A stretch of 32,000 nucleotides of DNA from Opitutia bacterium KCR 482 (GTDB lineage: Bacteria > Verrucomicrobiota > Verrucomicrobiia > Opitutales > Intestinicryptomonadaceae). A model generated the notes under the pieces. It was not told where the DNA came from and did no database searches. It saw nothing but the letters and a program-made list of their open reading frames with translations. The position numbers and the translations under genes are program-made. Positions 1-32,000 of the stretch are shown piece by piece. Location of the stretch: assembly GCA_029269845.2 (NCBI GenBank), contig CP149973.1, positions 480,001 to 512,000 of the forward strand, read 5' to 3'. How positions within the stretch are numbered: the first letter of the stretch is position 1; each line of letters opens with the position of its first letter.

Positions 1-1073
1 AACGAAGCGTTCCTCGGAACTGTCCCGCTCGGGACAAGCTCGATTTCGCCGATGTTCATTCTTATCTGGGCATAGTGTGTGGGCGAAGGACTTGTCCGCT
101 TTTCCACGCGCCAATATTTGGCCGTTGTTGAGGGAATCTTGATATAGACCTCGTTGGAATGTTTCTCGAATTTGAGTTCGGCAATTTCGCGGAAGTTTTT
201 GCCGTCGTCGGAGACAAGCAGAAACACGTTCTTGGGATAGAACCAAGACCATTTCAAATTGACGAAAACCGACGACGCCTCGAAGGGCTTTTCGAACTCG
301 AAATCGATTCCGTAGCTCTGGTAGTCGCCTTTTGTTGCGCCGAATGTAAGCGCGGACTTCAAGTCGCCGTCGAGCATGGCGTCGGGCTTGCCGACGAGAA
401 ATTTTGTGATTCCGTTGGCGGGCTTGACGCTTTTGAGCGCGGATTTCATCGCAACTTCGGCGGGACGGAACGCGGGATACGCGACAACCGCAATGTCTTC
501 GTAATAGTCTTTCGAGCCTTTCTTCGTGTGGTCTTTGCCCATCCACGGCTTCGGGAATTTTATGCTCTGCACCTGTCCGTCGCCCTTTGCGCGCACTTTG
601 GAGCTTGTCAGACGCTTCATCGAAAGTTCGGGGGTAATCCACGGGCCGCCCGCCTCCGACCAGCCGTCGCAGTTGTGGATTCCGATTTCCATTCCGTACT
701 TCTTCGCGGTCTCGACTGTGTAGGCAAAATTTTCGAACCACTCTTTTGAATTGAATTTCACCGCGCCTTCGGGAGCGCGTATTGCGTCCGAACCGCTGAT
801 GTTGAAGATTATCGCCGCCCCGTAGTTGTTTTCCGACATCGACTTCAAGTCGCGGTCAATGCCCTCGCGCGAGACGTTCGAGTTTATCCAGTGCCACCAC
901 GTCTGCACGCGCGCCTTGCCTTTCGGCGAAACGAAGCCCTCGAATATCGGCGCGCTTTCGGGCGCGTCCGGATTGTAGTTTGTGTATTTGTAGAACTCGG
1001 AATCGCTCCCCGCGCCCAAGCATGCGTTTGCGGCAAACAACGCCGCAATTCCCGTAATTGTAGCTTTCATCAT
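1..1073 (-). CDS. Secreted glycoside-hydrolase-like protein, N-terminal ~357 aa; the 3' end runs off the left window edge
   Basis: The minus-strand frame is open from ATGATG (1073/1070) to position 1. It is absent from the ORF track because there is no stop in the window. My translation is MMKATITGIAALFAANACLGAGS (signal peptide) ...RVQTWWHWINSNVSREGIDRDLKSMSENNYGAAIIFNI..., a pattern I associate with GH106/GH2-like TIM-barrel hydrolases. A discoidin/F5-8-type-C-like stretch follows (...KYWRVEK...IGEIELV). Track ORF 159..749(+) is its antisense shadow. Confidence 0.75.
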   Translation of the reverse strand, partial: MMKATITGIAALFAANACLGAGSDSEFYKYTNYNPDAPESAPIFEGFVSPKGKARVQTWWHWINSNVSREGIDRDLKSMSENNYGAAIIFNISGSDAIRAPEGAVKFNSKEWFENFAYTVETAKKYGMEIGIHNCDGWSEAGGPWITPELSMKRLTSSKVRAKGDGQVQSIKFPKPWMGKDHTKKGSKDYYEDIAVVAYPAFRPAEVAMKSALKSVKPANGITKFLVGKPDAMLDGDLKSALTFGATKGDYQSYGIDFEFEKPFEASSVFVNLKWSWFYPKNVFLLVSDDGKNFREIAELKFEKHSNEVYIKIPSTTAKYWRVEKRTSPSPTHYAQIRMNIGEIELVPSGTVPRNAS

Positions 1074-1193
1074 AATGAACAAACAATAAACCAACTTCAC
1101 CCACACTTTCAACAATATTTTTGTCCGACACCTGCGCATTTGCGCTTGAAAACGCCGCGCCGCAAAAATAAAGTGCTTTTGAATTTAACACAT

Positions 1194-2039
1194 ATGCCTA
1201 TGAAAAAACTACCGACCAAACTCGTCGCCGCCGCATGCGCGGTTATGTTCTCCGCAAGCGCGTTCGCCGCGCAGACAATCTACATTCACGCGCACAGGGG
1301 CGAACCGCACCTCGCGCCGCAAAACACGCCCGAAAGCATATCCCTTGCGTTCGAGCTCGGCGCGCGCATGATTGAAACCGACTTCCACCTCACGAAAGAC
1401 GGGACGATTGTGTGCATGCACATGCGCAAGGAACTGAGGGACATCTGGGGAATAGACAAAGAGCCGAAAGATTTGACAATCGGGGAAATCCGCGCAAGCA
1501 AGCTCGCCCACCCCGAAAAATTCGACAAACGCTACGCAAACTGCAAAATTCCGACAATCGACGACATCTTCGCCATCATTCCCAAGGACAAGTCGTTCGA
1601 GCTTGAAATCAAGACATACGGCGATGGATTTGCCGACAAGGTCGAAGCAGCCCGCAAGAAGGCGGGGCTTGGCTACAAAAACATTCTAATAACAAGCTTT
1701 GCGCCCGCGGTCATCAAGGACTTCAAGGAAAAATATCCGCAATACGAAACGCTCCTGATTGTCTCATGCCCCAAAAAGGGCAAACTTCCCGCAAAGGAGA
1801 TTATAAAAAAGGCGAAATACGCGAAAGCGTCGCAGGTTGCAATCGGCAACTACAAGAAGCTCGACAGGGCGTACATAAAGGAAATTCAGGACGCGGGATT
1901 CAAGGTCGGCCTTTGGCAGGTCGAAAACCTCAACGACCTCGCCATTGCCGCAAAGCTCGGCGCAGACCGCGTGTGCTCAAACTACTGCGCCAAGCTCCGC
2001 GCCGACTACAAGCGCATAAAAGAGCTGAACATGGAATAA
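1194..2039 (+). CDS. Glycerophosphodiester phosphodiesterase (GDPD) family protein, secreted
   Basis: This is the in-frame ATG at 1194 inside track ORF 891..2039. It begins MPMKKLPTKLVAAACAVMFSASAFA (signal peptide). GDPD motifs are present: IHAHRGEPHLAPQNTPESISLAFELGARMIETDFHLTKDGTIVCMH. The upstream part of the track ORF overlaps the divergent gene and is Arg-rich. Confidence 0.85.
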   Translation: MPMKKLPTKLVAAACAVMFSASAFAAQTIYIHAHRGEPHLAPQNTPESISLAFELGARMIETDFHLTKDGTIVCMHMRKELRDIWGIDKEPKDLTIGEIRASKLAHPEKFDKRYANCKIPTIDDIFAIIPKDKSFELEIKTYGDGFADKVEAARKKAGLGYKNILITSFAPAVIKDFKEKYPQYETLLIVSCPKKGKLPAKEIIKKAKYAKASQVAIGNYKKLDRAYIKEIQDAGFKVGLWQVENLNDLAIAAKLGADRVCSNYCAKLRADYKRIKELNME

Positions 2040-2072
2040 ACCCCGACGCGAAAAAAAATCGCAAAACGAAAA

Positions 2073-2099
2073 CGCGGAAAATTTTTCCGCGCTTTTTTT
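2073..2099. terminator. Bidirectional intrinsic terminator between convergent GDPD and hemC
   Basis: Perfect palindrome cgcggaaaatttttccgcg (2073-2091). It is followed by ctttttttg on + and preceded by an A-rich run, which gives a T-run on the minus strand. Confidence 0.7.
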
Positions 2100-2236
2100 G
2101 CGGGTGTGGGCGTTCGAAACAAGCCCGAAAAAATCGGCACGCGCAAACGCGCTTTCCAAAATTCAAGACGCAAAACAAAAAACAGCCGCGACGCCGCAGC
2201 CCCCCCGAACGCATGCGCGGGAAAGCGGACAAGCCG

Positions 2237-3091
2237 CTATTTTGCGGCTTTTGCTATCTCGCGGACTGTCGCGAGCTTCGATTCGAAGTCGGAATTTTCG
2301 GGGAAGGCGATTTTCTGGAAGCCCGTGTTTTCGTGGTAGAATCTGAAAAATTCGCCGTTGTAGTTCGCCGCGTAGGCGACCTGACAGCCGCCGCCCAACG
2401 CCGACAAAAACTCGCGCTCCAACGCAAAAGTCTCGAACGCCGACTTGTCGAAAAGCTCCGAAAAAAACGGCAAATCGCCGCGCCTGCATTCCAGCGCGAC
2501 AATCCCCTGCCCCACTGCGGGCACGCATACGTCGATTTTCAGCGGCGAAAACGACACCCCAGAGTAGGATTCTATCCCCAGACGCTTCAAGCCCGCCTCC
2601 GACAGCACCGACGCGTCGGCGTCGCCGCCCGCAATTTTGCCGAGCCGCGTTTCCACGTTTCCGCGAAGCTCAGTCCAAACCGCGTGCGGAAAAAGCCGCT
2701 TCAACTGCGACCTCCTGCGCGGGCTTCCCGTGGCGATTAGCGACGGCACAGACACGCCGTTGCGCAGCACCATTACGTCGCGGCAGGCGTCGCGCGGCAG
2801 ACAGCCCGCAAGGGCGAGCTGTTCGGGCATTTCGGTTGGCAAATCCTTCGCGCTGTGAACCGCCAAATCGGCGTCGCCCGCAATGAGAGCCTCCTCGATT
2901 TCCTTTGTAAAAAGCCCCTTGCCGCCGTATTTTTCAAGCGACCAGTCCTGACGCTTGTCGCCCGATGTCCTGATTTCGAGCGTCTCGATATCGGCGTCCC
3001 CGCCGAGCTTTCCGCGCAGAAACTCCGCCGTCATTCGCGCCTGAACGAGCGCGAGCGGGCTTCCCCTTGTCGCCATTCTGATTTTCCGCAT
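2237..3091 (-). CDS. hemC: Porphobilinogen deaminase (hydroxymethylbilane synthase)
   Basis: Start taken at ATG 3091 (MRKIRMATRGSPLALVQA...), which is residue 50 of track ORF 2237..3238. HemC hallmarks are present: RGSPLAL, HSAKDLP, RGNVETRL and the cofactor-Cys motif LGGGCQVA. The longer track ORF would overlap ilvC. Confidence 0.93.
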   Translation of the reverse strand: MRKIRMATRGSPLALVQARMTAEFLRGKLGGDADIETLEIRTSGDKRQDWSLEKYGGKGLFTKEIEEALIAGDADLAVHSAKDLPTEMPEQLALAGCLPRDACRDVMVLRNGVSVPSLIATGSPRRRSQLKRLFPHAVWTELRGNVETRLGKIAGGDADASVLSEAGLKRLGIESYSGVSFSPLKIDVCVPAVGQGIVALECRRGDLPFFSELFDKSAFETFALEREFLSALGGGCQVAYAANYNGEFFRFYHENTGFQKIAFPENSDFESKLATVREIAKAAK

Positions 3092-3095
3092 AAAT

Positions 3096-4151
3096 TTATT
3101 TCCGTTTTCCGTTCGGAGCGTCGAAAAGCGCGGAATACGCCGCTTTTGCCCCCTTCGCGTTCTGCTTCGCCGCCCACGGCATGAGCGAACGCAGACGCTG
3201 CCCGACCTTTTCAATCGGGTGCTTTTCTCCGTCCGCAAGGAGCTTGTTGTATTTTTTCAGCCCGCCCGCGTATTCCGCCGCCCACTCCTTCGCGAATTTT
3301 CCGCTCTGGATTTCCTTCAAGACGCGCTCCATTTCGCGCTTGGACCTGTCGCCGACAACCCTTTGCCCGCGCGTGATTCCGCCGTATTTCGCGGTGTCCG
3401 AAACCGTCGAAAGCATGCCAGATACCCCGCTTTGGCAAATGGAATCCACAATGAATTTCAGCTCGTGGCAGCATTCAAAATACGCCATTTCGGGCTTGTA
3501 GCCCGCCTTTACGAGCGTCTCGAACGCCGACTGCACAAGCGACACCAAGCCGCCGCACAAAACAGCCTGCTCGCCGAAAAGGTCGGTTTCCGTCTCCTCT
3601 TTGAACGTCGTTTCAATCACGCCCGCACGGGTCGCGCCAATGCCGTGCGCCCACGCAAGCGCGGTCGCCTTGGCGTCCCTGCCGCCGCGCTCTACGGCAA
3701 TCAACGCGGGTACGCCCCTGCCCTCCAAATAAAGCGAACGCACCGTGTGCCCCTGACCTTTCGGCGCAACCAAAACCGCGTTCACGCCGTCGGGAATCTT
3801 CACAAGCCCCGAATGCACCGTAAGCCCGTGCAAAAAGACAAGCGTCTTGCCCTTCGAAAGATTCGGCAAAATGTCGCGCCCGAAAATTTCGGGCTGCTCC
3901 ATGTCGGGAAGTGCGATAAGCGCGACGTCCGCAAGCTTGACAGCTGCGGCGGGCGAAACCACATCGAAGCCGCACTTTTCGGCGGCGGCAACCGCCCCGC
4001 TCTTCGGATAAAGCCCCACAATCACGCGGTGCCCGCCGTCCCTGAGGTTCATGGCGTGCGCGCGCCCCTGCGAACCGAAGCCGATAACCGCCAATATCTT
4101 GTTTTTTAAGAACTTTCCGTTTACGTCCTTTTCCTTGAAAATCTTTGTCAT
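3096..4151 (-). CDS. ilvC: Ketol-acid reductoisomerase (class I)
   Basis: 351 aa. It shows ILAVIGFGSQGRAHAMNLRDGG (Rossmann/NADPH site), LFGEQAVLCGG and other typical KARI sequence. The stop at 3096 lies 4 nt before the hemC start. Confidence 0.95.
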   Translation of the reverse strand: MTKIFKEKDVNGKFLKNKILAVIGFGSQGRAHAMNLRDGGHRVIVGLYPKSGAVAAAEKCGFDVVSPAAAVKLADVALIALPDMEQPEIFGRDILPNLSKGKTLVFLHGLTVHSGLVKIPDGVNAVLVAPKGQGHTVRSLYLEGRGVPALIAVERGGRDAKATALAWAHGIGATRAGVIETTFKEETETDLFGEQAVLCGGLVSLVQSAFETLVKAGYKPEMAYFECCHELKFIVDSICQSGVSGMLSTVSDTAKYGGITRGQRVVGDRSKREMERVLKEIQSGKFAKEWAAEYAGGLKKYNKLLADGEKHPIEKVGQRLRSLMPWAAKQNAKGAKAAYSALFDAPNGKRK

Positions 4152-4243
4152 GGCAAGCTATGTTAAAGTTTGACAAATTCCAAAACAAAGCAATCCACCC
4201 ACGACGGGTGAATTGCCGCAAAAACGGAATGCCGAAGAACCTG

Positions 4244-4735
4244 TCAGTCTTCCGCAACGACGCCGCGTTCGAGGGCGACACTTCCCGTTCGCGCCATGTC
4301 GATAATGCCGAACGGCTTAATCATGCCCATGAAACCCTTGATTTTATTGGCGTTGCCCGTGCATTCGATAATCAGCGAAGTCGCGTCAACGTCGATAACC
4401 TTGGCGCGGAAGAGGTCGGCAACCTGAACGATTTCGGGACGGGTCTTGGAATCGGCCTTGACCTTTACGAGGACAAGCTCGCGCGCAACAAACGCGTCGA
4501 CGTGGGAAAAATCCTTCACATCGATAACGTTTACAAATTTGTCGAGCTGCTTGACACATTGCTCGACACTGTTGCGCCCCTCTTTTACGGTCACCGTAAT
4601 GCGCGAGTATTTGCCGCCTACGAGCGGCCCGACGTTCAGAGTTTCGATATTAAAACCTCTGCCGCTGAACATTCCGGCGACGCGCGCAAGCACGCCGAAT
4701 TTATTTTCAACAAGAGCCGATATAGTATGATTCAT
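4244..4735 (-). CDS. ilvN: Acetolactate synthase small (regulatory) subunit
   Basis: 163 aa. MNHTISALVENKFGVLARVAGMFSGRGFNIETLNVGP... is a classical ACT-domain IlvN/IlvH N-terminus. It lies immediately upstream of ilvC. Confidence 0.93.
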   Translation of the reverse strand: MNHTISALVENKFGVLARVAGMFSGRGFNIETLNVGPLVGGKYSRITVTVKEGRNSVEQCVKQLDKFVNVIDVKDFSHVDAFVARELVLVKVKADSKTRPEIVQVADLFRAKVIDVDATSLIIECTGNANKIKGFMGMIKPFGIIDMARTGSVALERGVVAED

Positions 4736-4913
4736 AGACAGCAGATAAAATAGCGCGGAAAAATATTTGCAAGACTAAAACCGCCCCTACCCGCCCCAGA
4801 ATGCCTGCACGAAACGATGTTAAGACACACCCCAGAAAAAAAAATGACAGTAGCCTAAAAAAATGCTTGCCATGAAAAAGCGAATCGGCAATATGGGACA
4901 AATAAAAAATTGA

Positions 4914-4990
4914 GGGCGATTAGCTCAGTTGGTTAGAGCGTCTGTCTTACACACAGAATGTCGCAGGTTCGAGTCCTACATCGCCCACCA
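4914..4990 (+). tRNA. tRNA-Val (anticodon UAC), CCA encoded
   Basis: Acceptor stem gggcgat (4914-4920) pairs with atcgccc (4980-4986). D-arm is tagctcagttggttaga. Anticodon stem-loop is tctgt-cttacac-acaga with TAC at 4948-4950. T-arm is gcaggttcgagtcctgc-like. Discriminator is A, followed by CCA (4988-4990). Confidence 0.93.
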
Positions 4991-4996
4991 TTTGAA

Positions 4997-5033
4997 AAGC
5001 CGCAAGTTCAACAACTTGCGGCTTTTTGTTTTT
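4997..5033 (+). terminator. Intrinsic terminator after tRNA-Val
   Basis: Stem aagccgcaagtt (4997-5008), loop caac, stem aacttgcggctt (5013-5024), followed by tttgttttt. Confidence 0.8.
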
Positions 5034-5325
5034 CGCAAGTCGGGTCAACACCAAAGAGAGTGGATGTTAATGAAAGACGCCGCATAGCCCCCCCCTTTTT
5101 TTACCCTCCTTTTTTTACTCATTGCACAATCTTTGACGTTGAGCGGAAAATCTGCGATTACAATGAGGCGCATATGAAGCGGCTTGCAATCAAAGCCGAC
5201 GATAAAAACGCCGCTTGCGCCGTCGAAAATTCGCGACGCGGTTGGGAGAATCCGCCGAAAGCTTGCGACTTTTTTATTGTTTTAATTTGCAAAAAACCGT
5301 GCGGGCGTTTCGAACGGACAGACAT

Positions 5326-5359
5326 AAAAAAAACCGCGGTCTTTCGACTGCGGTTTTTT
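5326..5359. terminator. Intrinsic terminator ending the pgi / coiled-coil / lipoprotein transcription unit (usable on both strands)
   Basis: aaaaaaaa-ccgcggtc-tttc-gactgcgg-tttttt. The stem is 8 bp, flanked by an A-run and a T-run. It sits 6 nt downstream of the minus-strand stop at 5365. Confidence 0.7.
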
Positions 5360-5364
5360 GTAAA

Positions 5365-5556
5365 TTAATAGCGTGTCGGGTTGCCGATCCCGCCCATTCC
5401 GGGCAAGCCGCCCTCCCATGACGCGGGTTTTCCCCACGGAAGGTCGCCGCCGTCCGTCGCCCGCGACGGCAGGCTCTTCTTATGTTCCGTGGATTCGCAA
5501 CCGACGATAAACACTGAGCACAAAGCCATTACCGCCAAAAGCAATATTTTCTTCAT
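5365..5556 (-). CDS. Small lipoprotein (63 aa), function unknown
   Basis: MKKILLLAVMALCSVFIVGCES... is a signal peptide with lipobox (IVGC). The start ATG is verified at 5554-5556. It lies 21 nt after the upstream gene stop. Confidence 0.6.
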   Translation of the reverse strand: MKKILLLAVMALCSVFIVGCESTEHKKSLPSRATDGGDLPWGKPASWEGGLPGMGGIGNPTRY

Positions 5557-5577
5557 ACGAAGTGTCTATCGAAACGG

Positions 5578-6489
5578 TTATGCGTTGTCGGCGGCGGGTT
5601 TTTCCGCTTCCGCTTTCGGCGTTTCCGCCGTCAATTCCAAGAGGTCGCCCTCTTCTATTGTTTCGGGAATGCCGACTTTCGGGTTAATCAGTCCGAGAGC
5701 CACGTTGTCGCGCACTTCGTTAATCACGATTTCGGAAACAAGCACGCCGTCGCGTTTAAGCTGTATTTTCTGGTACTGTTTCACGCCGTCGGCCTCGCCC
5801 TTGTTTATTACGACAATCGCGTCTTCGGGCATGGATTTCAGGACTGTCGCGATATCGCCCTTGGGGGTATAGGGAATTTTTACGACTTTCTTGACAACCT
5901 TTTTGCCGCTTGCGTCAATCTCGACGACATCGACGACTTCCGAGGCTTCGAGTGTCTTGATTTTCTTTTCGGCGTCTTCGAGAGCTTTCGATTTTGTGGC
6001 AAGCTGCGATTCTAGCGACGAAACCTTTTCCTTCAAGACGTCTGATTCGTCGTTCTTGGCGAGCAATGTCTTTGTGGAAACGATTTCGCGTTTGAGGGTT
6101 TCGATAAGCGAATCCTTCTGCGCAATCTGTTTTCTTGCCGCCGCCGCGTTTGCGTTGAGCGAGCGGATTTCCGCGTTCTTTTTGACGATTTCCGCGTTCG
6201 CCTGAACGCTCTTTGCGCGTTCGGATTCGAGTTCGGAATTCGCCTCCTGATTGCGTTGTTCCACGGTGCGCAAACGCCCCTTCAAGCCTTCGATAGACTC
6301 TTTGTTGTCGGCGATGGTTTTCAAAAGTCCGGGGACTTTCGGAGCTTTTTCGGAAAGGGTCGCTCCGGGGACGCCCTTCATGTGGTTTTCCGCCGAGCTG
6401 ATTTTGCCGCGAACGTCAATCCACGCGTAAACGCAGAACGCCGCCGCCAAAAGCGCGACGATTTTGAGAGATAGGGATACTGCTTTCAT
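5578..6489 (-). CDS. Membrane-anchored coiled-coil protein, function unknown
   Basis: 303 aa. It has an N-terminal hydrophobic helix (LKIVALLAAAFCVYAWI), about 170 aa of heptad-like Glu/Lys/Ala/Leu-rich sequence and a C-terminal beta-rich region. The ATG at 6489 is 3 nt after the pgi stop (6493). Confidence 0.75.
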   Translation of the reverse strand: MKAVSLSLKIVALLAAAFCVYAWIDVRGKISSAENHMKGVPGATLSEKAPKVPGLLKTIADNKESIEGLKGRLRTVEQRNQEANSELESERAKSVQANAEIVKKNAEIRSLNANAAAARKQIAQKDSLIETLKREIVSTKTLLAKNDESDVLKEKVSSLESQLATKSKALEDAEKKIKTLEASEVVDVVEIDASGKKVVKKVVKIPYTPKGDIATVLKSMPEDAIVVINKGEADGVKQYQKIQLKRDGVLVSEIVINEVRDNVALGLINPKVGIPETIEEGDLLELTAETPKAEAEKPAADNA

Positions 6490-6492
6490 TTG

Positions 6493-8064
6493 TTATTTCG
6501 ATATTATAAATTTCCGGTCGAATCCGCTCCCCGACGCGACTTTCACGCCCGTCAACGGGTTGGATATCAAGTGAACGAGAACTTTAAATACCAATTCCGT
6601 TTCGTTTTCAAGCTTTATTTCAGCGGCAATTTCTTCCACAGACTTTTCCTGCGATTCCGAAAGCGCGGCGAGAATCTTAGCCTTGATTTCGAGGATATGT
6701 CCCGCCGCCTTTTTGCCCGCTTCGACGCCGGGTTGGTGGTATGCGTTGATGTTCACCAGCGACGCATAGAAGCCTACCGCCCTGTCGTAGAGCGCGATAA
6801 GCATGCCTACCGTCTGCGGCGAGCAGTCTTTAACCGTGAGCGTAATGCTGTCTCTGCCCTTTGCCGAAAGCGCTTCGCGCGTGCCGAGCAGGAACGCCTG
6901 CAAGTAGTCTCCCGCGGTTTCGCCCGCGGCGACTTCGGGGCTTGCGCCCTTGCGGTCGGAGAGCACTTCGATAAACGTTGCAAAAAAGTTGTTTACGCCG
7001 TCGCGCAGCTGCTGGACGTATGCGTGCTGGTCGGTAGAGCCTTTGTTGCCGTAGACCGAAATGCCCTGTTCTACTTTGTTGCCGTCGAGGTCAAGCTCTT
7101 TGCCGAGCGATTCCATGATGAGCTGTTGGAGGTATCTCGAAAGGAGGAGGAGTCTGTCTTTATAGGGCAGAATCACCATGTCTTTCAGACCCTTGCCGCC
7201 CGTGCATTTGTACCACATGAGCGCGAGCAACGCGGCGGGGTTTTTGGCGATTTTCGTTGCGCGGGTAGCCTTGTCCATCGCCGCCGCACCTGCGAGCATT
7301 TTGTCAATCTTGATGCCCTGCAATGCCGCGGGGAGCAGACCGACCGCCGCGAATTCGCTCGTTCTTCCGCCGACCCAGTCCCACATCGGGAAGAATTCGA
7401 GGAAGCCCTTTTCCTTTGCGAAATTGTAGAGTTTGCTGTTGTGCCCCGTTGTTACGACTGCGTGTTTTGCGAAGTCAAGCCCCGCCGCCTCCCAGCGGGC
7501 GATTGCTTCCATCATGCCGTTGCGGGGCTCGGGAGTGCCGCCCGATTTCGACGTCACGACTGCGAGCGTTTTGCCGAGCTTGCCGCGGAGTTTGTCGAAC
7601 ACGACATCGTAGCCGTCGGGGTCTGTATTGTCGAGGAAGAAGACCTGCATTTTGTCGGTGCGGGGCGAGCAAAGTGCTTCGCTTACGAACTGCGGGCCGA
7701 GAGCCGAGCCGCCGATGCCGATGCAGAGAACGTATTTGAACTTGCCGTCCGCGCCGCAGATTTCGCCCTTGTGGATTTTCTTTGCGAAGTCCTTGATTTT
7801 TTCGACGGTGCCCTTGATTTCGTTTTTGATTTCTTCGGTCGGGGCGAGGTCGGGCGTGCGGAGCCAGTAGTGCCCGACCATTCTGTTTTCGTCGGGGTTG
7901 GCGATTGCGCCCTTTTCGAGAGCCTGCATGGCCGCGAACGCGTCCTTCATTTTGCCGCTCATGGAGCTTAAATAAGCGTCGTCGAAATCGACTCTGCTGA
8001 CGTCAATGCCGAAACCGAGGTTGTTCAAACCGAGGTAGTATTTCTTATAACGTTCCCAAGACAT
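6493..8064 (-). CDS. pgi: Glucose-6-phosphate isomerase
   Basis: 523 aa. PGI family sequence is present throughout (...[14 protein letters not shown]..., [37 protein letters not shown], ...[12 protein letters not shown]). Confidence 0.95.
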
Positions 8065-8093
8065 AGTTGTATTGAATTAAAATTGAAAACAAG

Positions 8094-8122
8094 ATTATAC
8101 GCGCTTGCGCTCTTGGCAATTA
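8094..8122 (-). promoter_or_regulatory. Candidate pgi promoter (perfect -10)
   Basis: On the minus strand a TATAAT hexamer (8094-8099) sits 29 nt upstream of the pgi ATG. The -35 region is weak (TAATTG/TTGCCA at non-ideal spacing). Confidence 0.3.
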
Positions 8123-8140
8123 AATTTTGCGCAAGCGGCA

Positions 8141-8166
8141 TAAAAAAGGCGCGCGGGTTGCGCGCC
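8141..8166 (-). terminator. Intrinsic terminator after the 8184..10307 gene
   Basis: Minus strand reads ggcgcgc-aaccc-gcgcgcc followed by ttttttat. It lies 18 nt downstream of the stop at 8184. Confidence 0.8.
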
Positions 8167-8183
8167 GAAGCGGAGCTTGCCGG

Positions 8184-10307
8184 CTATTTTTCCGCTTTTT
8201 TGAAGACTGCAACTACTATCGCCCCGTTTTTGAGCGAAACCGCGAGCGATTTCCCGCCGTTTTCGGGCGTCGCCGTCCAGCCGCCGATTCCGTCCGCATC
8301 GGCAAATTCGTAGCCGTCGGCGGGCGTGAAGACCGCCTTTGCCGAATTCAGATGCGACTGCGTTGCCACAACCGCCATTTTGCCGCCCTCGGTGTCGGTG
8401 TATGTGTAATAATCTATTTGCGGGTTCGAGCATTTTGCCATGTCGACATCGCGGAAGACGCCGTTCAATATGAGCGGGCGGAACTTGTCGCGCAGGGCGT
8501 TGATTTTTATCAGGTACTCCTTGTATTCGGGGACTGCGTCGATTGTCGCGCGGCAGCGGTAGACCGCGACGTCGCTTCTCCACGAGCGCATGAGCGAAAG
8601 GTTGTTGCGGCGCACGATGTCGCGGTTGTCGAGGATTCCCAAATTGCATGTTTTGAATTCGGGGAACGCATACTGGTACATTGGCACGAAGGGCGTAAGC
8701 GGCTTGCCGAACTTGTCTTTGCCTATTCCGTACATCGCCTCGAAGCAGTTGTGGACGTAGTCTACGCTCTTGGCGACGGGGTCGTTGACCCATTCGATGC
8801 CGATGGGCATGTCGGGCTTTTTGCTTCTGATGTATTCGCAGACTTTCGAGAACATTTCGCCCTTGCAGCCCATGATTTCCATGAACGGGACGGGGTGTCC
8901 GTGCGACTTGTCGCAGCACGGCATGCTCTCGTGTCCGATTTGGTCGTAGTAGATGCCGTCCGCGCCGAGGGCTATTGCCCTGTCGGCAAATGATTTCAGC
9001 ACTTCGAACCACTCCTTTGTGTAGGGGCAGCCCGTTGCGAACATTTTGTTGCCGAACACGCGCAGAGCCGTACCGTCGCCTCCGAACGGGTAGTATTGAA
9101 CGTAGGGCATGCCGTCGGCGCGTTTTATTGAAATGCGCTTGCCGACCGTCTTGTAAAACTCCGTGCCCGTGTCGATGAGCTGTCCGTTGAAGTACAGGTG
9201 GACTTTGCCGCCCATTTCCTGAACCTTGCGGATTTGCCGTTTAAGCTCGGCGTCGCCGCCCTGAGTGTCGTCCTCCGAATAGTGGGGGTTGCCCGCGTCC
9301 ATGCCCTCTTTCCACCAGCCGTAGAGCCTGATTGTGTCCATGCCCGACTCTTTTGCCGAGCGGTAGATTTCGGGAATTTTCGAATACGGAAAAAGCACCT
9401 TGCCGTACTGGTGGCGCAGAATCACGCGCTGCCAGCCGTTCGAGGCGAGGAACGCCTTGCTTGCGGGAGTGTGCTTGTACCAAGTGTCTGCCCATTTGCG
9501 GTATTTTTTCGCCGAAACGCGCCAGTCGCCCGAATGCGGCGAAACCACATATTCGGGCAGCACGCGCGACTCCCCCGCGGCGAGCATGGGGTATTTCACC
9601 ATGCCCAAGTCGATTTTATCGTAGTCGAAATTCGCCCCCGCGCCCTCTTTTTTATTGTAGCGGCCAAAGTGGAGGGTCTTGCCGAATTTGGGGTCGTAGT
9701 TTGCGACGTAAAGCGAGTTTTGCGGCTCGCCCACCACAAAGAAATTCATCGCAAGCTTCCCTGGGTAAAGCGCGTAGCGTTCGATTGCCTTTTCGTCGCC
9801 CGACATGTACGAAGTGTATCCCGCGCGAACCCATTTTTTGATGTCGGGAAAAAACTCTCCGCCGCAATGCGTCCAGCAGTACGAGCTGTCGGGAAGCAGA
9901 TTTACGGAGCGGATTAACGGGAACTGGAATTCGCGCAGAACCTTGTCTTTCGAGGCGTTTTTGATTTCGGGGACAAACCTGATTTCGTCGCCCGAAAGCG
10001 TGCACGTGATTTTTACAGGGAATTCGCCGCCGAATGTCAGCACGACCGACTCTCCCACTTTCTCAGCCTTTGCGGGAACGTCTTTCGGCTCTACAAGCTC
10101 TTCCATCGAAAGCCCGTCCCGGTAGATTATGCGCCAGAGTCCGCCGCCGCCCGCGTACTCCCTGCCCGTTTCGAGGTTTTTCAGCGAAACGAGACCGCCG
10201 TTTTCGTCCACCGCGAACAAGACCTTGTCGTTCCTCAATTCGACCGTGCCCGCCGACGCAAGCAGGTTGCATGTCAAAATTCCCATAATTGCGTATATGT
10301 ATTTCAT
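8184..10307 (-). CDS. Secreted TIM-barrel glycoside-hydrolase-like protein of uncharacterised family (resembles DUF6259-type proteins)
   Basis: Start taken at ATG 10307 (residue 140 of track ORF 8184..10724), preceded by AAAGAGGAAAACC. The protein begins MKYIYAIMGILTCNLLASAG (signal peptide). The central region ...DTIRLYGWWKEGMD...VHLYFNGQLID...GADGIYYDQIGHESMPCCDKSHGHP... looks like an (alpha/beta)8 hydrolase. The family call is from memory only. Confidence 0.8.
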   Translation of the reverse strand: MKYIYAIMGILTCNLLASAGTVELRNDKVLFAVDENGGLVSLKNLETGREYAGGGGLWRIIYRDGLSMEELVEPKDVPAKAEKVGESVVLTFGGEFPVKITCTLSGDEIRFVPEIKNASKDKVLREFQFPLIRSVNLLPDSSYCWTHCGGEFFPDIKKWVRAGYTSYMSGDEKAIERYALYPGKLAMNFFVVGEPQNSLYVANYDPKFGKTLHFGRYNKKEGAGANFDYDKIDLGMVKYPMLAAGESRVLPEYVVSPHSGDWRVSAKKYRKWADTWYKHTPASKAFLASNGWQRVILRHQYGKVLFPYSKIPEIYRSAKESGMDTIRLYGWWKEGMDAGNPHYSEDDTQGGDAELKRQIRKVQEMGGKVHLYFNGQLIDTGTEFYKTVGKRISIKRADGMPYVQYYPFGGDGTALRVFGNKMFATGCPYTKEWFEVLKSFADRAIALGADGIYYDQIGHESMPCCDKSHGHPVPFMEIMGCKGEMFSKVCEYIRSKKPDMPIGIEWVNDPVAKSVDYVHNCFEAMYGIGKDKFGKPLTPFVPMYQYAFPEFKTCNLGILDNRDIVRRNNLSLMRSWRSDVAVYRCRATIDAVPEYKEYLIKINALRDKFRPLILNGVFRDVDMAKCSNPQIDYYTYTDTEGGKMAVVATQSHLNSAKAVFTPADGYEFADADGIGGWTATPENGGKSLAVSLKNGAIVVAVFKKAEK

Positions 10308-10464
10308 GGTTTTCCTCTTTTTTTTAAAGTGAATTATAAACACCCCGTACCCCGTGTCAAATTCCGACTTCCGCGCGCGTTGAATGCCCGCGCTAGTTTG
10401 GTTCACTATTTTGACTTTTTCGAATTTTCCGAATCGGCTTGAAAAAAACGCGCCGACCGATTCA

Positions 10465-11583
10465 ATGAAATCCATGAAAAGATTTTTCCCGACTCTGCTT
10501 GCCGCCGCCCTTTCCGCCTCCCCGCTTTTTGCCCGCATAGGCGAGACAAAAAACGACATGCAAAGCCGCATGCTCACAAAAACGGGCGGCGCGTATGCGT
10601 ACACGTCGAAGGAGGAACGCCTGCGCGAGACGCTCGAACTTCCGTACAAGCACGTCTTTCTGCTCATGCCAAAAGACGCGCAAAACTTCTTTTTCTTCAA
10701 ACGCGCCGACGCCGCAACGTCCACCGCAAGCGACGTCGTCCAACAGCACGACCTCTACGGCTGGGAGCTGCACGTCTGCTTCGACGGCGCAAACTCCGCG
10801 CTCGAAACCTACCGCCGCCACGGCGAACCGCTGTCCGTTGAGGAGCTTGCCGCGCTCTTCGACGCGCAGACCGCGGGCAAAGACGGCGTCTTCTGGCGAA
10901 GGTCGGACTTCACCGAAACGCTCAAATCGTGGCGCGTCGCAAGCCCCGAAAAAACGCCCGACGGCAAGCCGAAAAGCGTAGCCGACATTCTCCCCCAAAG
11001 CGCGTCGCGACCGATATTCGTCGAAATTCCGCAGGACGTGAAAAACTCCGCCGACTATGGACAGTCCATTCAGGCGCAAATAATGGAGTTCGAACAGCGC
11101 AACGCCTACGACGCTTACAGAAAATACGTCGCAAAACAGTCGGCGATAAGCGCGTCAAAGACCGCCCCAAGCTCGGCGGGCAAGGGCAAGAAGAACGCCG
11201 CGCCGGCGGGAAATTCAAGCGTGCGCAAGGTAAACCCGTTCGACGGCGGCACGCAAAAATACGTCGAAATAGACTCCGAATCGGGCGGCGAAACCCTCCG
11301 CACCGCCTACCTGTTGCGCGACGTTTTCTACGGCGGCTCGCTTCCGCAAACGCCCACAAAAGAGGTTCGCATTCAGATGAAAATTCCCCTGCGCCCCGAC
11401 ACCGCTTTCGGCTACGACTTCGAAACCTCCGACGGCAAGCTCCGCGCAAAGCTTTTCAAAAAGGGCGTGCTGTTCGTTTCGGCCAAGTTCGACTCGGAGC
11501 TTAGGAAATATATGGAGTCGCTCTACGAAAGGCAGTCCGCCGAACGCGCCGAAAGCGCGAGGGAGTCCACCCTTAAATTCTGA
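10465..11583 (+). CDS. Secreted hypothetical protein
   Basis: Start taken at ATG 10465 (residue 28 of track ORF 10384..11583). The protein begins MKSMKRFFPTLLAAALSASPLFA (signal peptide). I recognise no motif. Composition and codon use look coding. Confidence 0.7.
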   Translation: MKSMKRFFPTLLAAALSASPLFARIGETKNDMQSRMLTKTGGAYAYTSKEERLRETLELPYKHVFLLMPKDAQNFFFFKRADAATSTASDVVQQHDLYGWELHVCFDGANSALETYRRHGEPLSVEELAALFDAQTAGKDGVFWRRSDFTETLKSWRVASPEKTPDGKPKSVADILPQSASRPIFVEIPQDVKNSADYGQSIQAQIMEFEQRNAYDAYRKYVAKQSAISASKTAPSSAGKGKKNAAPAGNSSVRKVNPFDGGTQKYVEIDSESGGETLRTAYLLRDVFYGGSLPQTPTKEVRIQMKIPLRPDTAFGYDFETSDGKLRAKLFKKGVLFVSAKFDSELRKYMESLYERQSAERAESARESTLKF

Positions 11584-11723
11584 CGCTTTCCGCCGACGCC
11601 CGCGCAAACATACCCGCGCTATTTCAGACGCTGAGGCTCTCCACGCATCCGCAAAACGCACTCTGAGGGAAACGCAAAACCGCGGCATCGACACTCCGCA
11701 GGCGTTTCGGGCGGCGGGCGTTT

Positions 11724-11751
11724 GCGCCGATTTAAGTCGGCGTAATTTTTT
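11724..11751 (+). terminator. Terminator-like hairpin just upstream of bfr
   Basis: gcgccga-tttaag-tcggcg followed by taattttttg. It ends 16 nt before the bfr ATG (11767) and lies about 140 nt after the stop of the upstream gene. Confidence 0.5.
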
Positions 11752-11766
11752 GCGATACGGTGTGAT

Positions 11767-12267
11767 ATGAACAGAGAAAAAAGCATCGAATTGTTGAATA
11801 AGGCCGTCGCCGAAGAACTGCTCTCCACCGAGCAATACCTGTATTTCCACTTCCACTGCGCAGACAAGGGCTTCATGCCGCTTGCCGACATTTTCATGCG
11901 CATTTCAATCGTCGAGATGAAGCACATCGACGCCCTCGCGGAGCGCATTCTGTTCCTGAAAGGCGACGTCGATATGGTGCCGTCGGGCACGGTGAAAAAA
12001 ATCCGCGATGTTTCCGAAATGCTCAAATTCTCGTGCAAGCTCGAAGAGGGAAGCATTGCCGACTACAACAAATGGGCGAACGAGGCAAGCCAGCTCGCCG
12101 ACAGCGCGACGAAAACGCTTTTCGAAAGGCTCATTTCCGCCGAGGAGGAACACCTCGACATTTTCGACACCGAGCTTGGCAACCTCGAAACTTTCGGCGA
12201 CGGATACCTTTCCTTGCAGGCAATCAGCCACTCGAAAGAGGCGGCAAAGGGCAGTGTAAACAAATAG
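11767..12267 (+). CDS. bfr: Bacterioferritin / ferritin-like di-iron protein
   Basis: 166 aa. LNKAVAEELLSTEQYLYFHF..., ISIVEMKHIDALAERILFLKG and SAEEEHLDIFDTELG follow the Bfr helix pattern with the E..EMKH and EExH di-iron ligands. Confidence 0.88.
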   Translation: MNREKSIELLNKAVAEELLSTEQYLYFHFHCADKGFMPLADIFMRISIVEMKHIDALAERILFLKGDVDMVPSGTVKKIRDVSEMLKFSCKLEEGSIADYNKWANEASQLADSATKTLFERLISAEEEHLDIFDTELGNLETFGDGYLSLQAISHSKEAAKGSVNK

Positions 12268-12326
12268 CGCGTCGGACGCATGGCGGCGCAACGCGCGGTT
12301 TCCCCGCTCAAAAATCTTCCGAGCGC

Positions 12327-12362
12327 AAAAAAATCGGGCTTTGAAATAAAGCCCGATTTTTT
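12327..12362. terminator. Bidirectional intrinsic terminator between convergent bfr and the CapD-like gene
   Basis: aaaaaaa-tcgggcttt-gaaat-aaagcccga-ttttttg, a perfect stem with flanking A-run and T-run. Confidence 0.85.
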
Positions 12363-12376
12363 GCGTCCGCGCCGCC

Positions 12377-14263
12377 CTACTCGTTTATCTGCGGCTTGTA
12401 TTCGGGAACGTACTCCAAAATAAAGCGTTTCAAATCGTTGCTGCTGCGCTTGTCGGCTGTCGCCAAAATTTCGTCGATTACCCCCTGCATTCTTTCGAAC
12501 GACGGCGGCTCGGACACGAAGCCGAATATGCGCGGGTGCTCGGTTTTGACGAGCGTCTCGTTTTTGTGCTGCAACTCTTCGTAGAGCTTTTCCCCCGAAC
12601 GCAGGCCTATGAATTCTATTTTTATGTCGACGTCGGGCTCGTAGCCGCTCAGGCGTATCATTTGCCGCGCCAAGTCTACCACTTTAACGGGTTCGCCCAT
12701 GTCGAGCACGAAAATCTCGCCGCCGACCGCCTGCGCGCCGCATTGGAGCACAAGCCCCACGGCTTCGGGAATCGTCATGAAATATCTTGTTACTTCGGGG
12801 TGGGTTACGGTGACAGGGCCGCCCTCGGCAATCTGGCGTTTGAACGTGGGAATCACGCTGCCCGACGAGCCGAGCACGTTGCCGAAGCGCACCGCCACAA
12901 ACTGCGTCTTATTGCCCGCCGAATTTTGAACCGCCTGAACCGCCTTTTCGGCGAGGCGTTTTGTTGCGCCCATCACGTTTGTGGGGTTGATTGCCTTGTC
13001 TGTCGAAATCAGCAGGAATTTTTCAACCCCGTATTTGCTTGCAATCCGCGCGATGTTCCAAGTGCCGAAAGTGTTGTTTTTCAGCGCCTCGCCCGGTTGC
13101 GACTCCATCATCGGAACGTGTTTGTGGGCGGCGGCGTGGAAAATAAGCTCCGGCTTGTAGAACGAAATTATGCGCTCCATGCGCTTTTCGTCGGCGACGC
13201 TTCCGACAAGCGGCTTGATGTTTATACCGTAGCCGCCGCGCAGAATTTTCTGCTCTACCTGAAAGAGCTGGACTTCGCAGTGGTCGAGCATAATCAGAAG
13301 CGACGGCGATTTCGACGCAATCTGCTTGCAAAGCTCGCTTCCGATACTGCCGCCCGCGCCCGTCACCATGACGACCCTGTTTTTTATCATGCCGTCAATC
13401 GCGTGCGAATCGAGGGTTATTTGCTCGCGCCCCAAGATGTCCTCGATTGCGACTTCGCGGTAGTTCGAAATTTTTGCGTAGCCCGACGCAAGTTCGAAGT
13501 ACGACGGCACAATGCTCGTTTCCACTCCCGCCTTCGAAAAATCCGCGGTGATTTCGGCGATTTTCCCTTTCGGGAGGTTCGAGATTGCGATTATCGCGCG
13601 GTCGAGCTTGTAGTGCTTCGCGAGGGTATCGAAGTTGGTCTTCAACGCAGCCACTTCCAAGCCCAGAATCTGGCAGCCTATTTTCTGCTTGTCGTCGTCC
13701 AAAAACACGACGGGGTTTATGCCCATGCGTTTGCGCGAAAGAAGGTCGGAGGCAAGCGACGTGCCCAAGTCTCCCGCGCCGATTATAGCCACGCGCTCGT
13801 GCTTTACCGCGTGCACTCTGTCGCGCATATAGCGCTCCCTGCACATGCGCAGGAAGAGCCTGAACGACGTGCAGAGAACCACCGACAGCACGAAGTCCGC
13901 AAGAATCACGCCGCGCGGGAAAATTATGCCGCTAAACGCCAGCCAATTCAGAAAAAACAGCACGGTTGAGGCAATCAGCATCGACCAGAATATGCGCACC
14001 ACGTCGGGCATATGGAAGAAGCTCAGCAGTCCCCTGAACTGTCCGAAAACCGCGAGACAGCAGATTTTAAGCGGAAGCACCAGCAGGTACAAATCGAGAA
14101 TGTTATACCTGCCGATTGAGGCGAAATTGAAGTCGAAGCGCAGCAGGAACGACACGAGCAGCGACACGAACGTAATCGCCGAATACACCAGCGACACCAG
14201 CGCGGTTCTCACGCTCACGCAACCCGAAACGAAGCCCGCAAATTTTTTTATAAATTTTTTCAT
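12377..14263 (-). CDS. Membrane-bound polysaccharide biosynthesis protein, CapD/PglF/WbpM-type NDP-sugar 4,6-dehydratase/epimerase
   Basis: Start taken at ATG 14263 (MKKFIKKFAGF..., residue 74 of track ORF 12377..14482). This avoids overlap with the ABC-F gene. Four N-terminal hydrophobic helices are followed by a Rossmann motif VTGAGGSIGSEL and SDR-type sequence (HAAAHKHVP, STDKAINPTNVMGATKR). Confidence 0.9.
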   Translation of the reverse strand: MKKFIKKFAGFVSGCVSVRTALVSLVYSAITFVSLLVSFLLRFDFNFASIGRYNILDLYLLVLPLKICCLAVFGQFRGLLSFFHMPDVVRIFWSMLIASTVLFFLNWLAFSGIIFPRGVILADFVLSVVLCTSFRLFLRMCRERYMRDRVHAVKHERVAIIGAGDLGTSLASDLLSRKRMGINPVVFLDDDKQKIGCQILGLEVAALKTNFDTLAKHYKLDRAIIAISNLPKGKIAEITADFSKAGVETSIVPSYFELASGYAKISNYREVAIEDILGREQITLDSHAIDGMIKNRVVMVTGAGGSIGSELCKQIASKSPSLLIMLDHCEVQLFQVEQKILRGGYGINIKPLVGSVADEKRMERIISFYKPELIFHAAAHKHVPMMESQPGEALKNNTFGTWNIARIASKYGVEKFLLISTDKAINPTNVMGATKRLAEKAVQAVQNSAGNKTQFVAVRFGNVLGSSGSVIPTFKRQIAEGGPVTVTHPEVTRYFMTIPEAVGLVLQCGAQAVGGEIFVLDMGEPVKVVDLARQMIRLSGYEPDVDIKIEFIGLRSGEKLYEELQHKNETLVKTEHPRIFGFVSEPPSFERMQGVIDEILATADKRSSNDLKRFILEYVPEYKPQINE

Positions 14264-14367
14264 ATACCACAACGGCGGACGCCATGCGTCGCGCGTTTTG
14301 CGCGTCCGCAATGCCGCATTTTTGCGCCCGATTCCAACGCCAATCGCGCTTTTTTGCAAGTTAATTA

Positions 14368-16302
14368 TTAAGCGTTCGCGCCCTCGGCTTCGGCGATTTT
14401 TGCGGCGGCGGACTCCCACTCGGCGTAGAGGGAGTCTATCTTTGCCTTCAACGCGTTGTAGCTTTCGGTTATCGACGAACACTGCGCGCCCTTTTTGAAG
14501 AAGTCGGGCGACGACATTTCAAGCTCTATCTGCGCCAAGTCGGACTCCGCCGACGAAATCGCCGCCTCTATTTTAGCCGCCTCCTTTTTGAGTTTGGATA
14601 CGGCTTCGCGGCGTTTCGCCGCCTCGACGCGCCGTTCTTTTGCGTCGGAAATTTTCGCGTTTTTTTTAGCCGACTGCCGCAAAACTATTTTGCCCTCGTT
14701 TTTTATCCGCTCTACGTAGTCGCTCAAATTGCCGACAAACGAGCGCAGACCGTTCGGAGAAAGCTCCAGCACCCTGTCGACCACGGGGTCGAGGAACGCC
14801 CTGTCGTGGCTGACTATAAGGTATGTTCCGCGGTAGGAGGCAAGCGCCTTTTGCAGGACGGCTTTCGAGTTCATGTCGAGGTGGTTGGTAGGCTCGTCGA
14901 GAATCAGAAAGTTGAAGTCTTTCAAAAGCATTTTCGCCAGAGCCAAGCGGTTTTTCTCGCCGCCCGACAGAATTCCGACGCCTTTGAGGACGTCGTTTCC
15001 AGAAAACAGAAACGCGCCCAAAAGGCTTCTGACCTCGCCCTTGCGCTCCATGGGGGCGGCGTTCATAGCCTCGGTCAAAACGTCGTTTGTCGGGTCAAGC
15101 TCGTCCGACTGGTGCTGGGCGAAGTACGACATCTCTACATTCAGCCCAAGCTCTACTTTGCCCGCGTCGGCCGCAAGCCCGCCCGCGATTATCTTGACGA
15201 GCGTGCTCTTGCCCGCTCCGTTTACGCCCACAAGAGCGACGCGCTCGCCGCGCTCTATTTTAAACGAAATGTTGTCGAGCACCCTGTGTTCGCCGAAAGA
15301 CTTGCACACGCCCTCGACGTCGAGCACAACCTGCCCGCAACGCTTTGGCTCCGGAAAGGCGAAACTTATCTGCGAGTTGTCCTCCTCCTCCGCCTCTATG
15401 CGCTCCACTTTGTCGAGAGCCTTTATGCGGCTTTGCACCTGCGCCGCCTTGGAGCTTTTGTACCTGAACCGCTCGATGAACCGCTCGGTCTTTTCTATCG
15501 ACTTGCGCTGGTTTTCGGCGGCGCGCGCAATTTGGTTTCGGCGCGCCTCCGACTCTTTCAGGTAGAATTCGTAGTTGCCCGCGTAGATGTCTATCCTGCC
15601 CTTGACGACGTGGAATGTGCGGTTTGTGAGCGCGTCGAGAAAAGCCCTGTCGTGGCTGACGATTATAACCGAACCCGAATAGCCGCGCAGATAGTCTTCA
15701 AGCCACGCGATTGATTCGATGTCGAGGTGGTTGGTGGGTTCGTCGAGCATGAGCAGGGTCGGCTCCTGCAAAAGGAGCTTCGCGAGGGCGATGCGCATCT
15801 GCCAGCCGCCCGAAAACTCGCAGCACGGGCGCGGCATGTCGGACATTTTGAAGCCCAAGCCCTGCAAAACCGTCTCCACGCGCGAGCGCACTTTCGACTC
15901 CTCCGCGTCTTCGAGCTTGTGGGCAATCTCGCCCATTTCCTCCACGGCGTCGGCGTATTCGCGCGAAGACGCGGCGGCAGCGGCGATTATCGAGTCTACC
16001 TCCGCCATTCTCGCGCGAAGCTCCACGACCTTCCCGAACGCCGACTCAACCTCGTCGAAAAGCGGGCGGCTGCCCACCACTATCGCGTCCTGCGGAAGAT
16101 AGCCGACCGTCGCGTACTTGGGCTTTGCGATTTCGCCCGCGTCGGGGTGCTCCAAGCCGCAGAGGATTTTCAGGAGCGTGCTCTTGCCCGCTCCGTTCGA
16201 GCCTACAAGCCCGATTCTGTCGCCCTTGTTTATGACCGCGTTTGCGCCGCCGAAAATCGTCCGCGCCCCGAATGCAAGCTCTATGTTCCGTAGTTCAATC
16301 AT
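14368..16302 (-). CDS. ABC-F family ATPase (two ABC domains, no transmembrane domain; Uup/YheS-like)
   Basis: 644 aa. Walker A occurs twice (GSNGAGKST, GVNGAGKST), as do the signatures (LSGGWQMR, LSGGEKNR). There is an inter-domain linker and a C-terminal coiled-coil tail. Confidence 0.93.
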   Translation of the reverse strand: MIELRNIELAFGARTIFGGANAVINKGDRIGLVGSNGAGKSTLLKILCGLEHPDAGEIAKPKYATVGYLPQDAIVVGSRPLFDEVESAFGKVVELRARMAEVDSIIAAAAASSREYADAVEEMGEIAHKLEDAEESKVRSRVETVLQGLGFKMSDMPRPCCEFSGGWQMRIALAKLLLQEPTLLMLDEPTNHLDIESIAWLEDYLRGYSGSVIIVSHDRAFLDALTNRTFHVVKGRIDIYAGNYEFYLKESEARRNQIARAAENQRKSIEKTERFIERFRYKSSKAAQVQSRIKALDKVERIEAEEEDNSQISFAFPEPKRCGQVVLDVEGVCKSFGEHRVLDNISFKIERGERVALVGVNGAGKSTLVKIIAGGLAADAGKVELGLNVEMSYFAQHQSDELDPTNDVLTEAMNAAPMERKGEVRSLLGAFLFSGNDVLKGVGILSGGEKNRLALAKMLLKDFNFLILDEPTNHLDMNSKAVLQKALASYRGTYLIVSHDRAFLDPVVDRVLELSPNGLRSFVGNLSDYVERIKNEGKIVLRQSAKKNAKISDAKERRVEAAKRREAVSKLKKEAAKIEAAISSAESDLAQIELEMSSPDFFKKGAQCSSITESYNALKAKIDSLYAEWESAAAKIAEAEGANA

Positions 16303-16307
16303 CGCAT

Positions 16308-16337
16308 AAAAAACGCGCCCGCCGCAAACGCGGCGGG
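16308..16337 (-). terminator. Intrinsic terminator after pta, ending 6 nt before the ABC-F start codon
   Basis: Minus strand reads cccgccgc-gttt-gcggcggg-cgcg-tttttt. The 8-bp GC stem spans 16318-16337 and the T-run is at 16308-16313. Confidence 0.7.
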
Positions 16338-16359
16338 ACGCCGAAACAAAATGCGGAAT

Positions 16360-17397
16360 TTACAGCGACTCCGTCGAAAGGAAACGCCTGTCGACAGCCT
16401 GCGCCCCCACAATCACGCTTGTGCCGAATATCTCGTTGACCGACGCCCCGCGCGAAATTTCCGCAACGGGCTTTGTCAGCCCCGTAAGCACACGGCCGTA
16501 GCAGTTGACGGTGGAAACAACCTGCAACATGCTCGAGGCAATGTTGCCCGAATTGAGGTCGGGGAAAATCAGCACGTTCGCGCGGCCGGCAACGGAACTG
16601 TGGATCCCCTTCAAGTCGGCGACTTCGCGTTTGAGGGCGGCGTCTACTTGAAGCTCGCCGTCGATGTCTATTGCGATGTCGCAAGTCTTCGCCTTCTCGT
16701 GCGCGAGCGACGTCGCCGATTTTACCTTCAAAACCGAATGCTGTGTTGACGATGGCGTTTTCGAAGTATACGCAAGCATTGCAACGCGCGGAGTTTCGAG
16801 GGTGAGGTGGTTCACGAGAATCGCGGTCGTTATCGCGATGTCGCAGAGCTGCGGCTCTGTGGGTTCCGGAATTACGCCGCAATCGGCAAGGAAAAGGTCG
16901 CCGTTAATGCCAAGTTCGGGGTTTTCGGTGGAAACCACCATCAGCGAACTCGCCGTGCCGAAACCCTTTTGGAGCGGGATTATCTGCAAGACTGGGCGCA
17001 ACACGCCAGAGGTCGCGACGGTCGCGCCCGCAACCATGGCGTCGGCGCGTCCGGTCGCAAGCATGAGGGTTGCAAAATAGTTGGGTTGAAGCGCCATCGC
17101 ATTGATTTCCTGCGAATCGAAACTGCGGAACTTCGGCAAGCCGTGGAGGAGCTTCATGAGCGCAACGGAGTCGTCCGCCGAAACGGGGTCGATAATCTTG
17201 ATGCCGTCCAAACGGATGTCCAAAGACTTGGCGATGTCTTCAATCTTCTGCTTTTCGCCGATGATAATCGGCACGCCCAACTTGCGCGTTGCAAACTGGC
17301 GCGCAGCCTGAATTACGCGCGGGTCGGTGCCGTCGGGATAGACAATTCTCTTGGGGTGGTTCTGCAACCGTGCGGAAAGTTTTTTTACCAGTGCCAT
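16360..17397 (-). CDS. pta: Phosphate acetyltransferase (PTA_PTB family, short form)
   Basis: 345 aa. It shows ...RIVYPDGTDPRVIQAA..., ADAMVAGATVATSGVLRP, FLADCGVIPEPT, IDGELQVDAAL, VAGRANVLIFPDLNSGNI and KPVAEISRGAS. A phosphate butyryltransferase assignment cannot be fully excluded. Confidence 0.85.
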   Translation of the reverse strand: MALVKKLSARLQNHPKRIVYPDGTDPRVIQAARQFATRKLGVPIIIGEKQKIEDIAKSLDIRLDGIKIIDPVSADDSVALMKLLHGLPKFRSFDSQEINAMALQPNYFATLMLATGRADAMVAGATVATSGVLRPVLQIIPLQKGFGTASSLMVVSTENPELGINGDLFLADCGVIPEPTEPQLCDIAITTAILVNHLTLETPRVAMLAYTSKTPSSTQHSVLKVKSATSLAHEKAKTCDIAIDIDGELQVDAALKREVADLKGIHSSVAGRANVLIFPDLNSGNIASSMLQVVSTVNCYGRVLTGLTKPVAEISRGASVNEIFGTSVIVGAQAVDRRFLSTESL

Positions 17398-17424
17398 ATC
17401 TCTATAATTTACTTGTTTCCCCCC

Positions 17425-17453
17425 ATTACATCATTTTCACACAGTATAGTCAA
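17425..17453 (-). promoter_or_regulatory. Candidate sigma70-type promoter of pta
   Basis: Minus strand reads TTGACT (17448-17453), a 17-nt spacer, then TGTAAT (17425-17430). The -10 ends 27 nt upstream of the pta ATG. Confidence 0.45.
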
Positions 17454-17454
17454 G

Positions 17455-17568
17455 CCCCAAGCAGGCTGCAGCCTGCACGGCGTCGGAGCTTCGGGCGCAA
17501 GGTGCGCCTCCCTGCGGAGCTTCGCTCCTTTCTGTTATTATGCGCGGCAAGTTACTTGCCGCTTTTCT
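17455..17568 (+). ncRNA. Candidate small structured RNA (unknown family) ending in an intrinsic terminator
   Basis: There are successive hairpins on the + strand: a 16-nt perfect palindrome gcaggctgcagcctgc (17461-17476), ggcgca-agg-tgcgcc (17494-17508) and ggagc-ttc-gctcc (17516-17528). These are followed by gcggcaag-tta-cttgccgc-ttttct (17544-17568). The word ggagcttcg occurs twice. No promoter was identified, so the 5' end is a guess. Confidence 0.25.
17544..17568 (+). terminator. Plus-strand intrinsic terminator in the pta-helicase intergenic region
   Basis: 8-bp stem gcggcaag/cttgccgc, loop tta, then ttttct. The T-run exists only on the + strand, yet no + strand CDS precedes it. Confidence 0.55.
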
Positions 17569-17640
17569 CGGTTAGCCCGTATTGGCTTCGCCAATTACTG
17601 GCGTTGGGATATGCGATTATTTTTTAAGAAACTAATTTAA

Positions 17641-17736
17641 ATAGACGCGCTTTGCGCGGATAAAAAAAGTAAAAGCGAAAATCCGCAAACGCAGATTCTC
17701 CGCCTACCGACCCACCCCGCTTTTATCCCAAAACAA
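17641..17736. repeat. Structured intergenic repeat, partial/degenerate unit A0
   Basis: Hairpin ctttgcgcggat...atccgcaaac has an A-rich apical region. The tail cgcctaccgacccaccccgcttttatccca matches the tails of the other units (gaaacgccctacccaacttttatccca). Confidence 0.55.
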
Positions 17737-17894
17737 CCTAAAAATCTTTGTGCGTTAGCACTGTAATTTTAGGGGCGTTAGAGTGCCGTTCAGGCGGTGG
17801 CTTTCCCGCGATTGCGGGGTGCGTGGCGTACGCGGCTATCCGCAAACATTAGTCGGCTCGCTAAACGCCCTACCCAACTTTTATCCCAAAGCCC
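17737..17894. repeat. Structured intergenic repeat, unit A1 (subtype of B3, 3' half degenerate)
   Basis: The leader cctaaaaatctttgtgcgttagcactgtaattttaggggcgttagagtgccgttcaggcggtggctttcccgcgattgcggggtgcgtggcgtac aligns with 26655-26741. The apical loop is collapsed (gcgtacgc). The tail is ctaaacgccctacccaacttttatccc. Confidence 0.8.
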
Positions 17895-18050
17895 CCTAAA
17901 AACTTCGTGCGTTAGCACTCTAATTTTAGGGGCGTCAAAATGCCCCTATAAGAGTGGCTTTGCGAGTGGCTCAGGGTGCGTGGCGTACTGACGTACGCGA
18001 GCAGTCTGAGACACTCGTGAAACGCTCTTAGAGGGGTATTTTCACGCCCC
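17895..18050. repeat. Structured intergenic repeat, unit A2 (near-identical to B4); overlaps the helicase stop codon
   Basis: 17921-18050 matches 26808-26939 with only a handful of differences. The long hairpin spans 17943-18036 (cccctataagag ... ctcttagagggg), with an apex gcgtac-tgac-gtacgc. Confidence 0.9.
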
Positions 18051-20138
18051 GTACAGTTCGTAGGTTGAGGGGTCTATGCTTTCCAAGAAGCGGCTTGCCT
18101 GTCGCATTTCGAAATTGCCTCCCACCGCGCTTACCCTCGGGTACGAAATTATCAGCAAATCCATCGCCCGCGTCGATGCCACATAAAACAGCCTGCGCTC
18201 CTCCTCGACGTCGCCGTCGTCTATGCTGCGCTGGGTCGGGAAAAGCCCCTCCGCCGCGCCGATTACGAACACCACCGGAAACTCCAAGCCCTTTGCCTGA
18301 TGGACTGTCATCAGCCTTACGCGCCCGCCGACTTCGGACTCGCGCCCCTCGGCGTCGCTGATTTCGAGAGCCACGCTTGCGAGAAAATCGTCGAAGTCGT
18401 CGAATTTCGAGGCGTACTCGAAGAGCGCGTCGAAGTCCGCCGCGCGTTCCTCCCAGTCTTCGTAAAGGGTCTTCATGGCGTCGCGATACCAGCCGCCGCA
18501 CGCGCATTTGATGATTGCCTTGGGCGAAAAATCCGCCTCCGTCGTATTTTCGGCGGCTGGGTCGGCGGGGGCTCCGCGTTCGGACGCGTGCGCCATGTCG
18601 GCGAAAAAGTCGGTCTGGACTGGGATTTTTTCCGCGGAGTCCGCCTCGGCGTGTTTTTCGGAACGCTTTGCGAGTTCCACAAGCCCGCCGAGTTTTTCGA
18701 TGTCGGCGGCGGCGGCTTCGAACATCTGCTTTGCCGCGGCGGGGACTTTTGCGAGCACCTTTTTGTCGGAGAGAACGCGCCACTCCGGAAGCGATTTCGA
18801 CGCGGCGACTTCGCGGATTTTTTCGAAAATCTTGAACGCGGTTTTGTCGCCGATTTTCGGCATGAAGCGGCAGAAGCGCAGGAACGAAACGTTGTCCTTG
18901 GGGTTTGCGACGAATTTTATCTGCGAAACGATGTCCTTGACGTGCGCCTGTTCGAAAAATTTTACGCCGCTTGTCATCACGAACGGAATTTTTGCGTATT
19001 GGAGCTGCAACTGCAAGTCCATCGCCTGAAAGTGCGAGCGGTAGAGAACGGCGATGTCGTCGTACCCGTAGCGTCCGCCCGACTCTATCTCGGCGATTGC
19101 CCGCGCCACGTTCCGCCCCTGCGACGCGCCGTCCATTGCGGGCATTACGCGCGGCTTGAAGTTGCCGTCGCGGGCGGGAACGAGCGTTTTTTTGAACTCC
19201 TCGTCGTCAAGCTCCATGCCGTCGAGTATTTTGTTTGCAAAGTTCAGAATCTGCGGCGAGCTGCGGTAGTTGCGCTCTATCTTGTAGATGTAGGCGGCGG
19301 GATAGCGTTCGCGGAAGCGGAGAATGTTGTCGATTTCCGCGCCGCGCCAAGAGTAGATGCACTGGGCGTCGTCGCCGACCGCGCTTATGTTCCCGCGAGA
19401 GGCAAGCAGGTCGAGAATGTCGGACTGCAACTTGTTCGTATCCTGAAATTCATCGACGAGAATGTTCCCGAACCTGTCGGAATATTTTTTCAGAATGTCG
19501 GGGTTTTCGGAAAGCAGTTTGAGCCAGAGTTCGAGAAGGTCGTCGAAGTCGCAGTTGTTTGCGGCGCGTTTTTCCGCCTCGTAGGCGCGGGCTATTTCGG
19601 CGATTTGCGACGCCGGCGTTTCAATCCAGTCGAACCTGTACGCCATGGCGGTCTGGATTGTGGAGCGCGTGTTTCGCGCGTAGCTTATGATTTCGCGCAA
19701 AAGTTTTGAGCGCGGGTTGTCCTTGTTCGAAAAGAAATGCGGGTACGACTCCTCTACCGCCTTTTTTATCACTTTGTCCGAATCCTCGGTGTCCAAAATC
19801 CCGAAGTTGGGTTCAAGCCCGAGAGCGCCGCCTTCGATGCGCAAAAACCTGTTGCCTATCGAGTGGAACGTGCCGCCCCAGAACGAACGCGCGGGATAGC
19901 CCGCCAGCGACTCTATCCGCGCGAGCATTTGGTTTGCCGCCTTGTTCGTGAACGTGAGCAGAAGAATGTCGCGCGGGCGGAATCCGCATTCGGAAATTAG
20001 CCACGCCACGCGGTATGTTAGCGTGCGCGTCTTCCCCGACCCCGCCCCCGCGAGCACGAGCGCGGGACGGTCGGGCGGCGAAGTCACGGCGGCGTACTGG
20101 TCGGAATTGAGTTCGGCGTTGAAGTCGATTTTTTCCAC
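18042..20138 (-). CDS. UvrD/PcrA/Rep-family ATP-dependent DNA helicase (SF1)
   Basis: 698 aa with a GTG start at 20138 (gtggaaaaaatcgac...). Motifs are LNSDQYAAV, Walker A AGAGSGKTRT, DEFQDTN, VGDDAQCIYSWRGA, YRS and TVHQAKGLEF. The stop TGA (18042-18044) lies inside repeat unit A2. Confidence 0.93.
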   Translation of the reverse strand: MEKIDFNAELNSDQYAAVTSPPDRPALVLAGAGSGKTRTLTYRVAWLISECGFRPRDILLLTFTNKAANQMLARIESLAGYPARSFWGGTFHSIGNRFLRIEGGALGLEPNFGILDTEDSDKVIKKAVEESYPHFFSNKDNPRSKLLREIISYARNTRSTIQTAMAYRFDWIETPASQIAEIARAYEAEKRAANNCDFDDLLELWLKLLSENPDILKKYSDRFGNILVDEFQDTNKLQSDILDLLASRGNISAVGDDAQCIYSWRGAEIDNILRFRERYPAAYIYKIERNYRSSPQILNFANKILDGMELDDEEFKKTLVPARDGNFKPRVMPAMDGASQGRNVARAIAEIESGGRYGYDDIAVLYRSHFQAMDLQLQLQYAKIPFVMTSGVKFFEQAHVKDIVSQIKFVANPKDNVSFLRFCRFMPKIGDKTAFKIFEKIREVAASKSLPEWRVLSDKKVLAKVPAAAKQMFEAAAADIEKLGGLVELAKRSEKHAEADSAEKIPVQTDFFADMAHASERGAPADPAAENTTEADFSPKAIIKCACGGWYRDAMKTLYEDWEERAADFDALFEYASKFDDFDDFLASVALEISDAEGRESEVGGRVRLMTVHQAKGLEFPVVFVIGAAEGLFPTQRSIDDGDVEEERRLFYVASTRAMDLLIISYPRVSAVGGNFEMRQASRFLESIDPSTYELYGA

Positions 20139-20217
20139 GTTTGTTTTCCGAAAAAAAATTTCGCGCCGAGCGCAAAACCTGCGGCGGCGCGGTCGAAGAT
20201 TCGTAGCTTCCCGAAGT

Positions 20218-20649
20218 TTAAAGTTTCGCCAAATAGCGGAGCGCGGCGAAGTAGCCCTCGCGCCCCAAGCCGCAAATTTGGGCTTCGCAGACGGGCGCGG
20301 TCAGCGATGTGTGCCTGAACTCCTCGCGCTTGTGGACGTTCGAAATGTGCACCTCGACAAACTTCATGCCCGACCCCGCCATGCTGTCGCGAAGCGCGAC
20401 GCTCGTATGCGTAAACGCCGCGGGATTGATGATTGCAAGCTTTACGCCGGCGTCGGCAAGCTCCGCGATTTTGTCGATAATCGCGCCCTCGTGGTTCGAC
20501 TGGAACGGGATTATTTCCACGCCGAGCTTTTCGGCTTCGGCCGCGAGCGATTCCGTCAGGTCCGCCAAAGTTTCGCTGCCGTAGATTTGCGGCTCGCGCC
20601 TGCCGAGCCTGTCCAAGTTTGCGCCGTTGATTACCGCTATTTTTTTCAT
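20218..20649 (-). CDS. aroQ: 3-dehydroquinate dehydratase, type II
   Basis: 143 aa. INGANLDRLGRREPQIYG, FQSNHEGAIID, IINPAAFTHTSVALRD and EVHISNVHKREEFRH are canonical AroQ motifs. Confidence 0.95.
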   Translation of the reverse strand: MKKIAVINGANLDRLGRREPQIYGSETLADLTESLAAEAEKLGVEIIPFQSNHEGAIIDKIAELADAGVKLAIINPAAFTHTSVALRDSMAGSGMKFVEVHISNVHKREEFRHTSLTAPVCEAQICGLGREGYFAALRYLAKL

Positions 20650-20692
20650 GCCCGCATTTTGACGGTTTCGCGTCCGAAAAACAAGGTGAAAA

Positions 20693-21460
20693 TTACAGCG
20701 GGTTCTGCATTTCGATAAAACTGCATTTCAGCCCGAACTTTTCCGCCACAAGCTCGCCGAGAGCCGCCGCGCCGAAACGCTCGGTTGCATAGTGCCCGCA
20801 GGGGTAGAGGTTGAGGCGCATTTCCTGAGCCATTGTAAAATGCCGCTGGCGAAGCTCTCCGCAAACGAGGGTGTCGATTCCGATTTCGCGCAGATGCGGA
20901 ACGGCGTCGCCGCAACTGCCCGAACAAATCGCGATTCTTTCGGGGTTCGCCGAGCCGAACGCGATTTCCTTGTAGGTGTTCGGAAAAAGCCCAGCAAGCT
21001 TCGAAGCAAGCTCGGCGCGTCCGCCCTTCGGGGCTTCCGCAACCACGCCGATTTTCGCGCCCTCGCATTCGAAGCACCTGTCAACAATCTTCAAGCCCAG
21101 AGCGCGGGCAATCAGCACGTTGTTGCCTACGGTGTCGTGCGCGTCGAGCGGCAGGTGGACCGAGTATACAGCGATGTCGCCGTCGATAAGCGTTTTGACT
21201 TTCTCGTAGACGCCGCCCACGACGGGTTCGGGCGGATTCCAGAACAGCCCGTGGTGGACAATAAGCAGGTTCGCGCCGAGGTGCGCGGCTATGCCGATTT
21301 CCGCGCCGCCCGCGTCGACGGCGGCGGCGATGCGCGTTATGTTGCCGCTGTTTTCGAATTGAAGCCCGTTGTGCGCGGGGGGAAAATCGCGCATTTTTGA
21401 GACGCCGCAGAATTCGTCGAGAAATTCCACGACTTCCGAAAGTTTTACATTTTTAACCAT
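20693..21460 (-). CDS. Nif3-like dinuclear metal centre protein (GTP cyclohydrolase 1 type 2 homologue family)
   Basis: Start taken at ATG 21460 (MVKNVKLSEVVEFLDEF..., residue 21 of track ORF 20693..21520), preceded by AAGGGA. It shows NGLQFEN, LLIVHHGLFW, VYSVHLPLDAH and GHYATERF. Confidence 0.88.
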   Translation of the reverse strand: MVKNVKLSEVVEFLDEFCGVSKMRDFPPAHNGLQFENSGNITRIAAAVDAGGAEIGIAAHLGANLLIVHHGLFWNPPEPVVGGVYEKVKTLIDGDIAVYSVHLPLDAHDTVGNNVLIARALGLKIVDRCFECEGAKIGVVAEAPKGGRAELASKLAGLFPNTYKEIAFGSANPERIAICSGSCGDAVPHLREIGIDTLVCGELRQRHFTMAQEMRLNLYPCGHYATERFGAAALGELVAEKFGLKCSFIEMQNPL

Positions 21461-21656
21461 TGCATTCCCTTTCTTTTTGCGCAAATCCGCGCCCGTAATT
21501 GTTGAAAACCGTTGCGGCAAAACTCCGCGGAAAATCCGCCCAGACGTCCGCCGGCAATCTCACCCGACACTACGGCGCGCGCCCCGAAACGGCTCGGAAG
21601 TTTTTACGACACCCGCGCGGGCTTGCGCAAGAAAAATATTAAAACGGGTGTCCGCG

Positions 21657-22901
21657 CTATCCGATTTTATCCAGAGCGGATTCGCGCTCGAAGAGCGTCG
21701 GGTGCGAGTAGTAGAACGCGCTGTACGCGGGGTGCGGGGTAAGGTTGCCGAGATTCTTTTTGTGGAGTTTGCGCAGCGCCGACTTCAAATTCTCCGCGCC
21801 GCAAAGCTTTGCCGAAAACGCGTCGGCCTCGTACTCGTTCGCGCGCGAAAACGCGTTCAGCAGCGGCGTGAGCCAGAACGTGAACAGCCCCGCGAACATC
21901 GAAAACATCAGCAGCACCGGCCCGAAGCCCGTCGCCTCGCAGAATCCGAAGCCGAGGTAGAACCACTCGCTTTCCGAAAGCCAGCCCATGACAAAAAACG
22001 TCGCAAACGTCATCGCAAAATTCATCGCCATCATTTTCAGAATGTGCCCGCGCTTGTAGTGCCCTATTTCGTGCGCCAAGACCGCCTCGATTTCGGGAAC
22101 GGTGAGCTGCTCCACGAGCGTGTCGAAAAGCACTATTCTGCGGAAGCGTCCGAAGCCCGTGAAAAACGCGTTCGAATGCGAGCTGCGCTTGCTGCCGTCC
22201 ATGACCTGAATCGCGCTCGTGTGGAAGCCGCCGCGGTCGGCAACGCCGAGCAGCGCGGTTTTCAGTTCGCCGTCGGGCAGGTCTTCGAGCTTGTTGAAAA
22301 GCGGCATCACGAAGCGCGGGTAGACCACAATCATCACAACCTGAAACGCCGCAACCGCGAAGAAGCCCCAGAGCCACCATGTGCTTTTGAATGCCTCGGA
22401 AAACCACAGAATCAGCGTAAGAATCGGCGCGCCGAGGACAAGCCCCACGAGCAGGCTTTTGATTTTGTCGGCAATCCAAAGCCGCAGCGTGCTTTTGTTG
22501 AAACCGTATTCCTGCTCTATGACAAACTGGGAGTACAGCTCGAACGGAATGTCGGGAATCGACAGCACGACCGACATCAGAATCAGCGTGATTGCCTGCC
22601 CCCAGACGCTCGCGCCGAACGCGTCTATGCCGATGTCGAAGAGCGTCGGGATAATCCACAGCGAAAGCAGCAGGGCGAGGAAAATCGAGTTGCAGGTGTT
22701 TTCGAAAATTCCGAAGCGCGTTTTGTCTATCGTGTACGCCGCCGCCTTTTTGTAGGTGTCGGAGTCCATGAACGACGCGAACGCCTGCGGCACCGCACCC
22801 GCGTGTTCGCGGACGCTGCGCATGTTCAGAATGTCGAGCCGCACCACCGCGGCGTATTTCACCGCGAGCAGCGCAAGCAGCACGATTACGGGAATTGTCA
22901 T
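21657..22901 (-). CDS. M48 family zinc metallopeptidase (Ste24/CAAX-protease-like, polytopic membrane protein)
   Basis: 414 aa with multiple hydrophobic helices, the HEIGHYKRGH zinc motif and a downstream NEYEAD glutamate. The start is 3 nt after the gatB stop. Confidence 0.9.
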   Translation of the reverse strand: MTIPVIVLLALLAVKYAAVVRLDILNMRSVREHAGAVPQAFASFMDSDTYKKAAAYTIDKTRFGIFENTCNSIFLALLLSLWIIPTLFDIGIDAFGASVWGQAITLILMSVVLSIPDIPFELYSQFVIEQEYGFNKSTLRLWIADKIKSLLVGLVLGAPILTLILWFSEAFKSTWWLWGFFAVAAFQVVMIVVYPRFVMPLFNKLEDLPDGELKTALLGVADRGGFHTSAIQVMDGSKRSSHSNAFFTGFGRFRRIVLFDTLVEQLTVPEIEAVLAHEIGHYKRGHILKMMAMNFAMTFATFFVMGWLSESEWFYLGFGFCEATGFGPVLLMFSMFAGLFTFWLTPLLNAFSRANEYEADAFSAKLCGAENLKSALRKLHKKNLGNLTPHPAYSAFYYSHPTLFERESALDKIG

Positions 22902-22904
22902 GCC

Positions 22905-24425
22905 CTACTTTATCAGTTTTTTGAGGATTTCCAAAACCATCGCGGGGTTCGCCTTGCCCTTCGACGCCTTCATGACTGGCCCGACAAGCGCGTTTATCGC
23001 CTTTTCGTTGCCCGCCTTGAACTGGTCGATTGCCTTTTGGTTGCCCGCCATGGCGTCGAGGCAGAATTTTTCAAGCTCGTCGGAATTGCTGTTTTGTTTG
23101 AGTCCGCACTTTTCGACGATTGCGTCGGCGGATTCGCCCGAAGCGCACATTTCCACGAACACTTCCTTCGCCATCTGCTTCGAGATTACGCCGCTGTCCA
23201 CAATCTTGACAAGCGACGCCAAATTTTCGGGCGAAAGCTTGCATTTCGCCAGTTTCTCTGCGGTCGAGACGTGGACTGCCGCGGCTTCGGGTTCTCCGAA
23301 TTCGTCGGACTGTTTTGCCGATTCCTCGCTTGCGGAAAGCTCGCGGAGAAGGTCGTTGACGAGCATGTTGGCGATTGCCTTCGGATTTTTCGGGTAGGCG
23401 GCGACCGCCTTTTCGAAATAGCCGCAGAGCGCGGGGTCGGGACACATGACGGAGGTCGCCGAGTACGGGAGGGCGAAGTCTTTCATATACCTGCGCTGGC
23501 GGTCGAAGGGACGTTCGGGCAGTTTTGCGCGGATTGAGTCGAGCAGTTCCGCCGAAATTTTGCACGGCATAAGGTCGGGATCGGGGAAGTAGCGGTAGTC
23601 GTGCGCGTCCTCCTTCGAGCGCATCGACTGCGTGATTCCGAGCTGCGCGTCGTAGCGGCGCGTTTCCTGCACAATCGGAATGCCCTTTGTTATGCAGTCT
23701 ATCTGGCGGCGGATTTCGTAGTCTATGCAGTTGCGGACGTGCGAGGTCGAGTTGATGTTTTTCATCTCGACTTTCACCCCGAATTTTTCGCTTCCGACGG
23801 GGCGAATCGACACGTTGACGTCGCAGCGCATCTGCCCCTTTTCCATGTCGCAGTCGGAAATACCCGCGGCGGAAATCGTGTTGCGCAGCGACGTGAGGTA
23901 CGCGAAAACTTCGTCCGACGAGTGCATGTCGGGCTCGGAAACGATTTCCATGAGCGGCGTGCCCGCGCGGTTGTAGTCTACAAGCGAGTCGTGCGCGAAG
24001 TGCGTAAGTTTGCCGACGTCCTCCTCCAAGTGGATTCGCGTAAGCTTCACGAGCCTGTGCTCGCCCATTTCGGCGCGGTTCGCCGCGGGAAGCTCTATCT
24101 CGACATTGCCGCCGAGGCAGAGGGGCTGGTCGTACTGCGAGAGCTGGTAGTTCTTGGGGCTGTCCGGGTAGAAATAATTTTTTCTATCCCATTTTGTGAT
24201 TTCGGGAATTTCGCAGCCGAGCATAAGCCCAAGCTCTATCGTCTTGCGGATAGCCTCGAAATTGAGCACGGGGAGCACCCCCGGTAGCGCCCACACGACC
24301 GCGTCGGTAAGCGTGTTCGGCGGCTCGGCGAACCTGTGCGCCACCGACGTGAACATCTTGCTGCGCGTCTTGATTTGGACGTGCGTTTCCAGACCGATTA
24401 CTGCTTCGTATTGAACTTCGGACAT
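22905..24425 (-). CDS. gatB: Asp-tRNA(Asn)/Glu-tRNA(Gln) amidotransferase subunit B
   Basis: 506 aa. YEAVIGLETHVQIKT, RIHLEEDVGK, NRAGTPLMEIVSEPD and CDVNVSIRP are present, with a C-terminal YqeY-like tail. Confidence 0.95.
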   Translation of the reverse strand: MSEVQYEAVIGLETHVQIKTRSKMFTSVAHRFAEPPNTLTDAVVWALPGVLPVLNFEAIRKTIELGLMLGCEIPEITKWDRKNYFYPDSPKNYQLSQYDQPLCLGGNVEIELPAANRAEMGEHRLVKLTRIHLEEDVGKLTHFAHDSLVDYNRAGTPLMEIVSEPDMHSSDEVFAYLTSLRNTISAAGISDCDMEKGQMRCDVNVSIRPVGSEKFGVKVEMKNINSTSHVRNCIDYEIRRQIDCITKGIPIVQETRRYDAQLGITQSMRSKEDAHDYRYFPDPDLMPCKISAELLDSIRAKLPERPFDRQRRYMKDFALPYSATSVMCPDPALCGYFEKAVAAYPKNPKAIANMLVNDLLRELSASEESAKQSDEFGEPEAAAVHVSTAEKLAKCKLSPENLASLVKIVDSGVISKQMAKEVFVEMCASGESADAIVEKCGLKQNSNSDELEKFCLDAMAGNQKAIDQFKAGNEKAINALVGPVMKASKGKANPAMVLEILKKLIK

Positions 24426-24431
24426 TGTCTT

Positions 24432-25901
24432 TTAAAGTTGCGGATTGCGTTTGTTCCAGTCGCACGCCGACTCGTATGCGTAGGCGTAGGAGAGGAGGTT
24501 CGATTCGTCGAATGCCCTGCCTATCATTTGCAGCCCCACGGGCATGCCGTCCGACGCGAAGCCGCACGGCACCGAAATCCCGGGGAGGCCGGCAAGATTG
24601 ACGTTGATTGTAAAAATGTCGCTCAGGTACATCGAGAGCGGGTCGGACGCCTTTTCGCCTACCTTGAACGCGGTGGTCGGCGACGTCGGCGCGAGTATTG
24701 CGTCGACGCTCTCGAACGCATGCTCGAAGTCGTTTCTGATGAGCGTGCGGACTTTCTGCGCGCGCAGGTAGTAGGCGTCGTAGTAGCCCGAACTGAGAAC
24801 GTAGCTGCCCAGAATGATTCTGCGTTTGACCTCCTCGCCGAAGCCCTCCGCGCGGCTCTTGAAGTAGACGTCAACGACGTCCTTTGCCTTGTCGCTCCTG
24901 TGGGTGTAGCGTATGCCGTCGTAGCGGGCGAGGTTCGACGACGCCTCGGCGGTCGCTATTATATAATAGACGGGGATTGCCAAGTCGGTATGCGGAAGCG
25001 ATACTTCCACGATTTCCGCGCCGAGTTCGCCGCACTTTTTAACCGCGGCCTCCACTATCGAGCGCACCTCCGGGTCGATACCCTCCGCCGAAAAATACTC
25101 TTTCGGAACGCCGAGCTTTTTGCCTTTCAGAGACTCCGCCGAAAGGATTGCGGGGTAGTTTTCGACATCGACTTTCACGCTCGTGGAGTCGAGCCTGTCG
25201 TAGCCAGCGATGTATTTGAGCACCGTCGCCGCGTCTTTCACCGACCGAGCGAACGGACCAATCTGGTCGAGCGACGACGCGAACGCAGCAAGCCCGAACC
25301 TGCTCACAAGCCCGTAGGTGGGCTTCATTCCGACGACGCCGCAGAGCGACGCGGGCTGGCGTATCGAACCGCCCGTGTCTGAGCCAAGCGAAACCGCGCA
25401 CTCGCCCGCCGACACCGCCGCCGCCGAGCCGCCGCTACTTCCGCCGGGAATTCTCGTCAAATCCCACGGGTTGCGCGTCTTTTGCAGCGCGCTGTTTTCG
25501 CACGACGAACCCATCGCGAATTCGTCCATGTTCAGGCGTCCCCAGAAAAGCGCGCCCGCGTCTTCGAGCTTTTTCATCGCCGTGCCCGTGTAGGGGCTGA
25601 CGTAGTTTTCGAGCATTTTGCTCGCGCAGGTGAGCTTCTGCCCGCGCACCGCAAGCAGGTCTTTAAGTCCTACGGGTATGCCGTCAAGCTCCGAAAGCTT
25701 TGCGCCCTTTGCGCGGCGTTCGTCCGCCTTCGCCGCGTTCGCCAAAAGTACGTCCTCGTTCGACGAAATAAACGCCCCGACCTTCCCGTCTACCGCGTTC
25801 TTTCTGTCGATAAACGCCTGCGCAAGCTCCACCGCCGAGATTTCGCGGCTGTCGAGCATTGCGTCAAGCTCTCCGATGTTTTTATAGAAAATTTCGCCCA
25901 T
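24432..25901 (-). CDS. gatA: Asp-tRNA(Asn)/Glu-tRNA(Gln) amidotransferase subunit A (amidase signature enzyme)
   Basis: 489 aa. The amidase signature GGSSGGSAAAVSAGE...GSDTGGSIRQPA is present. It lies 6 nt upstream of gatB. Confidence 0.95.
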   Translation of the reverse strand: MGEIFYKNIGELDAMLDSREISAVELAQAFIDRKNAVDGKVGAFISSNEDVLLANAAKADERRAKGAKLSELDGIPVGLKDLLAVRGQKLTCASKMLENYVSPYTGTAMKKLEDAGALFWGRLNMDEFAMGSSCENSALQKTRNPWDLTRIPGGSSGGSAAAVSAGECAVSLGSDTGGSIRQPASLCGVVGMKPTYGLVSRFGLAAFASSLDQIGPFARSVKDAATVLKYIAGYDRLDSTSVKVDVENYPAILSAESLKGKKLGVPKEYFSAEGIDPEVRSIVEAAVKKCGELGAEIVEVSLPHTDLAIPVYYIIATAEASSNLARYDGIRYTHRSDKAKDVVDVYFKSRAEGFGEEVKRRIILGSYVLSSGYYDAYYLRAQKVRTLIRNDFEHAFESVDAILAPTSPTTAFKVGEKASDPLSMYLSDIFTINVNLAGLPGISVPCGFASDGMPVGLQMIGRAFDESNLLSYAYAYESACDWNKRNPQL

Positions 25902-25919
25902 GCTAAATGCCTCCCGATT

Positions 25920-26216
25920 CTACGCGTCGTCCACAACTTTGGGAACTACTATCTGGTTGTCGCGCTTGGCGGGTGCGTTCATGAGCGCGTCCTCCACGCT
26001 CATAGCCTCGCCCTCTACGTCGTCGCGCCACACGTTGTATATCGCGTGCGCGTGCGCGCTCGGCTCGACGTTCGATACGTCGATTTCCGAAAGCTTCTTG
26101 AAATATCCCAGTATCTGACCCAACTGCTTCGAATACATCTCCTTCTCGGCCTCCGTCAATTCTATACGCGCAAGCCGCGCCACATATTCGATGTCTATTT
26201 CTCCTGTATTTGCCAT
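25920..26216 (-). CDS. gatC: Asp-tRNA(Asn)/Glu-tRNA(Gln) amidotransferase subunit C
   Basis: 98 aa. IEYVARLARIELTEAEKEMYSKQLGQILGYFKKLSEIDV is the typical GatC helix-loop pattern. It is the first gene of gatCAB. Confidence 0.9.
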   Translation of the reverse strand: MANTGEIDIEYVARLARIELTEAEKEMYSKQLGQILGYFKKLSEIDVSNVEPSAHAHAIYNVWRDDVEGEAMSVEDALMNAPAKRDNQIVVPKVVDDA

Positions 26217-26296
26217 ATCTCTATAATCTCACAAATCTATCGAACGGAGACAAGAAAAATTGACACACGCCACGAGGAAAATTCAGAAGCAGAAAT

Positions 26297-26454
26297 CTAA
26301 AAAACTTCGTGCGTAAGCACTCTAATTTTAGGCGCGTTAGAGTGCCAGTATAAGGGCGGCTTTACGCGCGGCACAGGGCGCGTAGCATACTTGGCGTATG
26401 TAAGCGGTCTGGGACGCGCGCGAAACGCCCTACTACACTTTTATCAAAGAACAA
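26297..26454. repeat. Structured intergenic repeat, unit B1
   Basis: Leader ctaaaaaacttcgtgcgtaagcactctaattttaggcgcgttagagtgcc. Hairpin agtataagggcggctttacgcgcggcacag...ctgggacgcgcgcgaaacgccctactacact with an apex gcatac-ttggc-gtatgt. Tail is cttttatc. Confidence 0.85.
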
Positions 26455-26648
26455 CCTAAAAATCTTCGCGCCGTGCGCTCTAATTTTAGGGGCGTCAAAG
26501 TGCCAGTATAAGGGCGGCTTTACGCGCGACACAGGGCGCGTAGCATACTTGGCGTATGTAAGCGGTCTGGGACGCGCGCGAAACGCCCTTAGACTGGTGC
26601 TTTCACGCGCCGTGCGAAACGCCCTACCCAACTTTTATCCCAGCGCAA
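26455..26648. repeat. Structured intergenic repeat, unit B2 (near-identical hairpin to B1, plus a ~40-nt extra segment)
   Basis: 26499-26587 is nearly identical to 26341-26430. An extra segment ttagactggtgctttcacgcgccgtgcgaaacgccc (26589-26624) duplicates the gaaacgccc tail. The leader hairpin is gcgc-cgt-gcgc instead of gtgc-gtaa-gcac. Confidence 0.85.
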
Positions 26649-26807
26649 CTTAAAATCTTCCGCGCCGTGCGCTGACTTTTTAGGCGCGTCAAAGTGCCGT
26701 TCAGGCGGTGGCTTTCACGCGATTGCGGGGTGCGTGGCGTACTGGCGTACGCGAGCAGTCCGCAAGCGCGGGGAAACGCCGCATCAACGGTGCTTTGACG
26801 CGCCGTG
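26649..26807. repeat. Structured intergenic repeat, unit B3
   Basis: Hairpin 26694-26793 is gtgccgttcaggcggtggctttcacgcgattgcgg...ccgcaagcgcggggaaacgccgcatcaacggtgc, with an apex gcgtac-tggc-gtacgc. Confidence 0.85.
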
Positions 26808-26940
26808 TAATTTTAGGGGCGTCAAAATGCCCCTATAAGAGTGGCTTTGCGAGTGGCTCAGGGTGCGTGGCGTACTAAACGTACGCGAGCAGTCTGAGAC
26901 ACTCGCGAAACGCTCTTAGAGGGGCGTTTTCACGCCCCTA
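26808..26940. repeat. Structured intergenic repeat, unit B4 (near-identical to A2); overlaps the 3' end of the GNAT gene
   Basis: The hairpin spans 26830-26924. Flanking 20-mers aggggcgtcaaaatgcccct (26815-26834) and aggggcgttttcacgcccct (26920-26939) are inverted repeats matching at 18 of 20 positions. Confidence 0.9.
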
Positions 26941-27410
26941 CCGTAGAAGATGGAAGATTCTCCGGGGGAATAATAGTCGGATATTTCCGCTTCTTTCACA
27001 AAGCCCAGTTTTTCGTAGAATTTTCTTGTCGGCAAATACTGTTCCCTGCCCGACGTCTGCAACAGCAGCTTTGTTGCGCCGCGCTCAGCAACGTCGGCCA
27101 AGATTGCCTCGACAAGCCGCCGCCCTATTCCGTGCCCGCGAACCGTATTGTCAACCGCAATCCAGTCGAGATAGTAGAGCGATTCGCAGCATGCCTCGCG
27201 CTCGTACGACGCAAACCCGACCACCCTGCCGTCAAGCTCCGCGAATATGAAAATTTCGCCGCTTCCGTCGATTGCCCCGCGCAGCTCCTCTTCGGCGCAG
27301 TCGTACTCGTCGAAAACCCTGTCGAAAAAACCGCTCGATTTCATGATTTCGCGCACGCGCGGAATGTCGGCAAGCGTCGGCGTCCGCCTGATTGCAAGCT
27401 CACTTTTCAT
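26916..27410 (-). CDS. GNAT family N-acetyltransferase
   Basis: 164 aa. The acetyl-CoA motif VRGHGIGRRLVEAI and an FY..LGF motif are present. The ATG (27408-27410) overlaps the last codons of the upstream ATP-grasp gene by 11 nt. The last 8 codons lie in repeat unit B4. Confidence 0.88.
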   Translation of the reverse strand: MKSELAIRRTPTLADIPRVREIMKSSGFFDRVFDEYDCAEEELRGAIDGSGEIFIFAELDGRVVGFASYEREACCESLYYLDWIAVDNTVRGHGIGRRLVEAILADVAERGATKLLLQTSGREQYLPTRKFYEKLGFVKEAEISDYYSPGESSIFYGRGVKTPL

Positions 27411-28893
27411 TTTTTTCGTTCCTTTTCGAGTCCTCGACGAGGTTTTTCGTTTTGTTCACCCTGTCCATGAAGCCGCGCATGATTGTTTCGTAGAGCGACA
27501 TTCCCGCGATTTTGTCCTCGATGCCCGCATCGATGTTCGGGTTGTCGTTGATTTCAATCAGAAGCACCCTGCCGTCGTCGGTCTCCTTCACGTCTACGCC
27601 GTAAAGCCCGTTGCCGACGAGGTTTGCGGTTTTCAAGGCGACGTCCAGCACGCGCTTGGGAACGTCGTCTATGTGGAGCGTTTCGAATCCGCCCTCGGCG
27701 TTGTTTTTGTCTTTGTTGACAATCTGCCAGTGCTTTTTTGCCATGAAATATTTGCACGCAAAAATCGGCTTGCGGTCGAAGATTCCGACGCGCCAGTCGA
27801 ATTTTGTCGGCACAAATTCCTGCGCGATGAGCAGGTCGGAGCGGCGCAAAAGCTTTTCGAGAACCTTTTTCAATTCGCGCGAATCGTCCACTTTGTAGAC
27901 GCCCTGCGAGAACTGGCTGTCGGGCTGTTTTATGACGATGGGGAAGGGAATTTCGGATTCGATTTTTTCGAAATTGTCCTTGTGGACGATGAACGTTTTT
28001 GGCGTCGGAATCCGCCGAATCGCCGCCTGTTCCGCCTGAAAAACCTTGTTTGCGCAGCGGATAATCGAGTTGCAGTCGTCCACAACCACAATGCCCTCAG
28101 CCTCTGCGGCGCGGGCGAAAGTGTAGGTGTAGTTGTTGACGTTTGTGGTGGCGCGGATAAAGATTGCGTCGAACTCGTTGAGCCTGTCGAAGTCGTCCTT
28201 TGTGATGAACTCGCAGGAGAAGCCGACGCTTCCGGCGGCGTGCGCGAACTTCGAGAGGGCGCGGGGATTCGACGCGTGAAGCTCCTCGTTTTCGTCAATC
28301 AGAATGCCGATTGAGTAGCGGCTCTTCGACGGCGACTCCGACGCCCTGTGGCGGCGCGTTATGTATTCTTCGGCGACCGACGAAACGAAGTCGCGCTCGT
28401 CGCCGTGAATGTCGTGCGAGGAAATCGGTTTGACGCCGCAGAGTTTCCACTTTTTCTTGCCGCGCTTGAAATCGGCGCGGAACATCGGAGCGCGGAAGAG
28501 GTTGAAGAGCCTGCGGGCGAGCCGCGCGTACGCGGGGTTCACGCTGCACCCGAAGTAGACGTCGAGCTTGAACTTGCCGTCGCCGCAGTTTGCGAGCGCG
28601 CGGTTTGCGACGTCGGAAACGTCGTCGGACATGTGTTTTATCATTTCCTGCGAGCGGAAATCCATAATCGTCTTCACGGACGGTTCGGGATTGTGCATGC
28701 GCGCGCGGGCAAGCAGCGACACATAGTAGCCCATATCCTGATATTTGAACGCGTTGCAGAGGTTGAAAACCCTGAACGCGCCGAGCCGCGCAAATTCGGG
28801 GTCGGTGATGTATCGGCGGGGCGAGACAACGCGCACGCCCGCAATCTGCAACGACCATTTTTCTGGATTGCCCGCTACGAATATAATCTCCAT
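27400..28893 (-). CDS. RimK-type ATP-grasp amidoligase with an N-terminal RLAN-like domain
   Basis: Start taken at ATG 28893 (MEIIFVAGNPEKW..., residue 18 of track ORF 27400..28944, whose own start is GTG). The C-terminal half shows the ATP-grasp/RimK pattern (FPIVIKQPDSQFSQGVYKV, LIAQEFVPTKFDWRVGIF, GVDVKETDDGRVLLIEINDNP). The N-terminal ~200 aa (YQDMGYYVSLLARARMHNPEPSV...) resembles the RimK-like ATP-grasp N-terminal domain family; that call is from memory. Confidence 0.85.
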   Translation of the reverse strand: MEIIFVAGNPEKWSLQIAGVRVVSPRRYITDPEFARLGAFRVFNLCNAFKYQDMGYYVSLLARARMHNPEPSVKTIMDFRSQEMIKHMSDDVSDVANRALANCGDGKFKLDVYFGCSVNPAYARLARRLFNLFRAPMFRADFKRGKKKWKLCGVKPISSHDIHGDERDFVSSVAEEYITRRHRASESPSKSRYSIGILIDENEELHASNPRALSKFAHAAGSVGFSCEFITKDDFDRLNEFDAIFIRATTNVNNYTYTFARAAEAEGIVVVDDCNSIIRCANKVFQAEQAAIRRIPTPKTFIVHKDNFEKIESEIPFPIVIKQPDSQFSQGVYKVDDSRELKKVLEKLLRRSDLLIAQEFVPTKFDWRVGIFDRKPIFACKYFMAKKHWQIVNKDKNNAEGGFETLHIDDVPKRVLDVALKTANLVGNGLYGVDVKETDDGRVLLIEINDNPNIDAGIEDKIAGMSLYETIMRGFMDRVNKTKNLVEDSKRNEKNEK

Positions 28894-28911
28894 GACAAAA
28901 TTTTTGCCGCA

Positions 28912-28941
28912 ATTATTCAGCGCATGCCCGCCGCAAGTCAA
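28912..28941 (-). promoter_or_regulatory. Candidate sigma70-type promoter of the ATP-grasp/GNAT operon
   Basis: Minus strand reads TTGACT (28936-28941), an 18-nt spacer, then AATAAT (28912-28917). The -10 ends 18 nt upstream of the ATG at 28893. Confidence 0.45.
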
Positions 28942-28970
28942 CACTTATCGGCGGGCGCGGGAGGCGGCGG

Positions 28971-31274
28971 CTATTCAAGGTTTTTCAGGAAAACGTCGAG
29001 CAGAACGGAGTCGTCCGCCTTGATGTAGACGGGAATCGGCGAGACGGGAACGACGACGTCGCCGTTCGAGTCCGACGCGAGCGCGTTTCCGAAAACGTCG
29101 AACACGCCCACGCCTTCGGGAAGCTTTCCGAGGTTGAGCGGCTTTCTGTCCATCGGGTCTACGAGCTTTGTCTTCAAATTCGAGCGGTCGAGGTTCAGGT
29201 TTTCGAGGTGGCAGCCGAGCCAGAAGAGAGCCGCAACCGCCTTTTTCGATTTTTTGCCCGCGAATTTGTAGGCAAGCATGCCGTCGCGAAGCTCGCGCGA
29301 GCCTGCGTATTTTGTTTTGTACAGCATTTTCGCGAAGACCGCCGAAACCAGAAACCTTTCGTTTGCCGAAATTTCGGGAGCTTCAACCGAAGCGTAGGGA
29401 ATGTACCTGCCGCGCGCGAAATTCGCCGTTTTGCAATTCGAGCCGTTCTTCGAGCCGAGCGTCGCCCCGGGCAGGAGAATCGAGGCGCGGACGCCCGACG
29501 ACGCGTCTACCAGATAGCGGCGGATAAGGTAGCCCGCGTGGAATACGGGGCCGTTTGCGTGGTCGCCGCCGCCCTTGCACATCGGGTTTATATAATATAG
29601 CTCGGTGTGCCACAGCGGAACGTTGACGCCGTTTTCGACCAGATTTTTCTTGAACTGCGAGATGACCTCCGTGCCGCTTTTCGGGGTGTCCTCGAACAGC
29701 GCGGAATACGAGTGGAACGAGGCGACGTCGCAGAATTTCCCCGCGCCCATTTTAAGCATCGTGGCGAAAAAACCGTTGATGTTGCCGCCGTAGTCGCCTG
29801 TGGTGGAAAAGCCCACAACCTGATTGCGGGCGTCGACGCCCTTCAAAACGTCGTGCGCCGACTCCAAATACGGATAGTATGTTGCGAAGTCGCGCCAAAT
29901 GATGTTCGGCTCGTTCATGACTTCGTAGTATTTTATTTTGCCCTTGTAGCGTTCGGCGACTGCGGAAACCATGCGCTTCCAGTCTTCGAGCGGCGGCTTT
30001 ATCGCCTTGCGCCCCTGATTCTCGAAGCCCTGCAAGGTGCGCACAACCTCCGACTTCGCGTAGAGCCAGTCCGCCTGCCTGTGCCCGCGCAGCCCCATTT
30101 CGGGCGGATAAACAAAGAACATGCCGCCGAGCACGGGCACAACCTGCAATTTGTTTTTTGCGGCAAGGCGCACGGTTTCGTCGGCGACGGTCCACTCGTA
30201 GACGCCCTCTTTCGGCTCAATCACGCGCCAGTTGAAGGGGTTGCCGCCGTCCCACATGCGCAGGTAGACAATGCCCGAATCGGCAAGATACGCAATTTCC
30301 TCGGCGGTCGGGCAGCCCGACTCCCCGTTTGTGAACACGCCGCAGTAGCCCAAGTCTACGGGCAGGTCTCCCGCCGCAACCCTCATGCGGGGCGACACTG
30401 CAAACGGAACGCAGCCCGATTTCTCGCCGTCCACGGAAAAATTCAAAACATACAATCCGTTTTTGTCGGGCGCATTGAAGACAAATTCTTTGGAAAAATC
30501 CCCCGAGGGAAGCTCGATTTCCGCCGAACCTTTCGCGAGCACTTCCTCGGAATATTTCGGCGATACAAACCAGTCGAGCTTCGCCGTTTTTGCCGCGCCG
30601 AAATTCCGCCCCGCAATGGCGGCGGAAACTTCCGCATTTTTGTCGAATATGGCGGCGTTCGAAACACACTCGGCGGAAAATCTTTTCGTAATTTTTTTTA
30701 GGAACGAGGAATCAGCCGAAAGCTTCGTTTCGTCAATTAAAACCGAAAATTTAGGAGTTTCAACAGCCCCCGACTGCGGCACAAGGCGGAAGCCGGCAAA
30801 GGACAGCCGCGCGGCGGCTTTCGAGACCTTCTCAAAACGGAGCGGCAGCCACTCGTCAAGAACCCGAAATCTTTTCATGTCGAGCTTGTACGAATACTTT
30901 TTCCACTCCGTGCCGACGTCGAACTTCGCCAGCTGGTGGCGGTAGACGGTGTTGCCGTTTGCAAGCGCAAGCAGGCGGATTTGCAGCGGGTGCGACGCCT
31001 TAGCCGAAAACGAAATTTCGTAGACGCCATCGCGCGAAACGCGGACTTCCGAAAGGTTCAGCCCGCCGAGGCACGACTCTCCCGCGGAATATGAAAGCGA
31101 GTTTGCGGAGTCGGAAAATTTTTCGATTTTCACGCCGAGCGTCTCGGGCGCGGAATCGCTGAACCCGAAATCGAGCAAGCCGTTTTTGAGGTCGGCGTTT
31201 TTAATCAGATTCTGCGACGCGAACGCCGCCAAGCCCGCAAGCATATATACGATAAACAGTGTGCATTTTTTCAT
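28971..31274 (-). CDS. Secreted clan GH-A-like glycoside hydrolase with an N-terminal carbohydrate-binding-like domain
   Basis: Start taken at ATG 31274 (MKKCTLFIVYMLAGLAAFASQ, signal peptide; residue 48 of track ORF 28971..31415), preceded by AAGAGGA. The N-terminus is CBM4/9/22-like (NLIKNADLKNGLLDFGF). The TIM-barrel region contains YYEVMNEPN (acid/base NEP motif) and PLWHTELYY (candidate nucleophile Glu). The specific GH family is not assignable by eye. Confidence 0.85.
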   Translation of the reverse strand: MKKCTLFIVYMLAGLAAFASQNLIKNADLKNGLLDFGFSDSAPETLGVKIEKFSDSANSLSYSAGESCLGGLNLSEVRVSRDGVYEISFSAKASHPLQIRLLALANGNTVYRHQLAKFDVGTEWKKYSYKLDMKRFRVLDEWLPLRFEKVSKAAARLSFAGFRLVPQSGAVETPKFSVLIDETKLSADSSFLKKITKRFSAECVSNAAIFDKNAEVSAAIAGRNFGAAKTAKLDWFVSPKYSEEVLAKGSAEIELPSGDFSKEFVFNAPDKNGLYVLNFSVDGEKSGCVPFAVSPRMRVAAGDLPVDLGYCGVFTNGESGCPTAEEIAYLADSGIVYLRMWDGGNPFNWRVIEPKEGVYEWTVADETVRLAAKNKLQVVPVLGGMFFVYPPEMGLRGHRQADWLYAKSEVVRTLQGFENQGRKAIKPPLEDWKRMVSAVAERYKGKIKYYEVMNEPNIIWRDFATYYPYLESAHDVLKGVDARNQVVGFSTTGDYGGNINGFFATMLKMGAGKFCDVASFHSYSALFEDTPKSGTEVISQFKKNLVENGVNVPLWHTELYYINPMCKGGGDHANGPVFHAGYLIRRYLVDASSGVRASILLPGATLGSKNGSNCKTANFARGRYIPYASVEAPEISANERFLVSAVFAKMLYKTKYAGSRELRDGMLAYKFAGKKSKKAVAALFWLGCHLENLNLDRSNLKTKLVDPMDRKPLNLGKLPEGVGVFDVFGNALASDSNGDVVVPVSPIPVYIKADDSVLLDVFLKNLE

Positions 31275-31441
31275 GTGTATCCTCTTTTTATTTGAGCACA
31301 CAATAGCCCGACAAAGCCCGTATTGCAAGAATATTCGCCCTGCCGCAAGCGCGGGGAAACTTCCGCGGAGACGGGGCATGCGGAATTTGCACATTCGAAA
31401 AATCGTCTTGAACAATACGCGAATTTCCGTTTTTTGATTTT

Positions 31442-31470
31442 TTCAACGCAACACAAACACTATCTATATA
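31442..31470 (+). promoter_or_regulatory. Candidate promoter of the 31482 gene
   Basis: TTCAAC (31442-31447), a 17-nt spacer, then TATATA (31465-31470). This implies a very short leader before the ATG at 31482. Confidence 0.3.
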
Positions 31471-31481
31471 TGGGAAAAACA

Positions 31482-32000
31482 ATGCCATTATTAGCCGCGC
31501 TCCTCGCGGCGTCGGGACTTTTTGCCGAAACCGCGGAAATCCGCACGCATTCGCAAAACGGCGCGGTCGAATCGAAAACCGTCAAACTCGAAAAAATCGG
31601 GGCGGACAAATTCCGACTTGCAATCCCGAAGTCGGACATCGGCAAAGACGCAAAATTCATAGACATAGTCGCCGAATTCGCAAAGGCGGACAAGGGCGAC
31701 GACGGCTACTGGATTATGCCGCGCGGCACTTACGGCAACTTCGACAAGGACAGCGGCGTCTACCGCCGCGGACGCCAGCTCATGCCGATTTTCGGAATGA
31801 AACGCGGCGAAAAAATGTTCTGGGGACACATGAAAACATACCGCTTCGACTACGAAGTAGTGGTCGAAGTCAAAAAGGGCAAATACGAAATATTCCCGCG
31901 AATCACCCTCGACACCGTCCGCAAATTCTTCGAGCCGTACGACGACGTCGTGGTCGAGTTCAACATGCTATCGGGCAAAGACGCCGACTACAACGGAATG
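31482..32000 (+). CDS. Secreted hypothetical protein, N-terminal 173 aa; continues past the right window edge
   Basis: The frame is open from ATG 31482 to the window end and is not in the track because it has no stop. My translation is MPLLAALLAASGLFAETAEIRTHSQNGAVESKTVKLEKIG...DDGYWIMPRGTYGNFDKDSG...EFNMLSGKDADYNGM. It has a signal-peptide-like N-terminus and coding-like codon use. It is divergent from the GH gene, so a glycan-related role is plausible but unproven. Confidence 0.65.
   Translation, partial: MPLLAALLAASGLFAETAEIRTHSQNGAVESKTVKLEKIGADKFRLAIPKSDIGKDAKFIDIVAEFAKADKGDDGYWIMPRGTYGNFDKDSGVYRRGRQLMPIFGMKRGEKMFWGHMKTYRFDYEVVVEVKKGKYEIFPRITLDTVRKFFEPYDDVVVEFNMLSGKDADYNGM

Follow-up and report, generated by a model that had tools for sequence, protein, structure and literature searches.

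The window analysed here, a stretch of 32,000 nucleotides, holds two arrays of repeats about 8.8 kb apart, termed locus A and locus B, and both end with the same ordered pair of unit subtypes (b, then a) beside the stop codon of a minus-strand gene, which raises the question of how two loci came to share this arrangement. The initial annotation had offered block duplication, gene conversion or targeted insertion. Comparison across the genome and with related strains and species confirmed that locus A belongs to the same repeat family at an unrelated locus, and that the shared subtype order is an ordinary outcome of a dispersed, recombining repeat family; A resembles B because the a subtype is homogeneous family-wide and because blocks are exchanged between loci. 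The repeat is a lineage-specific, previously undescribed mosaic intergenic family of the REP/BIME/ERIC type, an unusual form of a familiar kind of element.

Locus A is a cassette of about 592 nt (17460-18052) in which a multi-hairpin module, a terminator-like module, a linker, a truncated unit, a second linker and a full hairpin follow one another. It and its neighbours comprise the following features:

16360-17397, minus strand: pta, downstream of locus A, which sits upstream of this gene
17425-17453, minus strand: probable pta promoter (TTGACT-N17-TGTAAT), native sequence immediately outside the cassette, as read from the sequence
17460-17640, plus strand: U module, a series of small hairpins that covary (GGAGCTTCGCTCC, GCGGCAAGTTACTTGCCGC, ATTGGCTTCGCCAAT) forming the left part of the cassette
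17641-17705, minus strand: T module, two hairpins each followed by a T-run in the mRNA sense
17706-17771, plus strand: linker L1, ACTTTTATCCC...CTAAAAATCTT, a small covarying stem-loop and TAATTTTA, which recurs before most hairpin units
17772-17872, plus strand: A1, a truncated b-type unit (nhmmer match to model positions 1-101)
17873-17928, plus strand: linker L2, between the A1 tail and A2
17929-18052, plus strand: A2, a full a-type imperfect palindrome of 122 nt with the conserved GT
18042-18044, minus strand: helicase stop codon TGA, inside the A2 hairpin arm
18042-20138, minus strand: UvrD-type helicase gene, its stop adjoining locus A

The repeat block reaches farther left than the initial annotation had placed it, to about 17460, and 25 genomic copies align with the U module stretch, two of whose hairpins are terminator-like on the plus strand. 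The segment 17641-17705, formerly read as a partial hairpin unit ('A0'), is instead a separate terminator-like module present at about 25 loci; its terminator-like matches lie on the minus strand at 17700-17677 and 17658-17646, and it is probably the terminator of the helicase transcript. A1 has a 5' arm (17772-17831) that passes at the apex (GTGGCGTAC|GCGG) directly into a T-like tail (17832-17872), and it lacks a 3' arm; it folds weakly (z = -1.5), and units truncated in this way occur at about 17 further places in the genome. The last two codons of the helicase (Gly-Ala) and its TGA stop come from the 3' arm of A2, and the helicase of other species ends in ...Y* without Gly-Ala. The TTGACT box, directly 3' of the helicase stop at empty sites in other species, is kept there, and 17425-17453 probably serves as the pta promoter, although a consensus promoter scan does not list it.

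Locus B is built from hairpin units without a U or T module:

25920-26216, minus strand: gatC, with locus B upstream of it
26297-26940, plus strand: locus B, four units
26331-26433: B1, d-type unit without its outer 3' arm
26489-26611: B2, full d-type unit
26683-26804: B3, full b-type unit
26816-26938: B4, full a-type unit
26916-27410, minus strand: GNAT acetyltransferase gene, its stop adjoining locus B (TAA, 26916-26918, inside B4)

The GNAT protein carries seven element-encoded residues, RGVKTPL, at its C-terminus. Both arrays adjoin the stop of a minus-strand gene and lie upstream of the next minus-strand gene (pta and gatC), as had been observed, and the full units A2 and B4 both fold as rods of about 122 nt (-83 and -90 kcal/mol with RNA parameters, z = -12 and -14).

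Genome-wide the family numbers 74 units at 37 loci, 47 of the 74 being full hairpins. An imperfect palindrome of 122 nt forms the core; its arms fall into four subtypes, across which they covary, and it holds two variable boxes, outer (types a-d) and inner (types A-D), which are found in mixed pairings including the hybrids aC, bA, cB and dA. Identical mismatches (C.C), wobble pairs and asymmetric internal loops are present in all subtypes, and for that reason fold-back copying of one arm from the other was rejected as the source of the covariation. Each locus has one to four hairpin units, all in one orientation in every array and separated by linkers of 10-60 nt with no ORFs between; the module order U-T-L-H (H being the hairpin) is constant at about 25 loci. 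Truncations cluster at the apex, hairpins have one constant end (...CCGT), to the right of which the adjoining module is truncated at differing points, and at 723098 and 1626779 hairpin units are nested inside other units.

Within the genus the family is patchy, with many copies in 8 of 24 genomes and none of the repeat in 13 non-carriers, and both species and strains differ in whether a locus has the repeat. Three empty sites, in species G007 and G010 and on metagenome contig L041, have no repeat and 8-20 nt between the helicase stop and the pta -35 box, and the helicase-pta gap in other species of the genus is 77-170 nt. The cassette was therefore gained in the ancestor of the species, between the helicase's last sense codon and the promoter of pta, and about 10-13 nt (stop codon plus spacer) were replaced in the filled locus relative to the empty sites. 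Metagenome assemblies found by exact-protein look-ups supplied the conspecific gut strains (scanning metagenomes with the C-terminus of the helicase yielded matches of at most 74% identity, all from other species), and among these strains there are three alleles at locus A (gaps of 280-645 nt) and at least eight at locus B (gaps of 214-699 nt), in flanking DNA that is 97-99.5% identical. Strains differ at one and the same locus in subtype order and in the number and type of units, and despite this turnover every strain of the species keeps ELYGA* as the end of the helicase.

Two of the locus B alleles record how the arrays change. In strain L178 locus B holds a truncated-b/linker/full-a block which is 92% identical to the locus A block of this genome over 336 aligned columns, about 99% identical from the b arm to the a apex and 100% identical over about 160 nt (tail, linker and a-type 5' arm), while the best other copy of the 106-nt tail and linker in this genome is only 87% identical; blocks therefore move between A and B, in partial support of the initial annotation. 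Strains L176 and L180 have at locus B a single hairpin made of the B3 5' arm joined to the B4 loop and 3' arm, the product of a deletion between the two apex 15-mers.

The position of the repeats is strongly constrained. The positional preference suspected from the two loci proved to be a family-wide rule, with 35 of 37 loci abutting the stop codon of an opposite-strand gene (gene strand was settled by a frame-by-frame check), and in 16 of 35 terminal units the stop triplet ends 0-2 nt before a conserved AC|GGSGCG. The hairpin ends in a conserved ...CGCSCCGT, the GT following 26-29 of the 35 terminal hairpins. With origin and terminus placed from GC skew and gene-strand bias alone (dnaA lies at the assembly start and not at the skew minimum, and so is uninformative as an origin marker), 36 of 37 loci follow the replichores, whereas only 55.6% of genes are on the leading strand (binomial p about 1e-6). 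Species G003 repeats the pattern in 21 of 23 copies, and gene polarity holds even for the three copies that go against replichore polarity.

The folding of the repeat is likewise asymmetric. On the strand opposite the mRNA the paired columns contain 249 G.U and 13 A.C cells; G.U is an alternative state in about nine polymorphic columns, and A.C is found in no column in more than one copy. This G.U excess indicates that the fold is optimised on the antisense strand, which is the leading-strand template. The plus-strand RNA fold is 11-12 kcal/mol more stable than that of its complement, and with DNA parameters the leading-strand template has the better fold by 9-10 kcal/mol. Mutational bias was rejected as the source of the G.T excess, as deamination of the exposed strand (the lagging-strand template, non-transcribed) would be expected to give the opposite asymmetry.

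Taken together, a mosaic repeat family with recombination and block exchange, a role as a 3'-end module and a polarity based on survival make up the probable explanation. The cassettes at A, B and elsewhere were later remodelled by unequal recombination or slippage and by exchange of blocks between loci. The recombination or slippage takes place between conserved boxes (the apex 15-mer, GGCTTT/GAAACGC and the outer stem) and yields truncated, half and hybrid units as well as altered copy numbers; the exchange of blocks between loci resembles gene conversion. The helicase mRNA would carry a very stable stem-loop at its stop codon followed by a terminator, so that the cassette may act as a portable 3'-end module for message protection, transcription end or insulation. 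The restriction to the leading strand may most simply reflect the orientation in which a long palindrome survives replication; in sedentary integrons, likewise, it is the leading-strand template that carries the folding strand of attC, an arrangement that stabilises the arrays (PMC5371416). Against this explanation, a role at the level of mRNA does not predict a fold optimised on the strand opposite the mRNA, and homologous recombination covers the turnover of alleles but neither the arrival of a cassette at a naive site nor the exactness of the junctions.

Targeted insertion, as raised in the initial annotation, may have played a part: the positional preference that it calls for exists, but neither an enzyme nor a target-site duplication was found. 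A six-frame search with PF01797 (Y1/RAYT transposase) came up empty in all 24 genomes of the genus, this one included, but it did score in 6 genomes used as controls and in 9 further genera of the order. There was also no match to the PF00078 reverse transcriptase in the same 24 genomes, and the best match in the genus to the integron integrase model TIGR02249 reached about 74 bits against a cut-off of 265, representing generic Xer-type recombinases only. Among the 74 units no pair of arms was seen to bracket a gene, as the ends of a full-length parent insertion sequence would, the enzyme families covered being Y1, reverse transcriptase and integron integrase, and comparison of the filled locus A with the empty sites of G007, G010 and L041 revealed no target-site duplication. 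A RAYT/REPIN model was rejected for want of a Y1 transposase in the genus, and an integron-like model for want of IntI. A model of reverse-transcribed copying, in which cDNA of a 3' UTR anneals to the lagging-strand template, would have explained the restriction to leading-strand genes and was rejected as there is no RVT_1 reverse transcriptase in the genus.

A mobile element that is active and guided by structure, whose enzyme would recognise the folded plus strand and install or swap hairpins at stop codons in step with the replication fork, much as in the peel-and-paste of IS200/IS605 or in attC recombination, would account for the exact junction with its GT and abutting stop triplets, the fixed end beside variably cut modules, the nested units, the mismatches and wobbles kept on one strand only, the replichore polarity in two species, the patchiness in the genus and the turnover of alleles behind a constant helicase C-terminus. 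However, the enzymes named above are missing (the integrase in the sense of an above-cut-off match), locus A arose by replacement of nucleotides and not by a clean insertion with target-site duplication, and the active strand of IS200/IS605 is the lagging-strand template (PMC5027513), while the well-folding strand here is the leading-strand template. The three replichore-breaking copies that follow gene polarity also tell against it, and we consider such an element unlikely.

A process as yet undescribed, replication-polar and acting on one strand, which installs and swaps hairpins exactly at the stops of genes transcribed with replication, could do without a RAYT, a reverse transcriptase and an integron integrase, and its folded strand would be the leading-strand template, with the sequence of the nascent lagging strand; we regard this as quite improbable.

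Simple duplication within the genome, by which A1-A2 and B3-B4 would be copies of one two-unit block, was suggested by the likeness of the loci, much of which was borne out. A2 (17929-18050) and B4 (26816-26938) differ in pairwise alignment (17921-18050 against 26808-26940) at 5 positions, exactly those that had been named (loop tgac/taaac, t18018/c26906 and ta18037-38/cg26925-26), and the 5' arms of A1 (17772-17831) and B3 (26683-26742) differ at 4 of 60 positions. Duplication of such a block would also fit the b-then-a ends found at 19955, 1279374 and 1288108 and the presence of the A block at locus B in L178. The common order of b then a thus stands, but the junctions are built differently, A1-A2 being a truncated unit, a tail and a 56-nt linker, and B3-B4 a full hairpin and 11 nt. 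The distance between A2 and B4 is that of the family in general, eight full a-type copies differing pairwise by a mean of 4.9 positions (range 2-7), and the closest copies to A2 are at 19955 and 1279531, while the closest 5' arms to those of A1 and B3 are at 561924 and 1925068 respectively. The b-then-a order is seen at 4 of 31 junctions genome-wide, which is not a significant enrichment (permutation p = 0.10), and all orders occur. The claim that A and B are copies of one ordered block in this genome is not upheld by these comparisons, and simple duplication is very unlikely.

A structured antisense RNA, a plus-strand transcript of linker and hairpin (about 160 nt for each unit) that would run antisense to the 3' end or 3' UTR of the gene it abuts, would accord with the G.U excess and the greater stability of the plus-strand fold, but G.T wobbles stabilise DNA hairpins too and the asymmetry needs no RNA. 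A scan of both strands of 17300-18150 revealed no sigma-70-like promoter, conservation among copies does not extend to the putative -10 region of the linker, and no plus-strand terminator follows the hairpin. Rfam gave no match at the gathering threshold, and a permissive scan (E up to 5) gave chance-level matches only, besides a tRNA elsewhere in the window. The units are multi-copy and strain-variable, and truncated, half and hybrid forms are tolerated, unlike a gene under purifying selection, so that an RNA gene of this kind is very doubtful. An assembly artefact, whether a collapsed or a chimeric repeat, is extremely improbable, for although some short-read contigs break off within the repeat (L170-L172 begin 114-180 nt ahead of pta), independent metagenome assemblies from other samples span both loci with the same architecture and with unique flanks on both sides (L164 and L168 match locus A at 99.0-99.1% over 7 kb, and L181 matches locus B with 30 mismatches and no gaps over 6.3 kb).

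Comparison with known repeat systems supports the placing of the family among mosaic intergenic repeats. Many REP/BIME elements lie close to stop codons; ERIC elements occur in both orientations relative to genes and are not known to be anchored at stop codons or replication-polar; and the BOX elements of Streptococcus pneumoniae, boxA-(boxB)n-boxC, vary in the copy number of the internal module by locus and by strain. The family shares with BOX a modular architecture with an internal module of variable copy number, but its modules and sequence are other, and BOX is not known to be stop-codon-anchored or replichore-polar. Like the REP/BIME elements of Enterobacteria and Pseudomonas (PMC3333891, PMC2817692), it consists of extragenic palindromic units forming mosaics with a small set of linkers, in strain-variable copy number and arrangement, and is located in 3' untranslated regions and between convergent genes. 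It differs from them in that its hairpin is 122 nt long (REP 20-40 nt), its units run head-to-tail in one orientation where BIME units alternate, there is no terminal GTAG tag (CGTC is internal), no RAYT gene is found anywhere in the genus, and gene and replichore polarity are strict. The REPINs of Pseudomonas fluorescens (PMC3116915) resemble it as imperfect hairpin units of about 100 nt that form within-genome families with compensatory-looking changes in the arms, but a REPIN is two inverted REPs mobilised by a resident RAYT, whereas the arms here do not consist of two REPs, and linker and terminator modules as well as stop codons are bound up with the unit.

With ERIC/IRU of Enterobacteriaceae and Yersinia (127-bp; PMC2229807) the family shares near-equal size, as an imperfect palindrome of about 125 nt that is intergenic, probably transcribed and multi-copy without a transposase, and ERIC/IRU too has internal deletions and insertions at fixed points and lies in transcribed intergenic regions; the likeness is one of kind only, no similarity or homology of sequence being claimed, and ERIC is not known to form tandem arrays of subtypes. 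The CGTC-tagged REPs (Rickettsia RPEs and Neisseria dRS3) are a palindromic family apparently without a dedicated transposase (PMC3733652), and the outer stem here contains CGTC (GGSGCGTCAAAG), but theirs have stems of 8-9 bp, loops of 4-5 nt, an unpaired CGTC tag at the end and a CCA tail, while CGTC here is inside a 55-bp rod, and the resemblance is probably due to chance. [quoted passage not shown] IS200/IS605 and their hairpin-ended miniature derivatives (PMC5027513, PMC6006769) have hairpin ends, make no target duplication, insert beside a short specific sequence and have an orientation tied to replication, but that family needs a Y1 TnpA, absent here, and its active strand is the opposite one.

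We found no joint description in the literature of this combination of properties, namely a 122-nt rod that supplies or abuts the stop of a host gene, a near-exclusive link in two species to genes co-oriented with replication, pairing optimised opposite the mRNA, no recognisable mobilising enzyme and rapid turnover of alleles among human-gut strains. The arrays make good markers for telling apart strains of an uncultured gut Opitutales species; they also break short-read assemblies and alter the C-termini of proteins, adding Gly-Ala to the helicase and RGVKTPL to the GNAT protein. Should a mechanism rather than survival underlie the polarity, this would suggest a novel way in which DNA is rearranged at replication forks, and, were the undescribed process true, bacteria or a selfish element would be exchanging ready-made gene-end modules composed of three-frame stops and a terminator.

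Alignment of window positions 17700-18060 with 26600-26950, together with a profile of the hairpin, showed that the same repeat family does occur at two unrelated loci, A and B.

Features of the window
17460-18052, locus A, cassette between a UvrD-type helicase gene and pta (both minus strand)
17460-17640, U module, left of T, conserved and built of small covarying hairpins
17641-17705, T module, a pair of hairpins flagged as terminator-like, both with a T-run after them in the helicase-mRNA sense
17772-17872, unit A1, a hairpin without its 3' arm
17929-18052, unit A2, hairpin
26297-26940, locus B (units B1-B4), between a GNAT acetyltransferase gene and gatC (both minus strand), without U or T
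26261-26289, plus strand, between gatC and the B array, perfect TTGACA hexamer with TCAGAA 17 nt on
4914-4987, plus strand, tRNA gene, the window's sole Rfam match at the gathering threshold (69.9 bits)
12377-14482 (minus) and 12536-13969 (plus), long overlapping open frames on opposite strands; the codon-usage score favours the shorter plus frame, and the true gene is ambiguous

A2 and B4 were almost base-for-base copies, as the initial annotation had it, differing only in the loop (tgac/taaac), at 18018/26906 (t/c) and at 18037-38/26925-26 (ta/cg), and the 5' arms of A1 and B3 agreed at all but four positions. Both A2 and B4 folded into rods of ~122 nt (-83 and -90 kcal/mol; z = -12 and -14 versus shuffled sequence). 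What had been taken for a further partial unit at 17641-17705 is the separate T module, although the impression of partial homology was fair, as T shares ATCCGCAAAC with the tails of truncated units. The order and orientation U, T, linker, hairpin were constant at ~25 loci, so the repeated block at A covers ~592 nt rather than the 2.5 units first described. Outside the window, at C1:1287700-1287815, a tRNA-like sequence (gggcgtagctcagcgg...ggttcgagtcc) lies directly ahead of a U module; the site has a tandem pair of U modules.

The hairpin profile (nhmmer) found 74 units at 37 loci of the 2.30-Mb genome, 47 of them full length, falling into four main arm subtypes set apart by paired changes.

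Arm subtypes of the hairpin
a, CCCCTATAAGAG
b, CGTTCAGGCGG
c, TTTCATAAGGG
d, CAGTATAAGGG

Between the variable parts lie invariant boxes: GGCTTT/GAAACGC, an outer stem, GGSGCGTCAAAG, that contains a C.C mismatch, and GCGTGGCGTAC at the apex. Outer and inner variable boxes are found in new combinations, seen as the hybrids aC, bA, cB and dA (capitals for inner-box types). Truncation at the apex is frequent and leaves either a 5' arm joined to a tail or a 3' half. A divergent sub-family (GGCTTGTCAAG... / GGCGCGTCAAAACGGG...; C1:1116216, 1118935, 1286201 and 1557346) retains the GGCTTT/GAAACGC boxes and the apex.

Within this genome the likeness of A to B is not special. The eight full a-type copies differ pairwise at 2-7 positions (mean 4.9), and A2 and B4 differ at 5; the copies nearest to A2 are at 19955 and 1279531, and the nearest 5' arms are at 561924 for A1 and 1925068 for B3. 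The architectural twin of locus A, at 1279234-1279652, shares its U-T-L-bX-L-aF layout (letters as in the allele list below), but identity is only 81%, owing to other variants of the linkers and the tail. Every subtype order was present among the 21 multi-unit arrays, with b then a at 4 of 31 junctions (permutation p = 0.10), and the sole, weak trend was for b to lie farthest from the stop codon (9/21 arrays, p = 0.04). The junctions also bear on the reading of the likeness, since just 11 nt separate the complete hairpin B3 from B4, whereas A1 passes at its apex (GTGGCGTAC/GCGG) into a different tail, a 56-nt linker and then A2. The shared b-then-a order in this genome is thus no evidence for the duplicated ordered block that had been proposed from it.

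Contigs from other strains were collected by exact-protein look-ups of Pta and GatC, and their flanks were 97-99.5% identical to the window. They carried three alleles at locus A and at least eight at locus B; these contigs also excluded a collapsed or chimeric assembly at the two loci.

Strain alleles (L, linker; F, full; I, without outer 3' arm; X, apex-truncated; numbered L, strain contigs)
A: U-T-L-bX-L-aF, this genome, L164, L168
A: different U and T, then L-cF, L163, L167
A: partial T-L-aF, L165, L166, L169-L171
B: dI-dF-bF-aF, this genome, L181
B: dF-bF-aF, L173
B: dX-bF-aF, L177
B: bX-L-aF, L178
B: bX-L-cF, L175
B: single hybrid hairpin, L176, L180
B: alleles with a dF end, L174, L179, L182

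The L178 allele of locus B matched the A block of this genome in 309 of 336 aligned columns (92%), the differences lying mostly in the first linker; between the b arm and the a apex identity was ~99%, with one mismatch, and the ~160 nt of tail, linker and a-type 5' arm matched exactly. Elsewhere in this genome the best match to the 106-nt tail and linker of the A block was 87%. A block must therefore have moved, in one direction or the other, between the two loci in this species, so that exchange of a block, as first suggested, does occur. The L176/L180 hairpin consists of the B3 5' arm joined to the B4 loop and 3' arm, a deletion between identical apex 15-mers 133 nt apart and a direct case of unequal recombination. 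Its 5' arm is b-type and its 3' arm a-type, leaving the variable boxes unpaired, and this 'broken' rod at the GNAT stop codon is tolerated in at least two strains. The TTGACA site beside the B array is kept in every strain allele; it may represent a weak promoter directed into the array on the best-folding strand.

All three A alleles keep the helicase end ELYGA*, and the second and third carry a 7-nt remnant of an older hairpin and then a new unit with TAA or TAG. A 12-nt junction, CCGT-TAA-GCCCCGT (the end of one hairpin and the final 7 nt of another, with a stop triplet between them), is common to locus A of L163/L167 and to C1:900720-900735; these loci are unrelated and their hairpins differ in subtype, and the host protein ends in Gly-Ala in both.

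Presence and absence of the repeat also varied between species. Helicase and pta are adjacent in two other genomes (G007, G010) and a metagenome contig (L041), where the gaps of 77-170 nt contained no repeat; the helicase there ends in Tyr (...Y-stop), and 8-20 nt on comes the TTGACT box of the probable pta promoter. In a further genome (G016) the helicase has an ordinary terminator and another gene as its neighbour. Here the cassette fills the interval from the last Tyr codon to ~6 nt short of the same TTGACT, neither the native stop nor the spacer is left, and the helicase now ends Gly-Ala-stop, read from the hairpin arm (GGG GCG TGA). Comparison of this filled site with the three empty sites showed no target-site duplication.

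The preference for gene ends, anticipated from the two loci, proved to be a strict rule when all genomic copies were surveyed: at 35 of 37 loci an opposite-strand open frame (of at least 100 codons) had its end within a span from 23 nt inside the terminal hairpin to 40 nt past it. Of 35 terminal units, 26-29 have GT directly after the hairpin, and in 16 the stop triplet ends 0-2 nt ahead of AC/GGSGCG in the mRNA sense, while about ten genes rely on the TGA within the hairpin arm; that arm offers stops in all three frames, located at its edge and in the GCGTGA and CTCTAA motifs.

Units lie on the minus strand at 0.02-0.14 and 1.54-2.13 Mb and on the plus strand at 0.30-1.29 Mb with one exception, zones that are exactly the two GC-skew replichores (minimum near 1.33 Mb, maximum near 0.17 Mb; origin and terminus inferred solely from skew and gene bias), and therefore almost all host genes are co-oriented with replication, compared to 55.6% of genes overall (p ~1e-6). 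The exception, 1118935, belongs to the divergent sub-family and sits after a lagging-strand gene. In a second species (G003, contig C1) 21 of 23 copies conformed, with minus copies at 161-660 kb and plus copies at 814-1766 kb, and sampled GC skew flipped sign near 740 kb in the same sense. The three exceptions, two in G003 and one here, still abut an opposite-strand stop codon. Every copy checked thus obeys gene polarity; for replication the polarity is a strong bias. The dnaA gene (C1:373-855), at the assembly start, is ~170 kb from the skew maximum and ~1 Mb from the minimum, so it is probably not adjacent to the origin in this organism. Two of the 20-kb samples from G003 (C1:290001-310000 and 950001-970000) had G+C of 0.40 and 0.48, compared to ~0.58 elsewhere, and are probably acquired islands.

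On the plus strand of the window, the paired columns (44 consensus pairs, 46 copies) held 249 G.U cells versus 13 A.C cells; G.U was the alternative state in about nine polymorphic columns, and A.C occurred in no column beyond one copy. The plus-strand hairpin was more stable than its complement by 9-10 kcal/mol (DNA parameters) or 11-13 (RNA parameters). The better-folding strand serves as leading-strand template and runs antisense to the host gene. This preference argues against optimisation in the mRNA; it agrees with an antisense RNA, with DNA in single-stranded form or with selection on strand placement, whereby the weaker hairpin would be held on the exposed lagging-strand template. In sedentary integrons the attC folding strand lies on the leading-strand template, stabilising the arrays (PMC5371416).

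Six-frame searches found no Y1/RAYT transposase, RVT_1 reverse transcriptase or integron integrase above the cut-off in this genome or the 23 others of the genus, and did score in control genomes or other genera. On the tests made the element does not qualify as a REP/REPIN or an integron, and at the one filled site compared it lacked the target-site duplication of a MITE. Among the 24 genomes of the genus a hairpin covariance model found many copies in 8, single copies in two and none in 13, and outside it only two weak matches, both in one genome (G030). The element is best classed with the REP/BIME/ERIC-type mosaic repeats, as a new variant that is unusually long and polar, and in function we infer it to be a 3'-end module.

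Follow-up and report, generated by a model that had tools for sequence, protein, structure and literature searches.

An undescribed family of modular intergenic repeats with a long hairpin constrained on one strand in a human-gut lineage of the Verrucomicrobiota

In the bacteria that have been studied well, small interspersed repeats affect gene expression, genome rearrangement and strain typing. The BOX elements of S. pneumoniae and S. suis, which have the layout boxA-(boxB)n-boxC, are modular, dispersed and non-coding, are predicted to form extensive RNA stem-loops, contain a variable number of internal tandem modules, occur clustered or nested with further repeats and alter gene 3' ends (PMC3049150). 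REP/BIME sequences are GC-rich palindromes in mosaic clusters, with a bias to convergent genes and a link to recombination and mRNA stability (PMC3184786). ERIC and Correia elements lie at gene 3' ends and within operons and give RNA hairpins with orientation-dependent effects, the ribonuclease being RNase E for ERIC and RNase III for Correia (PMC3184786, PMC3049150). In general, BOX, BIME, ERIC, Correia and SPRITE elements have in common modularity, RNA hairpins, effects on co-transcribed genes and enrichment at the 3' ends of convergent genes (PMC3049150, PMC3184786). None has been described for the common, uncultured human-gut Verrucomicrobiota lineage considered here, and a full-text literature search found no paper on intergenic repeats and hairpins in Verrucomicrobia.

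The repeat reported here is an undescribed family of small bacterial interspersed repeats, the general kind being well known. It is placed among them because it is non-coding, modular, GC-rich and palindromic, its dozens of copies lie at gene ends beside unrelated housekeeping genes, its distribution is patchy and its variation is driven by recombination. Most likely it is closest to BOX and BIME in architecture and to ERIC and Correia in hairpin size, as judged by comparison with the described families. With BOX it shares a modular intergenic architecture, namely a left region, a series (leader + hairpin)n and an end ...CCGT, of which strains carry one to four units; the sequences and the hosts, however, are unrelated. 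Unlike in BOX, the module is itself a 123-nt hairpin, stands head-to-tail and has a constant 3' end, and it shows a strand-specific wobble signature and an end locked onto stop codons. The MITEs ERIC (~127 bp) and Correia/NEMIS (~104-157 bp) are likewise imperfect palindromes and similar in length, but they have terminal inverted repeats around a core, a TA target duplication and mostly single copies, whereas the present repeat is one fold-back, in which no target-site duplication was found, in tandem arrays joined to other modules. As in REP/BIME, cluster size varies between strains; REPs, however, are 20-40 nt long and alternate in orientation in BIMEs, while the hairpins here are 122-126 nt long and keep one orientation. 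[quoted passage not shown] The strand-specific constraint and the constant end locked onto stop codons are unusual among small interspersed repeats, and a hairpin constrained on one strand with its end welded to stop codons makes an unusually clean case.

The window, that is, the whole stretch of 32,000 nucleotides that was analysed, contains four head-to-tail units at 26297-26944, between gatC and a GNAT acetyltransferase gene (array B). Tandem Repeats Finder gives an array at 26297-26589 with a period of 158, 92% matches and a score of 512, far above any other tandem repeat of the window. In addition, a repeat search found direct-repeat families of three to five copies each across 26259-26940, and three pairs of long inverted repeats (26489-26516/26584-26611, 26683-26708/26779-26804 and 26814-26841/26913-26940) with arms of 26-28 nt separated by about 70 nt. 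A sequence-only reading had reported four structured head-to-tail units in this gap, and these searches bear it out; the words that it quoted are also in place (taatttta at 26323, 26481 and 26808, gacttttta at 26674, tails at 26422-26445 and 26616-26640). Eight matches to the anchor GGCGCGTCAAAGTGCC, with three mismatches at most, lie in the window, where 1.0 would be expected. The features of array B and its neighbours are as follows.

25920-26216, minus strand: gatC (context; Pfam GatC), its start 81 nt from the left end of array B.
26297-26330, plus strand: B1 leader, CTAAAAAA..TTTTA around the small hairpin GTGC-GTAA-GCAC (alignment, fold).
26331-26454, plus strand: B1 long hairpin without its basal 3' arm, then tail or connector ..ACTTTTATC (covariance model 81.6 bits; fold -54.8 kcal/mol; alignment).
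26455-26488, plus strand: B2 leader hairpin (sequence, alignment).
26489-26611, plus strand: B2 complete long hairpin, 123 nt (-72.4 kcal/mol, z -8.0; covariance model 128.8 bits sense versus 64.5 antisense).
26612-26682, plus strand: connector (GTGCGAAACGCCCTACCCAACTTTTATCCC plus 8 nt), then B3 leader (sequence, junction comparison).
26683-26804, plus strand: B3 complete long hairpin, 122 nt (-86.7 kcal/mol, z -9.7; covariance model 127.2 bits).
26805-26815, plus strand: junction ..CCGT followed by G, with the 5'-shortened B4 leader TAATTTTAG (sequence, junction comparison).
26816-26944, plus strand: B4 complete long hairpin (26816-26938) and terminal TACCGT (-86.8 kcal/mol, z -12.5; covariance model 135.4 bits; junctions).
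26916-27410, minus strand: GNAT acetyltransferase (context; ORF), the C-terminal tail RGVKTPL and stop being encoded by the element.

Each unit consists of a leader of ~34 nt, an imperfect hairpin of 122-126 nt and an optional connector. The leader has the layout CTAAAAA-N-CTTC-(small 4-bp hairpin)-CTSTAATTTTAGG, the long hairpin runs from GGSGCGTYARARTGCC to GGYRYTWTNACGCSCC with GT next, and the connector terminates in ACTTTTATCCC plus 8 nt. The two arms of ~55 nt are inverted repeats in a single continuous fold-back with a loop of 4-5 nt and no core; an internal loop, GGC-UUU / GAAAC, is invariant, and the leader and the left region fall outside the arms. The four complete hairpins of the window fold at -72 to -87 kcal/mol (z -8.0 to -12.5), and none of 200 shuffles was as stable. 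The plan of leader, hairpin and tail proposed earlier holds overall, except that B1 has no basal 3' arm, apparently lost, to judge from the alignment, by deletion between two copies of gcgaaacgccct, and that B4 keeps only the leader remnant GTGTAATTTTAG. The hairpin had been put at 95-100 nt, which is too short, as the segment GGSGCGTYARARTGCC counted with the leader is its basal 5' arm; likewise the end of B4, given as 26940, has to be moved to 26944, where the array truly ends in ...TACCGT.

Unit lengths are 133-194 nt with similarity along the full length and no unique spacers, unlike CRISPR, in which identical repeats of ~23-50 nt alternate with spacers, so a CRISPR array was rejected. The gap has no credible ORF, as had been stated: its ORFs are of 34-89 aa, and the longest, of 89 aa at 26362-26631 on the minus strand, lies inside the strain-variable repeats. 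The ORF list and the strain comparison gave none in the gatC/GNAT gap that is conserved across strains, and a coding role was rejected, since the ORFs sit in repeats that vary in number and phase among strains.

A second array (array A), of two units, A1 and A2, occupies 17738-18052, or 17440-18052 with its left region, between pta and a uvrD-like gene; the anchor matches at 17772 and 17929 belong to it.

16360-17397, minus strand: pta (context; Pfam PTA_PTB), downstream of array A in gene direction.
17440-17735, plus strand: left region, which comprises a series of small GC hairpins and an AT-rich stretch and terminates in ..GCTTTTATCCC (presence or absence varies among strains).
17738-17886, plus strand: A1, leader and 5' half of the long hairpin, joined at the apex to a connector GCGGCTATCCGCAAAC..ACTTTTATCCC (junctions, alignment).
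17887-18052, plus strand: A2, leader, complete long hairpin 17929-18050 and GT (-82.7 kcal/mol, z -11.2; covariance model 130 bits).
18042-20138, minus strand: UvrD-like gene, whose TGA stop A2 overlaps.

The left region, of ~300 nt, carries two terminator-like sites per strand (5 found versus 1.6 expected), the AT-rich stretch lying behind two terminators, and is found again upstream of many other arrays. A 14-mer, CATATCTCTATAAT, is common to the starts of gatC and pta; it is absent from the other arrays and is therefore not regarded as part of the element.

Comparison of the copies shows how the long hairpin is constrained. The alignment and the covariance model comprise 37 distinct hairpins, 40 distinct complete hairpins having been collected overall; the alignment excludes three mispaired chimeras (L009; one sequence is common to L036, L044 and L048). 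RNAalifold on the 37 sequences gives 45 pairs with compensatory double changes at 18 of them and up to five pair types per position, counts that are inflated by common descent from a few arm subtypes. Standard pairs make up 98.7% of the 1665 cells versus 84.8% in shuffles, none of 500 shuffles reaching 98.7%, and controls in slid register all pair at 54% or less. Among the cells that are not Watson-Crick, 188 are G.U or U.G, at 14 positions, versus 5 that are A.C or C.A, and at 12 of the 14 wobble positions other copies have a Watson-Crick pair. When the same columns are read on the opposite strand, pairing is only 87.7%. Moreover, the sense strand is the more stable in all 40 distinct hairpins, with a mean of -80.2 versus -65.7 kcal/mol. 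The constrained strand is the plus strand of the window, which is antisense to the neighbouring genes, that is, their template strand; gene orientation and the GC skew, which is weakly negative, suggest that the sense strand is also the leading-strand template. Mutation bias was rejected as the cause of the G.U excess, because it would need a strand asymmetry of ~40-fold in the wrong direction with respect to both gene transcription and replication, contrary to the deamination bias that would be expected. Purifying selection thus keeps the long hairpin paired, and does so on a single strand; since the G.U excess is not plausible as mutation bias, the plus strand of the window folds as a single strand, RNA or ssDNA. 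Selection on individual copies is not absolute, as the mispaired chimeras in at least three assemblies (L036, L044 and L048) show. In addition, the inner, middle and outer layers of the hairpin re-assort among copies, which would fit gene conversion of the central segment with end-points in the invariant GGCTTT/GAAAC.

We consider it somewhat better than an even chance, a probability of roughly 0.55, that the element is a lineage-specific modular palindromic repeat which is reshuffled by recombination and whose hairpin works in single-stranded form, RNA convergent to the neighbour being the most plausible case. Its basic module is the small leader hairpin plus the ~123-nt imperfect hairpin ending ...ACGCSCCGT, and modules stack head-to-tail, often after the ~300-nt left region rich in small terminator-like hairpins. 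Such an element would probably be selfish or semi-domesticated DNA of the BOX/BIME/ERIC type, and the hairpin may act single-stranded, most plausibly as an RNA whose transcription would run towards the 3' end of the convergent gene beside it. A very stable duplex of ~45 bp could block exonucleases or polymerases or be a target of an RNase III-type enzyme, and could thereby insulate adjacent transcription units. As an intrinsic terminator the long hairpin was rejected, for it has no U-tract on either strand; the sole terminator-like match in array B, at 26787-26806, is part of the B3 arm (1.7 expected by chance). Where the flanking genes stand in tandem, the constrained strand is antisense, so that read-through mRNA would carry the weaker complement.

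The one-strand pairing, the conserved G.U pairs and the invariant GGC-UUU / GAAAC loop would also be expected if the arrays were genes for trans-acting small RNAs of ~160 nt, with promoters in the left region or the leader and with processing of the units. The AT-rich stretch behind the two terminators of the left region points the same way, and so does a second species in which the layout of a small plus a long hairpin is kept despite a different leader sequence. However, the units are not flanked by promoter-like or terminator-like signals: a promoter scan gave no sigma-70-like promoter in them, and by eye only the -10-like candidates CTAAAAAT and CTATATT upstream of the leader hairpin were seen, with no supporting -35 element. 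Moreover, the hairpin is paired almost end to end and offers no obvious single-stranded seed, and dozens of copies in strain-variable numbers, together with mispaired chimeras and units cut short, suit repeats better than genes. Small-RNA genes are a decidedly doubtful reading.

Apart from RNA, a strand-specific imperfect hairpin with bulges and a variable centre, in head-to-tail and strain-variable series, recalls the attC sites of integrons, and the length of 122-126 nt matches the Vibrio VCR type (VCRs 123-126 nt). If the hairpins were attC sites, the arrays would be cassette arrays devoid of ORFs (CALIN). In attC sites RYYYAAC stands 5' and GTTRRRY stands 3'. The polarity in the repeat is the reverse, with GTTAGAG/GTCAAAG base-proximal on the 5' arm and CTATAAC/CTTTCAC on the 3' arm, and the attC reading was rejected on this defining motif polarity. 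Furthermore, unlike attC sites, the hairpins in the arrays are spaced by 10-70 nt without cassettes, the arrays are scattered over many loci and no integrase is among the top 25 Pfam families listed for 109 flanking proteins; the idea is therefore very improbable indeed. Those families are unrelated, diverse housekeeping families.

The junctions of the units are polar. After ACGCSCC, 36 of 39 distinct continuations begin with GT, which makes ...ACGCSCCGT a constant right end; at the B locus the end is ...CCCC-TA-CCGT. Short extensions (GT-CTAA-GCGCCGT) are the first 11 nt of the next leader, cut past its own CGCGCCGT word; arrays therefore end at ...CCGT wherever CGCGCCGT occurs. The starts of units after an internal ...CCGT vary, and are found at the connector, the leader, TAATTTTAGG, TTTTAGG, the 5' arm near the apex or the 3' arm; in L026 (2495-2700) copies are nested. 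A constant 3' end together with a variable 5' start suggests that copies or junctions may form in a polar or site-specific manner at ...CCGT. The right end is also tied to genes. At 24 of 26 distinct right junctions an opposite-strand frame, open across all of the flank that was examined (at least 108 codons), continues into the element and has its stop at -5 to +26 nt, and in 18 terminal junctions the stop codon is encoded by the element. In array B the GNAT gene takes its TAA stop and its final ~8 codons from the minus strand of B4, and the GNAT protein ends ...IFYGRGVKTPL, while the ortholog in a species with 81% GatA identity ends ...FFGIDF. A rough gene caller places a convergent gene at the right end of about 27 of 32 arrays, and the left end adjoins a stop codon (at 1-6 nt) or a start codon (at 40-230 nt).

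These junctions could be those of a non-autonomous mobile element whose hairpin is recognised as ssDNA, or copied as RNA, by an enzyme encoded elsewhere, either an HUH/RAYT- or IS200/IS605-like nuclease cutting after ...CCGT or a reverse transcriptase that primes at the 3' hairpin; insertion would then take place at or beside gene ends and beside older copies. The constant ...ACGCSCCGT, whose CGCGCCGT word also marks alternative ends within the leader, speaks for it, as do the ladder of 5'-shortened following units, some starting within the hairpin, the nested copy, the strand-specific fold, the right end within -5 to +26 nt of stop codons and the patchy distribution, that is, presence in the 81% GatA species and none in ~20 kb of the 92% and 86% species. 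On the other hand, neither a cognate transposase nor a clean empty site was seen, and a target-site duplication was seen neither at 26 distinct terminal junctions nor at the arrays of the window, the left boundaries being variable. In this respect the repeat shares with MITEs small size, lack of coding capacity and many dispersed copies, but not the target-site duplication. Unlike for REPIN/RAYT, no RAYT was found: tblastn of 411 kb around the repeats, a weak test on part of the genome with approximate queries for IS608 TnpA and the E. coli RAYT, had no hit at E<0.8. IS200/IS605 elements prefer the lagging-strand template, whereas the constrained strand is seemingly the leading-strand template. 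The shared CGCGCCGT word also lets recombination explain many of the junctions. Mobility by such an enzyme is a tentative and somewhat unlikely explanation.

A bolder proposal, in which the hairpin is the business end of a new propagation system or of a new class of structured RNA of ~160 nt, seems rather improbable. If it were true, an element copied from its 3' hairpin, whether RNA-templated or guided by an ssDNA hairpin, would account for the 5'-shortened ladders that end in ...CCGT and would home in on the final codons of genes; alternatively, structured RNAs of ~160 nt would come from strain-hypervariable arrays convergent on gene 3' ends. Whether the repeat is an RNA element or an ssDNA or retro-mobile element is testable with existing gut metatranscriptomes.

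As for reshuffling by recombination, a comparison of strains shows that arrays gain, lose and swap modules via recombination among copies. On ten long contigs with an identical 98-aa GatC, the gap between the GNAT gene and gatC is 214, 371, 504, 536-559 or 686-699 nt long, corresponding to one to four units of differing subtypes. The three-unit allele has a complete B1, the two-unit allele is of a type identical to A1 plus A2 of the window, and some alleles of the B locus carry left-region modules. The one-unit allele is a chimera (B1 leader, B3 5' arm and B4 3' arm) found in three assemblies; an assembly collapse is unlikely, as it has two joins over 12-14 nt of identity and recurs in L036, L044 and L048. 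Similarly, the gap between uvrD and pta is 280-645 nt among contigs with identical Pta, with the left region present or absent and the terminal hairpin in three subtypes. The deletion end-points sit in identities of 12-20 nt, as would be expected of unequal or ectopic homologous recombination. Each conspecific strain had at least one unit, with differences in copy number and module content and no clean empty site. Array length, which varies among strains with identical housekeeping proteins, is therefore a strain marker.

The host is common in human-gut metagenomes, in which exact-protein look-ups gave contigs of up to 774 kb. A scan of 185,579 species genomes for the exact pattern found the repeat on 15 contigs, often at contig ends, of a single MAG, "Opitutia bacterium UBA4654" (Verrucomicrobiota), and a metagenome scan gave 21 further stretches, 16 of them on 15 contigs (761 kb) of the assembly OGFM01; anchors total 52 across the collected loci. 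Four hits in Actinomycetota and Shewanella (L010, L011, L016 and L019) were set aside as chance matches, the best, L010, having 17.9 bits and E 0.19 against a covariance-model threshold of E<=0.01. Building and searching a covariance model had been proposed before; in the window the 37-hairpin model finds the known copies only, complete hairpins scoring 127-135 bits sense and 61-76 antisense. With dozens of copies in the lineage and in a related species, and with strong covariation, the region cannot be dismissed as unconserved filler without further copies. Rfam 15, a check that had also been proposed, gave no family for the region at gathering thresholds or at E<=10, the best scores being 10-15 bits (E 3.8-9.9), and the sole Rfam match in the window is one tRNA; the earlier statements that the units are not CRISPR, tRNA or rRNA, have no transposase and cannot be assigned to a known family hold. 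Plasmid, phage and viral (IMG/VR) collections contained no match to the repeat. A sample of ~20 kb from the species at 92% and 86% GatA identity had no copy, nor did the gatC locus of those at 89% and 76%, and the sister species, which have no array, differ in gene order too. In UBA4654 a GNAT segment 97% identical to that of the window is joined across a single unit to a convergent folE2; because this GNAT gene has a different neighbour across the repeat, the repeat coincides with a synteny break, and it is a candidate driver of such breaks. Finally, in the species with 81% GatA identity the covariance model finds a diverged solo copy of 71.8 bits, which has a different small leader hairpin sequence but keeps the layout of a small hairpin plus a long hairpin, together with the basal stem, the GGCTTT/GAAAC internal loop and the GCGTAC-loop-GTACG apex.

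Gene order around the repeat-bearing gap between the RimK-like/GNAT gene pair and gatC differs among related genomes. The metagenome-assembled genome UBA4654 (locus L012) has a GNAT/ATP-grasp segment with 97% identity to that of the window, but its neighbour across the repeat is a convergent folE2 (GTP cyclohydrolase), not gatCAB, so that a synteny break is located at the repeat (L012 4950-6310 versus window 26216-26944). In the window's species, a pair consisting of a RimK-like ATP-grasp gene (RLAN domain) and the GNAT gene stands between a 767-aa CBM-like gene and gatC, and this pair is absent from the species with 92% GatA identity (window 26916-28944 versus L067 228-2968), where the 767-aa gene is followed, after 143 nt, directly by gatC.

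Read as its reverse complement, the terminal hairpin, the last one of each array, encodes the C-terminal tail and stop codon of the adjoining protein: GNAT at window 26916-26944 and the UvrD-like protein at 18042-18052. The GNAT tail varies among strains with the hairpin subtype: RGVKTPL* in the window and RRLHGAL* in L012. In addition, nested or interrupted hairpins are found at L026 2495-2700, L007 7120-7160 and L033 300-360. There the outer 5' arm breaks off at GGCTTTC, and (C/T)GTAATTTTAGG and a full second hairpin come next; after the inner ...CCGT the outer hairpin continues at GTGCGTGGCGTAC, with about 13 nt missing.

Features of the window taken up here are the following.

17440-17735, left region preceding array A (pta/uvrD-like gap), with small hairpins GCAGGCTGCAGCCTGC, GGGCGCAAGGTGCGCC, GGAGCTTCGCTCC+TTTCTGT, GCGGCAAGT..CTTGCCGC+TTTTCT, ATTGGCTTCGCCAAT, CGCGCTTTGCGCG and GCGGAAATCCGC
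17395-17408, 14-mer CATATCTCTATAAT at the pta start codon
26214-26227, the same 14-mer at the gatC start codon
4914-4987, + strand, tRNA gene (69.9 bits), the sole Rfam match in the window

The left region is a conserved stretch of about 300 nt composed of numerous small GC hairpins, and both of its strands carry terminator-like sites. It is also found at L012 5904-6140 and upstream of gatC in L042, L047 and L050. Because it is present without hairpin units as well, for example at L005 6028-6195 and L006 1220-1396, it may be a separate repeat family, REP-like or terminator-like.

The exact 14-mer occurs twice in the window against 0.02 occurrences expected, and in gene sense it reads ATTATAGAGAT-ATG, followed by GCA. 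The two genes, pta and gatC, lie just past the left ends of array A and array B (gatC/GNAT gap), respectively, and the 14-mer is not seen at the other arrays. It may represent either a small duplication or a promoter or leaderless start that the two genes have in common.

Furthermore, the covariance model gives a weak match on both strands at window 12320-12369, with 15 bits and an E-value of about 0.25; its probable source is a short, unrelated palindrome in the 12.3 kb intergenic region.

Follow-up and report, generated by a model that had tools for sequence, protein, structure and literature searches.

The 699-nt gap between a GNAT acetyltransferase gene and gatC, both on the − strand of the 32,000-nt stretch of Opitutia bacterium KCR 482 DNA analysed here (the window), contains four head-to-tail repeat units (array B, units B1 to B4). 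Two of these, B3 and B4 at 26650-26940, were described in an initial annotation as long hairpins maintained by compensatory changes and probably folded as + strand RNA. Does the locus then encode a structured RNA antisense to its neighbours, or does the hairpin belong to another kind of repeat, and on which strand does it matter? We addressed this from the distribution, covariation, strand asymmetry, orientation, turnover and gene context of the repeat, and the evidence points to REP/REPIN-type repeated DNA and not to a dedicated RNA gene.

Organisation of the repeat arrays

A full unit starts with an M3 linker of ~43 nt, in which a 4-bp mini-hairpin is located, and continues with an imperfect palindrome of ~125 nt. 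Besides array B, the window has a second array (A1 and A2) between pta-like and pcrA-like genes. The coordinates and sequences on which the initial annotation relied were all correct when checked, including the pairing of 26850-26861 with 26894-26905 and the pairs g26696-t26791, t26695-g26792 and g26385-t26401. The features of the two arrays and their surroundings are as follows.

17461..17737, + strand: leader of array A, conserved, ~285 nt when taken as 17461-17745; a leader of this kind precedes most arrays and is a mosaic of small covarying hairpins
17544-17562, + strand: terminator-like hairpin in the leader
17646-17658: M1, in the leader
17677..17700, − strand: M2, in the leader; a hairpin then a T run, intrinsic-terminator-like for − strand transcripts
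17738..17886, + strand: unit A1, a 'half' unit; the left arm runs as far as the apex GGCGTAC and gives way to an M2-like segment (GCGGCTATCCGCAAACA...)
17887..18052, + strand: unit A2; M3 and full hairpin 17926-18050, 96% identical to B4
25920..26216, − strand: gatC, first gene of gatCAB and ahead of gatA and gatB; on the − strand it lies downstream of array B
26297..26455, + strand: unit B1; M3 linker and hairpin 26328-26440, right arm truncated after GAAACGCCCT
26456..26649, + strand: unit B2; M3 linker, full hairpin 26486-26612 and tail GCGAAACGCCCTACCCAACTTTTATCCCA
26650..26805, + strand: unit B3; M3 linker 26650-26682 and full hairpin of ~122 nt, 26683-26804
26806..26940, + strand: unit B4; M3 remnant gtaatttt and full hairpin 26814-26940
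26916..27410, − strand: GNAT acetyltransferase gene; its 3' end adjoins B4 and overlaps it

In both arrays the last unit runs into a neighbouring gene, the GNAT stop codon (TTA, 26916-26918) lying inside the right arm of B4 and that of the pcrA-like gene (TCA, 18042-18044) inside the right arm of A2. Half units of the A1 type recur at many loci; they were rejected as an alternative conserved fold, as no covariation links the M2-like segment to left-arm type. A CRISPR-like array was rejected by inspection, given units of 134-194 nt and the absence of unique spacers, and a coding repeat because none of the spacings (158, 193/194 and 133/134 nt) is divisible by 3. An 89-aa ORF at 26362-26631 is spurious.

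Distribution of the family

When 185,579 species, each represented by one genome, were scanned for the exact pattern, the element was found only in the MAG 'Opitutia bacterium UBA4654' (Verrucomicrobiota), where it occupies 15 loci. Scanning metagenome contigs yielded 22 further loci in related assemblies, mostly ENA assembly OGFM01, and the element is multi-copy, with at least 37 loci sampled; the viral contigs, phages and plasmids scanned gave no match to it. The window is 97-99% identical to OGFM01000491 and ~95-97% identical to UBA4654, and hundreds of human-gut assembly blocks, with contigs reaching 774 kb, carry a GatC identical to that of the window. The repeat family is lineage-specific, and its host is an uncultured human-gut Opitutia related to UBA4654.

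Compensatory changes preserve the hairpin

Folded as RNA, B4 reaches -89.9 kcal/mol compared to -42.1 +/- 3.7 in dinucleotide shuffles (z -12.9), and B3 reaches -88.1 kcal/mol (z -8.7), with none of 200 shuffles folding as well in either case. The pairing of the four-tier hairpin originally proposed stands, but not its extent, for two more outer helices carry the structure out to TAGGSGCGT...ACGCSCCTA. The ends, GGCTTT/GAAACGC and the apex region GGGYGCGTRGCRTAC are the conserved tiers, and variable tiers are set between them.

Our main alignment comprised 41 distinct full hairpins from the window, MAG UBA4654 and gut metagenomes, for which RNAalifold predicted 46 consensus pairs. Standard pairs occupy 97.8% of the pair cells versus 84.6 +/- 0.5% when the 3' partners are shuffled, a level attained in 0 of 500 shuffles, and the covariation score is 0.416 versus 0.168 in shuffles. 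As a control, partners were slid by 1 to 3 columns, and only 29-52% of cells then paired. Compensatory changes on both sides occur in 22 of the 46 pairs; a smaller alignment of 18 copies had double changes in 20 of 47 pairs, and among copies at least 88% identical there are 15 distinct double substitutions with a standard pair kept on both sides. Compensatory change hence preserves the hairpin a tier at a time, as had been claimed from the few units of the window, and the covariation survives the addition of copies. Part of this tier-at-a-time pattern needs no compensatory mutation, only a conversion tract that runs through the apex and ends in conserved tiers; both arms of the inner tiers have been replaced together in three copies (L002, L024 and L031).

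Departures from perfect pairing are also conserved. G57 is bulged and G34 C35 form an asymmetric loop opposite A105 in 41/41 copies, G53-G87 is mismatched in 39/41, G61-G82 (or A-A in one subtype) in 40/41, and G-U pairs are found at 52-88 in 41/41 copies and at 38-102 in 40/41. Fold-back genesis or arm-to-arm correction would erase shared asymmetries, and the bulge at G57, the G34 C35/A105 loop and the G-G mismatches, being common to all subtypes, therefore refute the proposition that each unit arose independently as a perfect palindrome, which the initial annotation had named as fatal to its claim.

Two of its finer points fared less well. The M3 leader mini-hairpin was said to covary, and two paired forms do exist, GCGC-NNN-GCGC (28 copies) and GTGC-NNNN-GCAC (28 copies), together with 2 hybrids, but this amounts to one covarying pair, which is weak alone. 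The mismatches other than G-T were said to be purine-purine, and this is incorrect: B4 has a C-C mismatch at C26823-C26931 and B3 another at C26702-C26785, and a single A-C occurs in B2.

The hairpin folds better on the + strand

The preference for the + strand, initially regarded as weak, proved firm. Every copy of the 41 is more stable on + than on −, with means of -81.3 and -64.7 kcal/mol respectively, and standard pairs drop from 97.8% on + to 85.8% on −. Read on +, the pair cells of the alignment consist of 1606 Watson-Crick, 238 G-U, 12 A-C and 30 other combinations. DNA parameters give the same preference (-52.3 on + versus -41.9 on − for B4; -53.5 versus -44.0 for B3), and hence the asymmetry cannot separate RNA from single-stranded DNA.

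Around 170 of the 238 G-U cells come from five positions common to most copies, at which G-U is the majority state of the family, in two of them in nearly every copy. The reported excess of G-T on + accordingly holds for shared states, those common to at least three copies being 10 G-U, 1 A-C and 1 other, but not for mismatches present in a single copy (7 G-U, 6 A-C and 5 other), which show no asymmetry. All mismatch kinds arise anew, and only those benign on + persist: each of the long-lived non-Watson-Crick pairs has G on +, as G-T or G-G, and would be A-C or C-C on −.

Mutation bias cannot explain this strand pattern. On the + strand the hairpins are enriched in G and T, with skews of +0.15 and +0.13, opposite to the synonymous sites around the hairpins, where the same + strand, once gene sense is removed, is rich in C and A. 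The M2 copies, which lie ~100 nt from the hairpin, fold better on − in 19 of 23 cases, a bias again opposite to that of the hairpin. We also rejected regional mutation bias as the source of the G-T excess because the codon-3 bias (C>G, A>T) tracks gene sense in all genes and its residual strand component runs opposite to the hairpins.

Subtypes and unit number turn over rapidly

At six orthologous sites in UBA4654 and OGFM01 the flanks are 93-95% identical but the terminal hairpins only 69-79%, and the sites differ in both subtype and unit number. Where GatC is 100% identical, as it is in ten strains, the distance between gatC and the GNAT gene is 214, 371, 504-559 or 686-699 nt, equivalent to 1 to 4 units, and strain L052 carries the A1-A2 array sequence of the window at its gatC-GNAT locus. 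Three assemblies (L041, L050 and L054) have a single unit that joins the left arm of B3 to the right arm of B4; the mid and base tiers of this chimera cannot pair, and 27 of the 46 pairs are Watson-Crick. L009 is likewise an arm-swapped chimera. The switches fall at the apex GGCGTAC, the point where the recurrent half units stop as well.

In the reading we favour, recombination between copies, with crossovers in the conserved tiers and the apex, shuffles tiers, gives rise to half units and arm-swapped chimeras, and alters unit number between strains. The change of subtype and unit number between close strains and the persistence of chimeras that cannot pair argue for repeated DNA and not for a locus-specific functional RNA.

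Orientation follows a replication-type skew

Copies at one locus all share one orientation. To relate this orientation to the chromosome we used the skew at codon position 3 in the genes flanking the elements, taken on the sense strand of each gene. T/A skew was -0.325 for 75 genes on the element strand and -0.064 for 111 genes on the opposite strand (p = 1.6e-20), and G/C skew was -0.21 versus -0.144 (p = 8e-5), the sign being the same at 29 of 30 loci. A model-free comparison made inside each locus, with one member of each orthologous pair removed to leave 18 independent loci, gave agreement for T/A in 16/18 (p = 0.0013); the G/C component was weak in this test (13/18, p = 0.10).

Since both groups of genes were measured in sense, the skew difference can stem only from strand asymmetry at the chromosome level, that is, from replication, and we infer that it reflects replication direction. 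Orientation of the element tracks this replication-type skew and not the local direction of transcription. The leading strand is usually richer in G than in C and in T than in A. By this rule the − strand of the element would be the leading-strand sequence and the better-folding + strand the template for leading-strand synthesis.

Gene context and the case for RNA

The right end of the terminal hairpins lies between -22 and +41 nt from an opposite-strand stop codon in 28 of the 29 instances with a confident neighbouring ORF, and in the lone exception it abuts the 3' end of an opposite-strand tRNA gene. This end (...CACGCSCC GT) often directly precedes TTA, TCA or CTA, or else the stop codon lies inside the arm, and the flank beside it is variable (TTA, TCA, CTA, TG, TA...). 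The flanking genes are housekeeping ones (gatCAB, pcrA, pta); a T-box or other gatCAB leader was rejected, given that the same element lies behind unrelated genes. On the gene strand, the array is followed by the hairpin and T run of M2, which is optimised on that strand. The long hairpin itself has no T run on either strand, as an intrinsic terminator would, whereas M2 has one on −. Arrays are therefore expected in − strand 3' UTR transcripts, where they would be carried passively, filling the space between a stop codon and the terminator M2 that the family itself brings.

A more active part for the − strand transcript seems unlikely. The element would then be a REP-like 3' UTR stem-loop that shields the upstream mRNA from 3' exonucleases or aids termination, a role documented for REPs (PMC3733652), and the + mismatch bias would be incidental or serve another end, for instance the avoidance of long perfect double-stranded RNA. 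Its position directly after stop codons in 28/29 cases fits such a role, as do the M2 hairpin and T run optimised for and following on the same strand and a − hairpin that is still very stable (mean -64.7 kcal/mol). The long-lived non-Watson-Crick pairs, however, all weaken the − strand, and G-U pairs tolerated on − would equal A-C on +, which is found in rare copies only. Moreover, arm-swapped copies persist, and unit number varies from 1 to 4 with the flanking genes unchanged.

The reading initially put forward, in which the + strand yields a structured RNA antisense to its neighbours and selection on this RNA keeps the hairpin, we now consider improbable. No sigma-70-like site was found in a promoter scan of the + strand, with a consensus that may not cover the phylum fully. 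The leader of array A does have a match, read directly from the sequence, to TTACTG-N17-TATTTT, which would favour a + strand transcript, but its candidate -10 region is not conserved among loci and array B is without any leader. No T run follows the hairpin on + that could mark a terminator. Searched against Rfam 15 to E <= 10, the arrays gave nothing better than E = 0.46 (19.8 bits versus a gathering score of 100); within the window only a tRNA reaches its gathering score, and a tRNA/tmRNA scan likewise found one tRNA-Val, distant from the arrays. Several features of the hairpin do speak for RNA: the 238 G-U against 12 A-C cells on + and the five positions with majority G-U, the very low RNA folding energies (z down to -12.9), and the conserved G-G to A-A swap at one non-canonical pair, a pattern seen in RNA motifs. 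The strand preference is, however, equally strong under DNA parameters and so does not point to RNA. In addition, orientation tracks a replication-type skew, orthologous sites differ in subtype, and non-pairing chimeras persist in several strains.

Least credible, and in our view very improbable, is that the structure is unselected, with fresh perfect palindromes for each subtype or arms matched by template switching or arm-to-arm conversion, for although one conversion tract through the apex can swap a whole tier (as in L002, L024 and L031) and chimeras attest to frequent inter-copy recombination, all subtypes share the asymmetries listed above (G57, G34 C35/A105, G53-G87 and the G-U pairs at 52-88 and 38-102), 15 single-pair double substitutions separate close copies, and G-U outnumbers A-C 10 to 1 among states in at least three copies, unexpected from symmetric correction.

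A proposed link between the hairpin and replication

On balance, we lean towards reading B3 and B4 as lineage-specific, REP/REPIN/BIME-like mosaic palindromic repeats whose hairpin acts as single-stranded DNA in a replication-linked process. The palindrome is kept pairable on +, its orientation would be fixed relative to replication, and the hairpin would matter as a single-stranded nucleic acid, most probably DNA, in the copying, conversion or retention of the element. We infer single-stranded DNA as the folding form, and likewise the enzyme or mechanism involved: the process could be that of an HUH/RAYT-type nuclease or replication-coupled template switching.

Repeated DNA can thus give convincing RNA-style covariation, and comparisons of copy number, context and strains are needed before RNA genes are called. 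The family is a clean and abundant example in a human-gut Verrucomicrobiota lineage that many public samples contain. Together in it are found a very long hairpin whose bulges are conserved, strand-specific mismatches, placement at stop codons, a built-in terminator optimised on the opposite strand, polarity that tracks skew and fast change in unit number, a combination that makes the copying of REP-like repeats, and which strand matters in it, testable with existing gut metagenomes and metatranscriptomes.

Relation to known palindromic repeats

Integron attC sites are imperfect palindromes of 57-141 bp at gene 3' ends in which structure is conserved over sequence. They fold as single-stranded DNA, and conserved unpaired bases set the strand used. 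The family shares with them a structure-conserved imperfect palindrome at gene 3' ends, but its genes are housekeeping genes rather than cassettes and its tandem units have no ORFs between them. We rejected an attC assignment because the RYYYAAC/GTTRRRY core sites are absent: GTT follows the right end in 11 of 32 terminal copies, and the left inverse core is lacking.

ERIC/IRU and the Correia elements of Neisseria are intergenic imperfect palindromes of ~100-155 bp, co-transcribed with their neighbours into long RNA hairpins. Both are MITEs, with terminal inverted repeats, TA target duplications and insertion in both orientations. The present family resembles them as an intergenic imperfect palindrome of similar size. 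It differs in its fixed polarity and head-to-tail arrays, and has TA at both ends in a minority of copies, only where the right end runs into TAC (B4/L041, L026 and L033b); most copies end in ...CCGT and then variable sequence. No related IS that would support a MITE reading was found in the loci analysed.

The closest parallels are with REPINs, which are doublets of REPs that form long hairpins with compensatory changes and occur in tandem clusters that include flanking sequence (PMC3116915). Like the REPINs and REP-BIMEs of SBW25 and E. coli, the family is a high-copy, extragenic long hairpin with conserved parts and compensatory changes elsewhere (PMC3116915, PMC3333891), and tandem clusters with flanking sequence, of up to four units and >700 bp, are a further point in common. 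Tandem REP arrays are oppositely oriented in the two chromosome halves of Pseudomonas fluorescens SBW25 (PMC3116915), a replichore-dependent orientation akin to the skew-linked polarity seen here, and copy number is strain-variable. Each end alone can form a short stem-loop, as in REPINs; here these are GGSGCGTCAAAGTGCC and GGTGCTTTCACGCSCC, with stems of 5-6 bp by direct reading. The family thus has the inverted ends with compensatory changes, the extragenic location near ORF 3' ends, the high copy number and the strain differences of REPINs.

In other respects it departs from them. The hairpin is longer (125 nt, 46 pairs), its apex is among the most conserved parts instead of being a variable spacer, and the unit is asymmetric, with its M3 linker and with mismatches in a strand-specific pattern. 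The outer tag is TTAG/ACGG and not GTAG: on the left it is invariably TTAG (columns 3-6), and on the right, taken as the reverse complement, it is ACGG in 37/41 copies and GTAG in only 4, including B4, L041, L026 and L033b. A search for a mobilising gene of the RAYT/HUH kind in 349 kb of loci, by HUH motif regex, all-against-all ORF comparison, split-arm search and Pfam on two repeat-flanked ORFs, found no candidate: the HUH...Y...NP motif was absent from the ORFs, none of them was multicopy, none lay between a left and a right arm, and the two repeat-flanked ORFs are not transposases by Pfam. With its different tag and no RAYT in these 349 kb, the family is described as behaving like a REPIN/BIME-type repeat and not as a demonstrated member.

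Elements of the IS200/IS605 type likewise have hairpins that are read on one DNA strand only and an orientation coupled to replication (PMC3333891, PMC6006769). They bear two different short subterminal hairpins and use a fixed target tetranucleotide, in contrast to the single long palindrome without a fixed target here. Their active strand is the lagging-strand template (PMC3333891), whereas the better-folding strand here appears to be the other one, being on the skew-defined A/C-rich strand. If + is the leading-strand template, a single-stranded DNA step would be without an exactly fitting known precedent. A more speculative and improbable extension is that the strand on which the hairpin is read would be neither mRNA-sense nor the lagging-strand template. 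Arrays would then expand and convert in a replication-coupled, RAYT-independent manner, driven by a DNA hairpin in the leading-strand template or nascent lagging strand, or else the hairpins would form a family of antisense RNAs, with transcription starting from many gene ends and running head-on to replication. Either version, if true, would be undescribed bacterial repeat biology.

Within the same class (Opitutia), one survey (Di Nocera et al. 2013) describes GTAG-tagged REPs as especially abundant in Opitutus terrae, with REPs located <20 bp from ORF 3' ends and often supplying the stop codon (PMC3733652). The elements it describes are 20-40 bp stem-loops with stems of 5-13 bp (PMC3733652), different from ours, and their sequences are apparently unrelated to the present family. 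The likeness lies in the position near ORF 3' ends between convergent or same-direction genes, in termini that often supply the stop codon, and in dimers that can fold as one large stem-loop (PMC3733652).

Array configuration and strand composition

Comparison of window positions 26217-26915 with ten fetched loci from gut-metagenome strains with identical GatC (L047-L056) revealed at least six configurations of the repeat array lying between gatC and the GNAT gene: the number of units in this spacer ranges from one to four, and in one strain the locus of this array (array B) is occupied by sequence of array A, the array found in the window between the pta-like and pcrA-like genes. Three of these strains (L048, L053, L056) carry at this spacer the full leader, which the window lacks there. 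In the window and the fetched loci, codon position 3 on the sense strand strongly favours C over G (-0.17) and A over T (-0.15) in all confident genes, and an additional strand component of this skew correlates with repeat orientation.

Leader and array boundaries

The conserved leader of ~285 nt (17461-17745 in the window), which stands ahead of most arrays, is a mosaic of small covarying hairpins, among them GCAGGCTGCAGCCTGC. One hairpin occurs as GGAGCttcgGCTCC (12 copies) versus GGAACttcgGTTCC (15 copies) and another as ATTGGCttcGCCAAT versus ATTGCCnnnGGCAAT, and the leader also contains terminator-like hairpins back to back, one for each strand. In three loci (L012, L030, L042) a convergent gene ends in a TAG stop codon immediately before the leader's left edge. 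At a further locus (L018, ~490-600), the array end adjoins the 3' end of an opposite-strand tRNA gene and its terminator; the tRNA-Val(TAC) gene in the window (4914-4990) bears no relation to the arrays.

In each of the window's two arrays the terminal hairpin holds a stop codon in its right arm, that of the pcrA-like gene (18042-18044) in one and that of the GNAT gene (26916-26918) in the other, and the repeat therefore encodes the last few residues of both proteins. Just downstream of each array, ATTATAGAGATATG followed by GCA is present on the minus strand (17395-17408 and 26214-26227), exactly two occurrences in the window versus 0.03 expected by chance, each ending in the start codon of the adjacent gene (pta-like and gatC, respectively). 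This motif, found again in the fetched loci only at the gatC orthologue, could be a promoter motif that the two genes share, or mark a leaderless start.

Within the hairpin itself, the alignment of 41 distinct full copies (alignment A2, not the repeat unit so named) has a conserved purine-purine opposition at columns 61/82 (26384/26402 in unit B1; G26869/G26887 in unit B4). Both sides switch together: 31 copies have G-G, whereas the nine copies of the GCATAC/GTATGT apex subtype have A-A, a switch that may reflect a single event or an isosteric non-canonical pair.
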